Source: Candidatus Latescibacterota bacterium
GTDB lineage: Bacteria > Latescibacterota > UBA2968 > GCA-2709665
Assembly (NCBI GenBank): GCA_965237675.1
Contig: OZ250150.1
Coordinates: 3,584,001 to 3,648,000 of the forward strand
Length of the DNA stretch: 64,000 nt
Direction of reading: 5' to 3'
In this document: positions 1-64,000 of the stretch, one piece after another
Numbering within the stretch: position 1 is the first letter of the stretch
Layout of the letters: each line of letters opens with the position of its first letter
Translations under genes and position numbers: made by a program
Notes under the pieces: model-generated
Told to the model about the DNA's origin: nothing
Databases searched by the model: none
The model's input: only the letters and a program-made list of their open reading frames with translations

Positions 1-11
1 CAGAGCGAAAC

Positions 12-914
12 GTGAACCCATCGCATCATCCAAATCCGGGACCAACCTTGGAAGCAGTGGGTTCACGGGTCCTGTCGGCTGGCGGTTGGGGCGGCCTGTT
101 CTGGAAACGGCTCCTGAAGAACCGACTCGCGGCCGTCGGGGGTATCCTCCTGTCGGGATTCCTGTTGCTGGCCATCGCCGCGCCCCTGGTGGCGCCACAT
201 GATCCTCTTGCACAGAACTTGTACGAACGCCTCCAACCCCCGTCGCTGGCGCATCCGTTCGGTACGGACGATTTTGGCAGGGATGTTCTGAGCCGAGTCG
301 TCCATGGCGCGCGGATTTCGCTTCGCGTGGGTGTTGTCGCGGTCCTGATCGCGCTGGTGGCAGGCGTTCCGATCGGGCTGGTGTCGGGATACTGGGGAGG
401 CGCGCTGGATCAGGCGTTAATGCGTGCGATGGATCTGATGCTCGCATTCCCCAGCATTCTACTGGCCATCGCCATTGTGTCGGTTCTGGGACCGGGGCTG
501 GAAAATGCGATGCTGGCAGTTGGAATTGTTGCGGTACCTCAATATGCACGTCTGGTGCGCGCGTCTGCGCTGGTCGTGCGTGGACAGGATTATGTTCAGG
601 CCGTGCGCGCGCTTGGCGCGGGGGATTTTCAGATCCTCTTTTTTTCTGTTCTCCCGAACTGCCTCACACCCCTGATCGTACAGTCTACGTTGGGTCTGGC
701 TACTGCCATACTGGATGCGGCGGGGCTGAGCTTTCTGGGATTGGGGGCGCAGCCGCCGGTGTCCGAATGGGGTGCGATGCTGACCGGCGGGCGGGAACTG
801 GTTCTGCGGGCGCCGTGGGTATTGACCTTTCCGGGTCTGGCGATTTTTCTGACCGTATTGGCGTTTAATCTGGTCGGCGATGGTCTTCGGGATGCTCTGG
901 ATCCAAAAGCCTGA
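12..914 (+). CDS. dppC: Dipeptide/oligopeptide ABC transporter permease (DppC/OppC family)
   Basis: HPFGTDDFGRDVLSRVVHGARISL motif, EAA-like loop (DYVQAVRALGA), C-terminal FNLVGDGLRDALDP; GTG start. Confidence 0.92.
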   Translation: MNPSHHPNPGPTLEAVGSRVLSAGGWGGLFWKRLLKNRLAAVGGILLSGFLLLAIAAPLVAPHDPLAQNLYERLQPPSLAHPFGTDDFGRDVLSRVVHGARISLRVGVVAVLIALVAGVPIGLVSGYWGGALDQALMRAMDLMLAFPSILLAIAIVSVLGPGLENAMLAVGIVAVPQYARLVRASALVVRGQDYVQAVRALGAGDFQILFFSVLPNCLTPLIVQSTLGLATAILDAAGLSFLGLGAQPPVSEWGAMLTGGRELVLRAPWVLTFPGLAIFLTVLAFNLVGDGLRDALDPKA

Positions 915-1147
915 TACGGCATGTTGCATATCCGGCAGACGGTAAGTCGCCAGGACCGGGACCTGCCGCTGTGCCCCGCGAAGGCCCGATCGCTGAATCA
1001 CGTTCCGGCGACGGACGCGTGAGACAACCCACGTCCAGGCGTAGCGTGCAGGACATAGAATAAGTATTTGTTATTTAAGGAATTTGTGCTTCATGAAGAT
1101 GGACGCGCGCTCACAGTATCCTGGAAGCCCGAGGCCTGAAAAAGCGT

Positions 1148-1176
1148 TTGACTTCTCCGTTCCGGTGGCGTATATT
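1148..1176 (+). promoter_or_regulatory. Sigma70-type promoter of the upstream structured RNA/sORF
   Basis: TTGACT (1148-1153) - 17 nt - TATATT (1171-1176). Confidence 0.7.
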
Positions 1177-1204
1177 TTCGTTTACACAGAAAGGAGGTGG
1201 TCGA

Positions 1205-1240
1205 ATGAGCGAAATGACCAGTGGAGGTGGCTGTAGTTAG
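1205..1240 (+). CDS. Putative micropeptide MSEMTSGGGCS
   Basis: ATG 6 nt after AGGAGGT (1192-1198); TAG at 1238-1240; too short for the ORF track. Confidence 0.35.
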   Translation: MSEMTSGGGCS

Positions 1241-1385
1241 GTGCGCTGCCGGGTGCGGGAGAACATCTCGTCTGGTAACGCGCCTGGCGAATCTAAACAG
1301 CCATCGAAAGACAGGCGATCCGTCGTTCCGACGGGCCCCGGCGATGTTGGCGGGGTACCGTGAGATGGAGGCCGTCTCGAGATTT

Positions 1386-1440
1386 GCGCCGTGATGAGAT
1401 GTGGCCGGACAACCGGCTCCCAAATCGCGGCGCATTTTTC
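1386..1440 (+). terminator. Intrinsic terminator
   Basis: GCGCCGTGAT (1386-1395) pairs with ATCGCGGCGC (1424-1433), followed by ATTTTT. Confidence 0.6.
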
Positions 1441-1460
1441 TGTCCTATAAGGGTTTGTAC

Positions 1461-1489
1461 TTGACAAAATCAAGCGAGCCCTATATCTT
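1461..1489 (+). promoter_or_regulatory. Sigma70-type promoter for rplM-rpsI
   Basis: TTGACA (1461-1466) - 17 nt - TATCTT (1484-1489). Confidence 0.7.
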
Positions 1490-1570
1490 TTGGGGCTAAA
1501 TATTGCGTGGAATTGTCGTAGAGAGGAGGTGAGTTCGAACGCGGCGTCTAAGGGGACGCCGTTCGGATTT

Positions 1571-2005
1571 ATGAATACGCCAAGCGCTAAAGCGTGCGAC
1601 GTTGATCGCAGATGGTTTCTGGCTGATGCCGAGGGTAAGGTGTTGGGTCGCTTCGCAAGTGAGGTCGCTCGGATTCTGATGGGAAAACACAAACCATTTT
1701 ATACGCCGCACTTGGATACCGGCGATCATGTCGTTGTGGTAAACACCGAAAAGCTCGTTGTCAAAGGCGCCAATAAACCGGAACAGAAGGTTTATATGCG
1801 TTTTAGCGGATATCCAGGTGGCCTGAAAACCAAGACCCTCAGGCGGGCGCTCGAGACACAGCCCACGTTTGTGCTGGAGCATGCCATACGAGGGATGTTG
1901 CCGCGCACGAAACTGGGGCGTCGGATGATGAAGAAGGTCCGGATTTACGCGGGTCCCAACCATCCACACGAGAGTCAGTTGCCCGAAGCGATTGACTTTA
2001 CTTGA
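1571..2005 (+). CDS. rplM: 50S ribosomal protein L13
   Basis: RRWFLADAEGKVLGRFASEVARILMGKHKPFYTPHLDTGD; start moved to ATG 1571 (144 aa). Confidence 0.98.
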   Translation: MNTPSAKACDVDRRWFLADAEGKVLGRFASEVARILMGKHKPFYTPHLDTGDHVVVVNTEKLVVKGANKPEQKVYMRFSGYPGGLKTKTLRRALETQPTFVLEHAIRGMLPRTKLGRRMMKKVRIYAGPNHPHESQLPEAIDFT

Positions 2006-2060
2006 AATCCGCCAGATCCAACCATTGTTGGATAATTGTTGACCGAGAGGAGGTGGGGTC

Positions 2061-2453
2061 TTGGCAGAGATCCTTGCTTCTGCAAAAGGCCGGCGCAAGT
2101 CGGCAACGGCAAACGTAAAGCTCGTTCCGGGATCCGGAGAGATTATAATCAATGGGCGGCCGATTCTTGATTATTTGAAGCGCGAGACGCTCGTGATGAT
2201 CGTGGAACAGCCGTTGGCGGTTACGGAGACGATTGGCCAGTACAATATCGTCGCCAGCGCCAAGGGGGGTGGTCTCAGCGGCCAGGCCGGCGCCGTGCGG
2301 CTGGGTATCGCGCGTAGCCTGCTTGCCCTGAACGAAGACCTCAGGAAACCGCTGCGCCAGGCCGGGCTGTTGACTCGCGACGCACGCGAGGTGGAACGAA
2401 AAAAGCCAGGGCGCCCCGGGGCACGCAAACGGTTCCAGTTTTCAAAACGATAG
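2061..2453 (+). CDS. rpsI: 30S ribosomal protein S9
   Basis: GRRK N-terminal motif, [18 protein letters not shown]-terminal [19 protein letters not shown]; TTG start with GAGGAGG SD. Confidence 0.98.
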
Positions 2454-2502
2454 TCGGTCGTTTTTTTGCATCGGCGTGTTGCGCAACTGGCGACGCGCCT
2501 AT

Positions 2503-2582
2503 TTCACATGTGCCCCGACCGCAGGCCGGGTGTCGGTTTCCGACTGGTTTGCGGGATGACGGTCACAGAGGATCAACCCGGA
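2503..2582 (+). promoter_or_regulatory. Probable rpsB (S2) autoregulatory leader RNA (t44-like)
   Basis: Lies directly 5' of rpsB; CACA...GACC/GGTC...GAGG..AACCC layout resembles S2 leaders; not verified with a covariance model. Confidence 0.45.
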
Positions 2583-2598
2583 GTATCAGGAGGATTGT

Positions 2599-3363
2599 AT
2601 GGCTGTCGTTGAGATGAAAGCGTTGCTGGAGGCCGGGGTCCACTTCGGGCATCAGACCCGCCGTTGGAATCCCAAGATGAGGAAGTTCATCTTTATCGAA
2701 CGCAACGGAATTTACATTATTGATCTGCAAAAAACACTGAGACAGATCGAAGAAGCCTATCGGGTTATCAGCGAGGCTGTCGAACGAGGTGATTCGGTAC
2801 TCTTCGTGGGAACAAAGAAGCAGGCTAAAGACGTGATTCTCCAAGAAGCGAAGCGCTGTGAGATGTTTCATGTCACCGAGCGTTGGCTTGGCGGGATGTT
2901 GACCAATTACCAGACCATTCGTCAGAGCATTCGGCGCCTGGAAACGCTCGACAAGATGAGCGCGGACGGCACCTACGAGAAGTTGACAAAAAAAGAGGTG
3001 CTGCGGCTGGAGCGCGAGCGCGAGAAGCTGGAGAGATCCTTGAGCGGTATCCGGGATATGGGCCGCTTGCCCGGGTTGGTTTTTGTGGTTGATATCAAGA
3101 AAGAAAAGATCGCCGTTCACGAAGCGAGGCGTCTCAACATACCCGTGGTAGCCATCGTCGACACCAACTGCAATCCGGACGACGTCGACTACCCGATTCC
3201 GGGCAACGACGACGCTATCCGGTCAATTGGACTCATCACCCGCCTGGTCGCCGATGCGGCGCTGGTGGGTGAGAAGATTCGACGCGAGGGCCCCGATCGG
3301 GCGGGTGAAGAACCCCAGTTGCTGGGCCCGGAAATTACTGAGATTACGGAAGTCAACGAATAA
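2599..3363 (+). CDS. rpsB: 30S ribosomal protein S2
   Basis: [37 protein letters not shown]. Confidence 0.99.
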
Positions 3364-3408
3364 CAGCCAGGATAGAAGGGAGAGGCGTTACGCCTGCGGG
3401 AAGAACAA

Positions 3409-4008
3409 ATGGCTATTTCTGCGAAGATGGTTCAGGAACTACGGGCTAAGACCAACGTGGGGATGATGGATTGCAAACGAGCCCTCGTTGAGAGTGACGG
3501 GGATATGGAGAAAGCCATTGAGCTTCTGCGGACCCGTGGCATTGCCAAGGCGGAAGACCGCGCGCACCGGGCGGCGAAAGAAGGGCTGATCACGTCGTAC
3601 ATCCACACAGGCAGCAAGCTGGGGGTGCTGCTGGAAGTCAACAGCGAGACCGATTTTGTTGCGCGAACGGACCAGTTCCAGGCTTTTGCCCGGGATCTCG
3701 CAATGCACATCGCGGCCAGCGCCCCCATCGCCGTTGGCCGCGATGAACTGGATGAGTCAAACGTCGAGCGCGAACGCAGGATCTTCAGGCAGCAGGCGCT
3801 GGATGACGGCAAACCCGAGCGGGTTGTCGACCGGATTGTAGAGGGGCGTTTGGAGAAGTACTTTCAGGAGGTCTGCCTCATGGAACAGCCCTTTGTAAAG
3901 GATCCGGACAAGACGGTCAGAGACCTGCTGATGGAACTGATCGCCCAGTGCGGTGAGAATGTGACCATCCGGCGGTTTGTGCGGTTTGTTCTCGGTGAGG
4001 ACAGCTAG
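3409..4008 (+). CDS. tsf: Elongation factor Ts (short 199-aa form)
   Basis: VQELRAKTNVGMMDCKRAL, EVNSETDFVAR, MHIAA motifs. Confidence 0.98.
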   Translation: MAISAKMVQELRAKTNVGMMDCKRALVESDGDMEKAIELLRTRGIAKAEDRAHRAAKEGLITSYIHTGSKLGVLLEVNSETDFVARTDQFQAFARDLAMHIAASAPIAVGRDELDESNVERERRIFRQQALDDGKPERVVDRIVEGRLEKYFQEVCLMEQPFVKDPDKTVRDLLMELIAQCGENVTIRRFVRFVLGEDS

Positions 4009-4127
4009 GGGCGTCCGGCACCGGCAGAGCCAATCAGGCCGGTGAGCCCGTTCGTCGGGCAACGGGAATAGAGGTTCGGAATCTCTCTATCACTGGAGAC
4101 CGATTTCTTCACGGGGGGACGCAGCTG

Positions 4128-4685
4128 ATGGTTGACGAGATTCTTTCAGAGACCAGGCAGACAATGGCAAGAACCGTGGAAGCATTTCAACACGAAATCG
4201 CCACCGTTCGGACTGGTCGGGCAAACATGGCGTTGCTGGAAAATATTCGCGCTGAATACTACGGCTCCAAAGTGCCGCTCAACCAGGTGGCCACTATAGG
4301 CATCCCGGAGCCGCGGCTGATTGTTCTTCAGCCGTGGGACAAGAGTGCAATCCCCGCAATTGAAAAGGCCATACAGACGTCGAATTTGGGTCTGACGCCG
4401 TCCAACGATGGAACGGTTATTCGTTTGCCGATTCCACACCTGACGGAAGAGCGCCGTGCGGAACTCGTACGCGTGGTTCGCCAGATGGCGGAAGAGTGCA
4501 AGGTTTCCGTGCGCAATGCCCGGCGGGACGCCAACGAGATGTTCAGAGATGGTCAGAAGGAAGGCGAGATTCCCGAGGACGATTCCAGGAAGGGACAGGA
4601 ACAGGCGCAAAAGCTGACGGACGATTTCGTAGCCGAGATTGACAAGCTGCTGGCGCGAAAGGAAGAGGAAATTATGGAGGTCTGA
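4128..4685 (+). CDS. frr: Ribosome recycling factor
   Basis: RTGRAN, YYGSKVPLNQVA, LTEERRAEL, VRNARRDAN. Confidence 0.98.
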   Translation: MVDEILSETRQTMARTVEAFQHEIATVRTGRANMALLENIRAEYYGSKVPLNQVATIGIPEPRLIVLQPWDKSAIPAIEKAIQTSNLGLTPSNDGTVIRLPIPHLTEERRAELVRVVRQMAEECKVSVRNARRDANEMFRDGQKEGEIPEDDSRKGQEQAQKLTDDFVAEIDKLLARKEEEIMEV

Positions 4686-4710
4686 TTTCTCTTGAAACTC
4701 CTCCATAAAT

Positions 4711-4748
4711 CGCTGCTTTCAGGTCTTCTGGAGGTAGCGGTTTTTTTT
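4711..4748 (+). terminator. Intrinsic terminator after frr
   Basis: CGCTGCTTTCAG/CTGGAGGTAGCG stem followed by T8. Confidence 0.8.
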
Positions 4749-4978
4749 ATGTTTGACGATATGGGTTTGTTTCGCAATTTGAATGCGTCCGGATAGGGCG
4801 CGGTTTGGTTCAACAAGAATACGGTCGCGTCAGTACGTCTGAGGAGACATTTCCCGATTGGGAAACCCATTGCCCCGTGACGCTGCGTGCCGCGATGCCG
4901 GCGCACGAAGATGCCCCTTCATTCGGACCCGGCACCTGCCGCTGAGATCCCTCCGCATTGGCCCGTTCGCAATCTGAT

Positions 4979-5689
4979 ATGCTAACGTTCATCGTTATTG
5001 CGATTCTATTTGTGGCATCCCTGGTCCATTCGACGCTCGGGTTCGGAACGGCCCTGGTGGCGATGCCGATGCTTGTGACGGTACTCGATGTCAAAGCGGC
5101 GACGCCTCTGGTCGGCCTGACGATGCTGACGACAATCGCCCTGCTTCTGGTTCGATCCTGGCGGGACCTGGACGTAAGGGCTGCGCTACATTTGCTCGCC
5201 GCTTCGGTTTTTGGAATTCCTCTCGGTCTGCTGATTCTTCGATTCGCACCCCAGGATGCCTTCAAGGCTGGGCTCGGAATGCTCCTCATCGCTGTCGGTC
5301 TATACAACCTGAGGACATCTGTCCTGCCGAGGCTTGAACGTATCGGATGGGCGCACGCGTTCGGCTTCATGTCCGGCGTACTCGGCGGCGCATATAACGT
5401 CAACGCGGCGCCGGTGGCCGTTTACGGGATCTTGCGGCGGTGGCCGCCCGAACACTTCAGGGCGACGTTACAAGGGTACTTTTTTCCCTCGACCTTGCTC
5501 ATTGTGGCGAGCCACGGATTGGCTGGGCTGTGGACGGGGGACGTATTCGGATTCTACCTGCCGGCCGTGCCCGCCATCATGCTTGCAGTTGTTCTGGGCC
5601 AAATCATCGGCGCGCGCATCCCTTCGGCCCGATTTCAGCCCGTTCTCTACGTGGCGCTGCTGGCATTCGGGGTTCTCATGCTCGTATAA
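4979..5689 (+). CDS. Sulfite exporter TauE/SafE family membrane protein
   Basis: ASLVHSTLGFGTALVAMP, SGVLGGAY, FRATLQGYF; about 8 hydrophobic segments. Confidence 0.8.
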   Translation: MLTFIVIAILFVASLVHSTLGFGTALVAMPMLVTVLDVKAATPLVGLTMLTTIALLLVRSWRDLDVRAALHLLAASVFGIPLGLLILRFAPQDAFKAGLGMLLIAVGLYNLRTSVLPRLERIGWAHAFGFMSGVLGGAYNVNAAPVAVYGILRRWPPEHFRATLQGYFFPSTLLIVASHGLAGLWTGDVFGFYLPAVPAIMLAVVLGQIIGARIPSARFQPVLYVALLAFGVLMLV

Positions 5690-5779
5690 CGCCCGGGGAC
5701 CGACGTTACGTGACCGCCAGCCAAACCGATGTGCTCTGCAATCGTTTCCGCGCGTTTCCCATCCAGAAAGGAGACAGAA

Positions 5780-6142
5780 ATGAACGCCACAGAACCCATG
5801 GTTATCCACTACGTTAAGGAGATGGACAGGGCGCTTCGATTCTATCGCGATGTCATCGGCCTGGCTGTCGTGGACGAGTCTCCCTACTGGAGTACGTTAC
5901 GCTGTGGCGGATGCATCGTTGCCCTCCATATCCTCTCTCCCGGGATGACCGAGGGCGCCGCTCCCCACGCGGGGCTGAATCTGCATACCGACGATCTGGA
6001 TGCGGCCGTCGAGGAAGTGGCGGCCGGCGGAGGCGAGATCCGGTTCCTCCGGGAAGCCGGCGGGGGCATTCCGGTGCGAATCGCCGCAATCACCGATACT
6101 GAGGGCAATGCCCTGGAACTGCGCCAGTACGTCGGCGACTGA
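5780..6142 (+). CDS. VOC (glyoxalase/bleomycin resistance) family protein
   Basis: MDRALRFYRDVIGL ... ITDTEGNALEL; AGGAG SD before ATG 5780. Confidence 0.85.
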   Translation: MNATEPMVIHYVKEMDRALRFYRDVIGLAVVDESPYWSTLRCGGCIVALHILSPGMTEGAAPHAGLNLHTDDLDAAVEEVAAGGGEIRFLREAGGGIPVRIAAITDTEGNALELRQYVGD

Positions 6143-6315
6143 GCCGGAATGTCGATTGAGAAAGACCAGCCCGAATTCGGTAGCAAGACGCCAGTGATCG
6201 CCGCCGGCAGCTGTTGTCGTCCGCGATCTCGAATTCGCAGGGCACCCGAAACGGACGGTTTCGACACGTCCGTCGGTGCTGATTCCGTGGTTAATCACCA
6301 TTAGGAGGTTTCATC

Positions 6316-6843
6316 GTGAAGAACTGTGTACTCGCCGTCGTTTTGTCTGCCGTTGTCCTGTTCGCCTGGGGGTTTGTCTCGTGGACGATACTGCCGTGGC
6401 ATAATATGGTTGCGAACAAATTCGAAGACGAATCCGCTGTTTCAGTGGTCCTCAAGGAAAACGCGACGACTGCCGGGATCTACTATCTACCATTTGCCCA
6501 GGAAGACCTCAAGCCAGGAGCAGTATTCGCCCTCGCGAACGTATTGCCCGACGGCGGCGATACGAACATGGGCAGTATGATGGGCGTCGGCCTTTTGGGT
6601 CAAGCGGTCTCCGCCCTGCTCGTTCTTCTTCTGCTGGGCAACACGTCGAACCTCGGTTACTGGGAACGGGTTCGCTTCGTGGCGCTTGCAGGTGTGGCCA
6701 TCGGCTTTGTGAGCCACTTCCCCTACTGGAACTGGTTTGGCTTCTCGACGTCGTATACGCTTGTAATCATCCTTGACTCGTTGGTCGCCTGGCTACTGGC
6801 GGGGCTTGTAATGGCTAAATACGTGGAAGGAAAAACAGGGTAG
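6316..6843 (+). CDS. Hypothetical membrane protein (about 4 TM segments)
   Basis: AGGAGG SD, GTG start, hydrophobic segments. Confidence 0.75.
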   Translation: MKNCVLAVVLSAVVLFAWGFVSWTILPWHNMVANKFEDESAVSVVLKENATTAGIYYLPFAQEDLKPGAVFALANVLPDGGDTNMGSMMGVGLLGQAVSALLVLLLLGNTSNLGYWERVRFVALAGVAIGFVSHFPYWNWFGFSTSYTLVIILDSLVAWLLAGLVMAKYVEGKTG

Positions 6844-7043
6844 GAAACGCCACAATACTGTGAGGAAACCTGGTAAGCGAAGCCTTCTGCCCGGGAGATA
6901 CGACAATACCCGTCATCCGGAAGATGGTCGCCGCCCCGAATCATCCGATGTCCATTCGACGCAAATGGGGTGGATAGGACGAAGAACCCGGGGCGTCGAC
7001 GTCCGCGCCTCGAGCCGCCGTTTCCGATACCTGCTCCTTCAAG

Positions 7044-7084
7044 AGAAAGACCGCGGGTTGTTTCGCCTCGCGGTCTTTTCTTTT
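7044..7084. terminator. Bidirectional intrinsic terminator
   Basis: AAAGACCGCGGG...CCTCGCGGTCTTTTCTTTT hairpin with A-rich and T-rich flanks. Confidence 0.65.
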
Positions 7085-7239
7085 AAGGGCGTCGAATTAC
7101 GGGTTGGAGTAACCAGGATGGCAGCCTGAGTCGACGGGAAACATTCGCTGTCGTTCTCAATAAGTGACAATATTTCAGAGACTTCTGTGCACGATGGCAT
7201 CTATGCGTCGGGCGCACCGACCGAACCTCCGGTCCCTGG

Positions 7240-7470
7240 TTGCTTTTCTTCAGTCTCTCCAGAACCCGCAGTAGCCTCTTCCTGACTCAGCGATTGCCCG
7301 GATCGATCTCGAGCGCCTTTTCGAAAGCCTCTCGCGCGGCGCCCCTTTCGTTCCTGTCCACATATGCGATACCCATCCATATGTAGGTATCACTATGACC
7401 CCAGACTGGATGGATGGGATCGGTCGGTTTGTCGCGGGCGAAGGGCTCTGCGGCGGGCTGGATTTGTCCG
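7240..7470 (-). pseudogene. Remnant of a TPR-containing protein gene
   Basis: Manual minus-strand translation FARDKPTDPIHPVWGHSDTYIWMGIAYVDRNERGAAREAFEKALEIDPGNR*VRKRLL; in-frame TGA at 7287-7289; no recognisable 5' part. Confidence 0.55.
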
Positions 7471-7567
7471 GGGATGCGCCCGTGCGCCCGTCCTGCCCGC
7501 GTTCAGCCCCTTGATTAATCGCCAAAAGGACCTTATTTTCCAGTACTCAGGGCGTGTATCCTGCACG

Positions 7568-7718
7568 CTGAGCCGCTCCCTGAGCCTTGTCCTGAGCTTG
7601 TTGAAGGGTGTCGAAGAGTCGGCGAAGGAGGTCCCTGAGCCGCTCCCATGAGCCTGTCGAAGGGTAGCGAAACACGTGCATTTCGACAAGCTCAATGACC
7701 ACGCTTCGACAGGCCCAG
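7568..7718. repeat. REP-like cluster, family A (CTGAGC(C/T)TGTCGAAG / CTTCGACA(A/G)GCTCA)
   Basis: Several tandem and inverted units; 7661-7703 is nearly the reverse complement of 46842-46882. Confidence 0.75.
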
Positions 7719-7759
7719 TTTCCGCAAGGTAAAGGTATTGATGCCGATTGAGGGACCGA

Positions 7760-8665
7760 ATGGCTTCGCAGCAATCCGGACTGTCTTCGCAAGCGCACAG
7801 GACGAGCAGAACGGCGAATCTGGCGGCTTGCGTACGCGCGTATCATTGTCGCTGGCACGAGTCGCCGATCTTCGCCGATACCTATGCAATTGACATGATA
7901 TCGAATTTCTGGCGTGTGATTGCCAGGAACAGAATGTTCAGCTGGATCGTCGTTCACACGGTGTTCCGGACATTCCGTCCCATACATACGGAAATTATCC
8001 TGCGGGCACGGTACGCCGAAGACCGTCTTATGGAAGCCTTGCGGGCGGGCGTTGGGCAGTATGTCATCCTCGGCGCCGGTCTCGATACGTATTCCATGCG
8101 TCAGAATGCGCTTTCGGACAGGTTGCGGATATTTGAGTTGGATCATCCGGCAACCCAGGAAATGAAGCGTGAAAAGGTGCTGAAAGTCAATGGCGAGATT
8201 CCACCCAATCTGGTGTTCGTTCCAATCGACTTTGAATCCGATAACCTCGACGTCGCGCTCGCCCAGGCCGGTTTCGATCCTCTGGCGCCGTCGTTTTTTT
8301 CGTGGCTGGGAACGACCTACTATCTCACGAAAGACGCGATACACGAGACTCTTGGTCGTGTCGCGAGCGTCGCAGCCCTTGGCAGCCGTATTGTTTTCGA
8401 CTATAAGCTTGCCGGGCATCTCATTCCAGCGGAGAGCCTGCAATTCGCCGACAAGCTGGATCGCTTCGTGGCTCGCCGGGGAGAGCCGATGATATCCACG
8501 TTCACGCCGGAGGAGTTGAAAGACGTGATGTCCGGATTCGGCTTTGCCGAAATGGAGAATATCCCCGCCGCCGCACAAAAACGCCTTTACCTGAACGAGA
8601 GATCCGGCCTGGTCGATCCGGCGCCGAATTTTTCCTTCGCGTTGTATGACGTGACTCGGCCTTAA
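7760..8665 (+). CDS. SAM-dependent methyltransferase (leucine carboxyl methyltransferase-like family)
   Basis: QYVILGAGLDT, IFELDHPATQEMK, FVPIDF, WLGTTYYL. Confidence 0.88.
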   Translation: MASQQSGLSSQAHRTSRTANLAACVRAYHCRWHESPIFADTYAIDMISNFWRVIARNRMFSWIVVHTVFRTFRPIHTEIILRARYAEDRLMEALRAGVGQYVILGAGLDTYSMRQNALSDRLRIFELDHPATQEMKREKVLKVNGEIPPNLVFVPIDFESDNLDVALAQAGFDPLAPSFFSWLGTTYYLTKDAIHETLGRVASVAALGSRIVFDYKLAGHLIPAESLQFADKLDRFVARRGEPMISTFTPEELKDVMSGFGFAEMENIPAAAQKRLYLNERSGLVDPAPNFSFALYDVTRP

Positions 8666-8736
8666 GGCGTCACGACGCGAGGGTGACAAGCCGTGCCGGA
8701 AACGATTTGAGGACCTGAAATCGAAGAGGTCAACCA

Positions 8737-9195
8737 ATGTCAGAGGCGAGCAGGCGACGTGGTCTCATTTCCTTACGGCAGGGTCTCCTCTTGATCTTTA
8801 TCCTCGGAAGTGTCGGACTGGGCGCCGAGTTGCTGCTGCTGGGGCACTTTCAGGAGTGGCGCCAACAGGTGCCCCTGGTGCTGCTGGCTTTGGGGTTGGT
8901 CGTGGTGGCGGCGCAGGTGCGTTACTACGGGGCGGTTGTCCTCCGGCTCTTCCGCCTGACCATGCTGGCTTTCGTCCTGGGCGGGATCGCAGGCCTCTGG
9001 TTCCATCTTGAATCCAACATGGATTACGAGCTGGCGTTGAATTCCCGGTTGACCGGATGGGATCTGCTGTCCACGGCTGCGCGCGGCGCCCTGCCCGCGT
9101 TGGCGCCCGGGGCGCTGATCCAACTGGGACTGATCGGCCTGGTTTACACGCTGCGCCGCCCGGATCCAGGCGGAGATGGGACAACTGAGCGATAG
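8737..9195 (+). CDS. Hypothetical membrane protein (about 4 TM segments)
   Basis: GAGG SD; hydrophobic segments; ELLLLGH and PALAPGA motifs. Confidence 0.7.
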   Translation: MSEASRRRGLISLRQGLLLIFILGSVGLGAELLLLGHFQEWRQQVPLVLLALGLVVVAAQVRYYGAVVLRLFRLTMLAFVLGGIAGLWFHLESNMDYELALNSRLTGWDLLSTAARGALPALAPGALIQLGLIGLVYTLRRPDPGGDGTTER

Positions 9196-9243
9196 TGGAT
9201 GCGGCACGGCTCCTGGTCACCGGCCGCATCCACCGCTACAGCC

Positions 9244-11340
9244 TTACCCGTCACGAAGGCATCCGTTGACTTTGTGATTCGGATCGTCAGGCAAACCCGC
9301 GTGGTCGAGATTCGCGTCGGCGCCGCCGGAAAGCGACTTGATAGTCCCCTTGTGCCGATAGACCTGATTTGGCCTGAACGATATTCCGTTTCTGTCTCGA
9401 TCGCGTCTGTTGACTGTGTACTCAAAGACGAGCCCTTCCGTGCCTGATCCGGACTTGTAGCCGGCATTCTCCCATATTGGATTGTCAAGTCTGAAAGACA
9501 CGAATGGCTTTCCCGTTACCTCGACGGGCATGTCGAAGACCACCTCGATCCTTATGATCTCACAACGGCCATAGGTAGATCCGCTCGCGGGGCTAGAAGT
9601 TATCCGGAGGCGTTCGATGACTGGTATCGGTTCCTCGAGGACCACTTCTGCTGTAGCTGGCATCGCCTGAGTCACGTTTGTGGGTAGGTGGCCGAAATTC
9701 AGTCGGATGGTCTTTTCCGTGCCTTCATTCTGTTCGTTATCTTGCATGGCCATCAGCGTGAAGGTCTGCATACTCTCGTTCGGTCCGAAGGTGAGACTCG
9801 AAGGGACTCCGGAGTAGTCTTCGGGTCCGGCGCCCCCTTCCTCTTCCGCGGAAATGGGGACCGTGATCGGCAACGTACCTGCCGCTGGATCCAGATGGAC
9901 CGCAACCTCGACCCCCGATGGATCGCCCTCGACCGCGGCGTAACGCGATGCGCCAAAGGAAACGGTGCGTTTAACCTTCTCCGCCGCAACGGTCGACGAC
10001 CAGACTCCGGTACCTTCACTGTTGTTGGCTCGAACCTGGATTTCATACGCGTCTTCCGTCATCCCGTCTAGCGTGACCGTGGTTTCCGTCAGATCCGTAA
10101 CTTCGGTCCACGCGAAGGCCCCGGCAGCGCGGTAGCGATAGTCGTAGTCAGTCACCTCGAAGCCTGCTGGAAACGCCATCAGGGCGTTGTTTTCAATGAA
10201 GCCTCCGGGCGTTGCCCACGCCAGGTCAATGGCCGTGTCGTCCGCCTCTCGAAATTGAGCGGCAATGTCTCCCGGAGGCGCCGGGACCCCAACGTCCTTG
10301 ACCCGGATGGTCAGGTCGAGCGCCGAACCGCTGCACCCTGTCGGCGTCCCTTCGTTGTTCAGATGATGGATGTTGTGTGTGTTCACGACCCGAATTTGGT
10401 ACTCGTTATCGACGTTGCTGTCGACTGGCGTCTCGTAGTCCGGCGCGGACTTGAATGCCAGGGAAACCGTTCCCGACGTCGCTCTCTCTTCAGAGCTGAG
10501 GGAAAACCGGGCATTGTCGTCGCCACCCTCCGGCAGGGTGTATTCATTGTAGACAGTTACGATCTCGCATCGAATTCTGGGCGGCGACCAGTCGAACCCC
10601 CACTCCCGATGGGCGGACGTAACGGCCGTCCACCGGGGCAAATCCTCGCTCGCGGGAATCGTGGTCCCTTCGTACATCTCGATTGGAGCCGGGATCTCCC
10701 AGCGCTGGTCCGTGACGTATTCTGCCGGATCCGAAAACTGGGCAGAACCGTCGTAAACCAGGTGCAGGTTGAAGACCTGAGGACCGCTTTCAGCATCTCC
10801 ATCGCTTGCGTAGATCGCAGACGGCAACGTAGGGATGTTGGCGACTTCACCGTAGACAGCGGTAAACTGGCCTGGGGTTACTTCCCCGTTTCCGTGGATA
10901 GCGAAGCTGTTGCCTTCCCGCGCGATGCGCAACCAGACATCTTCGGGGCGCTGAATGCCGGAGATACCCGGCACCGCGAACGCAAACCGGTAGGAGATGT
11001 TGTCTCCGTCCGGGTCGGTTGCCGGCTCACCTCCGAACCGTAGCAGAGCAGACGGGCCCCTGGGGATCAGGAGGGTCAGTCCGACTCCTCCTATTGAGCC
11101 ATTGAAAATTGGCGGGTGGTTGGTTCCGTGGTTCCTGGCTGTCGTTTTGGAGGCTGTACTGAAAACCGCGGGCTTGGAAAGCGCCCCGTTCAACCGGACA
11201 CCGGTCGAAATATACCTGGATTGTAACTTCCCGGTTGACCCAGGTGACGTTTCTGCCGGTGCGGTGGGAAGCGGGGTGCTGTTGCCAGCGCAGCCCCACA
11301 GGCCAACGCTGAGCGCGAGTAGTGCTGGACGAATCGACAT
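9244..11340 (-). CDS. Surface lipoprotein with cadherin-like, fibronectin type III and Calx-beta-like domains
   Basis: Lipobox LWGC at residue 17; ATDPDGDNISY, FKSAPDYETPVDSNVDNEYQIRV, YEIQVRANNSEGTGVWS, VPSSLTFGPNE; AAGGAGG SD. Confidence 0.8.
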   Translation of the reverse strand: MSIRPALLALSVGLWGCAGNSTPLPTAPAETSPGSTGKLQSRYISTGVRLNGALSKPAVFSTASKTTARNHGTNHPPIFNGSIGGVGLTLLIPRGPSALLRFGGEPATDPDGDNISYRFAFAVPGISGIQRPEDVWLRIAREGNSFAIHGNGEVTPGQFTAVYGEVANIPTLPSAIYASDGDAESGPQVFNLHLVYDGSAQFSDPAEYVTDQRWEIPAPIEMYEGTTIPASEDLPRWTAVTSAHREWGFDWSPPRIRCEIVTVYNEYTLPEGGDDNARFSLSSEERATSGTVSLAFKSAPDYETPVDSNVDNEYQIRVVNTHNIHHLNNEGTPTGCSGSALDLTIRVKDVGVPAPPGDIAAQFREADDTAIDLAWATPGGFIENNALMAFPAGFEVTDYDYRYRAAGAFAWTEVTDLTETTVTLDGMTEDAYEIQVRANNSEGTGVWSSTVAAEKVKRTVSFGASRYAAVEGDPSGVEVAVHLDPAAGTLPITVPISAEEEGGAGPEDYSGVPSSLTFGPNESMQTFTLMAMQDNEQNEGTEKTIRLNFGHLPTNVTQAMPATAEVVLEEPIPVIERLRITSSPASGSTYGRCEIIRIEVVFDMPVEVTGKPFVSFRLDNPIWENAGYKSGSGTEGLVFEYTVNRRDRDRNGISFRPNQVYRHKGTIKSLSGGADANLDHAGLPDDPNHKVNGCLRDG

Positions 11341-11582
11341 GACGTGCCCTCCTTTTGGTTGTTTCGGGTCTGCACGTTTCGATTCCGTCCCGCGACGCCA
11401 GGGAATAGTCGGCCGATGCTATCCTGCCCGAGGTGGCGGGTGCGGGTTACTGAACAACGTGCGTAAGCATTAAGTCCTCCTTTAGTGAGAGATAAGCCAT
11501 CCTGTATAACGATTCATCTAACCCGCTGTTCCAGGAAATTTTCAAATTTTTTTCCGCCCTTCGATTAGAGATGCTCGTCGTC

Positions 11583-11611
11583 TTGACAGAGGTTTCACAA
11601 ACACCTATGTT
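11583..11611 (+). promoter_or_regulatory. Sigma70-type promoter upstream of the MEMO1-family gene
   Basis: TTGACA (11583-11588) - 17 nt - TATGTT (11606-11611). Confidence 0.55.
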
Positions 11612-11671
11612 TTTGGCGGCGCACGAAGGAGTCGTGTCCGTCTCGTTGGCAACGTAATTCGCAAGGCAGCC

Positions 11672-12994
11672 ATGCCATTCGCTACCGATACCCCGCTACC
11701 GCGCGCGCGGCGCGTGGAAGTGATCCCGATCGACCAGGAAGGCGAGCGGGCGTTCTACATGCGCGATCCGTTGGCGTTCGCGCCGCAGCCGCTGTTGCTC
11801 GGAACGGCCGGGATGCTCGTTCTATCCCATCTGGATGGCCGGCACACCATCGATCAGATACACGACGCGCTGCGAAAGTGGCTACCAGGCGGTGACGTGG
11901 GCGTCGGCGAGATCCGCCATGTGCTGAGCAGATTGAGCGAGGGTTGCTACCTGGATGACCACGTGGCTGCGGCGCGGATCGCCCGGGTATGCGAGGAATT
12001 CGAAAATTCAGACGTGCGACCGGCATGGCACGCCGGCAACGCCTACCCTCAGGATCCTGGGGAACTCGCGGTGATGCTCGACAGCTTTTTTGCCGCCGCT
12101 TCATCCGCGAAGGCGCAGGATGGAGGTGCGCACGAGGACCCGACGGCGCAGCTTGCCGCCATCATGTGTCCGCACATCGATCTGCGCGCAGGCGGGGAGA
12201 CCTACCCGCCAGCCTTCACGGCGCTGTCCTCGGCCGCCGGTGGCTCAACACCGTTCGAGCTCTATGTCATTCTCGGCGTGGCGCACAACGGCGGCACGGA
12301 ACCGGGAAAGAGCTTCGCCGTCGCGACCGGCAAACACTACGAAACCCCGTTTGGGCAGGTGCCTACGGACGCTCGGGTGGTCGAGGATTGGTCACGCCGA
12401 GCGGGGCGAGACATCACCCAGCAGCAGTGGCTGCACCGCACCGAGCACTCGGTTGAGTTCCCTTTACTGTTTCTTCAGTACATCCATGCGCGGGCGGAAC
12501 TGCCGCCGTACGAGGTGGTACCTGTCCTGCTCGGTAGCGTCGATCATTGCCTGCGCGAAGGACGGGATCCCTTGCAGGCCCCCGAGATCGCTACCGAACT
12601 TGCGGCGCTGCGGGCTGCGGTATCTGCCAGCGGCAAACGTGCCCTCTACGTGCTCAGCGTGGACCTGGCTCATATCGGACCCAGGTTCGGCCATCCTGAG
12701 CGGGTCGATGATGCCGGGGCGGCCGCGTGTGAGTTGGCAGACCGTGACCTGCTGGGTTACGCGCAACGATTCGATGCGGAGGGTTTCCGCCGTGCGTTGC
12801 AGGCAGACGGAAACAACCGGAACGTGGACGCCGTCTCCGGCCTGTTCTCGCTCCACGCGCTTCTGGCCGGCGCCGAACGCCACGGTGACCTGCTCAGCTA
12901 CGGTCAGAATCGGCAGGAGGATTCCGGTTCGCTGGTCAGCTATGCGAGCATGGCCTTCTATCAGACGCCGCCAACACCACCGCGGCGCGCGTGA
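11672..12994 (+). CDS. MEMO1-family protein (AmmeMemoRadiSam protein B-like) with N-terminal extension
   Basis: RPAWHAGNAYP, PHID, ILGVAH, ETPFG, HRTEHSVEF, SVDLAHIGPRFG, VSYASMAF. Confidence 0.85.
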   Translation: MPFATDTPLPRARRVEVIPIDQEGERAFYMRDPLAFAPQPLLLGTAGMLVLSHLDGRHTIDQIHDALRKWLPGGDVGVGEIRHVLSRLSEGCYLDDHVAAARIARVCEEFENSDVRPAWHAGNAYPQDPGELAVMLDSFFAAASSAKAQDGGAHEDPTAQLAAIMCPHIDLRAGGETYPPAFTALSSAAGGSTPFELYVILGVAHNGGTEPGKSFAVATGKHYETPFGQVPTDARVVEDWSRRAGRDITQQQWLHRTEHSVEFPLLFLQYIHARAELPPYEVVPVLLGSVDHCLREGRDPLQAPEIATELAALRAAVSASGKRALYVLSVDLAHIGPRFGHPERVDDAGAAACELADRDLLGYAQRFDAEGFRRALQADGNNRNVDAVSGLFSLHALLAGAERHGDLLSYGQNRQEDSGSLVSYASMAFYQTPPTPPRRA

Positions 12995-13117
12995 ACCGGC
13001 GGATTCTCCAGCGTACCGATGTCTTTCGGCCACTCCTTTTTTGTCTCTCGCGAACGTCTCCATCGCGCGTTATATTGTATACGTGCTCCGTGAGTTGCAA
13101 TCTTCCAGGAGGTCGTT

Positions 13118-13963
13118 ATGCCCCAGAGGTGGTTACGTGTCGCCGCGGTTCAAATGAACGCCGACGAGGACATCGAAGGAAATGCGCGCAGGGTCGTCGA
13201 CCGGCTGAATACCTGCGCCCGCGAGGACGTGGACGTGGCTTCGTTTCACGAAGGGGTCCTGCACGGCTATTCCGACCGCCCCGAATTCTGGTCGAGCCTG
13301 GATCAAACCCGCATCGAAGAAGCGGAGCGGCAGATCATTCGGGCCTGCCGTGAAAAAAGCATCGCGGCTGTCGTCGGCTCGACCCATCTGGACGGCGGGC
13401 GCCGCTTTAACAGCTTGCTCATTGTGGACAGAGACGGCACGGTGCCGGGACGCTACGGCAAGATCCATCTTGCGGGTGAGCGCTGGTGTGAGCCCGCACA
13501 GCACCTGCCCATTTACAGGCTGTGCGGCGTACCCTCCTGTTTCTTGATCTGTCACGATATTCGTTACCCCGAACTGGTGCGGCTGCCCGCAGCGGCCGGC
13601 GCCATGATTTGCTTTTTCTCCAGTTGTGAGAGTTCGGTCACATCGGAGCATAAATTGTCGGCCTATCGGGCCATGCCCATCAGCCGCGCGACCGAGAATG
13701 GCATTTACGTGGTGATGGCCAATGCGCCCGCCGATCCGTCCAATATCGACCGCGCGGGGTCATCGCATGGAGAATCGAAGATCATTCATCCGGATGGCAA
13801 TGTAATGGCGGAAGCCGGTATGTTTTCGGACGAGATTGTCATTCGCAGGCTGGACCTCCTTCAAGCATCGCGAAATATCGCAATGCGGGCCGTAAATGAT
13901 GTCACCTGCATCAGCGATTGGATGAAGGATGGGTTGAGGCTTGTAGACGGAGGAATCGCGTGA
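13118..13963 (+). CDS. Carbon-nitrogen hydrolase (nitrilase superfamily)
   Basis: E-K-C triad motifs FHEG, YGKIHL, ICHDIRYPE; AGGAGG SD. Confidence 0.9.
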   Translation: MPQRWLRVAAVQMNADEDIEGNARRVVDRLNTCAREDVDVASFHEGVLHGYSDRPEFWSSLDQTRIEEAERQIIRACREKSIAAVVGSTHLDGGRRFNSLLIVDRDGTVPGRYGKIHLAGERWCEPAQHLPIYRLCGVPSCFLICHDIRYPELVRLPAAAGAMICFFSSCESSVTSEHKLSAYRAMPISRATENGIYVVMANAPADPSNIDRAGSSHGESKIIHPDGNVMAEAGMFSDEIVIRRLDLLQASRNIAMRAVNDVTCISDWMKDGLRLVDGGIA

Positions 13964-13994
13964 CTTATATCTTCAGTCCGCAGAAGGAGTATGC

Positions 13995-15452
13995 ATGAGA
14001 GGATCCCGGCCGAACATCCTGTGGATTTGCACGGACCAGCAGCGCTACGATACCATTGGCGCGTTGGGGAACACCCACGTCGACACGCCTAATATCGATC
14101 GCCTTGTCGCCGAGGGATTCGCATTTACGCACGCGTATTGTCAGAGTCCGATTTGCACACCCAGCCGGGCGAGTTTTCTGACTGGACAATACCCGAGTGC
14201 CGTGCATGTGAACGGAAATGGCAATTCGCACTTTCCGGATGCGCCGCCCCTGGTCACGAAGATGCTGGCTGACAGTGGCTACGATTGCGGGTTGATTGGC
14301 AAGTTGCATCTGTCCAGCGCATTCGGGCGTGTCGAGGCGCGGGTTGATGACGGGTACCGGTACTGGCAATATAGCCACGCGCCACGGGACGATTGGGAGA
14401 CCGGTCACGACTATGCCGACTGGGTACGATCGCAGGGCGAGGTATTGGGCGAATTGATCAAGAGTCCCGATGGCGTGCCGGCGGAATTGCATCAGACCAC
14501 GTGGTGCGCTGAGAAAACCATCGATTTTTTGAGCGAACAACGTGATGGCCCCTGGTTGGCTTCTGTGAATATCTACGACCCGCATCCGCCATTCAATCCG
14601 CCCAGGACGTACCGCGATTTGTTTGATCCGGAACTGGTGAACGGGCCGCTGTTCAGAGAAAGTGATCTGGCGCAGCAGGAGAAACTGGAAGCCATCGACT
14701 TTCAATCCAAAGGACGGCATCCCCGTGAATTAGACATCAAGAGCCCGGTGATACCCTGGACGCAGACCCACGGATTGCGGGAGCCCGAAACAGCGGGAAA
14801 GCGCGACGCCAGGACGCTGATCGCCGCGTATTATGCCATGATCAAATTGATCGACGATCAACTCGGCCGGATCATTGCAGCGCTGGAAGACACCGGACAG
14901 CGTGACAATACACTGGTGATCTTTACGAGCGACCACGGGGAAACGTTGGGCGACCACGGATTGATTCAGAAGGGATGCCGCTTTTACGAAGGGCTGGTGC
15001 GGGTACCGCTGATTTTTTCTTGGCCGGGTCGGATAAAATCGGGGAACAGAAGCGATGCGCTCGTTGAATTGCGCGACATCGCCCCGCTCCTTTTGGAATT
15101 GGCGGGGTTACCGGTTCCCGAGCGGATGCAGTCGTGTTTTTTGTTGCCCATGCTCAGCGGCGAGAAACCAGCGGGCGAACATCGCGAATTCGTGCGGTGT
15201 GAATTTTACGATGCGCTGGATCAGGCCGACGGGACGTTTGCCACGATGTATCGCAACCGACGATACAAACTCGTGGTCTACCACGGGCACGGGCTGGGCG
15301 AACTCTACGACCTCGAGGAGGATCCAGGAGAGTTTGACAATCTGTGGGACAGCCCCGAACATGCGGACGTGAAACTCGACCTCATGCAACGCAGTTTCGA
15401 CGCGTCGATGCTCGCAATGGACAGAGGTCCCGAACGCATCGGGCCGATGTAG
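13995..15452 (+). CDS. Formylglycine-dependent sulfatase
   Basis: PNILWICTDQQR, CTPSR signature, GKLH, SDHGE. Confidence 0.95.
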   Translation: MRGSRPNILWICTDQQRYDTIGALGNTHVDTPNIDRLVAEGFAFTHAYCQSPICTPSRASFLTGQYPSAVHVNGNGNSHFPDAPPLVTKMLADSGYDCGLIGKLHLSSAFGRVEARVDDGYRYWQYSHAPRDDWETGHDYADWVRSQGEVLGELIKSPDGVPAELHQTTWCAEKTIDFLSEQRDGPWLASVNIYDPHPPFNPPRTYRDLFDPELVNGPLFRESDLAQQEKLEAIDFQSKGRHPRELDIKSPVIPWTQTHGLREPETAGKRDARTLIAAYYAMIKLIDDQLGRIIAALEDTGQRDNTLVIFTSDHGETLGDHGLIQKGCRFYEGLVRVPLIFSWPGRIKSGNRSDALVELRDIAPLLLELAGLPVPERMQSCFLLPMLSGEKPAGEHREFVRCEFYDALDQADGTFATMYRNRRYKLVVYHGHGLGELYDLEEDPGEFDNLWDSPEHADVKLDLMQRSFDASMLAMDRGPERIGPM

Positions 15453-15607
15453 GGAACGTCATGCAGTTTTGGTGATTTACAACGTACTCGGCGAGCGGGT
15501 GTGTCCGTTGGTGAATTTTGCCGAAATGCACGTGACACGAACAAGGACTTGTTCCAGATACCAGTGCTTACGCAAGCATGCAACTACCATAAACTTCAGA
15601 AGGAACA

Positions 15608-16384
15608 ATGGGAAACCCAGTAGTCCACTTTGAAATCGCAGGCCCCGATGGCCCTGCCTTGCAGCAGTTCTACCGAGATCTCTTCGGCTGGGAAGTGCGG
15701 ACGCTGGGCGAGGAGATGGGCAACTACGGTTTGGTGCAGACCAACGAAGGCGGCATCGGCGGCGGTATCCTGGAAGCCACCGAGGACATGCCTTTCAGGA
15801 GCTATGTGACTTTCTACATTCAGGTAGATGACCTCCAGGCAGCTCTGGACAAGCTGCCCGGGCTGGGCGGAGCTACGGTGATGCAGCCGATGGAGATTGC
15901 GCCCGGCATGGGCTCCATTGCCACGTTCACAGACCCCGCCCACAACACCATTGGACTGTACTCCCTGCCTGCCGAATGGGACGGCGAGATGCCGCCAGAG
16001 GGCAACGCCCCACCCGTCGTGCATTTCGAGGTCGGCGGAAGCGACGCAGAAGCGCTTAATGATTTCTACGCCGAAATGTTCGGTTGGCAGACCACCCTCA
16101 TGGACGGATTGAACTACCGGCTCGTAAAGCAAGAGCCAGCAGGCATCGGCGGCGGCATTTTCCAGGACATGGATGGTATGCCGCCCAACGCCCCTTCGGT
16201 TGCTGTTATGGTTGACGACTTGCAAGCCTATCTCGAAAAGGCGGTTGGCCTTGGCACAACGGCCCTGATGCAGCCCAATGAGATTCCCGGTGGCTTCGGC
16301 TCGCTCGCGATCTTTAACGACATCGCAGGCAACCAAATTTCCCTCTTCAAACCACCCGAGAATCATACTCATCCGCAAACCTGA
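15608..16384 (+). CDS. Tandem two-unit VOC family protein
   Basis: Internal duplication: PVVHFE...FY..LFGW...GIGGGI...VDDLQA.L occurs twice. Confidence 0.85.
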   Translation: MGNPVVHFEIAGPDGPALQQFYRDLFGWEVRTLGEEMGNYGLVQTNEGGIGGGILEATEDMPFRSYVTFYIQVDDLQAALDKLPGLGGATVMQPMEIAPGMGSIATFTDPAHNTIGLYSLPAEWDGEMPPEGNAPPVVHFEVGGSDAEALNDFYAEMFGWQTTLMDGLNYRLVKQEPAGIGGGIFQDMDGMPPNAPSVAVMVDDLQAYLEKAVGLGTTALMQPNEIPGGFGSLAIFNDIAGNQISLFKPPENHTHPQT

Positions 16385-16521
16385 CAATTCACCGGTAACT
16401 TCGGCATGCGCAGGCCCTGCGTAATGACGGTGCGCGTTGAAACGGAAACTCACTCGTTGCAAACCCGAGCCGATCATATATACCCGCTAGCGCATGACCG
16501 CGAGTCGTCGACTCAGATCGA

Positions 16522-17562
16522 ATGACTACGGAGACAGATATGGCAATTGACCTACGCAGGATCGTGGCGGAACTGAACAGCCTGTCCGCAGATTATCGAG
16601 TAGGGACCCTTCAACAGCTTCGCCTGAAGATTCAATGCAAGTCGGGAAGTCGGAGAGGTATGCGCATGCAGGTTCCTAATAATAGCGACGGGTACGCATT
16701 TCATTGGGGAGGACGCACAGAACTTCAGTTCAATTTGGGTATAGAAGGTCAAGGAATCCGATACGGGGTTGCTTTTTCCTTTGAGCCGAGCTCATCCTAT
16801 TCTGTAGATGACCTACATCGATTCCTCGATCCAAAGATCGAACGTTTCAACGAATACCTCGGGTGGAACCCAGATGAATATCCGACGATGAAAATGTGGC
16901 ATTGGGCTAACGATGAGAGATCCCAGGAATATAGACCCGGTCCAATTAGGATGAATCTCTATGAGCCAGACCTATTCATATTTCTGGGACGAATCAGTAA
17001 TCCGGACAATTGGAATCCACATGAAGTGCTGAAAACCTTCGATGAACTTCTGCCGCTTTATGTACATGTTGAAGGCGATGGCTCGTCTTCTCTCAAGCCT
17101 CGCAGCTGCAGAGAGGATGGTTTCTCCTTCAAGCCCGGCTGTACGATCAAGCCGAGCCGGGCTATCGCGAAACTATATCCGGGTATCTCTAACATCCGTC
17201 TACGCCACAACGATATGCAGTTCACACTTCACGCCAAACTGGCATCGAAACATGGCAAGGACAACGTAGGCACGGAGAATCCCAGTGGTAATGGTCTACC
17301 CATTGACGTCGTCGTTAAAGGCGAAGACGACTCCTATAGTTTCTACGAAATCAAGACCTCACACGCCCCGCGTATTTGCATCCGCGAAGCCATCGGACAA
17401 TTACTTGAATATGCGTATTGGAACGGTTGCGGCCCTGAGGTTAAACATCTGGTAATCGTCGGTCCGAATCCGATGGACGATGAGGCCGAGAAGTATCTAT
17501 CCGAGCTGAAAGAGAGATTTAGTCTGCCCATTAGATACGACCATCACCCTCTTTCCGATTGA
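16522..17562 (+). CDS. Putative PD-(D/E)XK nuclease (restriction-like) with uncharacterised N-terminal domain
   Basis: C-terminal IDVVVK...FYEIKT...CIREAIGQLLEYAY; visibly more AT-rich than the flanking genes. Confidence 0.65.
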   Translation: MTTETDMAIDLRRIVAELNSLSADYRVGTLQQLRLKIQCKSGSRRGMRMQVPNNSDGYAFHWGGRTELQFNLGIEGQGIRYGVAFSFEPSSSYSVDDLHRFLDPKIERFNEYLGWNPDEYPTMKMWHWANDERSQEYRPGPIRMNLYEPDLFIFLGRISNPDNWNPHEVLKTFDELLPLYVHVEGDGSSSLKPRSCREDGFSFKPGCTIKPSRAIAKLYPGISNIRLRHNDMQFTLHAKLASKHGKDNVGTENPSGNGLPIDVVVKGEDDSYSFYEIKTSHAPRICIREAIGQLLEYAYWNGCGPEVKHLVIVGPNPMDDEAEKYLSELKERFSLPIRYDHHPLSD

Positions 17563-17810
17563 TTTTAAGCTGCTTTTTGTTTCTCTCGTTTCCGTATAAA
17601 ACATCTCCGTGATGGGCACCCCCACGTCAAAACCATTCTACAGAGGATGTGGCTGGATGGGAGATTTCTTTCCACCAAACCTCCTCTGTGAAGTAATCAG
17701 CTGTGGGTAGCCGGTTTTCAAGTGGATGGTGAGGGCGTTTACCGCCTTCGAGTGCGAGGCACCCGAGTAATCACGGTGCCAATTCTTCGACATATTTATC
17801 GGACTGGTTA

Positions 17811-18500
17811 GTGACACCACCTGACCCACATTACCACGGTCATCGGAAGCGCCTTCGCGAACGATTCGTCAAAAGCGGTTTCGAAGGATTCGCCGAACAC
17901 GAGCGCATTGAATTGTTGATGACTTTGGCGATTCCGCGCTCCGACGTGAAACGGCAGGCAAAGGCACTTCTCGAGCAATTTGGTAGCTTGCGAGGCGTCC
18001 TTGACGCCCCACTGGCCGAGCTGCAGTCAGTGGAAGGCATCGGCGAGGTCGCCGCGATCTCACTTAAGGTTATACGCGAAGCGGCGACACTCTACCTGCT
18101 TGAGACGTCGGAGGAAGCACTGGTTCTCAATGAACCCGAAAAGCTAAGCGATTTCTGGCGGATGCGGATCGGCCATCTCAAACACGAAGTGTTTGCGGTT
18201 GCGTACCTGGATTCTGCGCATCGGTTGCTGAACGACGGCGTCGAAATCCTCCAGGAGGGCACAATTGATAGGGCTGCGGTGTATCCGCGGCGCGTTGTGG
18301 AGGCCGCGCTCCAGCGCCAGGCCGCGGCGCTGGTGCTTGCGCACAACCATCCGAACGGCAACGTCGCGCCGAGCGAACAGGACAAGACGGTCACGCGGGC
18401 AATCACATTGGCTGCCGAAACCATCAGCCTTCGTGTCGTCGACCACCTGATCGTGTCCGCCGCCGACACATACAGCTTCAGGAAGGAGGGGCTGTTGTGA
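17811..18500 (+). CDS. radC: RadC family JAB-domain protein
   Basis: GHRKRLRERF, HhH-like VEGIGE, GTIDRAAVYPR, HNHPNGNVAPSEQD, DHLIV. Confidence 0.92.
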   Translation: MTPPDPHYHGHRKRLRERFVKSGFEGFAEHERIELLMTLAIPRSDVKRQAKALLEQFGSLRGVLDAPLAELQSVEGIGEVAAISLKVIREAATLYLLETSEEALVLNEPEKLSDFWRMRIGHLKHEVFAVAYLDSAHRLLNDGVEILQEGTIDRAAVYPRRVVEAALQRQAAALVLAHNHPNGNVAPSEQDKTVTRAITLAAETISLRVVDHLIVSAADTYSFRKEGLL

Positions 18501-21361
18501 CCATTGCGCCTGCCATCGAGAGGCATTATCCGGAACTGGTGGAAAGCCAGCGTGAGGTCGTAGGCCATCTCGACGGCCCTTTGCTCGTGATTGCGGGGCC
18601 GGGATCCGGCAAAACTTTCAGCATTGTCCTGCGCGCATTGAATCTTCTATTACTGAACAAGGCCGAGCCGAAAGAAATAGTGCTCTGCACCTTTACCGAA
18701 AAGGCTGCATTCGAGATGCGGGACCGGCTGGCGGCGGCGGCCCGAAAAGTTCAGTACGGCGGCGACCTTTCGGAACTGACCGTTTCGACCATACACGGGT
18801 TCTGCGACCGCGTGCTTTCTCAGCACAGGCACCGGACGGATCTCGGGCACAACTACGAAACCTTAGACGAACTGACACAACTTCTCTTTATATTTGAGCA
18901 CTTCAATGAGATTGTTGGTCCGTCCGTCAATGGCCGGTTTCTCAATCACTGGACAACACGCTGGACTGCCATAGAGGGAGCACGCGGCTATTTTGACAAG
19001 ATCACGGAAGAACTGGTTGATCCTTGCCGTCTCACGGCTTCCGACGACCCTTTCGTTGCTGCTATCGGCACCGCGTATCAACGCTACGAGCAGGCCCTGT
19101 TAGCGGCCAACCGGGTCGATTTCGCCCACCTGCAACGGCACGTTTACGAATTACTCGAACAGAATGCGGACGCGGGGGCCGTCGCTCCGGACGTACATTA
19201 TCTGCTGGTAGATGAATACCAGGACACGAACTACATCCAGGAGCAGCTTCTCCTTAAATTGGCCAAACCCGGCAACAACCTGTGCGTCGTCGGAGACGAG
19301 GATCAGAGTATCTACCGCTTCAGGGGTGCGACCGTGCGCAACATTCTGGAGTTCGCGCAGCGTGTACCGGATTGCCGGATCGCCAGGTTAACAACCAACT
19401 ACCGTTCGAACCGCGCGATCGTGGAACGCTACGACCATTGGATGACCTCAAGCGATTGGTCCAACCTGGCCGGAGGATCGTTCCGTCACGACAAGACAAT
19501 CGTCGCAGACCCTCAAGGGCAGCACCCTGATTATCCGTCCGTAATCAGCATATGGGGCCGTGACCGACGAGATGAGGCCGACCGGTTTGCCGACTTGGTC
19601 GAGTTTCTTAAGGAGAACGAGGTCATAAAGGACTACAGCCAGGTTGCATTGCTCCTGCATAGTGTACGCTTGGGACAAAGCGGCCCTTATACGCAGGCGC
19701 TCGAGAGCAAGGGGATTCCAGCGTTCTGCCCTCGGGCACGCGTCTTTTTCGATATTCCCGAGATTCGCGATCTGGTCGCCTGCTTCGCCGTCCTGTTCGG
19801 CTGGTACGGCGACCGGCGTGGAGAACTCGCCGGCGCCCTCAGGAATCTGGCGAAGTACGTAGACGAGGCCATTGTAGAACTTAGTAAACGCTTCGCGTCA
19901 CCCCACCCGCTAGCCGGGGAGCTTCAGCGGTGGACCGACGAGATCGCCGCTCTTCAGGACGGCGAGACACTGGACCAGCGTCCGGCCGACTACTTCTACA
20001 GACTACTTGCGTTTGAACCCTTCAGGCAGGCCATTCAAAACGAAAACACCGCCCGCAACTTTGCTATTTTTTCCGAGCTTCTCAATGTCTTTCAAAGCTA
20101 CTATCACTATTCGGTCATTACTTACAGGAACCGCGAGTACATCCGCTTTCACTTTTTCAATAGCTTCTTGCGGTTTCTTTACGCTGGCGGCATCAACGAG
20201 TACGAGGATCCGGAACAGCGTTTCCCATGGGGACATGTTCAAGTAATGACCATCCATCAGGCAAAGGGGCTCGAGTTCCCGGTGGTCGTGGTCGGCTCAC
20301 TATCGACATCTCTAAGGAGTCCGAAGCAAATCGACCGAAATCTCGAACCCTTCTATCACCGTCCGCCTTTCGAGCCCGAGGACCGCATCACGCTCTTCGA
20401 CCGAATGCGTCTGCACTACGTTGCGTTTTCAAGGCCGCAGAAAATGCTCGTACTTACATCCGCCGAACAACCCAAAAACCACTTCGCATCTATCTGGCAG
20501 GGGCTCCCGCAATGGCCGTACGTCCCGAGGGAATTGCTCGCCGCCCAGTCCTTCGAGCCGCACGAACGCATGCCGGTCAAGAAGACGTACAGCTTCACCG
20601 GCGACCTTAAGGTTTACGAGACATGCCCGCGCCAATATCAATTCTTCCGCGAATACGATTTTACGCCGTCACGTTCCGCCGAAATGTATTTCGGACTGCT
20701 GGTCCATCAGACAATTGAGGAGATTCACAGATTCGCCCTGGACGGGCAACTCCATACGCTAGACGAGGAACGGATCCAGGGGTTGTTTGAAAGGACGTTT
20801 CGGTTTCTACATCTCTCCGGCAGGCGCCCCATCGGGGATAAAGCAAAAGAGTTGGCATTTACGCAGGTAATCAACTATTTTCGACAGAATCAGGACGCAA
20901 TGAATCGGATCATTGAAACAGAGGTGGACGTCTCGCTGGAGAAGGACCGGTACATCCTGACCGGAAAGGTGGACCTGTTGATCGGCGGTGACGGAAAGTT
21001 GGAACTGCTCGACTTTAAGACGTCGCCACGCCCGACGAACTCCTCGGAGCTTATCTCGGCATACGAACGGCAACTTTGCACCTATGCGCACATTCTGGAG
21101 CAGCGGCACGGAAAGCACGTTGACCGGCTGCTTCTATATTGGACTGCGGAGGAACAAAAGGACCAAGCGCTCATGGTCCTACCGTATCGCCCTGAATCCG
21201 TGGAAAACGCGGGCCGGCACTTCGACGAGACTGTTAACCGAATTCAGACAGGCCAGTTCGCGGTCAAAAGGCCACCCGAGGCGAAAATCTGCCAGGAGTG
21301 CGATCTGCGGATGCTGTGCCATTCGGAAGGCGTTATCGGACGGGCCCAGATGGCCAATTGA
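18497..21361 (+). CDS. UvrD/REP-type SF1 helicase fused to a C-terminal PD-(D/E)XK nuclease with Fe-S cysteines
   Basis: AGPGSGKT, VDEYQD, GDEDQSIYRFRGA, NYRS, MTIHQAKGLEF, YVAFSR; C-terminal CPRQY, GKVDLL, LDFKT, QLCTYA, CQECDLRMLC; GTGA overlap with radC. Confidence 0.9.
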   Translation: MTIAPAIERHYPELVESQREVVGHLDGPLLVIAGPGSGKTFSIVLRALNLLLLNKAEPKEIVLCTFTEKAAFEMRDRLAAAARKVQYGGDLSELTVSTIHGFCDRVLSQHRHRTDLGHNYETLDELTQLLFIFEHFNEIVGPSVNGRFLNHWTTRWTAIEGARGYFDKITEELVDPCRLTASDDPFVAAIGTAYQRYEQALLAANRVDFAHLQRHVYELLEQNADAGAVAPDVHYLLVDEYQDTNYIQEQLLLKLAKPGNNLCVVGDEDQSIYRFRGATVRNILEFAQRVPDCRIARLTTNYRSNRAIVERYDHWMTSSDWSNLAGGSFRHDKTIVADPQGQHPDYPSVISIWGRDRRDEADRFADLVEFLKENEVIKDYSQVALLLHSVRLGQSGPYTQALESKGIPAFCPRARVFFDIPEIRDLVACFAVLFGWYGDRRGELAGALRNLAKYVDEAIVELSKRFASPHPLAGELQRWTDEIAALQDGETLDQRPADYFYRLLAFEPFRQAIQNENTARNFAIFSELLNVFQSYYHYSVITYRNREYIRFHFFNSFLRFLYAGGINEYEDPEQRFPWGHVQVMTIHQAKGLEFPVVVVGSLSTSLRSPKQIDRNLEPFYHRPPFEPEDRITLFDRMRLHYVAFSRPQKMLVLTSAEQPKNHFASIWQGLPQWPYVPRELLAAQSFEPHERMPVKKTYSFTGDLKVYETCPRQYQFFREYDFTPSRSAEMYFGLLVHQTIEEIHRFALDGQLHTLDEERIQGLFERTFRFLHLSGRRPIGDKAKELAFTQVINYFRQNQDAMNRIIETEVDVSLEKDRYILTGKVDLLIGGDGKLELLDFKTSPRPTNSSELISAYERQLCTYAHILEQRHGKHVDRLLLYWTAEEQKDQALMVLPYRPESVENAGRHFDETVNRIQTGQFAVKRPPEAKICQECDLRMLCHSEGVIGRAQMAN

Positions 21362-21427
21362 CGAGGGACGAAACAGATTTCCGAACCATAGGGCTTGGTC
21401 ACTTTAGCGCATAAGAGGAACACTGTT

Positions 21428-23335
21428 ATGGCAAAGATTGACATTACGAGGACCGAGTTGGTCTGGCCCGGCAAGTACAACGAGGATGGAACCCTCAGGG
21501 AAGTTCAGCGGGTAAATCTTCCGTTCCAGGTGATCGAGACTGTCAACGAGAGCCGTGCTACACGTGAAGCAAAGAAGGACGTCGTTCAGGGATCGCTATT
21601 CGAAATCTACGAAGGTAAGGAGGGAGACACATTTGAGGATGGGTGGAAGAACAAGCTTATCTGGGGCGACAATCTGTTGGTAATGGGGTCGCTGTTGGAA
21701 AAGTTCGCGGGAAAAGTCGACTTGATTTATATCGATCCGCCGTTTGCGACTGGAGCGGATTTCTCGTTTACAACGGAAATCGGCGAAAAGGGTCTGGAGG
21801 TCTCGAAAGAACAGTCTCTCATAGAAGAGAAGGCCTACCGCGATACTTGGGGACGAGGAATTGATTCGTACGCATCCATGATCTACGAACGCCTCTGTTT
21901 GATGCATGATCTGTTGGCGCCATCCGGACTAATTTATGTACACTGCGATTACCGCGTTAACTATCTAATGCGGTCGATGCTTGACGAAATCTTCGGCAGA
22001 GAAAACCTCCGCAATGAAATCGTGTGGTGCTACAGGGGTGGGGGTACACCGCTTAATGACTTTGCTGAGAAACATGATGTAATCCTAAGGTATAGTAGAG
22101 GATCCAACTATTATTTCGACGTAGATCCAGTACGGATTCCCTACTCAGAGGCAAGCACCGAACGGTTGAAAAACAAGGCAAACGTATTCCGCGGTGACAA
22201 AGTCTATCGCAACTACGAGCCACACGAGCTTGGCAAGCATCCCGAGGATTGGTGGACGATACAGCCAATCATGCCGTCGGAGAAACAAGAACGGAGCGTA
22301 TGCTACTATCCGACGCAGAAACCGGTGGAACTATTGCAAAGGATTGTCGAATCGTCGTCACCGGCTAACGGTCTCGTGCTCGACGTGTTTTGCGGAAGCG
22401 GTTCGACGCTTGTTGCCGCAGAGGGACTACGAGTTCAGCGTGGTGATCAGGCCCAAAAGTCTCTCGGGTTCGCGAAACACAGGCGGAGGTGGATAGGATG
22501 CGATCTAGGGCGATTTGCGGTGCATACTTCAAGGAAGAGGCTTCTTGAAATCAAAGACTGCAGGCCGTTCGATATGTTGAACCTTGGGAAGTACGAGCGC
22601 CAGTACTGGCAAGGCGTGACATTTGGCGGTAGTACGAACAAGCTTATCGCTGAACAGACTGTGTATGAGTACCTCGCCTTCATCCTCAAGTTGTACGGCG
22701 CGCAGCCTATCTCCGGACTGCAACATCTTCACGGCAAAATAGGTAAGGCCATGATACACATCGGCGCAGTGGATGCGCCGGTCACCATTGATGAGATTGG
22801 CGACGCAGTGGCAGAATGCGCCAAGTTGAATCAGCATGAACTACACGTCTTGGGCTGGGAGTGGGAAATGGGTCTTCAGAATCTCGTCGTTCCCGAAGCG
22901 CAAAAAAAGGATGTGAAACTCACACTTCTGCAGATTCCCCGCGAAGTTATGGAAAAGCAAGCCGTGGACCGGGACGACATCCGGTTCTTTGAACTCGCAT
23001 ATTTAAACGCGATTGTCGTTAGGTCAATGAAGCGGAGTATACAGGTGAAGCTTAAAGATTTCGTCATACCCAACTCGGAACTGATTCCTAACGAAGTGCG
23101 TGAGAAGATTGGGAAATGGTCTGACTACATTGACTATTGGGCCGTGGATTGGGACTTTCGGAACGATACGTTTATGCAGGGTTGGGTGACTTACCGTACC
23201 CGCAAAGATCGAACGCTCACACTCATTTCCGACTCGCACGTCTACGAGAGGCCCGACAATTACCGCTTGCTGGTCAAGGTAATTGACATCTTCGGCAACG
23301 ACACGTCGCAGGCCCTTGAAATTGAGGCGAATTAG
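21428..23335 (+). CDS. mod: Type III restriction-modification methyltransferase (Mod, beta-class N6-adenine)
   Basis: NKLIWGDNL, motif IV YIDPPF before motif I DVFCGSGS, YPTQKP, C-terminal VKVIDIFGND. Confidence 0.9.
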   Translation: MAKIDITRTELVWPGKYNEDGTLREVQRVNLPFQVIETVNESRATREAKKDVVQGSLFEIYEGKEGDTFEDGWKNKLIWGDNLLVMGSLLEKFAGKVDLIYIDPPFATGADFSFTTEIGEKGLEVSKEQSLIEEKAYRDTWGRGIDSYASMIYERLCLMHDLLAPSGLIYVHCDYRVNYLMRSMLDEIFGRENLRNEIVWCYRGGGTPLNDFAEKHDVILRYSRGSNYYFDVDPVRIPYSEASTERLKNKANVFRGDKVYRNYEPHELGKHPEDWWTIQPIMPSEKQERSVCYYPTQKPVELLQRIVESSSPANGLVLDVFCGSGSTLVAAEGLRVQRGDQAQKSLGFAKHRRRWIGCDLGRFAVHTSRKRLLEIKDCRPFDMLNLGKYERQYWQGVTFGGSTNKLIAEQTVYEYLAFILKLYGAQPISGLQHLHGKIGKAMIHIGAVDAPVTIDEIGDAVAECAKLNQHELHVLGWEWEMGLQNLVVPEAQKKDVKLTLLQIPREVMEKQAVDRDDIRFFELAYLNAIVVRSMKRSIQVKLKDFVIPNSELIPNEVREKIGKWSDYIDYWAVDWDFRNDTFMQGWVTYRTRKDRTLTLISDSHVYERPDNYRLLVKVIDIFGNDTSQALEIEAN

Positions 23336-23337
23336 GC

Positions 23338-26181
23338 ATGGCTAAAGCCGTCATTAACTACGATAGGGATCTACCAGAGGTGCAAGATCGCCGTCCCTGG
23401 GAAAAGCCAACATCCCATCTCGTCAAAGACGACGATGCGCCGACGGGTTGGCTTGAGGATAGCTCCGGTCGCCGTCCGAGCAATCTCCTGCTCGTGCCGA
23501 AAATCCGCAAAGCCGTCGATAACTGGCGAGACAGTGGGTACGCGGGCGCCTCGGAAGTTACCCTGCGCCTGTTTGAGTATTGGTTCGAGGAGGATCACAG
23601 CGTCCCGGGATTTGACGTCCCATTTCGGTACTACTTCTGTCAACGGGAAGCCATAGATACGCTGGCTTGGATGTTGGAAATCGCTGGCCAGCGCGACGCA
23701 AAGGACCTAATTGAAGCCCACGGCTCGATCTATCAAGAAGACCTTCTCTTGAAGAACATCGAGTTTCAGACCACAATGGACGGTACCAGACAGCTACGCA
23801 GATATGTGCCGGAACTGGAGCGAGAAGGATTACAGGACTTGCCGCCCAAGGACCTGTGTCGCTTCGCCTTCAAAATGGCCACGGGTTCGGGCAAGACCTG
23901 GGTGATGGCGATGGCGGTCGTCTGGGCACGCTACCACAAGCAGCGCGTCCCCGGATCGGAACTCTCCTCGAACTTCCTCATCGTGGCGCCCAATGTCATT
24001 GTCTACCAGCGGCTGGAGAAGGACTTTGCAAACAACCGTATATTCCACGAATTGCCGTTGATCCCGCCTGAATGGAAAGGCACTTTCTCTCAAAAGGTGA
24101 TCCTTCGTGGAGATGCCGCCGAGCCGGATCTGGATGGAAATTTGTTCCTCACCAATATTCATCAACTCTACGAATCTCGCGCCGAGGAGTGGACAGCGGA
24201 GAACGCCGTTGAAGCCCTTTTGGGCAAGAAACCCGCACAAGACTTGGCGGCATCCGGTCAGCGTTCAGTGCTGGAACGCGTGAAGTCACTGAAAGACCTC
24301 ATCGTGCTCAATGACGAGGCACACCATGTGCACAAAGAGGATCTGGCGTGGAGTCGATCGCTGCTGGCAGTTCACAACGCGCTGCCAATCGGTCTTAGCA
24401 TGTGGCTCGACTTCTCGGCCACGCCCAAAGACCAGAACGGGATGTACTTCCCATGGACGGTCGTGGATTATCCGTTGGCGCAGGCTGTAGAGGATAAAAT
24501 CGTCAAGGCGCCGCTCATCGTAGAGCGGGAGGATGACTCCAATCAGCCGACCGAAGATCCCGTCGGCGTCACAAAGTCGAACATCGCGGAAAAATATGGA
24601 TACTGGCTAAGGGCCGCCGTACAGCGGTGGAAGGAACACTGGCGAATTTATAGGAAGCTCAACACCCGGCCAGTGCTTTTTGTCATGGTGGAGAAGAACG
24701 TCTATGCTGACGAGTTAGGTGCGTTTCTGTGGAAGACGGAGGAATTCGGCTTCAAGCAATCCGAGGTACTCATTATCCACACGGACAACACGGGGGAAGT
24801 TCGAAGTGGAGATATTGAGAAAGCCCGGCAAGCGGCACGGGACATCGATACGGCTGAAAGCAAGATAAAAGTCATTGTCAGCGTAATGATGTTGCGCGAG
24901 GGGTGGGACGTGCGTAACGTGACGGTAGTGCTCGGGCTGCGTCCTTTCACCGCAAGAGCTGAGATACTCCCAGAACAGGTGATTGGTCGTGGATTGCGCC
25001 TGATGACACAGGTAAGTCCTGATAAGACACAGACCCTTGAAGTGCTTGGAACGCGGAACCTGCTCAACGTTCTACGCGACCAACTCGAAACCGAAGGGGT
25101 CGGGGTGCTGAGCACTAAGGAAGACCCGCCGTTACCGGTTGTGATCGCACCTGTAAAGGAACGGCTAAAGTACGACGTTACAATTCCGATCACTAAGCCC
25201 AGTCTAACGCATGATTTTCGCAGGCTGTCCACCGTGGATGTGTCTTCGCTTGAATCGATTTACGAGCGGCAAGATCTGTCAGAGGCGTATCGGATACGTT
25301 TGAAGATGGAATTCGCAACTACCGAGACCGAGGTCCATCAGGCCGACATTGTTGTGGAACCCCGCCCCGCACAGGAACTGCTGGCGACGATCACTAAAAG
25401 GACCACTGAGCGTGCAAACCTGACGAATCGTTTTGCGGAAATGTATCCGATCGTGCAGACCTATGTCATGAATCGGTGTTTTGGGCGAAAAATCGAAATG
25501 GACGATGAAAACATCCGCTCCCATCTGGGTAGGCTCGAACTGCAGGAGGGTATTGCCGGATACATGGCCCGCGAGATCGCGGCAATCGCGGTCGAGCGGC
25601 GTGCGGTTGAGTTCGAAAACGAGCATTTTCGTCTCTCCCTGACGAAGCCATTCAGTTGGCGCCGAAATTTGCCGCCGTTGAAAGCGATAAAGACGATTTT
25701 CAACTATGTGGCCACCTACAACGACTTTGAGCGCATTTTTGCGGAGTTTTTGGACAGCGCCAGTGATGTCATACGCTTTGCGGCACTCGGCACAACGGAA
25801 CAGGGCAATTCTGCCACGACATTCCGCATCGATTATCTGAAACGAAGCGGGGCTATCGGATTCTATTACCCTGACTGGGTCGTCGTCCAAGTTGCCGAAG
25901 GCGGCGAAGTGAACTGGGTCGTCGAAACCAAAGGCCGAGTTTGGGAAGGGACTGATGAGAAGGATAAAGCAGCGCGGGAGTGGTGCAAGCGGGTAAGCGA
26001 ATCCACCGGAAAGCCCTGGAAGTACACCCGCATCAACCAGTCCGAGTTTTCCGACGAGTGCCCGACGTTCGCCGCGTTCCTCTGGAGACGAGCGCTTAAA
26101 ACATCGAGTGAACGCCAGAGGGAGATGCGGCCGGTGACGCAAGAAGAAATTCGCAAATGGAAAGAGGAGGGCCGGCGCTGA
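23338..26181 (+). CDS. res: Type III restriction endonuclease/helicase subunit (Res) with an extra C-terminal tail
   Basis: KMATGSGKT, NDEAHH, SATP, MLREGWDV, EQVIGRGLR, nuclease YYPDWVV...VETKG; starts 2 nt after the mod stop. Confidence 0.88.
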   Translation: MAKAVINYDRDLPEVQDRRPWEKPTSHLVKDDDAPTGWLEDSSGRRPSNLLLVPKIRKAVDNWRDSGYAGASEVTLRLFEYWFEEDHSVPGFDVPFRYYFCQREAIDTLAWMLEIAGQRDAKDLIEAHGSIYQEDLLLKNIEFQTTMDGTRQLRRYVPELEREGLQDLPPKDLCRFAFKMATGSGKTWVMAMAVVWARYHKQRVPGSELSSNFLIVAPNVIVYQRLEKDFANNRIFHELPLIPPEWKGTFSQKVILRGDAAEPDLDGNLFLTNIHQLYESRAEEWTAENAVEALLGKKPAQDLAASGQRSVLERVKSLKDLIVLNDEAHHVHKEDLAWSRSLLAVHNALPIGLSMWLDFSATPKDQNGMYFPWTVVDYPLAQAVEDKIVKAPLIVEREDDSNQPTEDPVGVTKSNIAEKYGYWLRAAVQRWKEHWRIYRKLNTRPVLFVMVEKNVYADELGAFLWKTEEFGFKQSEVLIIHTDNTGEVRSGDIEKARQAARDIDTAESKIKVIVSVMMLREGWDVRNVTVVLGLRPFTARAEILPEQVIGRGLRLMTQVSPDKTQTLEVLGTRNLLNVLRDQLETEGVGVLSTKEDPPLPVVIAPVKERLKYDVTIPITKPSLTHDFRRLSTVDVSSLESIYERQDLSEAYRIRLKMEFATTETEVHQADIVVEPRPAQELLATITKRTTERANLTNRFAEMYPIVQTYVMNRCFGRKIEMDDENIRSHLGRLELQEGIAGYMAREIAAIAVERRAVEFENEHFRLSLTKPFSWRRNLPPLKAIKTIFNYVATYNDFERIFAEFLDSASDVIRFAALGTTEQGNSATTFRIDYLKRSGAIGFYYPDWVVVQVAEGGEVNWVVETKGRVWEGTDEKDKAAREWCKRVSESTGKPWKYTRINQSEFSDECPTFAAFLWRRALKTSSERQREMRPVTQEEIRKWKEEGRR

Positions 26182-26297
26182 TGGCCACGGTAATCGACGC
26201 GTCGGTGATGGGGGCCCAACTACTGTCCGACGAGGCACATAGTGACTTTGCCCGAGCCCTGCTGGAACAACTGGATACCGAAGAGCGCATTGCCCCC
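26181..26297 (+). pseudogene. vapC: Truncated PIN-domain (VapC-like) toxin gene
   Basis: MATVIDASVMGAQLLSDE...ALLEQLDTEERIAP fits the PIN N-terminus (V.DAS...DE); TGATG overlap with res; similarity is lost after IAP. Confidence 0.65.
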
Positions 26298-26359
26298 TAC
26301 ACGCTTCAATGTCCGATAGGACGATCCGAAGTTTACTTTCGCCTCTGGAACGAGCCTAG

Positions 26360-27993
26360 GAGTCTGCGCCGCAGGAAAATTCATTTCAATGGACAGGTGT
26401 GTGTAGGTATAATGGGTCGTGCAGTTCAGAAATGTCAAGCAGTAAAGAGGTTGTGAGTTATGTCAACGGAGGGAGCTATCGATGCCGACGACCTTTCGTC
26501 CGTATCACCCGGACCAGATATTGCTGTTGGCGCCTGATCTTCGGGAGTGGGTGCCTGAAGGGCATCTGTCGCACCAGGTGAGCGATCTGGTGGATTCACT
26601 GGATCTGGGGTCGTTCTACGCGCCCTATGAAGGCGATGGGCGTCGCAACGCACCTTATGAGCCATCGATGATGTTGAAGGTATTGATATATGGGTACGCG
26701 ACGGGTGTGTATTCGTCTCGTGGGATGGCTCGGAAGCTGGAGGAGGACGTGGCGTTTCGTATGTTGGCGGCAGGCAATTTTCCACAACACCGGACGATCT
26801 GCGAGTTTCGTCGTCGTCACCTAAAAGATTTCGGGTGTTTGTTCGTGGAGGTGGTTGGTGTGGCGAGGGAGATGGGTCTGGTACGTTTCGGGACGCTCTC
26901 TTTAGACGGCACGAAGGTACGAGCGAAGGCGAGCAAGCGCAAGGCCATGAGTTACCAGCGGATGTTGAAGGAACAGGCTCGTCTGGAGAAAGAGATCGGG
27001 GCGTTGCTGGCGGGGGCTGTGTCGATTGATGCCGAGGAGGACGCGCGTTACGGCGCGGATGTTCGTGGCGACGAGTTGCCGGTCGAGTTGCAGCGCAGGC
27101 AGGTTCGTCTGGCGGCGATCAAGGCGGCTCGGGAGCGTCTAAAAGCATCGCAACGGGCGGCCGACGATGCGCGCGGGCGCAAGCCCGGTCAGGATCGCAA
27201 CCCGAAGGGCGGGCGGCCTTACAAAAGAGCCTATGGCGAGCCCGACCCGAAGGCTCAGAGCAACTTCACGGACCCCGAGTCTCGGATCATGAAGACGAGC
27301 GCGGAGGGTTTCCAGCAGTGCTACAACGCCCAGACGGTTGTGGACGCCGAGCGTCAGATCATCGTGGCTGCGCATCTGGGGTCCGCGGCCACCGATCAGG
27401 GCTTTATGCTCCCTTTGCTGGATGGGGTGCAAGAGACATTCGGGGTCACGCCCGGCGCGGTTCTGGCGGATGCGGGATACTGCAACGAGGAGGACTTGGC
27501 CACGCTTGAGGAACGTGGCATCGATGGTTACGTGGCGCTGGGGCGGGAGGGCAAGGAAAGGGTGGACGTCGATTCGGAGACGCTTCCGGCGACGCATCGC
27601 ATGGGCGAAAAACTGGCGAGCACGGAAGGTCGGGGCCTGTATGCGAAGCGCAAGTGGCTCTCGGAGGCGCCCAACGGATGGATCAAGGAGATATTGGGCT
27701 TCCGACGCTTCAGCTTCCGGGGTCTGGAAAAGGTGCGTGCCGAGTGGGACCTGGTCTGCCTGGCGTTGAACGCCAGGCGGATGGCAGCGTTGACGATGTG
27801 TTGAGGCATGAGTTAGGGCGTCCTGTCCTTGTGGACTCGACATACGGGAAGCCAACCTCCCTAATATCTCGCCCTCAACACGCCTGACTGCCACGATGAC
27901 CGCGCCCGAAACTCATCATACCACTCCCAACATAACACCGAACCCAACACAGACACATCTCGCCCTTTGCAAAAACTCCTGCGGCGCAGACTC
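26360..27993 (+). mobile_element. Complete IS1182-family insertion sequence (1634 bp)
   Basis: Perfect 17-bp terminal inverted repeats GAGTCTGCGCCGCAGGA (26360-26376) / TCCTGCGGCGCAGACTC (27977-27993); CTAG on both flanks (26356-26359, 27994-27997). Confidence 0.92.
26482..27804 (+). CDS. IS1182-family DDE transposase
   Basis: PYEPSMMLKVLIYGYATGVYSSR, HRTICEFRR, LDGTKVRA, NFTDPESRIMK, LADAGY, GWIKEILGFRRFSFRG. Confidence 0.93.
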   Translation: MPTTFRPYHPDQILLLAPDLREWVPEGHLSHQVSDLVDSLDLGSFYAPYEGDGRRNAPYEPSMMLKVLIYGYATGVYSSRGMARKLEEDVAFRMLAAGNFPQHRTICEFRRRHLKDFGCLFVEVVGVAREMGLVRFGTLSLDGTKVRAKASKRKAMSYQRMLKEQARLEKEIGALLAGAVSIDAEEDARYGADVRGDELPVELQRRQVRLAAIKAARERLKASQRAADDARGRKPGQDRNPKGGRPYKRAYGEPDPKAQSNFTDPESRIMKTSAEGFQQCYNAQTVVDAERQIIVAAHLGSAATDQGFMLPLLDGVQETFGVTPGAVLADAGYCNEEDLATLEERGIDGYVALGREGKERVDVDSETLPATHRMGEKLASTEGRGLYAKRKWLSEAPNGWIKEILGFRRFSFRGLEKVRAEWDLVCLALNARRMAALTMC

Positions 27994-28107
27994 CTAGCCT
28001 GATTCATTCATGAATTGTCACGGATTGCAGTTTCAGGAAGCAGAAACAGCTTCCGGGTGATTAGAGAAACGGAAGAAAAACCTGTCTGTGACGGATTTGG
28101 CGGACGA

Positions 28108-28319
28108 GACCTAACCCCTACCCCCCTTCCTGAAAGGAAGGGGGAAATGCGATCGGTTGATGAACGGTCAGATTGGCTGAAGCCATTTCGATTGATGAAA
28201 AACTCCAGGCGAAATATTGTGATGGGTCCGCTCAATCAGAGCTCATTTAAAACCGTGTTGGCACAACGCCTGGTTCAACTCCCCCTTTCCTTGCAGGAAG
28301 GGGGCCGGGGGGAGAGGTC
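28108..28319. repeat. REP/MITE-like element, family B (CCCCCTTCC...GGAAGGGGG hairpin pair)
   Basis: Ends GACCTAACCCCTACCCCCCTTCCTGAAAGGAAGGGGG and CTCCCCCTTTCCTTGCAGGAAGGGGGCCGGGGGGAGAGGTC; second copy at 40799-40948. Confidence 0.75.
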
Positions 28320-28652
28320 CTCCCTTATGATCAATCCCTTCACTTTTCACCGAATAGACTTGAGAAAAGGATCCTGTGATGAATATCTTGAGCCCCCACG
28401 GTAGTTTCTTCCAAGTTCATTGCTACAAGGTTATTTGCGTAACCATAATACAATGACTTGGAGTAACGAAACTGCCTTTTTTGCGAATTATTCAGGCTAG
28501 AGAACGAGTAGTCGATTTAATTTAACTGCCGCGGTTACTTTCCTTGATTACCACGGTATCAACCGTTTCGTCCCCGTGACCTTGCACGGACGCGCTGAAC
28601 CCACATTTCGACCGCTTTGAGGCCGCCCTCGCCCAGTGATTGAGGCTCTACG

Positions 28653-29909
28653 TCACTCCCCCGTGTATCCCCGCGACGCCCAGACCTTTCTGGCCAGCTT
28701 TTTCGCTTCGTCTGACGGTTCGATTTCGCCGAGAATGCTGCATGGCGGCTGTCCCGCCTTTTTGCGGGCGGGGTCGGGCGACCAGTCGTCGTCTTCGTAT
28801 CTCTTACGCACCGATTCGTCGCGGAAGTCGGGCACGTCCATGGGTGTCGAGTCGTTCAGCGCGGAACGCCACGCCTGGATACCGGCGATGCTCATGTCCA
28901 GGCCGCGATATACATCGAGATAGGGCTGCTCGCCCGTGCGGATCGCCTCGGCAAAGTGGAAGGTGGTAAAGAAGTCACCGCCGCCGTGTCCGGTACGGGT
29001 TGCACGGTTATGGTGGATGGGGAAGTCGGGCTTGTAGACCGTTTCGACCGGGACGCCCCTGCGCTTTTCCCACGGTTCGTACCAGACGCGCAGCCTCTGT
29101 TTGTCGCCGTGACGGCAGTTTTCCATCACCCCCTTGTTGCCGTGGATGCGGACGTAGTTGCCGTGACCGCGCAGCCCCCCGTGCAGAGACTTCATCACTG
29201 CATCGTTGTCCATCCGGCAGATGATTACCGCGGCGGTGTCCGAGCGCCTCATGTGAAGCGTCTGGGCGGGGTCGGTGAAATCAAAGGGGATGACAAAGCT
29301 GTTTACCCTGGTGGGCCTGGTGTCGGTGATGTACATCACCGGGGCGATGGAATGGGTGCAATAGTACGTGGCAGGGATCCAGTTGCGCCAGTGGTTACGC
29401 CCGCAACTTCGCGCCAGTTTCACTTCGGGCGGGTCCGGGTGGACGTATTCGCCCTCGCCGTACTTGAACTCACCCACGCGGCCTTGTTGATAGAGCCGTT
29501 TCATTTCCTGGTTAAAGACCATGTAGGGGTAATTCTCGGCAAACATGTAGATCTTGCCGCTTTTTTCAACCGTCCGCGCCAGGGCCACGCCTTCGCCCAG
29601 CGTGTGGCAGGCCGAGGTTTCGCTCATGACGTGCTTTCCGGCGTCGAGCGCTTTTATGGCAAACGGCGCGTGCTGGTGGAAGTAGTTCGCCAGCACGACT
29701 GCGTCCATGTCGCAGCCAAGAAATTCGTCGTAATCGACGTAGGTCCGTACATTCAGCGCCTCGCCTTCTGCGATCAGTCGCTCTTCCCAGGTGTCGCAGA
29801 TGGCAACCAGTTCCATGCCGGTCGCGCCGGCCGCCCGCGTAAAGGAACGGCCCCGGCCGACGCCGACCACGCCGATCCGGATACGCTGATTGCCGCGCTT
29901 TCTGGCCAT
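28653..29909 (-). CDS. Gfo/Idh/MocA family oxidoreductase
   Basis: IRIGVVGVGRG, GKHVMSE, AENYPY, GEGEYVH, GHGGGDF. Confidence 0.9.
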   Translation of the reverse strand: MARKRGNQRIRIGVVGVGRGRSFTRAAGATGMELVAICDTWEERLIAEGEALNVRTYVDYDEFLGCDMDAVVLANYFHQHAPFAIKALDAGKHVMSETSACHTLGEGVALARTVEKSGKIYMFAENYPYMVFNQEMKRLYQQGRVGEFKYGEGEYVHPDPPEVKLARSCGRNHWRNWIPATYYCTHSIAPVMYITDTRPTRVNSFVIPFDFTDPAQTLHMRRSDTAAVIICRMDNDAVMKSLHGGLRGHGNYVRIHGNKGVMENCRHGDKQRLRVWYEPWEKRRGVPVETVYKPDFPIHHNRATRTGHGGGDFFTTFHFAEAIRTGEQPYLDVYRGLDMSIAGIQAWRSALNDSTPMDVPDFRDESVRKRYEDDDWSPDPARKKAGQPPCSILGEIEPSDEAKKLARKVWASRGYTGE

Positions 29910-30297
29910 GATTCAACCCCTTGTAGTGTGGATTGGCAGATTCGTGAGTCCTGCGGAAACGCGATGGACAGACACCGAATGACAGTGGCGAATACCACCT
30001 GGTCAAAGGGTGTGGAATTCGACTCGTTCCGGGCGCCGATATTCAATTGGACCCTCGGGAAGATCATTCAGACTGTCGCTCTTGACCGGAAATCTACGAC
30101 GCCGCCTCATCTGTCGCAAACATGCTTCGACCTGTTTCTCTCGCGATAAATGCGGAGCGGATCTGCTTCCCCGCCTTTGGGGTGGAAGCCGGCAACAGCT
30201 AACGCCATTGTGCTCGTGACGCTCCCGATACCAGTTTCAGCATATCGAACCGGCGGCTGTACCGCCGCCCGATACGTTTCACAAAACAGGCGCAGAG

Positions 30298-30789
30298 TTG
30301 ACTTCCGATACTCCCATTGACTTGCAACAGTGCCAGGCCGAACACCTTGCCGTGTTGCAAGGCTGGTTTCAGGATGGGGAACTCAAACGACGGGTCGACC
30401 CACCGAGCCGGCGATATCTCGACTATGTCGAGTCGACCCCTCGCCAATACGCCTGTGTCGCATACGAAAGGGATGTCACCGTCGGATTCATTGTCTTCGG
30501 GCTCGAGGAGGAGGGACCGGCGAGCTTGATGTTTTTCGTGCGGCCCGACCTGCGGGGCCAGGGCTACGGAAAGCGTATCCTGGCGACGGCGCTTGCCGTT
30601 CCCGAGGTTGCCGATATCGGCGAGTGGATAGTGGGAGTGGAGCCCGACAACATCGCCAGTCGCCAGTGTCTGGAGGCGATAGGTTTTACCGAACAGGGTG
30701 TCGACCCGGAGTGGCCCGAATTCTTGAGATACGTCTACCTGAGAGACATTTCCCCGAATGCAACGGGAACGGCAGGACGAGCCCCGTGA
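30298..30789 (+). CDS. GNAT family N-acetyltransferase
   Basis: Motif A VRPDLRGQGYGKRIL; NIASRQCLEAIGF; TTG start uncertain. Confidence 0.8.
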   Translation: MTSDTPIDLQQCQAEHLAVLQGWFQDGELKRRVDPPSRRYLDYVESTPRQYACVAYERDVTVGFIVFGLEEEGPASLMFFVRPDLRGQGYGKRILATALAVPEVADIGEWIVGVEPDNIASRQCLEAIGFTEQGVDPEWPEFLRYVYLRDISPNATGTAGRAP

Positions 30790-30889
30790 CGATCCAAGGA
30801 ATCGAGGGCGGCCCAGGTGGCAGTAAACAGGCAAGACTGGGTTCGGACGCCGTATCGTACTTTCAAGACCTTACCGGAGGCAAATCAAG

Positions 30890-31708
30890 TTGGAAACCAG
30901 ATCGGAATCAGAAAACAGACTGTCATCAGCGAAACGTTATTTCTTCGACGTCAACGGCTACGTCATGCTTCAAGGTGTTTTCAGTCCGGCGGAGTGCCGC
31001 CGTTTCATCGATCTCGCAGACCGGATGGACGCTGACGACCTGTGTGCATACAAGCACGACGGGTATCCGAAGACACCGGCGCTCACGGTTCTCTCTCGAT
31101 GCGCCTGGTATCGTCCCTATCTGCTGGAAACGGCGATGCACCCGATCCTGTTACCGATCATTCGGGATGTGGTCGGAGGTGAGGTGCGCCTCGAGGAGCA
31201 TCAATACCTCATCAACTATCCGAATGAGACGGAAGACGAAATCGTCCCGCGCACATCCCACGTCGCGGATGAAGGCTGGCACCGTGGCATCGCCCCGAAT
31301 GTCGGCAGTTTTGAAGCGGATGAGCACTATCACTGTATGTTCAGCAAAGCCTTCATCTACCTGACCGACAACGGTCCGGGGGAGGGCACATGGGTGGTGC
31401 CGGGAAGCCATCGCATGAACATGCCCACGGGGACGTTGCGCGAATTCATGGACGAGGCCCTGGCGCGGCAACTGCAATCCCGGGCCGGAGATGTGCTCAT
31501 CTTGAGCGAAACGCTGATACACGCCGGTCCCAGACTGAGAGCCGCCGCGCCGCCGCGCTATTCGCTGGTCTACGGATACACGGCGCCGTTCATGCAGACG
31601 TGGGGTCGCTATGACCCTCCGGCCGATCTGCTGGAACGGGTGACGCCGGAACAGCGGCGCCTTCTGACGGGTGAACTCCGATACGGATTCCGCCGAGGGC
31701 AATTCTGA
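30890..31708 (+). CDS. Phytanoyl-CoA dioxygenase (PhyH) family Fe(II)/2OG enzyme
   Basis: FFDVNGYVML, GWHRG, IYLTD, VVPGSH, AGDVLILSETLIHAG. Confidence 0.85.
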   Translation: METRSESENRLSSAKRYFFDVNGYVMLQGVFSPAECRRFIDLADRMDADDLCAYKHDGYPKTPALTVLSRCAWYRPYLLETAMHPILLPIIRDVVGGEVRLEEHQYLINYPNETEDEIVPRTSHVADEGWHRGIAPNVGSFEADEHYHCMFSKAFIYLTDNGPGEGTWVVPGSHRMNMPTGTLREFMDEALARQLQSRAGDVLILSETLIHAGPRLRAAAPPRYSLVYGYTAPFMQTWGRYDPPADLLERVTPEQRRLLTGELRYGFRRGQF

Positions 31709-31922
31709 GGTTCGACGAAAACCCCCATGCATGCGGCTACCGATGTCGTGGCGGTCCGGACCCGGAGCACCAGGATTGCCTGACGCTCGTTGTTTCTCAA
31801 CTTCAGGAGTCTTCGAGGGTTTCACAGAACCCCACCGAGGTGTTACAAACGGCAGATCGGACTCTTTTCGTGCCACGCCTGACAGGATGAGCCATACCAC
31901 CGGCAGATGAGTCGTTCGATCA

Positions 31923-32660
31923 TCACACTGAATGCGCTTTGCGTCCATATGCCACAGTATATTGCCGTTCGACCCGGCCGCTGGCCAGCAGGGTCCCGAT
32001 AGTGATCAGCCAGAGGAGAAACGCAGTTCCGACCACCGGATGAATCCCTGTTGCCGCGCTGAGCCAGATGAATTGCATCGCGACGCCCAATGTCGCCGAT
32101 ACCGGCGCTATTCTTCTAAGGGTTCCACCTACCCGCCACTGATATCGTGCGGCGACTGCCAGTGCGACCCCGGCCGCGGAAAAACCCAGCTTGCCGGTTA
32201 TCCACCGAAGGTTATACGACAGGTTCAACACAGTGGCTTCGGTCGCGGCAGTAAGGCCGCCGGCTGAAATGGCCTCCGGCACCAGCTGAGACGCTATAAG
32301 GATGGCAAAGGCTCCTGAAGCGACGGTGAAGCCACCCGAGAGAACGAACAGATACGGGACGATCGGCGTTGCCCAGCGCCCACGGATGATCCAGGTATGC
32401 AGCAACAGCCAGCCTGCCACGAGCATCGTCAATCCGGAAATCGCGCGGGCAATTCCCGAGACGATGTACATCATGGGGTGTTCTGCGACAGCTTGAAGAG
32501 ACTTCAACAGCGGTGCCTGGTCGGCGTCGGCAGTCACTCTTGTGTAAACCATCGCGACTGTAAAGAGCGCGGTTAGCAGCAAGAGGACGCCGGCGCACCG
32601 AGCCGCGCGGTCGGGGGGATTTTCCGCCGCTGGAGTGGCCGATGCGATTTCATCCGACAT
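31923..32660 (-). CDS. Hypothetical multi-pass membrane protein
   Basis: GGAGG SD; about 6 hydrophobic segments. Confidence 0.7.
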   Translation of the reverse strand: MSDEIASATPAAENPPDRAARCAGVLLLLTALFTVAMVYTRVTADADQAPLLKSLQAVAEHPMMYIVSGIARAISGLTMLVAGWLLLHTWIIRGRWATPIVPYLFVLSGGFTVASGAFAILIASQLVPEAISAGGLTAATEATVLNLSYNLRWITGKLGFSAAGVALAVAARYQWRVGGTLRRIAPVSATLGVAMQFIWLSAATGIHPVVGTAFLLWLITIGTLLASGRVERQYTVAYGRKAHSV

Positions 32661-32987
32661 ATCGATATCCTCCCGTTAGTTCGCCCGTTAGTGGATTTCG
32701 CCAGAATTGAAATGGACTGCTACGCTGACTCGCATCGCACGTTTGCTCGACCTTCGCACGATATTGCCATTGAAACTGCTCTCATCTTTCGGAGTTTCAT
32801 ATCGTTTTATATCGGTATTGTGCATCGATACGTCAAGAGCTACATTGATGGTACGGACACAAGCAGCGTCCGCGGCGGCGTTCGTTGAATAATCAAAGTT
32901 AAGGACCAGCTGGCTCCTCGCATCTTCTCGTCTCGCAACGGGCCCGCGTCGACCGGGTAGCCGGCACACCAGAGGAGGCTTGTACAC

Positions 32988-33703
32988 GTGGCACCGGAAA
33001 AACGGTTAGCTATCCGGTCAGAGCTCGTTCGCTGGCTCGTCGTCATCGTGTCTGTATACGTGCTGCTTGTGGCCGTTGGCCTGATCGGCAAGGGCTTTCG
33101 TCTGGAATTCGGCGATGCGGAGGGCCTCGAATCCCTGTTCGCACTTGCGACGAATCCGTTCGTCGGATTGGTTCTCGGCATACTGGCGACCGCATTGCGC
33201 CAATCTTCTGAGCATCCTGGTATTCCTGCCGTTGGAACTCGCGTTCGGCTTTCTTGAAAAACTGAGCGGCGTGATGACCCATATCATCGAGAATATCGGG
33301 TCTGTTGATGCAGGGGGAAAGGGCATAGTGTAGGTCGTCGTCGACCACGACAAGCATCATCGTGCCTTTAGCACGGTCAGGCGTGATCGGGCTTCGTCAT
33401 GTCTACCCGTTCACGCTCGGCGCCAACATCGGGACGACGATTACCGCGCTTCTCGCCGCGACCGCGATAACGGGCGCCACCCATGCCGTCGCGCACCAGA
33501 TCGCGATTGCCCACGTTCTCTACGATTTGCTGGGCGTTATCGTCATCTATAGCATCCCCTGGCTGAGGGAGATTCCGATCGCGGGAGCCGAGTGGATTGC
33601 ACGGCGGGGAAGTGAACGGAAATGGATGGCCATCGTATACATCTTCTGTGCATTTTTCGGCATTCCGGGTGCGTTCGTGTTTGCCAGTGCATGGCTGTCC
33701 TGA
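32988..33703 (+). pseudogene. Na+/phosphate symporter (NptA/PiT-II-like) pseudogene with internal deletions
   Basis: Three collinear fragments in different frames: NPFVGLVLGILATAL.QSS / NLLSILVFLPLELAFGFLEKLS / SSSTTTSIIVPLA...YPFTLGANIGTTITALLAA. Confidence 0.75.
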
Positions 33704-33815
33704 GCGCTCCACGCAAGAGAGGGATGTAGACAAGGGAAGGAGGGCAGCGGGGCGGTCGCCTTCTCCCTCAAGAAGCGATGTGTTGTCAATCGCCTGGAAA
33801 GCAGGTTTGTGCCCT

Positions 33816-34844
33816 ATGTCATATGGTGTCGCAGTGCTGGGAACCGGCCGCATCGGCGGCAGGTACATCGACGTGGTAAAGAAGACGCCCGGCGTCGAAA
33901 TCAGGGTGGTGGCGGAACCCCGGGAGGACGCGGCCGCAGCGTGGCGTAACCGGCATCCCGACGTCGAATTCGTCTCCGACTACCGGGAAACCCTGGAACG
34001 TGACGAGGTTGACGTCGTCGTCGGGACGCTGCCGCACTGGCTCCATTACCAGGCCGCGCTGGATGCCGCGGCCTCCGGTAAACACGTCTACATGGAGAAA
34101 CCGCTCGCGGCCTGGGCGTGGCAGGCGGAGGAGATGCTTGCCGGGGCCCGCGAAAATGGCGTCAAGCTCATGACCGCCCACACCCAGCGTTACTTCCCGG
34201 CGGTAACGGCGATGAAGGGCATCGTCGAGCGCGGCGAGCTGGGCTCGGTGATCATGGCCTATGACATGTGGCACAAGTCTTACGGTCCGTACAACCGTCC
34301 GGAGTGGATGCTGGACCGCGAACGGGGCGGCGGGATGGGCCAGATGGACGGCACCCACCAGATCGACCGGCTGCTCTGGATCATCGGGAACGACGTCGCG
34401 ACCGTTTCGGCGCAACAGGGGCAGTTCACCTACCCGAAATCGGAACATCCCGCCATCAACTGCGACGACACGGGCATGTACTTTATCCGATGGAAGAGCG
34501 GTGTGGTGGCGACGGTCAGCCGCATCGCCTGGGAGCGCGGCGCCACCGAATACGGCGGCGACTGGTTCTTCACGAGGGGAATGGCGCGCTTCCGGTTGCC
34601 CTACGGCGGGGGAGATCCGCCGGCTCTATTCATCGCCGACACGGGCGACGGAACCTGGCGCCGCGAATCCGTGCCGATTCGCGACAGCCTGCAGGACGAG
34701 TTCACCGAGTTTATCGAATCGCTTGAACGAGGCGACGACGATACGCCGATACCCCAGGTTCACGGCCTGAACGTCCTTAAGGTGCTGGAAGCAACGGAAG
34801 CATCCGCGCGCACCGGGCGGGAAGTGGTTTTGGATCTGGAATAA
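33816..34844 (+). CDS. Gfo/Idh/MocA family oxidoreductase
   Basis: VAVLGTGRIG, GKHVYMEKP, GGGMGQMDGTHQID; start moved to ATG 33816. Confidence 0.9.
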   Translation: MSYGVAVLGTGRIGGRYIDVVKKTPGVEIRVVAEPREDAAAAWRNRHPDVEFVSDYRETLERDEVDVVVGTLPHWLHYQAALDAAASGKHVYMEKPLAAWAWQAEEMLAGARENGVKLMTAHTQRYFPAVTAMKGIVERGELGSVIMAYDMWHKSYGPYNRPEWMLDRERGGGMGQMDGTHQIDRLLWIIGNDVATVSAQQGQFTYPKSEHPAINCDDTGMYFIRWKSGVVATVSRIAWERGATEYGGDWFFTRGMARFRLPYGGGDPPALFIADTGDGTWRRESVPIRDSLQDEFTEFIESLERGDDDTPIPQVHGLNVLKVLEATEASARTGREVVLDLE

Positions 34845-34859
34845 AGATGGGAGGGTAAA

Positions 34860-35612
34860 ATGAACAAAATACGCACATTTTTCGAGGAAAATGGCTACTA
34901 CCTGGCCAAATGCGTCTTTTCGCCAGACGAAGTGGGCCGGCTTGAAGACGAATTTGATCGAATTGTACAACAACTCAACGAACACGACGACAGCGGCACC
35001 TCGAACAATAACGGTGTCATCAATACACGCAATGTGCAGCAGTATTCGGGGCGATGGATGGCGTCCCTGCTTCACGAAAAGTTCCTCAACATTGTTGAAA
35101 AGCTTATCGGTCCCGACATCGTTCTCAACCATACCACGCTCTTTGAGAAGCGGATGACAACTGCTCCAACACCCTTCCGGATGCACCAGGACTGGAGCTA
35201 TCTGCCAACCCGGATGAACACCATGATTGCAGGAATGATCCATGTCAGCGAAGCCACGGAGGAAATGGGCTGCCTCAGAGTCTATCCCGGCTCGCACAGA
35301 CACGGTCGCGTGGAAGGCTCTACTGCCGTTAATGCCGCGTTCCACAAACAGTTCCCATTTGAAGGCGCGACGGCGATTGAAGCCCAGCCGGGTGACGTCA
35401 CCTACTTCGATTACTTCATCGTACATGGTTCGACGTCCAACCGCTCTGAAACGCCAAGGAAGGTGGTGATTGCGCGGATGTTTTCCGGCAGGGACGAAAA
35501 GGAGGACATCTACCAGTACAGTGAGAATCTGGTGTTGCGCGGGTGGAACTACCATACGACCTCTGCAACGGCCATGAAAACGGTTTTCAGGCCTGAAAAG
35601 GTCACCGCCTGA
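34860..35612 (+). CDS. Phytanoyl-CoA dioxygenase (PhyH) family enzyme
   Basis: FFEENGY, HQD facial-triad motif, GCLRVYPGSH, PGDV...VHGSTSNRS. Confidence 0.88.
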   Translation: MNKIRTFFEENGYYLAKCVFSPDEVGRLEDEFDRIVQQLNEHDDSGTSNNNGVINTRNVQQYSGRWMASLLHEKFLNIVEKLIGPDIVLNHTTLFEKRMTTAPTPFRMHQDWSYLPTRMNTMIAGMIHVSEATEEMGCLRVYPGSHRHGRVEGSTAVNAAFHKQFPFEGATAIEAQPGDVTYFDYFIVHGSTSNRSETPRKVVIARMFSGRDEKEDIYQYSENLVLRGWNYHTTSATAMKTVFRPEKVTA

Positions 35613-35764
35613 CTCGCCTTGTCGACCGCCTCCGGCCGGACAGCTGAGTGCACCCCTTTTTCGTCAGCGTCATTTCAGATCAGCTTGCAGATCCACAGGT
35701 CGGTTCGCCCACCCGATTGCATCACATCCAATTGCAACCGACGGATGAACTATTAAATTTTTAG

Positions 35765-35793
35765 TTGACCAGGCGATAATAAATCGATATATT
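35765..35793 (+). promoter_or_regulatory. Sigma70-type promoter in an AT-rich patch
   Basis: TTGACC - 17 nt - TATATT; flanked by TATTAAATT repeats. Confidence 0.5.
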
Positions 35794-35865
35794 AAATTAT
35801 TAATAGATGCAATGGGGACCAGGGGATGGCTGAAGGAGTTTCACAGGCCTGCTGATCGGTAACGT

Positions 35866-36435
35866 TGTCATTCTGAGCGCAACCAAAGGGGAGCGGTTGT
35901 GCTGCACTTCAGTTCGGACCGAATGCCAGACGCTCGGGCATGATCCCATGCAGCAGGAGATGCTTCGTCAGCCTGGAGGCTTCCTCAGGATGACAGTTCA
36001 GGCGCAGGGATGATCGACGTGTTTCGCGGGTGTCGAATGCTAAACATGTCATTCTGAGCGTAGTCGAAGAATCCCCCGTCTATTCGATTGTCCTTAACGC
36101 AAAAACGCGGTAAACACATTTGCGCGGAGACATCGTCGGCCCTTTGGCTTCGTTAGCAGGACAGGATGGGCCAAACAGTGACCAATGCATTTCGCCAGTG
36201 GCTATTGGCATTGATATCACTCTCATCGCAGTCGAAGCGGGAGCGGTTGTGCTGCACTTCAGTTCGGACCGAATGCCAGACGCTCGGGCGTGATCCCATG
36301 CCGCAGTAGATGCTTCGTCGGCCAGGCGGCCTCCTCAGCATGACAGTCTGGGCGAACATGTGACGGATACGTTTCGCCAATGGTTATTGCAAAGCATGTC
36401 ATTCTGAGCGCAGTCGAAGAATCTCCCGCCCATTC
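35866..36435. repeat. Two imperfect direct repeats of about 200 bp (period 350 bp) built from REP family C (TGTCATTCTGAGCG..GTCGAAGAATC / GATGCTTCG...CTCAG.ATGACA)
   Basis: GGGAGCGGTTGTGCTGCACTTCAGTTCGGACCGAATGCCAGACGCTCGGGC is identical at 35889 and 36239. Confidence 0.85.
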
Positions 36436-36456
36436 CGTTTTGAAGTCCTGTGCCGA

Positions 36457-36481
36457 CCCTTCGACAAGCTCAGGGAGCGGC
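36457..36481. repeat. Single REP family A unit
   Basis: CCCTTCGACAAGCTCAGGGAGCGG matches units at about 7570-7700 and 46890-46930. Confidence 0.65.
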
Positions 36482-36509
36482 ACAGTAGCCACGCGTAAGG
36501 AGGTCAAGG

Positions 36510-38054
36510 ATGAAAACCATCAGCCTCTTACTCTTCGCGTTGTTCCTGCCTGAAACGCTGTCGGCGAACGCGGCGCTGACAGTTGACGGCGCATCCACGG
36601 ACAGAACGATCACCATCAATTATGACGTTCCGGAGTCATCGCACGTACAGATAAAGGTATCTTCGACTGTGGGTGTACACGCCGCGCCGCAGCACGGAGT
36701 CCAGGCGCCCGGGAACTACAGGATCGTATTGGACAAATCCGGATTTCCCAGGGGCGATTACTCTGTAAGGCTGATACTGGATCATGATCGGGACAAGGTC
36801 ACCCGGCGCAGCTTTCTCCACAGCCCTTCGGGCAGGCCGGTTACCCGGACCAGGGAAGAACGGGATCTGTACAATCGATGCTATGCCGTCACCGGGTTCG
36901 ACCCAAAACAGGCCGTCGAACTCTGGAATGAGCTCCTCACCCGTTATCCGGACTTCGTGGATAGGGGCGTCGCTTTTCTCTATTCCATCATGGCCAGGAT
37001 TCCAGCGACCGACAGCGTCGACGTCCACGCGGCCGCCGACAACGCCGCAGCGTTGATCCCACGTTCGGGAACCTATCGCACAATCGGTCGTATTCTGAGC
37101 GGATTGGATGGGCTTGGTGAAGGCAAATATCCGCGTACCGCGTTGGCTTTTGCCGACAGGGCCATTGGACAAATTAGGGATGTGCCCGCACCCTACCGAA
37201 ACGACGCGCTCTACCGGTGCCAACACCTGAGGGGCCACTGTTTGCATCTCCTGGGGAGATTCGCAGAGGCCGAGGAGGCTTTCGGCGAAGCGATAAAGAT
37301 CCTTGAATCCCGCGGCTCAGACGGCACTTACTCAGATTTCCAGCAGAGCGTATGGGCGTACCGGGGTCTCGCCTCACTTCATGAACAGCGCGGCAGGCAC
37401 ACGGAGGCACTCGGGTTCTACAAAATGGCCGTCAAGAGTTACGCCAGGGATCCTGAACTCTGGATTGCATTGCAGCGCAACTTCAACCTTGTCCACGGGT
37501 CCAACAAGGGCTATGAGGAATATAGCCGAAAACTCGAGGCTGAGATACGAGGCGGCGCACCGGAGAAAGATCACGACCTCGTGGGCAAGCCCCTTCCGGG
37601 GTTTGTGTTGCAGCGGCTGGGCGGGGGCACGTTGTCGCTCGACGATATTAAGGGCACCGTGAGCGTCCTGAACTTCTGGGCGTTCTGGTGCCAGCCGTGC
37701 ATGGCTGAGTTGCCCGTGATAGCACGACTTGCGAGGGAAACATCCGGCAGCGGCGTGAAGGTGATCGCGATTCACACGCCACAGGGACTCGCTCCTGGCA
37801 TCACTAAAGAGGAATTTCCCAAAATTGTACAAGCCGGCGTGAGCAAGTACGACGGCTCATTCGACACCGTCTGGGACAGTAAGGAACAAGGCTTCTCTAC
37901 CCGATCCGGGATCAGATCTCTGCCGGTAACGCTGGTCGCGGACAAAACGGGGATCGTTAGATACCGGGTGGTCGGTTTCGATCCGGAAAACGCCTACAGG
38001 AAACTCAAGGCGGTTGTGGATAGCCTGAACGACGATTCGGCCGGGACCAGGTAG
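36510..38054 (+). CDS. Exported TPR protein with C-terminal TlpA/ResA-like thioredoxin domain
   Basis: Signal peptide, Ig-like N-terminal region, TPR-like helices, LNFWAFWCQPCMAELP, SLPVT; AAGGAGG SD. Confidence 0.85.
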   Translation: MKTISLLLFALFLPETLSANAALTVDGASTDRTITINYDVPESSHVQIKVSSTVGVHAAPQHGVQAPGNYRIVLDKSGFPRGDYSVRLILDHDRDKVTRRSFLHSPSGRPVTRTREERDLYNRCYAVTGFDPKQAVELWNELLTRYPDFVDRGVAFLYSIMARIPATDSVDVHAAADNAAALIPRSGTYRTIGRILSGLDGLGEGKYPRTALAFADRAIGQIRDVPAPYRNDALYRCQHLRGHCLHLLGRFAEAEEAFGEAIKILESRGSDGTYSDFQQSVWAYRGLASLHEQRGRHTEALGFYKMAVKSYARDPELWIALQRNFNLVHGSNKGYEEYSRKLEAEIRGGAPEKDHDLVGKPLPGFVLQRLGGGTLSLDDIKGTVSVLNFWAFWCQPCMAELPVIARLARETSGSGVKVIAIHTPQGLAPGITKEEFPKIVQAGVSKYDGSFDTVWDSKEQGFSTRSGIRSLPVTLVADKTGIVRYRVVGFDPENAYRKLKAVVDSLNDDSAGTR

Positions 38055-38128
38055 CCTGGGCTATTCATGAACGCACTGTAACTTCACGCATCAGCGGCTT
38101 GACGAGCCATTGAGGAAGCGTGTATGAA

Positions 38129-38419
38129 GGTGGGGCAGACATTCCTGTCTGCCCTTTTCAGTGTCCCTCTGCCGGGATGCAGATAGATGAGAGGTTTTCA
38201 CCGCCTCTTTAGCGCCAATATTCGTGGTCACGCAGTCCAACCTTTGCAGGGTTCTCCGTGGCGTAACGGATGAAGCGCAACAGGCAGAAACTCATTGTCG
38301 TAAGGTATCCGCGTACTTGGGCGAGTAGGGGCAGGTTTGAAACCTGCCCCTACGTTTTGGGCATCGAACCGACGAGGATACGTATTTGAATGTGGGGCGG
38401 ACGTTCCCGGCTGCTCCAC
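38129..38419. repeat. GTAG/GTGG-type REP palindromes (family D)
   Basis: Perfect palindrome GTAGGGGCAGGTTT-G-AAACCTGCCCCTAC (38325-38353); related GTGGGGCAGACA...TGTCTGCCC (38130-38154) and GTGGGGCGG...CTGCTCCAC (38392-38420). Confidence 0.7.
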
Positions 38420-38897
38420 CATTTCAAACATTTGATCGAGGCATCAGTTAAAGGGATCAACGATCCGAGACAGACCGCCTGCACTCGCTTCCCTTACCAG
38501 AGTTGCAGGGTGCCACTGTCACCTGTCTTCGTGCGGTGACGCACCGGAAGGCTTGTCAGTACGCCGCCGTCGAAACCACCTTTCCTCTACTGGCCGTCTC
38601 GACAAGCCATTGTGCGGGGGTGGAAATGATTGATTCGAGAATAAAGCAGCATAGAGGTTGAATATGACGTGCGGCCTTGGAGGGGAACCGATTTTCCTTG
38701 AAGGCGTCCAACTATTGATGCAAAAGGCTTTACAGTGGCCGGGACCTTGACCGGCCGATGCGTCGGAACCCGTCGCAGAGAGGAGCCCTCCACGTGTTCG
38801 AAGGGGCATATACGCAGGCTGTGCAGCAGCCCGTTCTGACCGGCGAAATCTTCGTCACACGGGGTGATTCCGAGAACCATCACAGAAAGGCGCGCCG

Positions 38898-40616
38898 ATG
38901 AGAACAATTCCCGGGATTACATGCCTCTGGCTTTTCTGTACCGCATTTACAGCGGCCGGAGTTCGGGCGGAGACCGCTTCCCCGCTGCTGCAGGCCATGC
39001 GAGAGGAATTGACCCGCTCCGTCGACCTGCTCAAACGGCAACCGGTCCCGCCCTACTACCTCAGTTATGAGATCACCGAAACGCACCTGATCCGTGTCGG
39101 GGCTTCCTTCGGCGCGCTGTCCTACAACAACGAGAGACGCAGCCGCCTGCTCGACATCGATCTCCGGGTGGGGGACTACGCCTTCGACAATACCCACCAG
39201 GTTCGCGGCAGCATAACCAACTGGTCCGATCGCTATTCACGGATCGACATCCCGATCGAGGATAACGTCGACGCGGTGCGCGCGGTGCTCTGGTATCACA
39301 CCGACAGAAAGTACAAACGTGCCATTGAACAGCTCACCACCGTCAAGACCAACGTCCAGGTCAAGGTGGAAGAGGAAGACCGGTCTGACGATTTTTCCAG
39401 AGAGCCGGTCGAAAGTTACGTGGAAGAACCCGTTCTCCTCGATGTCGCCCGTGACGAATGGGCAGCCCGGGTGAAAAAGTACACGGCCCCTTTCGCCAAA
39501 GATGGAAACATATACGAAGCCAGCGCAAGTCTCCTGGCAACCGTTTCGACTCGCCGATACGTTAACAGCGAGGGGAGCGAGATCCAGACCTCACATGTGC
39601 TCTACCGACTGTACATCTACGCCTTCACGAAGGCTGACGACGGCATGGAGTTGCCGCGCTACGAATCCTTTTCCGCTTTCTCCCCGGAGGGTCTGCCAGG
39701 CGACGACGAGGTCCTCGCCCTGGTGGACCGCATGATCGCCGACCTCAAGGCTTTGCGCGATGCCCCTGTTGTGGCGCCATACGCCGGTCCCGCGATTCTA
39801 TCGGGACGCGCCAGCGGCGTCCTCTTTCACGAGATCTTCGGACACCGCATCGAAGGCCACCGCCAGAAGCGCGAGGAAGAGGGCCAGACCTTTAAGAAGA
39901 AAATAGGGGAGAGTGTTCTGCCCGAGACGTTTTCGGTGGTCTTCGATCCCACCCGGAAGAGCATCGCCGGCGAGGATCTGGTTGGCGCATACGCTTACGA
40001 CAATCAGGGCGTCAAGGCGCGGCGGGTGGCCGTTGTGGAGAACGGAATTTTCCGCCGCTTCCTCATGTCCCGTTCGCCCATCGAGAATTTCCCGCATTCC
40101 AACGGCCACGGACGAAAGCAGCCGGGCTACTCGCCGGTCGCGCGCCAGTCCAACCTCATCGTGGAGACCTCCAATCCGCTGAGCCGTGACCGACTCAAGG
40201 AAATGCTCATCGAGCAATGCCGGAATGAGGGTAAGGAATTCGGGCTCTACTTCGAGGATATTCAGGGGGGATTCACCATTACCGGACGCTTTTTCCCGAA
40301 CGCCTTCAACGTGCTTCCCATTATGGTCTATCGAATTTACACCGACGGGCGTGAAGAACTCGTGCGTGGCGTGGATCTTATCGGAACGCCGCTTACCGCC
40401 TTCAGCCGGATCGCCGCCGCCGACGATCGCATTGGCGTGTTCAACGGCACGTGCGGCGCCGAGTCAGGGGGCGTGCCGGTGGCCGCGGTTTCCCCCGGCA
40501 TCTTCATCTCCCAGGTCGAGGTACAGAAGAAACCCAAGTCCCAGGAACGGCGCCCCATCCTTGAAGCGCCCTCCTCCGAACCGGATGAAGAGAAAACGGA
40601 CGGTGACCTCCTATAG
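38898..40616 (+). CDS. TldD-like metalloprotease with signal peptide
   Basis: HEIFGHRIE (HExxGH), YDNQGVKA, SNGHGR, RQSN, C-terminal GTCGAESGGVPV. Confidence 0.85.
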   Translation: MRTIPGITCLWLFCTAFTAAGVRAETASPLLQAMREELTRSVDLLKRQPVPPYYLSYEITETHLIRVGASFGALSYNNERRSRLLDIDLRVGDYAFDNTHQVRGSITNWSDRYSRIDIPIEDNVDAVRAVLWYHTDRKYKRAIEQLTTVKTNVQVKVEEEDRSDDFSREPVESYVEEPVLLDVARDEWAARVKKYTAPFAKDGNIYEASASLLATVSTRRYVNSEGSEIQTSHVLYRLYIYAFTKADDGMELPRYESFSAFSPEGLPGDDEVLALVDRMIADLKALRDAPVVAPYAGPAILSGRASGVLFHEIFGHRIEGHRQKREEEGQTFKKKIGESVLPETFSVVFDPTRKSIAGEDLVGAYAYDNQGVKARRVAVVENGIFRRFLMSRSPIENFPHSNGHGRKQPGYSPVARQSNLIVETSNPLSRDRLKEMLIEQCRNEGKEFGLYFEDIQGGFTITGRFFPNAFNVLPIMVYRIYTDGREELVRGVDLIGTPLTAFSRIAAADDRIGVFNGTCGAESGGVPVAAVSPGIFISQVEVQKKPKSQERRPILEAPSSEPDEEKTDGDLL

Positions 40617-40798
40617 TGACCTGCCCCAAAAATATCTCACCATTCTCCAGCCGATTCATCCCGTCTCGCTAGGTTGCTAAAAGGCGGTGAGACGGAAGAC
40701 GGAAGAGGTAAGCCGTGTAAGTAACTTTTCCGTATCACTCGTCCGCAAATGGACACTCGTTGTGCCAAACGAGAAGTGGATTGTGCAGCGGAGCGCGG

Positions 40799-40948
40799 GA
40801 CCTACCCCCTAACCCCCTTCCTGAAGGAAGGGGGAAACAGTCGTCGGTTGAAGACAGATTGATCGATGAATAAATCCAGGCGTCATATTGTGCCGGGGCA
40901 ACGCTTACCTCCCCCTTTCCTTTAGGAGAGGGGGCCGGGGGGAGAGGT
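40799..40948. repeat. REP/MITE-like element, family B, second copy
   Basis: Same paired GC hairpin ends as 28108-28319, with a shorter interior. Confidence 0.75.
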
Positions 40949-41098
40949 AACGGCGCTGACGCCAACTGATCGGGTTTTTGGTTCAAGCTGACGGCTGAGA
41001 GCTGATAGCTGTTTTTGCTGCTTCTGATCGGCCGAATTCAGGTAACCACTTTCCGGGACAGAACACTAGAACCGATCCCACCCTGCAGGAGCCATCCC

Positions 41099-42871
41099 AT
41101 GCATAGAAAGATACTCTTCCACGTTGTAACGGCCGCAAGCCTTCTGACGGCTCCAGCGGTCCACGCGGAAAACAGCATCCTGCAGCGCGCCCTGCGCGAC
41201 GAATTGGCGCGCTCGATGAAGGAACTTCAGCTTGAAGACCTGGAACGACCCTACTTCATTTCCTGCCATGTGCACGAAATGAGGTCCAGAAGTAGCTCGG
41301 CGACGTTCGGCAGTCTGCTGACAAGTCAGAAGAGCCGCTCGCGCACACTCACTGTGGAAGTGCGTGTGGGCGACTACGCCCTCGACAACACCAACTTCCG
41401 CGCGTTCGCCTTCGGCGGAACCGGGGTGGTGCGCATGAGAGGGGGCAGCGTGGGACTGACTCTGGAAGACGACTACAATGAGTTGCGGCGCAAGATCTGG
41501 CTGGCCACCGACGGGGCCTATAAGAAAGCCCTCGAGGATCTTGCAAAGAAACGCGCCGCCCTGCAGAACAAGACGCGCACCGAGGAGATACCCGATTTCA
41601 GCAGGGAGGCACCGGCAACCGAAGTGGACGAAATGGCGCCGGCCGTATTGGATCTCGACACCCTGGACCGGCGGGCGCGGCACCTCTCCGCGCTGTTTCG
41701 CGAGATGCCCGATATCCATACCTCGCGCGTCCGATGCAGCGGATCCAACACCTCCGTCCACTACCTCAATAGCGAGGGTTCTTCCTTCTCCCGCTCGAGT
41801 TCCTTGCTGGCCTTCACCGCCGTCGCCGGAACGCAGGCTCCCGACGGCATGCCCGTGCAGGACTTCGTTGCCGTGTACGCGCGTTCAGCCGATGGCCTTC
41901 CCGACGACAAGGAACTGGCCGCCCGCATCGGCGCCCTGGGTGAGCGCCTGCGGAAGCTGCGCCTGGCTCCCCTCGTGGATCGCTTTACCGGACCGGTGAT
42001 CTTCTCGGGCCAGGCGGCCACGGAACTGTTCAGCCAGGGGTTTGTACCCTATCTGTTGTCCACGCGTCGTGCATTGACCGACAATCCGGATTATGAGCGC
42101 TTCTACCCCCAGGCGAAGGAAAACCCGTTCATGGACAGGATCGGCGTGCGCGTGCTACCCGATTTTCTCAGCGTTCGCGCCGCGCCGCTTACAGACGTCT
42201 ATAAGAAACGGCCATTGTTGGGCGGCTACAGGATCGACGACGAAGGGGTCCCCGCGCGCCAGACCCGGCTGGTGAGCAGAGGCGTGCTGGAGACCCTGTT
42301 AACGACCCGAACCCCGGTTCGAGGCATCGACCGGAGTACGGGAAGCCGGCGAGGACCCGGGATCGGGCCGAGCAACATCCTGGTTGAGCCGGAGAAGGGA
42401 TTGAGCGAAGACCAGATTCGGAGGGAATTCTTCAAACTGATAAGAAGGCAGAAGAAAGAGTACGGCTACATCGTCACCCACGTCGCCAACCCGTTATACA
42501 CAATAGGCGAAACGCCCAGTCTCTTCATTTCGTCAGGACCGTCAAACGAGGCAATCAAGGTGGAACACCCGGTCTACGTATACAGGGTCTACCTGGACGG
42601 ACGAAAGGAACTGGTGCGAAATGCGCAATTCGCAGGCATCGGCGCCCATACCTTCAAGGACATCGTGCAAGTGTCCAGGACGCACGCGGTAAACACCTTT
42701 CCCTTTCGCTCGCGGGACAATTCCTCGCCGTTTTCCGGCCGGCGGGGCCGTCAAGTCCTCGCAAGTATCGTCACCCCTCGAATGGTCCTTTTCGAAGACA
42801 TCACGCTCAAGCCGCCCAGCGGCGAGATTCCCAAAGCGCCGGTTTCCCCGCATCCCTACTTCGATAGATGA
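41099..42871 (+). CDS. TldE/PmbA-like non-catalytic partner with signal peptide
   Basis: Paralogous to the upstream gene (RVGDYALDNT, DDEGVPAR, VYRVYLDGRKELVR) but lacks HExxGH; start moved to ATG 41099 (AGGAG SD). Confidence 0.8.
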   Translation: MHRKILFHVVTAASLLTAPAVHAENSILQRALRDELARSMKELQLEDLERPYFISCHVHEMRSRSSSATFGSLLTSQKSRSRTLTVEVRVGDYALDNTNFRAFAFGGTGVVRMRGGSVGLTLEDDYNELRRKIWLATDGAYKKALEDLAKKRAALQNKTRTEEIPDFSREAPATEVDEMAPAVLDLDTLDRRARHLSALFREMPDIHTSRVRCSGSNTSVHYLNSEGSSFSRSSSLLAFTAVAGTQAPDGMPVQDFVAVYARSADGLPDDKELAARIGALGERLRKLRLAPLVDRFTGPVIFSGQAATELFSQGFVPYLLSTRRALTDNPDYERFYPQAKENPFMDRIGVRVLPDFLSVRAAPLTDVYKKRPLLGGYRIDDEGVPARQTRLVSRGVLETLLTTRTPVRGIDRSTGSRRGPGIGPSNILVEPEKGLSEDQIRREFFKLIRRQKKEYGYIVTHVANPLYTIGETPSLFISSGPSNEAIKVEHPVYVYRVYLDGRKELVRNAQFAGIGAHTFKDIVQVSRTHAVNTFPFRSRDNSSPFSGRRGRQVLASIVTPRMVLFEDITLKPPSGEIPKAPVSPHPYFDR

Positions 42872-42914
42872 GTCCAGGCCATGCCGCGAAGAGACGCCGG
42901 TCTCCGGTATGCGT

Positions 42915-43919
42915 TCAGACGCCGGTGAACGCTTTGGCTTTGTCCTCTTTCCTGGATAGCCTCGTCGGCCGTCGGGCGCGCAACTCGCCCCACAGGGCGA
43001 TAGCGATGCCCGAAAGGATAATACCTCCCCCGATGAGTTGCGCGGGCATGGGCACCTCGCCCAGGATGAGACCGGCGAAGAGCACACCGGCCACCGGCGA
43101 GAAGGAAGACGCCGTGGCGATGTCGGCGGGGCGCACGCGTTTGATGCCGGCAAACCACGCCAGTTGGCCGCAGGCCACAACGACCCCGCCGTAAAGGATC
43201 ATCCAGCCCCACAACACCGGGGAGATAATGTCGGCAAAGTGCTCGATCCCAAAAAGGTAAAGGCCGATTCCGAGGAAGAAAAGCGCACCGACGAGGTTAC
43301 GGTAGACACTGAAGATGCCCAGGGGGATCGTCTGAAGCTGCTTGCGCCCGATTTCGGCGCCGCACACGAGAAGTACGGTTGCGACCGCCGCGAAGACTTC
43401 ACCGCTGCCTAACCCGCTCCGCATTCGCGCCGCCGCCATGCTTTCGGGCGACGCTCCCATCTGCAGGACGAGCGTTGTGACCACGCCGCCGACGGCGCAC
43501 AACGCGCCCAGTACTGCGGTTCCGCTCGACTTCTCCCTGTAAAACATCCAGGCCAACAACAGTCCGAGTGGGATTTCTATCGTCTCGATCAGAACGATGT
43601 TGGTGACCGAGGTGCGCGAGATGGCCGTAAACATCATGGCCGGCGCGATGGCGCCGGACGTGAGGGCGAGGGCGGTCTGAACCAGCCACTGTCGGCGCGA
43701 CAGCTTGCGCAGATGGGAAGGGCGCCAATCCCGTTGATTGAGAGTCAGCAGGGTCAGCGCCGCCACGAGATTGCCGGCGAAGAGCAGGTTGCAGAAGGAG
43801 ATGGGATTGCGACCGTCGATCAGATGCATCTGTCCGATATCGACCAGGCGCGCCACCACCGAGGCTGCGGCGGCGAAGATCAGCACGGCAATCCACAGAT
43901 AGATTCGACCCCAGTTCAT
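42915..43919 (-). CDS. EamA/DMT family transporter
   Basis: Two repeats of about 5 TM segments; PVAGVLFAGLILGE...QLIGGGIILSG. Confidence 0.85.
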   Translation of the reverse strand: MNWGRIYLWIAVLIFAAAASVVARLVDIGQMHLIDGRNPISFCNLLFAGNLVAALTLLTLNQRDWRPSHLRKLSRRQWLVQTALALTSGAIAPAMMFTAISRTSVTNIVLIETIEIPLGLLLAWMFYREKSSGTAVLGALCAVGGVVTTLVLQMGASPESMAAARMRSGLGSGEVFAAVATVLLVCGAEIGRKQLQTIPLGIFSVYRNLVGALFFLGIGLYLFGIEHFADIISPVLWGWMILYGGVVVACGQLAWFAGIKRVRPADIATASSFSPVAGVLFAGLILGEVPMPAQLIGGGIILSGIAIALWGELRARRPTRLSRKEDKAKAFTGV

Positions 43920-44206
43920 CGCGGTCTACCGTTCAAGCTAAATGTCGTCCCGACGTCGCCCGCTCGCGTGGCTCCAGGGCCTGCGTGCGGAATGCAGGCG
44001 TGTCATTGGGTTAAGTCGCAACGAAGATGGAGAACACTTCGGACCAGCTATTTTACCCAAAGCTGCGCTTCCACGCAAACCCCTTGTCATGCCACCCGCG
44101 ACGATTCGCGCCACGCCGGAGGAACATCGGTATCCTGGCTTCATGGAGAAGAACCGGCCAAACCGGATCAACGCGGGCGCACGTCAGGTTTCGGAAAAGG
44201 AGAGTT

Positions 44207-44590
44207 ATGAATCCGACACCCTCAACAAGACTGACAGGCATGAGCCCGCAGTTGCTCGTGGCCGATCTGGACCGGTCCATCCGCTTCTATACTGAGCAGC
44301 TCGGGTTCGACCTCGACTTCCGGTATGAGCATTTCTACGCGGGAATCGTACGGGATGGGCACTCGATCCATCTGAAGCTCGCCCACGCGCCGCGTGACGA
44401 GAGGCAGTTCCGCCGGGAGAACGAACACCTGGACATCACATTTACAGTGGAGGATAATGACGCGGCGTACAGGGACGTACGAAACCGGACCGTCCCGGTA
44501 ACTCAGCCCCTCCGGGAAATGCCCTACGGTCGGGAATTCTACGTATCGGATCCCGACGGTTACATTCTTGCATTTGTCGAGACGAAATAA
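44207..44590 (+). CDS. VOC (glyoxalase/bleomycin resistance) family protein
   Basis: PQLLVADLDRSIRFYTEQLGF, MPYGREFYVSDPDGYILAF; AAGGAG SD. Confidence 0.85.
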   Translation: MNPTPSTRLTGMSPQLLVADLDRSIRFYTEQLGFDLDFRYEHFYAGIVRDGHSIHLKLAHAPRDERQFRRENEHLDITFTVEDNDAAYRDVRNRTVPVTQPLREMPYGREFYVSDPDGYILAFVETK

Positions 44591-44671
44591 CGCGGGCCGA
44601 GCATATGGGGTATATGGGAACGCAAATGACAGCTTCGGATTTTGACGCGCCCCATCTACCCGGTTCCGGCC

Positions 44672-44714
44672 TTGACATCGTCGTGATATTTTCTTATACG
44701 TATAATACACGTGT
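44672..44714 (+). promoter_or_regulatory. TA operon promoter with palindromic operator-like sites
   Basis: TTGACA (44672), TATAAT (44701); palindromes TATACGTATA (44695-44704) and ACACGTGT (44707-44714). Confidence 0.5.
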
Positions 44715-44751
44715 TGTTGTGTTCAATGTTGTCTGAATTGGAGAATCGCAT

Positions 44752-44982
44752 ATGCGCAAGAAGCTGACCATCACGATTGATGAGGAAGTGTATGCAGGCC
44801 TGCATCAGATTATAGGCCGCCGCCGCATCAGCCGCTTTGTCGAAACGCTGGTCCGGCCCCATGTGCTTCAACCCGACCTGGAACAGGCTTACGAGGATAT
44901 GGCGCAGGATGAAAAACGGGAAGCCGAAGCTTTAGAATGGGCGGAAGACACTGTGGGGGACGCATTCGATGGTCCGAGGTGA
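44752..44982 (+). CDS. Antitoxin of a MazEF-like type II TA system
   Basis: RHH-like [12 protein letters not shown], acidic C-terminus [10 protein letters not shown]; overlaps the toxin start. Confidence 0.8.
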
Positions 44983-45289
44983 AGTGTGGTGGGTCAATTT
45001 CAACCCATCCACAGCCGGTGAAATCCGTAAAAGACGTCCCGCGATTATCGTCAGTAACGACGCATCCAACAGGCATTTGAACCGTGTTCAGGTTGTGCCG
45101 TTGACGAGCAATCTCGATCGTCTCTACCCCAGTGAAGCCTATGTGACTGTAAAGGATCAAAGACGGAAGGCGATGGCCGATCAGGTGGCAACGGTGAGCA
45201 AGCGCCGGTTGAGTGCGCTGCAAGGACGTGTTTCTGCTACGGATATGGACCGCGTAGAACGCGCGTTAAGAGTGCAGTTAGGCCTGTGA
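44969..45289 (+). CDS. mazF: PemK/MazF family endoribonuclease toxin
   Basis: [43 protein letters not shown]. Confidence 0.92.
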
Positions 45290-45435
45290 TGTGCGTGGCG
45301 CCTGTGTATATTGAGTGATATCTCCATGCGCCGGCACCGGTGCATTTCAGGGTGCAACACACGCGCTTCAGTCGGTGAAGTCTGGAATCGGCCGTATATC
45401 GGCAGTAAACAATAAGTAGGGGACAGACAAATACG

Positions 45436-46662
45436 ATGGCGACCATCAATTCCAATTACAGCAAGCTTTCAGCCGGCTATCTGTTCCCGGAAATCGCACG
45501 GCGGACAAGTGCGTATCTGGATGCCAATCCCGGGGTCAAGGTCATGCGTCTAGGCATTGGAAACACGACCGAACCGCTTCCACCGAGCGTGATCGCCGGT
45601 CTGCATGAAGCCGTGGAAAGACTTGCCGCTGTAGAGACCTATTCGGGTTACGCGGACGGAAGCGAGGGAGACGTTGGGCTCAGAGAGGCCATTGCAGGCC
45701 GCTACGCGGAGCGAGGCGTCGTGCTGGATCCGGATGAGATATTCGTGAGCGATGGAGGAAAGCCTGATTCTGCGAATCTGCAGTCTATCTTCGGCCTCGA
45801 CAATGTGGTGGCCGTGCAGGACCCGGCCTACCCCGTCTACGTGGATAGCAACGTGATTGCCGGACGTACAGGTCAAATGGTCGAGGGCCAATACGAAGGA
45901 ATCGTCTACATGCCCTGCACGGAGGACAATGGTTTCTTTCCCGAATTGCCCGGGGGAAAAGTGGATCTGATTTACATATGCAGCCCGAATAATCCGATCG
46001 GGTCCGTTGCAAACAGGAACCAGCTGCAGACGTTTGTTGACTATGCCCGCGATCAACGGGCGGTCTTGATTTTCGACGCGGCCTACTGTGCCTATATTTC
46101 GGATCCTGATCTTCCGCGCACCATTTATGAGATCGATGGCGCCAAAACATGCGCGATCGAGATCAACAGTTTCTCCAAGGATACCGGGTTTACCGGCGTG
46201 CGGCTGGGCTGGTCGGCGGTCCCGCAGGATCTGGTTGTGGAAGAGGCCGAACCGGGTGTGGTGAACGGGCTCTGGCGCAGACGGCAGAATACGATGTTCA
46301 ACGGCGCCTCCAATATTGCGCAGGGAGGCGCATTGGCTGTGTTCACGGAAGCCGGGAAGGCGGAGTGTGGCGAGATGGTGGCCTATTACATGGCCAATGC
46401 AGGGCGCATTCGGTCGGGGCTCGAAGGCCTGGGCCTGACGGTCTATGGCGGCGTCCACGCGCCGTATCTCTGGATGAAGACGCCCGGGGGTATGGGTTCG
46501 TGGGTTTTTTTTGACAAGCTGCTTTCCGAGGCGCACGTTGTGGGGACGCCAGGGGCGGGGTTCGGACCCAGTGGTGAGGGATTTTTCAGGTTGAGCGCGT
46601 TCGGACATCGTGAGGATATCGAGTTGGCCGTGGACAGCATCGAAAACAACCTGAAGCTATAG
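45436..46662 (+). CDS. dapL: LL-diaminopimelate aminotransferase
   Basis: GYLFPEI, LGIGNTTEP, DPAYPVYVDSNV, CSPNNP, FDAAY, SFSK.GFTGVR, FNGASNIAQ. Confidence 0.95.
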   Translation: MATINSNYSKLSAGYLFPEIARRTSAYLDANPGVKVMRLGIGNTTEPLPPSVIAGLHEAVERLAAVETYSGYADGSEGDVGLREAIAGRYAERGVVLDPDEIFVSDGGKPDSANLQSIFGLDNVVAVQDPAYPVYVDSNVIAGRTGQMVEGQYEGIVYMPCTEDNGFFPELPGGKVDLIYICSPNNPIGSVANRNQLQTFVDYARDQRAVLIFDAAYCAYISDPDLPRTIYEIDGAKTCAIEINSFSKDTGFTGVRLGWSAVPQDLVVEEAEPGVVNGLWRRRQNTMFNGASNIAQGGALAVFTEAGKAECGEMVAYYMANAGRIRSGLEGLGLTVYGGVHAPYLWMKTPGGMGSWVFFDKLLSEAHVVGTPGAGFGPSGEGFFRLSAFGHREDIELAVDSIENNLKL

Positions 46663-46766
46663 TGTCCCGTCTCCGGAAATATGTCGCCATTCATCCCTGT
46701 CTGCGTGCGTGAGGCTGGACGCACAGGCAGGCGCCGGTTCATCCCGTCTCGCTGAATTGATGTCCG

Positions 46767-46940
46767 TTGAGCTTGTCGAAACGCGCTCGTTGCTTGCTTT
46801 AAACTTCTCGAAACGATCTTGTTGGAACGAAATTGGCAAAACGTGGTCATTGAGCTTGTCGAACTGCCCGCGTTTCGCTACCGTTCGCCGACCCTTCGAC
46901 AGGCTCAGGGCGCCGGCTCAGGGAGCGGCTCAGGGCTCAG
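46767..46940. repeat. REP family A cluster (inverted relative to 7568-7718)
   Basis: TTGAGCTTGTCGAA twice, CCCTTCGACAGGCTCAGGG, repeated GGCTCAGGG units. Confidence 0.75.
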
Positions 46941-47000
46941 GCGCCTTGCGAGCAGGGCGCTGCAGGCCTGCTGCAAGCGCTAGTGATTGGAAGGATGGAT

Positions 47001-47957
47001 ATGCGATTGAGTGTCCTGGTTTTCTGTATCTCGCTGGGGATTGCCACCGCGGGGATTTCAGGGGAGAAGAAACCGTCGCCGAAACTTACCGTTGCATTCC
47101 GGTTCGCGTCGGCTTTCGGACAGAAGGGGGGCGGGGTGGGGCACTTTCATGAAGCGTCCGCCATCGCCCTCGATACATTCGGTAATCTCTACGTGGCTGA
47201 TACCGGCAACGACCGCATCCAGAAATTCGATGCGGAGGGGAGGTATCTTTCGGAAGTGGGTACCTTTGGCTGGGATCCGGGTCAATTCAGCCAGCCGACG
47301 GGCGTTGCGGTGGGGCAGGGCGGGCTCGAGGTATACGTTGCGGACGGGAGAAACAACCGAATCCAGATCTTCAGCCCGCATTTCCGGTTGCTGGGCGTGG
47401 TTGGCGGACGAGACGTCGATGGTCCGATTCGGCTGGGGAACCTTGGCGGGATTGCGGTTTCCGACGCCGGCGAGTTATATGTGTCCGATACCGATGCCGA
47501 CCAGGTGGTTCAAATCAGCAACTACAGCCCCCTGGAAAACCAATTCGGGGGATACGGATACGGCGCCGACCGGGTCCGGCGCCCTCTGGGACTCGCCATT
47601 GGACGGAAGGATGAAGTCTATGTGTGTGACAGCGAAAACGATCGGGTCGCGGTTTTTGACAGGTACGGAAATTTCAAGAAGAGCCTGGCGGAAGGGTCGC
47701 TTTCCGAACCGGCGGGCGTATGTACCGGGCCGGACGATGTACTGTTTGTCGCGGACACGGGGCATCACCGGGTGGTGGTTCTGGACCTGCATACCGGTGA
47801 CGTGGCTGCGCTGATTGGGGGCCCCGACGCGGGACAGCGGCCGGGCGCGTTCAAGGCGCCGAAAGACGTGGTCTTCGGCCCGGGCAATATCCTCTATGTG
47901 CTGGACGGAGGCAACCATCGTATTCAGAAGTTCGATATGATGATCAGCAGGAGGTAG
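47001..47957 (+). CDS. Exported NHL-repeat beta-propeller protein
   Basis: Signal peptide; about 6 NHL repeats (YVADTGNDRIQKF, F..P.G.AV). Confidence 0.88.
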   Translation: MRLSVLVFCISLGIATAGISGEKKPSPKLTVAFRFASAFGQKGGGVGHFHEASAIALDTFGNLYVADTGNDRIQKFDAEGRYLSEVGTFGWDPGQFSQPTGVAVGQGGLEVYVADGRNNRIQIFSPHFRLLGVVGGRDVDGPIRLGNLGGIAVSDAGELYVSDTDADQVVQISNYSPLENQFGGYGYGADRVRRPLGLAIGRKDEVYVCDSENDRVAVFDRYGNFKKSLAEGSLSEPAGVCTGPDDVLFVADTGHHRVVVLDLHTGDVAALIGGPDAGQRPGAFKAPKDVVFGPGNILYVLDGGNHRIQKFDMMISRR

Positions 47958-48116
47958 CAGTCCGTTGATAAAGGTCTCTGCAGGAGAGGCCGAGCCATTG
48001 CGATCGAAGACAAGACGCGCGACCGAGTCGAATCGGGGGATTCGGGGAGGGAGCGCAACGCAGTAATTCGGCCACAAGAGCCGGCCGCAGCCCGGATGGA
48101 CTTTTTCAACGGGCTG
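47958..48116. mobile_element. MITE family E, copy 1 (about 159 bp)
   Basis: Terminal inverted repeats CAGTCCGTTGATAAAG / CTTTTTCAACGGGCTG; near-identical to 55991-56150. Confidence 0.8.
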
Positions 48117-48236
48117 GGAGGGGGCGCAGTCCCCACGTCCATTCCAGGAGTCGGGAGTCAGGAGGGGCTGCCCGCGGCGTCATAGAGGCCAGGGGGAGAA
48201 ACCGATTTTTCCGACTCCCGACTTCTGCTTGTTTAT

Positions 48237-51200
48237 ATGTTCAAACGCATTCCCATTCGGCTGATTTTCCTGATCTGCGCAGGTTTCTGCGCCTCGGCGG
48301 GCGCGGCGCCGCCGCCGGAACAGTTGACCCTCTTCGATCTGGAGCGGTCCTTTCGGGCCGATGGCAGTCGGGGTCCCTATCGACTTTACTGGAGGGCACC
48401 TGGGTCCCATACTGGAGGGCAGCGAAGGGGTCTGGGTCGGCGACAGCCTGCTAGTTCGGGGCCTGGACTACGAAATGGACCACGCCGCCGGGTTGCTGGT
48501 GTTGGCGCAGGAACGCCCCCGGGGCACCGAAATTCTCGTGCGGTTTCGGCAACTGCCAGAGGTTCTGGCCCAGGTCTACAGACGCCGTGAGCGAAACCTT
48601 CAACGGGCCCCGGAACGGCCGCCCCCCGCCCGGCGTCGAAGGCGTCACACAACGGCTGATGCGTCGGAATCGCATACCGAGGCCTTGTCGCGGCTGGATG
48701 TGGGCGGCGCCAAACGCATTCAGGTCACGGTGGGCGGAAATAGGGACCTTGAACTGAGCCAGGCGCTTCGGGTGCATATAACGGGGCAGATGGCGGATGG
48801 CGTCGAAGTGGCCGCAATGCTATCGGATCGTAACCTCCCGTTGGGACTCGAAGGCAGCACCCGTAACCTTCAGGAACTGGATCGCGTGATGTTTCAGATT
48901 CGTTCCCGGAAGGTTTCGGCCTCGCTTGGCGATCTGGACGTCGCATTTGACGGCACCACGTTTGGACGGTATCGCCGTAGGCTTCACGGTGCGCATCTCG
49001 CGCTCTCGTCTTACGGCGCGGACGTCGAATTGTTCGGGGCCGTCGCCAACGGACGTTGGATAAGCCACCGTATCCTCCCCATTGAAGGATACCAGGGCCC
49101 GTACCGACTGCCCGGCGACACCGCGGCTCCGGGAGGGCACATTGTCGCGGGTTCCGAGCGGGTATATCGGGACGGACGTATGCTGCGCCGCGGCGAGGGC
49201 CAGGATTACGTCGTGGACTACGAATTGTCCACCATCACGTTCACCCCCGTCATGCCGATCAACGGTCAGAGCCGCATAACGGTGGAATACCAGTTCGACG
49301 TGCCTGGTTCCCGCCGGCGCCTGATGGGTGCGCGCGGCACGCTGGCGCTATCGGACGACCGGTTGCAGGTTGGGGGCACGTTTATCCGTGAGGCAGACCG
49401 GGAAGGCGGCGTCCAGGGTGTCGGTATTTCCGTACCACCCTTTCGACCCTCGCGGCGGCAGTTGGCGGTGCTGGATGCCGCTTATTCTCCAATTGGGGGC
49501 GTCCGGCTCGATGGCGAACTGGCGATGAGCGCGTTACCCTCGGAGGCGGGCGCGCGGAAGCAACGACGAGGGCGGGCTCTTCGGCTCGGATTGGACCTGT
49601 GGCCGGCCGCGCTGCGGTTGGGCGGTTATGCCCTGGGGCGGTTTCGAATAACGGGCGCCTACAGGCAGGTCGGCGCAGAGTTCAGTGCGGTCGATCGGAT
49701 CGTACAGGTAAATCGTGAGGGGCGGTGGGGCTGGCAGGCCGACGCGCCGGGGGCGGGAGACCGGATGAGCGAAGTCGCGTTGCATTACGCGCTGAAGCCC
49801 GGTATCCGGTTCGATGCCGGCTATGGGCGACGACGGGGAAAAGTAACGGCGACCCGGCGCGAGGTCGGCGTGCAGATTTCCGATTCAAATGCGCCGCAGG
49901 TGTTCTATCGGTTCGACGAAGTGTCCCACGGGTCCGGGCTGTTTGCCAGGCATCAGGGCCGCGTCAGGGCTCCGATGCGATGGATCACGCCGGGATTCCG
50001 GTTCGAGTCGGAGACGGCAACGGGGTCGGCTGTTTCACATTCGACGCTTTTCTATGCATCGGTCGTGGATTCGGCGCCAGGCGGAATACGCATCAGGGCG
50101 GGCACGTGGGATCTATCCACACGCGTGATGGGCGTCCTGGCGTGGACGTCGGAAATCTCGATTCGGCGTATACACCTGCTGGAGCGTGCCTGGCAGGACA
50201 GCCTGCGGGCATGGACAGCAACCCACCGCGCCGGGATTTCCGGCTGGCGCGGATTGTCGTTTTCCGGCGAGTACAGCCGGAGCAGGACAAAATCCCCATT
50301 GCATCCGACGACGGAACGCGTGACGGACCTGGCCAGAATAAGGTGGGGGTACGCCGTTTTAAACGGCGCCGTTTCCCACAGATTTTCCTATCGGATTTCC
50401 AGCACGGGGGCGCCCAACAGACAGCCGGTGTACGTCGTCCTCGGGCCGGGTCGAGGTACGCATGTCTGGGAGGACGTGGATGGCGACGGGCTTCAGGATC
50501 CGGAGGAGTTTGTGGCAGACGTGGACGGCGAATATATGCGGTATTTCAGCCCGGCCATCGGATTTCGTCCGGTGCGTGACGCCGCCCTCTCTGCCCGGAC
50601 GGAGTTGGTACTGAAGCGGTTGCTGCGATCTCCCGCTGGTAAGTGGATGCGTATCCTGGCCGGGATGTCGCTGGACATCTCCCTGCATGCCGACCGGCAG
50701 GTGCCGCCGGCCCAGGCCGGCGTGGCGCCCTGGAATATGTACGGTTTCGGTTCTGGCGAGGGGATTCTCCACGGACGGCGCGAATTGGAAACGCGACTTT
50801 ACCTGTTTCGATATCGCCGTCCGGCCACCTTCCGTCTATCCACCCGCCAGGGTTCCCGCGTGGATCGGGCCTTCACCGACGGCGGGATGGAGACGACGTC
50901 GCAGGTGTCCGCGCAGGGACGGTTTGCCGTGGGACGGGCATTGTCTGTGGAAGTGGAAATGCACGGAGAACAACGCGACCGACCCGGCGATGGACCGTTT
51001 TTTTACCGGATTCGATCCCGGCGAGCTTCCATGAGCGCGTATCGGCACAAACCAGGGGCGTGGCAGACGCGGATGGAACTGGCGTTCGGACGAGACCGGG
51101 AGCAAAACCGGGCGCTGGTGGCCCGTTTTCTGTCGGTGCGCCCGGAATTGCGGCGAGCGCTGCCGGGTCGCGGGCGGTTGCGTACCTCCTGGGATTGGAC

Positions 51201-51402
51201 CCGCGTCTTCTCGTCGGGATCCCTGCCGCTGTTCCTGGGAATGGCCCGTGGTAACCGGGCGGGAAATAACATGGGCTGGCGTCTGGGTGTGGACTATCGG
51301 CTGGGTCGGTATCTGACGGCGATGATCGTGTACGACGGACGTAAACGTCCTGACAAACCGGTCCTGCATCTGGGGCGTATGGAGATGCGGGCTTTATTCT
51401 GA
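48237..51402 (+). CDS. Large outer-membrane/exported protein, frameshifted near 48390 (possible pseudogene or sequence error)
   Basis: Signal peptide lies in the frame of ORF 48237 and the body in the frame of ORF 48361; beta-strand-rich C-terminus ending in F; the 12-bp direct repeat TACTGGAGGGCA sits at the junction. Confidence 0.7.
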
Positions 51403-51592
51403 GAAGCTGTTTTGAAATTCCCGGTGCGTTCCCGAGCGCGAGCGAAAAGGTGTCGGTCCAGGCGGGCGGACCCTCCAATATCTGAAGATACGGGTGGGTT
51501 CGACCAACGACGACCGACGCTTTTGCAGCCGCCTGCCTTGCCTGCGGCAGCAGGCAGGCGCGAAGACCGCTGGGGGTTTTAAGACAGCTTCT
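51402..51592. mobile_element. MITE-like element, family F (about 190 bp)
   Basis: Imperfect terminal inverted repeats AGAAGCTGTTTTGAAA / TTTTAAGACAGCTTCT; internal CCTGCC...GGCAGG palindrome; abuts a stop codon. Confidence 0.55.
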
Positions 51593-51697
51593 GAAAGGCG
51601 CGGCGTGTTTCGGTATGGATGTCAGATCACCCACGGACTCTTGTTCAGGGTAATGGGCCGATGCTTGGTGCCGGCTTCGACACGGCCGCTCCCATTC

Positions 51698-53410
51698 ATG
51701 GGGAATGGACGTGTATGGCTCTATTGCCTCGTTATTCACCTTCTGGTAGGGGTATCGGTGGAAGCGTCCGCGATGGATCGCGTCCTCGCGCGTAACGTGC
51801 GGATTGAAGGGGCGGCCCGGATTTCCGAGGATCGCGTTCGGAGCTGGCTGGTAACGCGCGTCGGGCTGCCGGTTGACAGCCTGTTTCTTCAGAAGGACAT
51901 GGTGCGAATTCTGGATGGATATCGAGACGAGGGGTACTGGCAGGTATCCGTTGCGTTTCCGGAGGTGGACGTGCATCGCGGGCGTGTGCGTTTTCGAATC
52001 GAAGAGGGACGGCGGACGGTCATCGATAGGGTCGAAATCTCAGGAAACGAACATGCGGCAGCGGACTCCCTGATCAACGCGATGATCACCCGTCGGGGGG
52101 CGCCGCTGATAAGGAAATCCCTGGAGTCAGACCTGGAGACGCTCGTTCGTTTTTACGAAAACCGCGGGTATCCCCATTGTTCTCTGGCGCCGGAGGTGAC
52201 GGTGTCGCCCGGGAGCGACACGGTGGGGTTTCGGATAGAGGTCGATGAAGGCCCCTTTGTACGGGTGGATACGATTCGCTTCGTGGGCAATCGGATCACA
52301 CGTGTCGAGACACTGCTTCGGGAGATGCGTATGGCGCAGGGGGAGCCTTACGATCAGCGCCGGGTGGACAGGGCTCTGCTTGCGCTGAAGCGTCTGCCGT
52401 TTCTGCTGGGTGTGGATGACGCGACGTTGAATACCGAGTCTGACGGACGTGCGGCACTGGTGATTTCCGTCCACGAGGCGCCGCCGGGCCGGGCCCAAGG
52501 AGTTGTGGGCGTTGCGCCCGCATCAAGAGACCGTGCGCAAGGCCTGACCGGATCGTTTGCCATCGCTTTCAACAATTTGCTGGGAACCGGACGGCGCACG
52601 GACGCCTCGTGGACGCGTCGTGGGAACGCGGCGTCCGATCTGGATCTGCTCTATGTGGAACCCTGGATTTCGGGTCGGCCACTCGACCTGGAGGCGACGC
52701 TTCTGATGCGCCAACGGCCCGGGTTTGCCGAGAACCGCATGGGGCTTGGAATCAGTTTGTCCACGATCAGCGGCGCTGACGTTCGGTTGGGCGTTTCCCG
52801 GGGCGGCGTCCGGCCGAATTCAAGCGGGGCGAGCGGGTTTGTGAAGGGCGGTCTGTGGTCTCTGGACGGTTTGCTCGAATTCGACCGCCGGGATGATCGG
52901 TGGAATCCGATGTCGGGTTCACTGTATGGCATCGGGATCGTCTGGAGTCGCGTGTCACAGGACAGCCGCACCGGCCATCGGTTGCGCTTCGAGGCGGATC
53001 TGCATCGGTATTTGGCGTCAGGGCGGCGCACAGCGTTTGCCGCCTCTCTCCATGGCGCGGGAGTGGTGGAAAACGGCGTCGCCCTTCCGGATGGACCCTT
53101 GCGATTGGGGGGAGCGACGTCGATTCGAGGTTACCGCGAGGAGGCGTTTCTGGTGAATCGGGCAGTCTGGATGAATCTGGAGTGGCGGCTTATTCTGGCA
53201 GGTCGATCACGGGCGTTTCTGTTCGTCGATGCCGGCATTCTGGGGGATGCCGCCGTGGATGAAACGAATGGCTTGCACTTCCCCGTAGGGTTCGGGCTGG
53301 GGTTGCGAACCGTGTCCCGGCTGGGGACCATCGGACTGGATTACGGTTTGACAAGAACGGATAATCTGGGTAGGGGAAAAGTGCACGTGCATATGGTGAA
53401 TGCGTTTTAG
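51698..53410 (+). CDS. Omp85 family (BamA/TamA-like) outer membrane protein with POTRA domains
   Basis: Signal peptide, about 3 POTRA repeats (IEEG...I..V.ISGN, YENRGY), SIRGY lid-lock-like motif, GFGLGLR, terminal F; start moved to ATG 51698. Confidence 0.85.
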   Translation: MGNGRVWLYCLVIHLLVGVSVEASAMDRVLARNVRIEGAARISEDRVRSWLVTRVGLPVDSLFLQKDMVRILDGYRDEGYWQVSVAFPEVDVHRGRVRFRIEEGRRTVIDRVEISGNEHAAADSLINAMITRRGAPLIRKSLESDLETLVRFYENRGYPHCSLAPEVTVSPGSDTVGFRIEVDEGPFVRVDTIRFVGNRITRVETLLREMRMAQGEPYDQRRVDRALLALKRLPFLLGVDDATLNTESDGRAALVISVHEAPPGRAQGVVGVAPASRDRAQGLTGSFAIAFNNLLGTGRRTDASWTRRGNAASDLDLLYVEPWISGRPLDLEATLLMRQRPGFAENRMGLGISLSTISGADVRLGVSRGGVRPNSSGASGFVKGGLWSLDGLLEFDRRDDRWNPMSGSLYGIGIVWSRVSQDSRTGHRLRFEADLHRYLASGRRTAFAASLHGAGVVENGVALPDGPLRLGGATSIRGYREEAFLVNRAVWMNLEWRLILAGRSRAFLFVDAGILGDAAVDETNGLHFPVGFGLGLRTVSRLGTIGLDYGLTRTDNLGRGKVHVHMVNAF

Positions 53411-53439
53411 TGGCGTGTCCCGGGAATCGATCTGCCCGT

Positions 53440-54255
53440 TCAAAAAGGGAATAGTACGGGGATATTTTCGGGTGTGAGATCCGCGCCGTATTCGCATACC
53501 TGAAAGGCCTCCGCATACCGGATCTGCCGTCCACGTCTATCCCCGTATCGTCTCACGAGAAGGTCGCGGTGGCGGTCCGCAACGGCCTTGAACTGCTCCA
53601 GCCTGTGTTCCAGCCATTTTCTGCGTTCGCGGGATGATTCCGGTACTCCGTCGAGTATGCCGGCATTGTAGGGTAGCCACTCGTACATCTGGGAGGTGTG
53701 GCAATGCAGTATGTCGAGTTTCTTGTCGACGACGGCGTCGATGTCGATTGCCACTTCGGGCGTAAAGGGTGCGGGAGACCTGAAGTTATCGCTCATGTAG
53801 GCGATCACGGGGTTGTAAGATAGCGCAGGTACGTCCGTACAGACGTTGGGGACCGTGACCATGTAGGCGGCGTCCTGCACGAGAATGGCCGTGTACCGAT
53901 GGTCCGGATGGTAGTCGTTGGGCCGATGGGTGAGGATGAGGTCCGGCGTGTAGGAGCGGATCATACGGATGACGTTCTTGCGGTTTTCCAACGTGGGCTC
54001 CAGCTCTCCGTCGTGGTTGTCCATCACGTGATATTCGATGCCGGCCACGGCGCCTGCGGCTTCGGCTTCCGCACGGCGCCTGCGCGCGAGAGCGATGCCC
54101 CCTATCTCATGATGGCCGGCGTCTCCGTTTGTCACGGAAACGAAACGCACCTCGTGGCCGAGAGCCGCGTAGTTGATTGCAAGTCCGCCGGCTTTGATAT
54201 CGCAGTCGTCGGGATGCGCCCCGAAGACGATGATTCTGAGGGGTCGTTTCGGCAC
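53440..54255 (-). CDS. PIG-L/LmbE family deacetylase
   Basis: GAHPDD, TNGDAG, RRAEA, DYHPDH, CHTSQ, YAEAF; start moved to GTG 54255. Confidence 0.9.
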   Translation of the reverse strand: MPKRPLRIIVFGAHPDDCDIKAGGLAINYAALGHEVRFVSVTNGDAGHHEIGGIALARRRRAEAEAAGAVAGIEYHVMDNHDGELEPTLENRKNVIRMIRSYTPDLILTHRPNDYHPDHRYTAILVQDAAYMVTVPNVCTDVPALSYNPVIAYMSDNFRSPAPFTPEVAIDIDAVVDKKLDILHCHTSQMYEWLPYNAGILDGVPESSRERRKWLEHRLEQFKAVADRHRDLLVRRYGDRRGRQIRYAEAFQVCEYGADLTPENIPVLFPF

Positions 54256-54262
54256 GGTGTGC

Positions 54263-55975
54263 TCAGTTCGAGTTCGGGTGGTAAACGGCCTGGATCGAAA
54301 TGTCCGTCCGGTCCCCGGGAATGGACACGAGGCTGACGTTTTCACGGTATCGGACATCCACATCCGGACGCGCCGCGTTGCCATCCACGAGGATCTCATT
54401 GATTGGCGCGCCGGCGAATTGTTGTGGAATCAGGATGCGGAGATCGGGGTGAGGCGAATGGCCTTGAAGGTTGAAGCTCAGAACTGAACCGTTCCAGTCC
54501 AGGTCGGTGAAAAACCACGTATCGCGTGCACTCCAGAAGGCCGCCCACTGGTCGAAGGACCAGATTGGCAGGCCTTTTTCGTTTGCCTGACGGAGCAGTT
54601 CCCTGCCCTGTGCTTCCGAAAATTTCACCCAGTTTCCCGGGTGGATACAGACGCCGTAGGGTGTGTGGAACCGGGTCGTAATATCGGTGAAGATGCGCTC
54701 CAGCATAACCGAGAATACAGGTGGTGACAGCTTGTAGGAGTAATCCTGCGGGCCGAACATGCCGTCGTCGATGGCGTGGGTGTGCTGCTGGTAGACGTTG
54801 ACGAGGCGACCGTCCGGGTGGCAGAAGCGCATGGGAAGTGCCGCGCCGAAGGACGCGTAGGGCGCGCCCTCCCTGTCTCTCATATAGGTTCCCGAAAAGT
54901 AGTTGCCGTCCATCAGCACACCGAGTTTTTCCATGATGTCCACGAGATCCAGGTAGCCGGCCCACGCGGTGCAGTGATTGCGCAAGGTACGTGCGGGAAT
55001 TCGGAACATCTCTTCGAAAAGGCGGATCTGACGCTCAAATTCCGCGACGCGTTCCTGTACCGGACGGCCATCCAGCGGGCGAAGGTTCGGGTGCGGTCCG
55101 ATATCGTGGGTTTTGGCATATCTCGCAACGTCCTCGGCCGTGGATTTGGTGTGGGTGGGGATGATGTACAGGCTCATGCGTCCACCTGCACCGGCGACGC
55201 CGTCGAACTCATCCTCGTTCGACGCCACGTCGGCATAATCCTCGTCTCCGGAGTAGAGCAGGATGCCCCGGGCGGTGTGGGGCAGGTGGGACAGAAAGGG
55301 CGTCGGCGCAGGCAGGTAACGGCGGGCCAGGTCCACCAACAGCCGGGAGAGCAGGTCGGCGTGAGGGATCCAGCCGGCGTCGTGTGGGCCCACGCGGGCG
55401 GCCATGTGCGATGGCCGGGCGCAACCGTCTCCGTCGGGGATGCATTCGGCAAGGTCGGGGTCGCCCTGGCGAAGCACCAGGACGCAGCGGGGCAGGTCAA
55501 AGGCGAAGGCAACGATTCTCCCACCGCCGAGGCGGGTTTCCGAAATGCCCACGGTTTCGCCTTCATAGCGCCCCGGGTGGGACAGAAAGGCCAGCGGTTT
55601 CGCGGTTTCCGCGTGTTCCCACGCCTGGACGTCACCCAACACGGGAACGCGTTCGCCTGCCAGGCCGCCGGTGGGATACGCGGTGTTGCGCAGACGTAGC
55701 GGCGGTTTTTTCGCGCCCAGGACCGTCAATCCGGCCGCGCCGGCAAGCGTCTTTTCTGGAAGGAAGCAGAGGACGGTGCCACCCCGGCGGGCGTAGTCCA
55801 CGAGCGGGGCTTCGTCCTGATGTGCCGGACAGACGAGCACCGGGATATCGGCCGGTTCCAGGGTGGGAACCCGGTCGTGGGAAATGGCCCGAAAGAGCGG
55901 CAAACCCCAGGTCTTGAAAATCTCGGCAATGTACGCCGAAAGGTTGGACGGGTCTGTCAGAATACCAATCTGCAT
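54263..55975 (-). CDS. Putative polysaccharide deacetylase-like protein with N-terminal glutamine-amidotransferase-like domain
   Basis: SGDED, IGPHP, RNH, IHP motifs reminiscent of NodB/CE4-type folds; the 64-codon extension in the ORF track is mostly MITE sequence. Confidence 0.55.
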   Translation of the reverse strand: MQIGILTDPSNLSAYIAEIFKTWGLPLFRAISHDRVPTLEPADIPVLVCPAHQDEAPLVDYARRGGTVLCFLPEKTLAGAAGLTVLGAKKPPLRLRNTAYPTGGLAGERVPVLGDVQAWEHAETAKPLAFLSHPGRYEGETVGISETRLGGGRIVAFAFDLPRCVLVLRQGDPDLAECIPDGDGCARPSHMAARVGPHDAGWIPHADLLSRLLVDLARRYLPAPTPFLSHLPHTARGILLYSGDEDYADVASNEDEFDGVAGAGGRMSLYIIPTHTKSTAEDVARYAKTHDIGPHPNLRPLDGRPVQERVAEFERQIRLFEEMFRIPARTLRNHCTAWAGYLDLVDIMEKLGVLMDGNYFSGTYMRDREGAPYASFGAALPMRFCHPDGRLVNVYQQHTHAIDDGMFGPQDYSYKLSPPVFSVMLERIFTDITTRFHTPYGVCIHPGNWVKFSEAQGRELLRQANEKGLPIWSFDQWAAFWSARDTWFFTDLDWNGSVLSFNLQGHSPHPDLRILIPQQFAGAPINEILVDGNAARPDVDVRYRENVSLVSIPGDRTDISIQAVYHPNSN

Positions 55976-55990
55976 TATCCGGTCCCTTCT

Positions 55991-56150
55991 CAGTCCATTG
56001 AAAAAGTTGCTCTGCAGGCGAGGCCGAGCCATTGTGACCGAAGACGAGGCGCGCGACCTAGTCGAATCGGGGGATTCGGGGAGGGAGCGCAACGCAGTAA
56101 TTCGGCCACAAGAGCCGGCCGCAGCCCGGATGGACTTTTTCGACGGGCTG
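55991..56150. mobile_element. MITE family E, copy 2 (about 160 bp)
   Basis: Terminal inverted repeats CAGTCCATTGAAAAAG / CTTTTTCGACGGGCTG; near-identical to 47958-48116. Confidence 0.8.
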
Positions 56151-57311
56151 TTAGGGCATAACGCCATTGGGCCTGGCGTCCGTGGGGCGGAAGTCGGGCA
56201 CCTTCATGGCTTGGGTCCCCCGGTCGATGGAATCCGCCGCGAGGATGGCCGGCGCGGCGGTCTCGATGGCACGGTAGACGTCGAATTCCATCGCCTTCCC
56301 CTCGCGGACGGCGTCACGGAACGTGGCGTGCACGTAATAGTCGGCATCGCCGTGGCCGCTTGACACCGCTTCGGGCGGCGCGTCGGTACACTCAAAGCGC
56401 CAGTCGACCTCGGCCATGTCGTGCATATGGTCGTCGGCCAGCCACATGAGCGGACGCCCTCTTTGTGAACGTTTCCACTCAACACTGCCCCTTGTACCGA
56501 GCACCTGGTACCAGTGGTGGCCCCTGCGGCTGGGGATTTTCTGTGTGAATCCCGTGGCCATCCTCAAAATCGCATCCTTTTCGGTTTTCATCAGGGCCAC
56601 CTGGATGTCGGGCTGGCCGATTTCGGGATGGGAATAACTGGGCTTGCCGGTGCTCATGGCCGTCACCTCCACCACCCGGTCGTTCAGTACCCTGAGCATG
56701 GGACTGAGTTCGTGAGGAAGGTAGTGGATGGGCGGCATTTCGTGAATCCAGGTCGGTCTGGCCCCGGGGTGCTCGCCCAGTTGCTCGACCGTACAGAATT
56801 CACCATTGTTCGGATCCTGAAAGAACTGCCGCGTGCCGTAGTAGCCGATATACTGGCCTTCGCAGAAGGTGACCCTGCCCAGCCGGCCCCGCGCCACAAG
56901 GTCGCGCCAGGTTTCCACGAAACCCCAATACCTCGTTTGCTCGGCCAGTTGGTAGACCAGGCCGGTGCGTTCTACCTGAGTAACGATCCGCCAGCAGTCT
57001 TCCAGAGTGTGGGCGGCGGGCACCTCGGAGTTCACGTGTTTACCGGCTTCAAGGGCCCTGGCGGCCAGCGCGCCCTGTTCTTTGCAACGGACGCACAGGG
57101 CAATGGCGTCCACATTTCCGTCCGCCAGGATGTCATCGTACGCCGTATAGGCAATGGTCGGATTGTCAAGCGCGGCGAGCGCCCGGTCGTGCAGCGCGGC
57201 GATGGGGTCGCACAAGGCGGTGATGCGGTAACCGCTGAGACGTTGTAAGAGGCGCAGCCAGTGCAAGCCCCGGTGTCCGAGGCCGACGAGGCCGATGCGT
57301 ATGTCATCCAT
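56151..57311 (-). CDS. Gfo/Idh/MocA family oxidoreductase
   Basis: IRIGLVGLGHRG, GKHVNSEVP, AEQTRY, GHGDADY. Confidence 0.9.
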   Translation of the reverse strand: MDDIRIGLVGLGHRGLHWLRLLQRLSGYRITALCDPIAALHDRALAALDNPTIAYTAYDDILADGNVDAIALCVRCKEQGALAARALEAGKHVNSEVPAAHTLEDCWRIVTQVERTGLVYQLAEQTRYWGFVETWRDLVARGRLGRVTFCEGQYIGYYGTRQFFQDPNNGEFCTVEQLGEHPGARPTWIHEMPPIHYLPHELSPMLRVLNDRVVEVTAMSTGKPSYSHPEIGQPDIQVALMKTEKDAILRMATGFTQKIPSRRGHHWYQVLGTRGSVEWKRSQRGRPLMWLADDHMHDMAEVDWRFECTDAPPEAVSSGHGDADYYVHATFRDAVREGKAMEFDVYRAIETAAPAILAADSIDRGTQAMKVPDFRPTDARPNGVMP

Positions 57312-57481
57312 GGAGGACCTCTTGAACTTGACAGGCGGACCGCAGATTCCAGGCCCGCATTCAAACTCGGGGGCGGGAACCCCTCCGAATATACGGATCT
57401 ACATGCGACGCGCAAGTGTCCCATCGTCCGGCACGCCACGGCGCCGGCGCCCATTCACGGGCGGACCTGCGCAGGACGAAC

Positions 57482-58753
57482 CTATTTGACGCGTTTTGCG
57501 GGCCGTGGATCTGTGGCTCGATGGAAGTAATAGAGGCCGATACCGCAGGCTACCGCGCCCAGGGCGAAGACGGTGCCGATAGCGAAGGGTAACGCGGGGC
57601 CCCAGTCGATGAGTTTGCCGCCGCCCAGGCTGCCGGAGAGCATGCCGGCACTCCATGCGACGTGCGCGCTGCCGACCACGCGCCCCTTTTCACCCTCGCC
57701 GGCGGTTAACTGGAGGATGCCGGGCATGGTGGTGGAGAGAGACCACGCGAAAACGGAAGCCATAATGCCAAACGTGTACAGGCCGGCAAGTGTGTGGGCG
57801 GACAGCGTCAGACCGACCGCGCTGACGGCAACGAACGAAGATGAGATAAAAACGGGTTTCCATCGGCCGATACGATCAACCAGCCGCCCCGTCAGTAACT
57901 GCGAGCCGCACGCGGCAACCAGGCTGATGGCGCTGTACGTGGTCACGGACGTGTTGGTTCCGGAGATGCGATAGATGAGCAACGGGATGAGAAGGCTCAC
58001 GGCGCCCCAATAACTCGTGGGCAGATATCGAATGCCCAGCAGCAGGCGCACCTCCCTGCGCCGGCAAAGGTCGATATAACCGGCAAGAGATCGGGTGGCC
58101 GATCTACCGGCCTCCGGGGGGCGCGGAAGGCTGGGCAACAGAACGAGGGTAAGGACGATAATCCCCACGGCGGTAACGCAGGCGAGATGTCCCAGCCGCT
58201 CGTATCCCATCGTGTCCGCGACGGGTCCGGCCAGAAGGTTTCCCGCGGCGCTGCCGAGCGTACTGCTGAGGAAATAACCGGCTGAGGCCGTGCCCATAAC
58301 CCGCGCGGAAGCGGCGCCAAGCAGATAGCTCTGCCCGCCCGTACTGCTGAATCCGAACGTCATGCCCAGACCGATACTGAGTGCCGACAGCAGATAGGGG
58401 TCGCCGGTGAGAAAGATGGCGCCCACCAGCAGCGGCCCGAATTGACCGAGAATAAGCACTCGCTTGATGCCGAAGGTGTCGCAAAGCATGCCGGCGGGCA
58501 CGGAGCAGAGCCCTCCCAACAGAAAGAAGAGGCCGCGCAGGCCGGCGGAAAAGAGGGGGGACCGGGAAAGACCCGCTTCAACGTAGACGGGAAGGAGAGA
58601 GGAATAGAGGGGTGCGGAAACAAAACTGGCAAGGAAAGATACGACAAGAAGGGAAACGAAGCGGCGGTTCAGTAGTTCGCAATCGTCTGCGGCGGGTGTG
58701 TCGGACATTATCGAACCGGGTTGGGGCGATTCGCGTTCGAAAACGCTGGACAT
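57482..58753 (-). CDS. MFS transporter
   Basis: Motif A-like GMLCDTFGIK and GRLVDRIGR; about 12 TM segments; start may be 58708. Confidence 0.88.
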   Translation of the reverse strand: MSSVFERESPQPGSIMSDTPAADDCELLNRRFVSLLVVSFLASFVSAPLYSSLLPVYVEAGLSRSPLFSAGLRGLFFLLGGLCSVPAGMLCDTFGIKRVLILGQFGPLLVGAIFLTGDPYLLSALSIGLGMTFGFSSTGGQSYLLGAASARVMGTASAGYFLSSTLGSAAGNLLAGPVADTMGYERLGHLACVTAVGIIVLTLVLLPSLPRPPEAGRSATRSLAGYIDLCRRREVRLLLGIRYLPTSYWGAVSLLIPLLIYRISGTNTSVTTYSAISLVAACGSQLLTGRLVDRIGRWKPVFISSSFVAVSAVGLTLSAHTLAGLYTFGIMASVFAWSLSTTMPGILQLTAGEGEKGRVVGSAHVAWSAGMLSGSLGGGKLIDWGPALPFAIGTVFALGAVACGIGLYYFHRATDPRPAKRVK

Positions 58754-58957
58754 CGGGATACCGCGAAAACATATTTAGGAAGCGTTTTCGGGGCGACGGC
58801 ATATAATGGACGAAAGACGCCGTGATGTCAACAGAAAAGAGCATTCAGGGTTAAGCCGACCTCCGGCGGCAATGATTTCGCCGTCGCGGCCCTTGTTGTC
58901 CCGATTCGCGGGCCGGTATTCGGTATACCCGGGACAGGCGATGTGCAGGAGTCTGGT

Positions 58958-59488
58958 ATGGCTGATTCAGAGATGAGGGTGGTTCCGGGCTGGCGGGGAA
59001 GGTGCTTTGAGGATTTCGACGTGGGCGACGTTTACCGGAGTCGGTTCGGGCGGACGGTAACGCAGTCGGACAACCAGCTTTTTACGCATCTGACGATGAA
59101 TACAAACCCACTGCATTTTGACGAAGAGTACGCCCGGCGGACGCGCTGGGGAAAGATTCTTGTGAACAGTACCTTTACGCTGGCGCTGATTGTCGGAATG
59201 AGTGTGCAGGACGTAAGCGAGCAGGCGATGGCGAACCTGGGCTGGAGCGAAATCCGGCTTCCCAACCCTGTGTTTGTGGGCGATACGCTATATTGCGAGA
59301 CGGAGGTACTCGGAAAGCGAGCGTCGAAGTCCATTTCGGAAGTGGGCATTGTGAAGGTGCGGTCGAGGGGAGTGAATCAGGACGGCCGCGTCGTCATCAA
59401 TTTGGTTCGCAGCGTGATGATTTATAAGAGGGCGCACGCGCCTTCGGAAGATGCCTTTCCGAAGATTCATGAGGAGACAGACGGGTGA
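58958..59488 (+). CDS. MaoC-family (hot-dog fold) acyl-CoA dehydratase/hydratase
   Basis: FEDFDVG, RTVTQSD...TMNTNPLHFD, NLGW, PVFVGDTL. Confidence 0.88.
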   Translation: MADSEMRVVPGWRGRCFEDFDVGDVYRSRFGRTVTQSDNQLFTHLTMNTNPLHFDEEYARRTRWGKILVNSTFTLALIVGMSVQDVSEQAMANLGWSEIRLPNPVFVGDTLYCETEVLGKRASKSISEVGIVKVRSRGVNQDGRVVINLVRSVMIYKRAHAPSEDAFPKIHEETDG

Positions 59489-60345
59489 AAGCGATGCGTT
59501 CCTGGCTCTTCGTACCGGGCCACCGCCAGCCGATGATCGATAAGGCCTTGGGCCTGCCGGCGGATGTCCTGATATTCGATCTGGAGGACGGCGTCCCGGA
59601 GGCCGGGAAGGACGTTTCGCGTCGGCAGGTGGCTGCCGCGTTGGGCCGCGCGCCTGGCCGCGCCCTGCGATTCGTGAGAGTTCATAGCGCCGGATCTTCC
59701 GGATTGGACGCCGATATGGGGGTCATTACGCGGGCAGGGTTACACGGACTCGTGTTGCCCAAAGTGCAATGTCCGGAGGATGTGCTCCAGATGCAACGGT
59801 GGCTGGATCGGCACGAGACGAAAGTTGGGATTCCCTCCGGCGGCGTCAAGCTTCTGGCAACCATTGAGAGCGCTCGGGGACTGGTTCACGCGCCTGCAAT
59901 CGCTTCTGCCACATCCCGGCTGGTGGGGCTCCTGTTTGGCGCGGAGGATTTCGCGCTGGATCTGGGCCTCTTTTCACACGCCGGAAAGGGATTGCTCAAC
60001 TACGCGCGGTCGGCGCTGGCGGTGGCTGCGGCAAGCGGACAGATCCGGGCCATAGACAGGGTTTTTACCGAAATTCGGGATCCCGACGGACTCGCCGTCG
60101 ACGCGCGCCATGCCCGGGAACTGGGGCTATCCGGAAAAGCCGTGATACATCCGGATCAGATCGACGCGGTGAATGGGATTTTCAGCCCCTCGGATGTCGA
60201 AGTGACGCGAGCCCGCCGGATTGTAAATGCTTGCGGACAGCGGACAGACGGCGGTGCGACGACCGTGGACGGCCGGATGGTGGACCGTCCAGTTGTGGAA
60301 CGGGCCCGATGGATTCTGGAACGCCTCAAAGAAGAGCGTGCGTGA
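59485..60345 (+). CDS. CitE/HpcH family CoA-ester lyase
   Basis: RSWLFVPG, DLEDGV, LPKV, IESARG, FGAED, GKAVIHPDQI, DGRMVDRP. Confidence 0.9.
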   Translation: MKAMRSWLFVPGHRQPMIDKALGLPADVLIFDLEDGVPEAGKDVSRRQVAAALGRAPGRALRFVRVHSAGSSGLDADMGVITRAGLHGLVLPKVQCPEDVLQMQRWLDRHETKVGIPSGGVKLLATIESARGLVHAPAIASATSRLVGLLFGAEDFALDLGLFSHAGKGLLNYARSALAVAAASGQIRAIDRVFTEIRDPDGLAVDARHARELGLSGKAVIHPDQIDAVNGIFSPSDVEVTRARRIVNACGQRTDGGATTVDGRMVDRPVVERARWILERLKEERA

Positions 60346-60493
60346 GGCGTAACGGCCGGTAGACCGGTCGCGGAGAGTCTGCCTTTCGTGCATTCTCCCG
60401 AACGAGGATGAAACGGAGCGAGCCAGGGCGGAGTCACGAGACGCCCGAGGTGGGTCGCCAGCGGCAGTTCGGTTCGAGGAACGAGAGGGTCTC

Positions 60494-61699
60494 TTGCACG
60501 ATCAACACCGACACCCGCCCCTGAGTGGAATCCGGATTGTCTCCGTGGAGCAGTTCGGGGCGGGACCGTGGGCAACGATGATGCTGGCGGACCTCGGGGC
60601 GGAAATCATCAAAGTCGAGAACCCGGAGACCGGTGGCGACGTCGCACGTTACGTGCCGCCATATACCGCTGAACAGGATAGCGTGTATTTCCAGAGTTTC
60701 AACCGAAACAAGATGAGCATGACTCTGAATTTGCAGCATCCGGGAGCCAGGGAGGTGTTGCATCGGCTGGTGAGGATTTCGGATGGGGTGTTCAACAACC
60801 TGCGCGGGGATCTGCCCGGCCGGTTGGGGCTCGACTATCCGGCTCTGAGGGAGGTCAGGTCTTCGATTGTATGCTGCTCCCTTTCCGCCTTCGGACGCAA
60901 TGGGTCTCGAGCAGGCGAGCCAGGTTACGATTATCTGATGCAGGGATATGCCGGATGGATGAGCCTTACGGGCGATCCGGACGGCCCGCCGACAAAAACC
61001 GGACTGTCGCTCGTGGACCTGGGCGCGGGCGCCATGGCGTCTCTGGGCATGGTCAGCGCGATTTTCAGCGCCAGACAGACGGGCCTGGGGTGCGACGTGG
61101 ACGTGAGTCTGTTCGATACTGCGCTGGCGCAACTCGGATATGTGGCGGCGTGGCATCTGACGAAGGGTTATCAGCCGCAGAGGATGCCGGACTCTTCTCA
61201 TCCGTCGCAGATTCCATCCCAGGTGGTGCCGACCAAGGACGGATGGCTCGTGGTAATGTGCGCAAAGGAGAAGTTTTTTCGAAATCTGATACGTATCCTG
61301 GGTGTGCCGGAACTGGCGCAAGACGCGCGATTCCGGTGTTTTTCGGATCGTCTGGAGAATCGGGATGTGCTGATTCCGATCCTTAAGGATCTGTTCAGGA
61401 AGAAAACAACTCTCGATTGGCTGGGGCTGCTCAAGGGCGAGGTGCCTTGCGCCCCGGTGAATACGGTGTCGGAGGCCTTTGCCGACCCTCACGTGGTCGA
61501 AAACGATATGGTACTGGAGTTACCGCATCCGGAGTTCGGTACCGCCCGGGTGGTGGCGAGTCCCATCAAGGTCGGCGGCGCATCGATTGAACACCGGCGA
61601 GGTCCCGCGCTGGGAGAACACAACGAGCCGATTCTGGGGGACTATCTCGGATTTTCAACCGCGGAGATTGAGAAACTCCGCATTGATGGCGCCATTTGA
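60494..61699 (+). CDS. Family III CoA-transferase (CaiB/BaiF)
   Basis: AGPWATMMLADLGAEIIKVE, NRNK, PGYD, VDLGAG, PALGEHN. Confidence 0.92.
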   Translation: MHDQHRHPPLSGIRIVSVEQFGAGPWATMMLADLGAEIIKVENPETGGDVARYVPPYTAEQDSVYFQSFNRNKMSMTLNLQHPGAREVLHRLVRISDGVFNNLRGDLPGRLGLDYPALREVRSSIVCCSLSAFGRNGSRAGEPGYDYLMQGYAGWMSLTGDPDGPPTKTGLSLVDLGAGAMASLGMVSAIFSARQTGLGCDVDVSLFDTALAQLGYVAAWHLTKGYQPQRMPDSSHPSQIPSQVVPTKDGWLVVMCAKEKFFRNLIRILGVPELAQDARFRCFSDRLENRDVLIPILKDLFRKKTTLDWLGLLKGEVPCAPVNTVSEAFADPHVVENDMVLELPHPEFGTARVVASPIKVGGASIEHRRGPALGEHNEPILGDYLGFSTAEIEKLRIDGAI

Positions 61700-61773
61700 A
61701 TGACCGGGTCAACGTTGACCACCTGCGCGGACTCGTGGGGTGACGGATCCGCCGCCACAGCAAAGGAGGCCTA

Positions 61774-62619
61774 ATGGGCGAAATGTTAACACTGCCTGCA
61801 CACTACTACCGTCAGCACGATGCGGATCTGGGCGCGGACATTCCAGGGCGCGGTTACGCCGGTTGGACCACGCGGATGCTGGACGTGCCACTTGAAAGGA
61901 CGGCGCTGGTCAGCATGCACGCGTGGAATCCCGGTCTGGTAGACGAAATCCCACCCGGGCCGGGGTCGCCGTACGACGGCTGGTTCCGCATGGTGGAGTA
62001 TCTGCCGAGGGCGATGAGGATTTCGCAAAACGTCTTTCCGCCGCTTCTGCGGGCGGCAAGGGAGGCCGGGCTGTCTGTGATTCACGTGGGATCGAGCGAG
62101 AGTTATACGGCGTCTTACGACGAATACCAGCGCATTAAGACGGTGGCTGGAGGGGAGCCGAAAGCGGCGCCGGGCGCGGTGGACGATGCGTTGAAGAAAC
62201 AGTGGCAGGCGGATCGGGGCAGGCAGATGACCGGCGCCCACAACCAGCCGGACATCGCGGCCGGGTTCAAGCATATCGATTTTGCGCCGCAGGCGATTCC
62301 GGAAGCCGACGAGGCCGTGGTGATCAATTCCCACCAGCTCAACGCGGTCTGCCGGGAGCGGGGTATCTGGCACCTGATCTATATCGGGTTTGCCATCAAC
62401 TGGTGCCTTCTCGCCAGCCCGGGAGGTATGATCGATATGGGACGGATGGGGTACGTGTGCTCGACCATCCGTCAGGCGACAACGGCGGTGGAAAACGGGG
62501 AAAGTTGCACGGATGAACTGGCCAAGGAGATTGCGCTGTGGCGGGTGGCATTGATGTTCGGTTACGTGTTTGACGTGGATCCGGTGATAGACGCTCTCGG
62601 TCAACTGTCGGATGGATGA
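61774..62619 (+). CDS. Isochorismatase-like cysteine hydrolase family protein
   Basis: TALVSMH, AAREAGLSVIH, LIYIGFAINWC; AAGGAGG SD. Confidence 0.6.
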   Translation: MGEMLTLPAHYYRQHDADLGADIPGRGYAGWTTRMLDVPLERTALVSMHAWNPGLVDEIPPGPGSPYDGWFRMVEYLPRAMRISQNVFPPLLRAAREAGLSVIHVGSSESYTASYDEYQRIKTVAGGEPKAAPGAVDDALKKQWQADRGRQMTGAHNQPDIAAGFKHIDFAPQAIPEADEAVVINSHQLNAVCRERGIWHLIYIGFAINWCLLASPGGMIDMGRMGYVCSTIRQATTAVENGESCTDELAKEIALWRVALMFGYVFDVDPVIDALGQLSDG

Positions 62620-62695
62620 TGGCGAGTGTGGGAATCGAAACCCGTCCCTCAAGACACGATTGGTTGGCGGTTCAGGAGAGAATTTCCTGCCGTCG

Positions 62696-64000
62696 TCAGA
62701 ATTTGTGATAGTCGACGGATCGTGATTCGGAAACGACGAGATTCCCTCGAACGTCGAGCAGGGAACCGGCGGCGACGAGGCCGGCGTCGATTTCATCACC
62801 CGCGGCTCGGACGTGCGCGAACTCGGCATCCGTCCGGATGCCGTCGAAAGCGAACGTACTGTCGGGCCCCGCGGTCAGGACGGTGTCGGCCACGTTGCCA
62901 CGACGAATGCGAATGGCGCAGCCTTCGGCGTTTCCGCTGGCGTCAATCTCGGGTGGGGAGGCGTTCTTGTGGTACGGGACGAGCGCCACAATACAGAACA
63001 GCGGGCTCCAGAACCAGTCGTAGCGCAACCGGGGATGGTCAAAGAAAGTTTCCTCGCGCCAGCGGCCCGGCCACGGGGTCGCGATCTGGACGTCGCACCG
63101 GTTTTCCCGCGTGCCGCCGACGATGGAGACCCGGTCCCGACCGCACTCGAGGCGATTGCCGGCCGCGGTGTGCAACAGCCAGGACAGCATCGGACGGTCG
63201 TGCATCTCAAAGTCCAGACGATCGACGATGATCACGGCGGCAGGCGCGCCGCGATCATCCGGCAGGCAGAGCACCCGTCGGACGAACCGTTGCGCGCAGG
63301 CGTAGCTATCGCCCGCTTCCGCCTCGATATAGGGGAAGGACCCCTGGATGTCCGCACGGACGATGCCGTCGTTGCGCGCGGGGCCGCGACGTTGCATTTC
63401 ACCCATGACAAGAGGCAGATTGTGGGCTTCACCCAGCGCGCCCAGGCGAAGGACTTCGGTGGTGCCGGGAAGCCTCTCGAGGGCGTATCCGGAATCGCAG
63501 GCAAAGCCCTCTCCGAGGGCGTGCAGAGCGAAGTGGTTACGATCGGCCTGCCGGTGGCCGCCTGCGGGAAAAACGTCGCATAGAAATGAGAGAAAAAAAT
63601 CGCCGGGCTGCCATCCGGAGCGGACGTCCACCAGCCCCCTGTTGCGAAAGTGCCTGACACCCCGTAGGTCCAGGCCATCCGGCGACACGGGTTCTACCGA
63701 CGGATCGAAGTACAGCAGGTAACGGGTGACGGTGTCGACCCAGGCTTCGTCCGGGGCCTGCCAGAATTCACCGTGGGCCGGAGGATTATCGATACGCTGC
63801 CAGAGCCACTGGGCGAGGCCGTTCTTCTGTTGAGAAGCCAACAGGGAAAGCCATTCGATGTGAAACTGGTCACCGCAGTCGTTTAGCGGATTCGGCCGCC
63901 CCGTGGCGGGTATGAGTTCATACGCCAAGCCTTCCGCGATGCGTTCCCACCCCGTATGGTCTGTGAGTTCCCGATCTCCGCAGACGGCCAGCGCCAGGGC
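62696..64000 (-). CDS. Heparinase II/III-like (polysaccharide lyase) protein, 5' end outside the window
   Basis: VRSGW, GHRQADRNHFALHALG...DSGY, AHN motifs; the reading frame stays open to position 64000. Confidence 0.7.
   Translation of the reverse strand, partial: ALALAVCGDRELTDHTGWERIAEGLAYELIPATGRPNPLNDCGDQFHIEWLSLLASQQKNGLAQWLWQRIDNPPAHGEFWQAPDEAWVDTVTRYLLYFDPSVEPVSPDGLDLRGVRHFRNRGLVDVRSGWQPGDFFLSFLCDVFPAGGHRQADRNHFALHALGEGFACDSGYALERLPGTTEVLRLGALGEAHNLPLVMGEMQRRGPARNDGIVRADIQGSFPYIEAEAGDSYACAQRFVRRVLCLPDDRGAPAAVIIVDRLDFEMHDRPMLSWLLHTAAGNRLECGRDRVSIVGGTRENRCDVQIATPWPGRWREETFFDHPRLRYDWFWSPLFCIVALVPYHKNASPPEIDASGNAEGCAIRIRRGNVADTVLTAGPDSTFAFDGIRTDAEFAHVRAAGDEIDAGLVAAGSLLDVRGNLVVSESRSVDYHKF

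What the first reader, a model, noticed from the sequence alone, without database searches (positions are those of the whole stretch)
1148..1440. Stand-alone structured RNA with 15-nt complementarity to the 16S rRNA 3' end, in front of the ribosomal protein cluster
Seen: a near-consensus promoter (TTGACT-17-TATATT), then within a few nt of the expected start site AGAAAGGAGGTGGTC (1188-1202), an 11-codon ORF (MSEMTSGGGCS) containing a second GGAGGTGG, at least four hairpins plus a long-range pair, and an intrinsic terminator. rplM has its own promoter at 1461-1489, so this is not simply the rplM leader. Established: a common bacterial 16S 3' end is GAUCACCUCCUUUCU; the 15-mer pairs with all of it, with one G-U, which is far longer than an ordinary SD. 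Inference: a 30S-binding or ribosome-sequestering RNA, or a dual-function sRNA/micropeptide mRNA linked to translation control. This organism's 16S sequence is not in the window.
Basis: partly seen in the sequence, partly recalled or inferred. Interest (0 to 1): 0.8.

Follow-up and report, generated by a model that had tools for sequence, protein, structure and literature searches.

The report
Ribosome-docking small mRNA upstream of rplM
This is a real, separately transcribed RNA of about 256 bases that carries an unusually long ribosome-binding sequence and an 11-codon reading frame. It is a distant relative of a little-studied small RNA known from Actinobacteria, and related copies turn up in many bacterial phyla, so the family is widespread and its job is still unknown.

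Summary
The promoter, the 15-nt complement to this genome's own 16S 3' end, the 11-codon ORF with a second SD-like motif, the hairpins and the terminator are all present. The rplM promoter behind them is present too.

The RNA is conserved in one copy per genome across one order of (by inference) Latescibacterota, and its helices covary.

It is not an orphan. It shares a detailed architecture with the actinobacterial sRNA Ms_IGR-5 (Rfam RF02471), although it scores below Rfam's threshold. The shared parts are:
- a 5' helix P1;
- a bulged extended SD;
- hairpin P2 with the start codon in its loop;
- a micro-ORF;
- a second SD inside the long-range helix P3;
- a conserved stop codon;
- a GAAUC-type motif;
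- a terminator.

Pattern matches occur in nine or more phylum-level groups. The micro-ORF is kept in frame in 91 of 91 sequences, yet three different frames cross the second SD. Translation is therefore conserved and the peptide is not.

The closest characterised analogue is rreB of Bradyrhizobium, a small mRNA that binds 30S subunits and whose function is also unknown.

Verdict: a new, divergent member of a known but unexplained kind.

The parts
1148..1176 (+). Sigma-70-type promoter: -35 TTGACT (1148-1153), 17-nt spacer, -10 TATATT (1171-1176).
   Evidence: TTGACT and a TATATT-like -10 are kept in nearly all of the order's homologues printed (two have TATGTT or TATACT).
1184..1439 (+). Predicted transcript of about 256 nt, from the predicted start (ACAC...) to the end of the T-run.
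   Evidence: The start is inferred from the promoter and from position 1 of the RF02471 model. Conserved from end to end in relatives. Short RNA-library contigs lie inside it.
1185..1223 (+). P1-bulge-P2 module. P1 is CAC 1185-1187 with GUG 1221-1223. The bulged SD1 core is AGAAAGGAGG 1188-1197. P2 is UGGUC 1198-1202 with GACCA 1216-1220. AUG 1205-1207 sits in the P2 loop.
   Evidence: P1 covaries across phyla. Predicted probability of being unpaired: SD1 0.89, UGGUC 0.07, AUG 0.88.
1188..1202 (+). Extended Shine-Dalgarno (SD1): a 15-nt complement to the 16S 3' tail with one G-U.
   Evidence: Invariant in 35 of 35 aligned homologues except position 1188 (A or G).
1205..1240 (+). Micro-ORF: ATG, 10 further codons, TAG (MSEMTSGGGCS).
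   Evidence: Kept as ATG + 10 codons + stop in 45 of 45 loci of the order. An in-frame start-to-stop ORF is present in 91 of 91 sequences across phyla.
1223..1230 (+). Second SD-like motif (SD2), GGAGGUGG, inside the ORF. The GGAGG core ends 7 nt before the last sense codon, and 1226-1230 form part of P3.
1226..1305 (+). Long-range helix P3 (GGUGGCUGU 1226-1234 with ACAGCCAUC 1297-1305). It encloses the P4-P6 domain (1241-1289) and the conserved GGCGAAUC motif (1286-1293).
   Evidence: One G-C to A-U compensatory change turns Gly9 into Asp. The AAUCC...CAG..ACC motif is shared with 62 of 77 loci from other phyla.
1309..1378 (+). 3' domain of nested hairpins, not seen in the homologues from other phyla.
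   Evidence: helices 6-8 hold 8 pairs with changes on both sides.
1386..1439 (+). Intrinsic terminator: outer stem 1386-1394 with 1425-1433, inner hairpin 1403-1408 with 1413-1418, T-run 1435-1439.
   Evidence: helices 9-10, 7 pairs with changes on both sides. Relatives have T-runs of 4-8.
1461..1489 (+). Separate rplM promoter (TTGACA-17-TATCTT). It is not part of the RNA; it marks its independence.
   Evidence: A TTGACA element is kept in nearly all relatives printed; it lies up to about 160 nt further from the terminator where insertions occur (L007, L013, L014, L015, L027).

Best explanation
Window 1184-1439 encodes an independently transcribed small mRNA/sRNA of about 256 nt. It is a divergent Latescibacterota member of the superfamily whose actinobacterial branch is Rfam Ms_IGR-5, and it works like the alpha-proteobacterial rre small mRNAs.

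Proposed mechanism:
1. The purine-rich SD1 core sits unpaired in a bulge between helices P1 and P2, close to the 5' end. It acts as a seed for the 16S 3' tail.
2. Pairing can then extend over the whole tail (15 nt here). This melts P2 and exposes the AUG in its loop.
3. A ribosome translates the 11-codon frame. The peptide itself is irrelevant.
4. Translation unwinds the 3' strands of P2 and P1 and the 5' strand of P3.
5. When the stop codon reaches the A site, SD2 has just left the mRNA channel at the spacing typical of an initiation complex (7-9 nt from the GGAGG-equivalent core to the P-site codon). The anti-SD can therefore re-pair and hold the terminating ribosome.

The RNA would thus toggle between a folded, ribosome-free state and a ribosome-occupied, unfolded state.

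Shown: the anatomy, the conservation, the covariation, the frame conservation and the complementarity to the genome's own 16S.
Inferred: 30S binding, translation, re-capture at the stop, and any downstream consequence such as RNA stability or the size of the idle-subunit pool.

The linkage to rplM-rpsI holds only in this lineage and is probably inherited gene order.
For: Conservation:
- BLAST finds the element in 40 of 41 genomes searched, G000 included (family f1 20/21, family f2 19/19).
- Model R1 finds one copy per genome in f1 17/18 and f2 30/30.

Structure:
- 99.1% of cells are paired, against 93.5% in shuffles.
- 17 pairs have compensatory changes, against 10.6 +/- 1.4 (0 of 500 shuffles reach it).
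- Covariation score is 0.282, against at most 0.088 for slid controls.

Superfamily:
- The 22-base pattern gave at least 118 stretches. Of the 80 listed, 67 are Actinomycetota by title and 13 are from other groups.
- 8 of the 18 loci scanned pass the RF02471 threshold, Mycobacterium at 179 bits.
- R1, built only from the order's sequences, aligns end to end to 39 of 43 sources and to none of 4 negative controls.
- 62 of 77 loci also carry the AAUCC...CAG..ACC motif, against 0.83 expected.
- P1 covaries: CACG/CGUG, CGCG/CGCG, CCGA/UCGG, CAGC/GCUG and others. Mean best helix is 4.70 against 4.04 +/- 0.08 in shuffles, and 0 of 300 shuffles reach it.

Translation:
- An in-frame ORF is present in 91 of 91 sequences: 87 start with ATG, GTG or TTG and 4 with CTG.
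- Of 82 distinct sequences, 77 have an in-frame start, against 20 and 26 in the other two frames.
- Three frames cross SD2.
- The stop lies 4-6 nt after GGCUG.
- The stop codon is TAG in 83 of 91.

Accessibility and duplex energy.

Literature:
- rreB binds 30S, is weakly translated and decays in a start-codon-dependent way (PMC5711450, sections 12, 18 and 19 read).
- Ms_IGR-5 is validated by RNA-seq in S. lividans (PMC8079986, passage read).
- It is an sRNA transcription unit in S. avermitilis (PMC8780764, passage read).
- It carries ribosome footprints in mycobacteria (PMC4974804, passage read).
Against: - No experiment on this organism. The transcript ends are predicted.
- The RF02471 score of the element (25.7 bits, threshold 45) is at noise level: an unrelated locus of the same genome scores 30.4.
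- The loci used for cross-phylum comparison were preselected by an exact 22-base pattern. P2, P3 and the R1 scores are therefore partly by construction; only P1, the ORF frame and the downstream motif are free of that bias.
- Many compensatory changes inside the order are shared by whole clades (counts of 13-15 sequences), so they represent few independent events.
- In the 5' domain two mutually exclusive pairings fit equally well (95.7% and 98.1% paired).
- In one RNA library a contig runs from 1205 into rplM. Read-through, or DNA in the library, cannot be excluded.
- Twelve other sites in the genome have 14-nt complements.
- Overexpressing rreB had no growth phenotype, which argues against simple ribosome titration.
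Confidence: 0.6

Rival explanations
1. Cis-acting leader or attenuator of the rplM-rpsI operon. Ribosome loading on the micro-ORF would set how much transcription reads through the terminator into the ribosomal protein genes, forming a feedback loop that senses free 30S subunits.
For: rplM follows on the same strand, 330-549 nt from the RNA's 5' end, in 37 of 45 loci of the order. In run X3, a 1459-nt RNA-library contig runs from 1205 through 1700. A ribosome-related RNA in front of a ribosomal protein operon is suggestive.
Against: - The terminator has a T-run of 4-8 in every homologue printed, and a separate rplM promoter is kept in nearly all.
- The stop codon lies about 145 nt upstream of the terminator with a folded domain between, so a ribosome on the ORF cannot reach it directly.
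- Five relatives carry insertions between the terminator and the rplM promoter.
- Among the 80 pattern loci, only the single Latescibacterota one has rplM within 8 kb.
- In M. colombiense the next ORF is convergent. This rests on my reading of the raw ORF list and was not verified by a family search.
- In run X1 the RNA and rplM are separate contigs, at depths 73.8 and 11.5.
Confidence: 0.12
2. Purely non-coding trans-acting sRNA that base-pairs with mRNAs, for example through the conserved GGCGAAUC region. The ORF and the SD complementarity would be by-products of structural constraints.
For: The strongest conservation is at RNA level, and the peptide is not conserved. Ms_IGR-5 was first described as an sRNA (Rfam description). 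The GAAUC motif is conserved across phyla.
Against: Start, frame and stop are kept in 91 of 91 sequences despite loop lengths of 24-43 nt and three frame solutions. The start lies 7-14 nt from the GGAGG core. Complementarity reaches the very last 16S nucleotide in all lineages examined. Ribosome footprints are reported for homologues (PMC4974804, passage read).
Confidence: 0.15
3. Gene for a functional micropeptide (MSEMTSGGGCS).
For: Strong SD at 7-nt spacing. ATG and TAG are invariant in 45 of 45 loci. The residues TSGGGC are nearly invariant in the order.
Against: - The invariant residues coincide with P2, P1, SD2 and P3.
- Gly9 to Asp occurs together with the compensating change in P3.
- 21 distinct ORF sequences give 21 distinct peptides.
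- Variable sites fall 3, 4 and 4 across codon positions 1, 2 and 3.
- Other phyla read the same RNA motif as EVAxx*, GGGCS* or QRWLLQ*.
Confidence: 0.05
4. Protein-coding gene on either strand, for example the 114-aa minus-strand ORF at 1091-1435 or the 57-aa plus-strand ORF at 1221-1394.
For: Such ORFs exist in the window.
Against: A stop-free minus-strand frame across the element survives in only 18 of 45 homologues. Indels in the alignment are not multiples of three. Covariation supports RNA helices.
Confidence: 0.02

Closest known systems
Rfam RF02471, Ms_IGR-5 (Actinobacteria sRNA, first found in Mycobacterium smegmatis)
   Same: - 5' end ACAC...
- Bulged GRAAGGAGGUGGUC.
- P2 hairpin with the start codon in its loop.
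- GAGGUGGCUG inside a long-range helix.
- Conserved stop (mostly UAG).
- GGCGAAUCY...CAGYCAYC closing strand, then a terminator.
- Micro-ORF of 11-17 codons.

   Different: - Scores 25.7 bits against a threshold of 45.
- One extra G shifts the frame over SD2, giving GGGCS* instead of EVAxx*.
- Different P4-P6 insert.
- An extra 70-nt 3' domain.
- A U-tract terminator.
- Lies next to rplM.
- Different phylum.
rreB / rreR small mRNAs of Alphaproteobacteria (Hahn et al., RNA Biol 2017, PMC5711450; sections 12, 18 and 19 read)
   Same: A small independent transcript with its own promoter and terminator. The SD is extended to cover the whole single-stranded 16S 3' tail, with only its 5' part predicted single-stranded. 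The sORF is tiny (14 or 18 codons there, 11 here). The spacing between AGGAGG and the start is 7 nt. The genomic context is not conserved between lineages. The function is unknown.
   Different: - rre genes have 16-17 nt of perfect complementarity that reaches the first base of a GTG start. Here there are 12 perfect pairs, a G-U and two more pairs, ending 2 nt before an ATG.
- RreB and RreR peptides are reported as conserved within their clades.
- The sections read mention no second SD or P3.
- Homology with rre was not tested here, because no alpha-proteobacterial sequence was at hand. The figures and supplements of that paper were not seen.
Rfam RF01867, Caulobacter sRNA CC2171
   Same: The model consensus begins with a GAAAGGAGGUGAUCC-type full complement of the 16S tail (alignment printed). 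RF02471 also 'rings' below its cut-off in the Caulobacter control genome.
   Different: Only 11.7 bits against a threshold of 75, and the match aligns to a different part of the window (1298-1360). This is a lead that CC2171 may be an rre-type RNA, not a match.
Leader-peptide attenuators and erm-type leaders (recalled knowledge, not tested here)
   Same: A short ORF with its own SD, and a second SD sequestered in a helix that the translating ribosome must open.
   Different: There is no conserved ORF behind SD2. The terminator is far from the stop codon. The RNA is a transcription unit of its own.

Membership tests
Rfam RF02471 Ms_IGR-5 | Covariance-model score at or above the gathering threshold (45 bits). 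| tested here: not met
   25.7 bits, E 7e-4 in a 621-nt search. In the whole-genome search an unrelated locus scored higher, at 30.4 bits.
Rfam RF02471 Ms_IGR-5 | 5' module: ACAC, extended SD in a bulge, hairpin, then GAGGUGGCUG. | tested here: met
   The exact 22-base pattern is shared with loci that score 85-179 bits for RF02471.
Rfam RF02471 Ms_IGR-5 | Long-range helix closed by CAGYCAYC, preceded by a GAAUC-type motif, followed by a terminator. | tested here: met
   Window 1286-1305. 62 of 77 other loci carry the motif, against 0.83 in shuffles.
Rfam RF02471 Ms_IGR-5 | Reciprocal model match: a model built from the order's sequences finds RF02471-positive loci. | tested here: inconclusive
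   R1 gives full-length hits at 25-42 bits on RF02471-positive loci (L093 42.0, L097 35.2, L134 25.3) and none on 4 controls. These loci had been preselected by a pattern that is part of the model.
Rfam RF02471 Ms_IGR-5 | Taxon: Actinobacteria. | tested here: not met
   The same-order sequence type occurs in a record titled Candidatus Latescibacterota (L124).
rre small mRNAs (rreB/rreR) | At least 16 nt of perfect complementarity to the 16S 3' end, upstream of a sORF. | tested here: not met
   15 nt with one G-U; the longest perfect run is 12 nt.
rre small mRNAs (rreB/rreR) | Small stand-alone transcript with its own promoter and terminator, carrying a sORF of fewer than 20 codons. | tested here: met
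   Predicted from sequence and conserved. Short RNA-library contigs lie within 1195-1394 in 3 of the 4 runs laid.
rre small mRNAs (rreB/rreR) | Tight binding to 30S subunits, weak translation, and start-codon-dependent decay. | not testable with these tools
   Needs gradients, toeprinting and half-life measurements.
Ribosomal-protein leader (L13 / rplM leader) | Part of the rplM 5' UTR, with no terminator or promoter between it and rplM. A match to an Rfam leader family would be a further pointer. | tested here: not met
   No Rfam family reaches its threshold anywhere in the 64 kb. A terminator at 1386-1439 and a promoter at 1461-1489 separate it from rplM.
Universal structured RNAs (6S, SRP, tmRNA, RNase P) | Match to the Rfam model. 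| tested here: not met
   No such match at E up to 10 within 1000-1620, and none at gathering thresholds.

The most novel reading that the evidence does not exclude
Ms_IGR-5, this Latescibacterota RNA, the short tandem-SD forms found in other lineages, and possibly the alpha-proteobacterial rre RNAs, would all be one ancient and very widespread ribosome-docking RNA.

Its conserved job would be to pair with the entire single-stranded 16S 3' tail of idle 30S subunits, down to the last nucleotide. That would cap the tail against 3' exonucleases or park the subunit. The micro-ORF would be a built-in release mechanism, and SD2 would re-capture the ribosome at the stop codon. The peptide would be a throw-away product.

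In this order the RNA would additionally have been recruited next to rplM-rpsI as a sensor of free subunits.
Probability: 0.12. Interest if true: 0.85.

Novelty: new member of a known kind. Interest (0 to 1): 0.58.

Why it matters
A small RNA catalogued as an actinobacterial sRNA of unknown function turns out, by architecture, to have relatives in at least nine phylum-level groups named in record titles. One of them is an uncultured candidate phylum.

The conserved features all point at the ribosome:
- complementarity to the full 16S tail;
- a start codon presented in a hairpin loop;
- a reading frame maintained through three different frame solutions;
- a second SD placed at initiation-like spacing from the stop codon.

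This makes a concrete hypothesis testable in tractable non-pathogenic model Actinobacteria such as Streptomyces or Mycolicibacterium smegmatis. It also links two strands of literature (Ms_IGR-5 and rre small mRNAs) that do not cite each other in the papers searched here. For genome annotation, it shows that the Rfam model is too narrow to find most of the family.

Tried and rejected
- Rfam at gathering thresholds on the whole window gave nothing.
- The two other weak Rfam hits in 1000-1620, Atu_Ti3 (13.7 bits) and CC2171 (11.7 bits), were rejected as matches.
- The two other RF02471 hits in the genome are C1:4400352-4400529 (30.4 bits) and window 42597-42756 (19.5 bits). Neither carries the motif and R1 does not find them, so both were rejected as chance.
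- BLAST with the 5' 127 nt over 168 genomes of the phylum gave weak hits in G107, G139 and G141. G139 and G141 are a different thing, a two-codon ORF in a 5' UTR. G107's hit lacks the motif.
- The helix P6 and a possible long-range pairing between AUCUC in the 5' domain and GAGAU near the terminator were considered. The variation seen does not support them clearly and they are not claimed.
- A second ORF starting at the GUG or AUG directly after the stop codon has a length and frame that are not conserved. This was read by eye, and the idea was rejected.
- The two 37-nt repeats in G026 that flank a copy of the RNA's 5' end might be a CRISPR mini-array guarding a toxic RNA. That resemblance to CreTA-type systems is recalled, not tested. 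No cas gene lies within 2.4 kb and the arrangement occurs in one genome only, so it was not pursued.
- Flanking-gene analysis in high-GC loci was too noisy to give a conserved neighbour. Only rplM was tested systematically.
- RNA libraries gave contigs only, so they show presence, not transcript ends or strand. Parts without cover are not evidence.
- Literature: a search for Ms_IGR-5 found 3 papers. A search for systematic M. tuberculosis sRNA names around the syntenic site found 0. A search for follow-ups on rre genes found none beyond the original paper. The original Ms_IGR-5 paper (PMC3527728) is not held. Supplementary files were not consulted; the supplements of PMC5711450 (alignments) and PMC4974804 (Ribo-seq tables) may bear on homology and translation.
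Full report
1. THE OBSERVATION

- The promoter scan finds TTGACT-17-TATATT at 1148-1176 and TTGACA-17-TATCTT at 1461-1489. That is 2 sites, against 0.8 +/- 1.0 in shuffles.
- The sequence read gives ACAC at 1184-1187, AGAAAGGAGGTGGTC at 1188-1202, ATG at 1205, GGAGGTGG at 1223-1230 and TAG at 1238-1240.
- The fold of 1183-1440 is -121 kcal/mol, z = -5.1.
- The genome's 16S gene lies about 118 kb upstream on the same contig and ends ...GGATCACCTCCTTTCT. The claimed 15-nt pairing with one G-U therefore holds for this organism, if its mature 3' end is the usual one (inference).
- Of 15,866 GGAGG sites in the genome, this one has the longest contiguous complement to that tail apart from the antisense of the 16S gene. 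Twelve sites reach 14 nt. This genome uses long SDs in general; rplM and rpsI carry GAGAGGAGGTG-type sites.
- Predicted duplex energy is -26.4 kcal/mol, against -17.2, -21.3 and -10.3 for rplM, rpsI and rpsB.

2. CONSERVATION AND STRUCTURE IN RELATIVES

- BLAST with 1140-1500 finds the element in 40 of 41 genomes searched, G000 included (family f1 20/21, family f2 19/19). The one miss, G003, is a 70-contig assembly at 92% completeness.
- The 5' 127 nt is 79-100% identical across the order.
- An alignment of 35 full-length copies (A1) gives an RNAalifold structure with 54 pairs, 17 of which carry compensatory changes.
- With the 5' helix P1 added, 99.1% of cells are paired (shuffles 93.5%). There are 17 compensatory pairs against 10.6 +/- 1.4, and 0 of 500 shuffles reach the observed value. 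The covariation score is 0.282 against at most 0.088 when partners are slid.
- Caveat: most compensatory changes are shared by whole clades, so they are few independent events.
- The 5' domain (1184-1305) is nearly invariant. Two mutually exclusive pairings of its inner part fit equally well, so that part is unresolved.
- A covariance model of the 5' domain (R1) finds exactly one copy per genome in f1 17/18 and f2 30/30. It gives one weak hit in f3 (1/2) and none in f4 (0/64) or the other families, out of 151 genomes.
- A relaxed tandem-SD pattern finds shorter variants in f3 3/3, f4 4/76 and f9 2/2, and a second, short copy in G017. The reversed-pattern control gave 1 hit in 168 genomes.

3. 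WHAT IT IS RELATED TO

- Rfam at curated thresholds finds nothing in the window.
- In permissive mode, 1184-1323 matches RF02471 (Ms_IGR-5, an actinobacterial sRNA) end to end at 25.7 bits, against a threshold of 45.
- That score alone means little: an unrelated locus in the same genome scores 30.4.
- The case for relationship rests on architecture.
- Of the 80 stretches listed, 67 are Actinomycetota by record title and 13 are not. The 13 are four Blastocatellia, one Terriglobales, two Planctomycetota, one MAG labelled Heliobacteriaceae, one labelled Syntrophobacter, one Eisenbacteria, one Latescibacterota, one Zixibacteria and one Sumerlaeota.
- The Latescibacterota record (L124) carries the f2-type sequence followed by rplM and rpsI. 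I infer from this that the window's phylum is Latescibacterota.
- Of 18 such loci scanned with Rfam, 8 pass RF02471. Scores fall with distance from Mycobacterium: 179, 172, 150, 126, 98, 85, then Blastocatellia 49.6 and Acidimicrobiales 48.8. Ten stay below the threshold.
- R1, built only from the order's sequences, aligns over its full length to 39 of 43 sources. Examples are Eisenbacteria 50.4, Nocardioides 42.0 and Blastocatellia 37.2 bits. It aligns to none of four negative controls. These loci were preselected by a pattern contained in the model, so the E-values are not independent.
- Three features are free of that bias:
  (a) Helix P1 covaries: CACG/CGUG, CGCG/CGCG, CACA/UGUG, CCGA/UCGG, CACC/GGUG, CAGC/GCUG, GCAGA/UCUGC and others, at a fixed register. 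Mean best helix is 4.70 against 4.04 +/- 0.08 with partners shuffled, and 0 of 300 shuffles reach it.
  (b) A downstream AAUCC...CAG..ACC motif that closes helix P3 is present in 62 of 77 loci, against 0.83 expected. Most of the 15 misses show near variants.
  (c) The reading frame, described next.

4. THE MICRO-ORF

- In the order, 45 of 45 loci keep ATG, 10 codons and a stop at the same place. The 21 distinct ORF sequences give 21 distinct peptides. Variable sites are spread 3, 4 and 4 over codon positions 1, 2 and 3.
- The Gly9-to-Asp change in some relatives is the peptide-level face of a G-C to A-U compensatory change in P3.
- Across phyla, 91 of 91 sequences have a start codon in the P2 loop in frame with the conserved stop. 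These are the 80 pattern loci plus 11 of the order; three further order sequences were dropped because they lack the exact pattern. The start is ATG, GTG or TTG in 87 and CTG in 4 (in L152 the only such codon is an in-frame TTG 29 nt downstream, and the likelier start there is a CTG at the same place as in the other four).
- This holds although the distance between the two SD motifs varies from 24 to 43 nt.
- Among 82 distinct sequences, 77 have an in-frame start in the loop, against 20 and 26 in the other two frames.
- The conserved RNA motif is read in all three frames...EVAxx* in most phyla...GGGCS/R* in Latescibacterota and Eisenbacteria, and ...QRWLLQ/G* in Planctomycetota.
- The stop lies 4-6 nt after GGCUG and is TAG in 83 of 91.
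- So the act of translation and the position of its end are conserved, while the peptide is not.
- Counted from the GGAGG-equivalent core of SD2, the last sense codon lies 7-9 nt downstream. By general knowledge this is the spacing of an SD from a P-site codon (my reading of the sequences printed).

5. HOW IT PROBABLY WORKS

- The SD1 core is predicted unpaired (0.89) in a bulge between P1 and P2. The next five bases, UGGUC, are paired (0.07 unpaired), and the AUG is in the loop (0.88 unpaired).
- This is the arrangement described for rreB of Bradyrhizobium japonicum.
  - rreB is a 165-nt small mRNA with a 17-nt SD and a 14-codon ORF.
  - It co-sediments with 30S subunits.
  - It needs the 5' extension of the SD for that binding.
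  - It is translated only weakly.
  - It is stabilised when its start codon is removed (PMC5711450, sections 12, 18 and 19 read).
- For Ms_IGR-5 itself the papers I could read report three things: RNA-seq validation in S. lividans (PMC8079986), a separate sRNA transcription unit in S. avermitilis (PMC8780764), and ribosome footprints in M. abscessus and M. smegmatis (PMC4974804). Only passages were read in each.
- I therefore propose seed pairing at the bulge, zippering along the whole 16S tail with melting of P2, and initiation. Translation then opens P1 and P3, and the anti-SD re-pairs with SD2 at the stop. Every step beyond the anatomy is inference.
- The physiological output is unknown, as it is for rreB.

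6. RNA EVIDENCE FOR THIS LINEAGE

- Four metatranscriptomic runs from four studies hold near-identical or related sequence as contigs.
- In three of them the contigs are short and lie inside the predicted transcript: 1219-1394, 1200-1391 and 1195-1344.
- In run X1 the RNA contig has depth 73.8, and a separate rplM contig has depth 11.5.
- In run X3 a contig runs from 1205 into rplM, and another runs from upstream to 1234.
- Contigs cannot show ends or strand, and DNA in the libraries cannot be excluded. This is weak support for expression and none for transcript boundaries.

7. LINKAGE TO rplM

- rplM follows in 37 of 45 loci of the order. The other 8 fetched stretches are short and show no rplM within about 500 nt.
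- rplM is not within 8 kb in any of the 79 non-Latescibacterota pattern loci.
- Together with the terminator, the separate promoter and the insertions between them in five relatives, this speaks for inherited gene order rather than a leader function. A contribution of read-through is not excluded.

8. VERDICT

The element is a new, divergent member of a known but functionally unexplained kind: the Ms_IGR-5 family, which works like rre small mRNAs. In the papers I could search I did not find three things described: the breadth of the superfamily, the frame-independent conservation of the micro-ORF, and the placement of the second SD relative to the stop. They make the family worth a focused experiment.

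Noticed in passing
window 1521-1573: The rplM start (ATG 1571) has no SD next to it. A strong GAGAGGAGGTGAG lies 41 nt upstream, and a hairpin (about 1537-1564) fills the gap and would bring the SD close to the start. The arrangement recurs in most relatives. Some f2 species (e.g. L025, L028) lack the hairpin and have the SD adjacent. This may be an L13 autoregulatory leader. No Rfam leader family matches it.
   Followed up: no
L201 2401-2510 (G026:C1, about 4613900-4614010): Two identical 37-nt direct repeats, 73 nt apart, flank a 36-nt near-copy of the RNA gene's first bases. This looks like a one-spacer CRISPR-like mini-array aimed at the genome's own RNA gene 2.1 Mb away. The neighbours are a PBP_like_2 protein, an ORF with no family match and an IS1595 transposase. 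No cas gene lies within 2.4 kb. Seen in this one genome only.
   Followed up: partly
L069 and L070 (G139, G141; family f4): ACAGAAAGGAGGTGGTTGA, then ATG AGG TGA: the same kind of extended SD, followed by a two-codon ORF. It sits just behind a TATAAT-like box, in what looks like the 5' UTR of a secreted-protein gene. R1 does not match it.
   Followed up: no
G017:C1:6904617-6904660 and L204-L206, L202-L203: Short tandem-SD forms: an extended SD, a hairpin holding the start codon, then AAGGAGGTGG. In L068 the second SD pairs with a CCCACCUC anti-SD-like strand. They occur in families f3, f4 and f9. One co-occurs with the long form in G017, so the phylum holds at least two subfamilies.
   Followed up: partly
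L034 (G038:C1:3075708-3075813): In genus g9 only the first 60 nt or so are like the window (92% identity). The rest is shorter and different (R1 65.5 bits over 106 nt), and no rplM was seen in the stretch fetched.
   Followed up: no
window 42597-42756 and G000:C1:4400352-4400529: Two RF02471 matches below threshold (19.5 and 30.4 bits) that lack the family's motifs. They are a warning that permissive Rfam hits of this size in GC-rich genomes are noise.
   Followed up: yes
window 3409-4685: tsf (3409-4008) is followed directly by frr (4128-4685). The two ORFs were named by eye from their translations, without a family search. The pyrH gene, which by recalled knowledge often lies between them, is missing here.
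   Followed up: no
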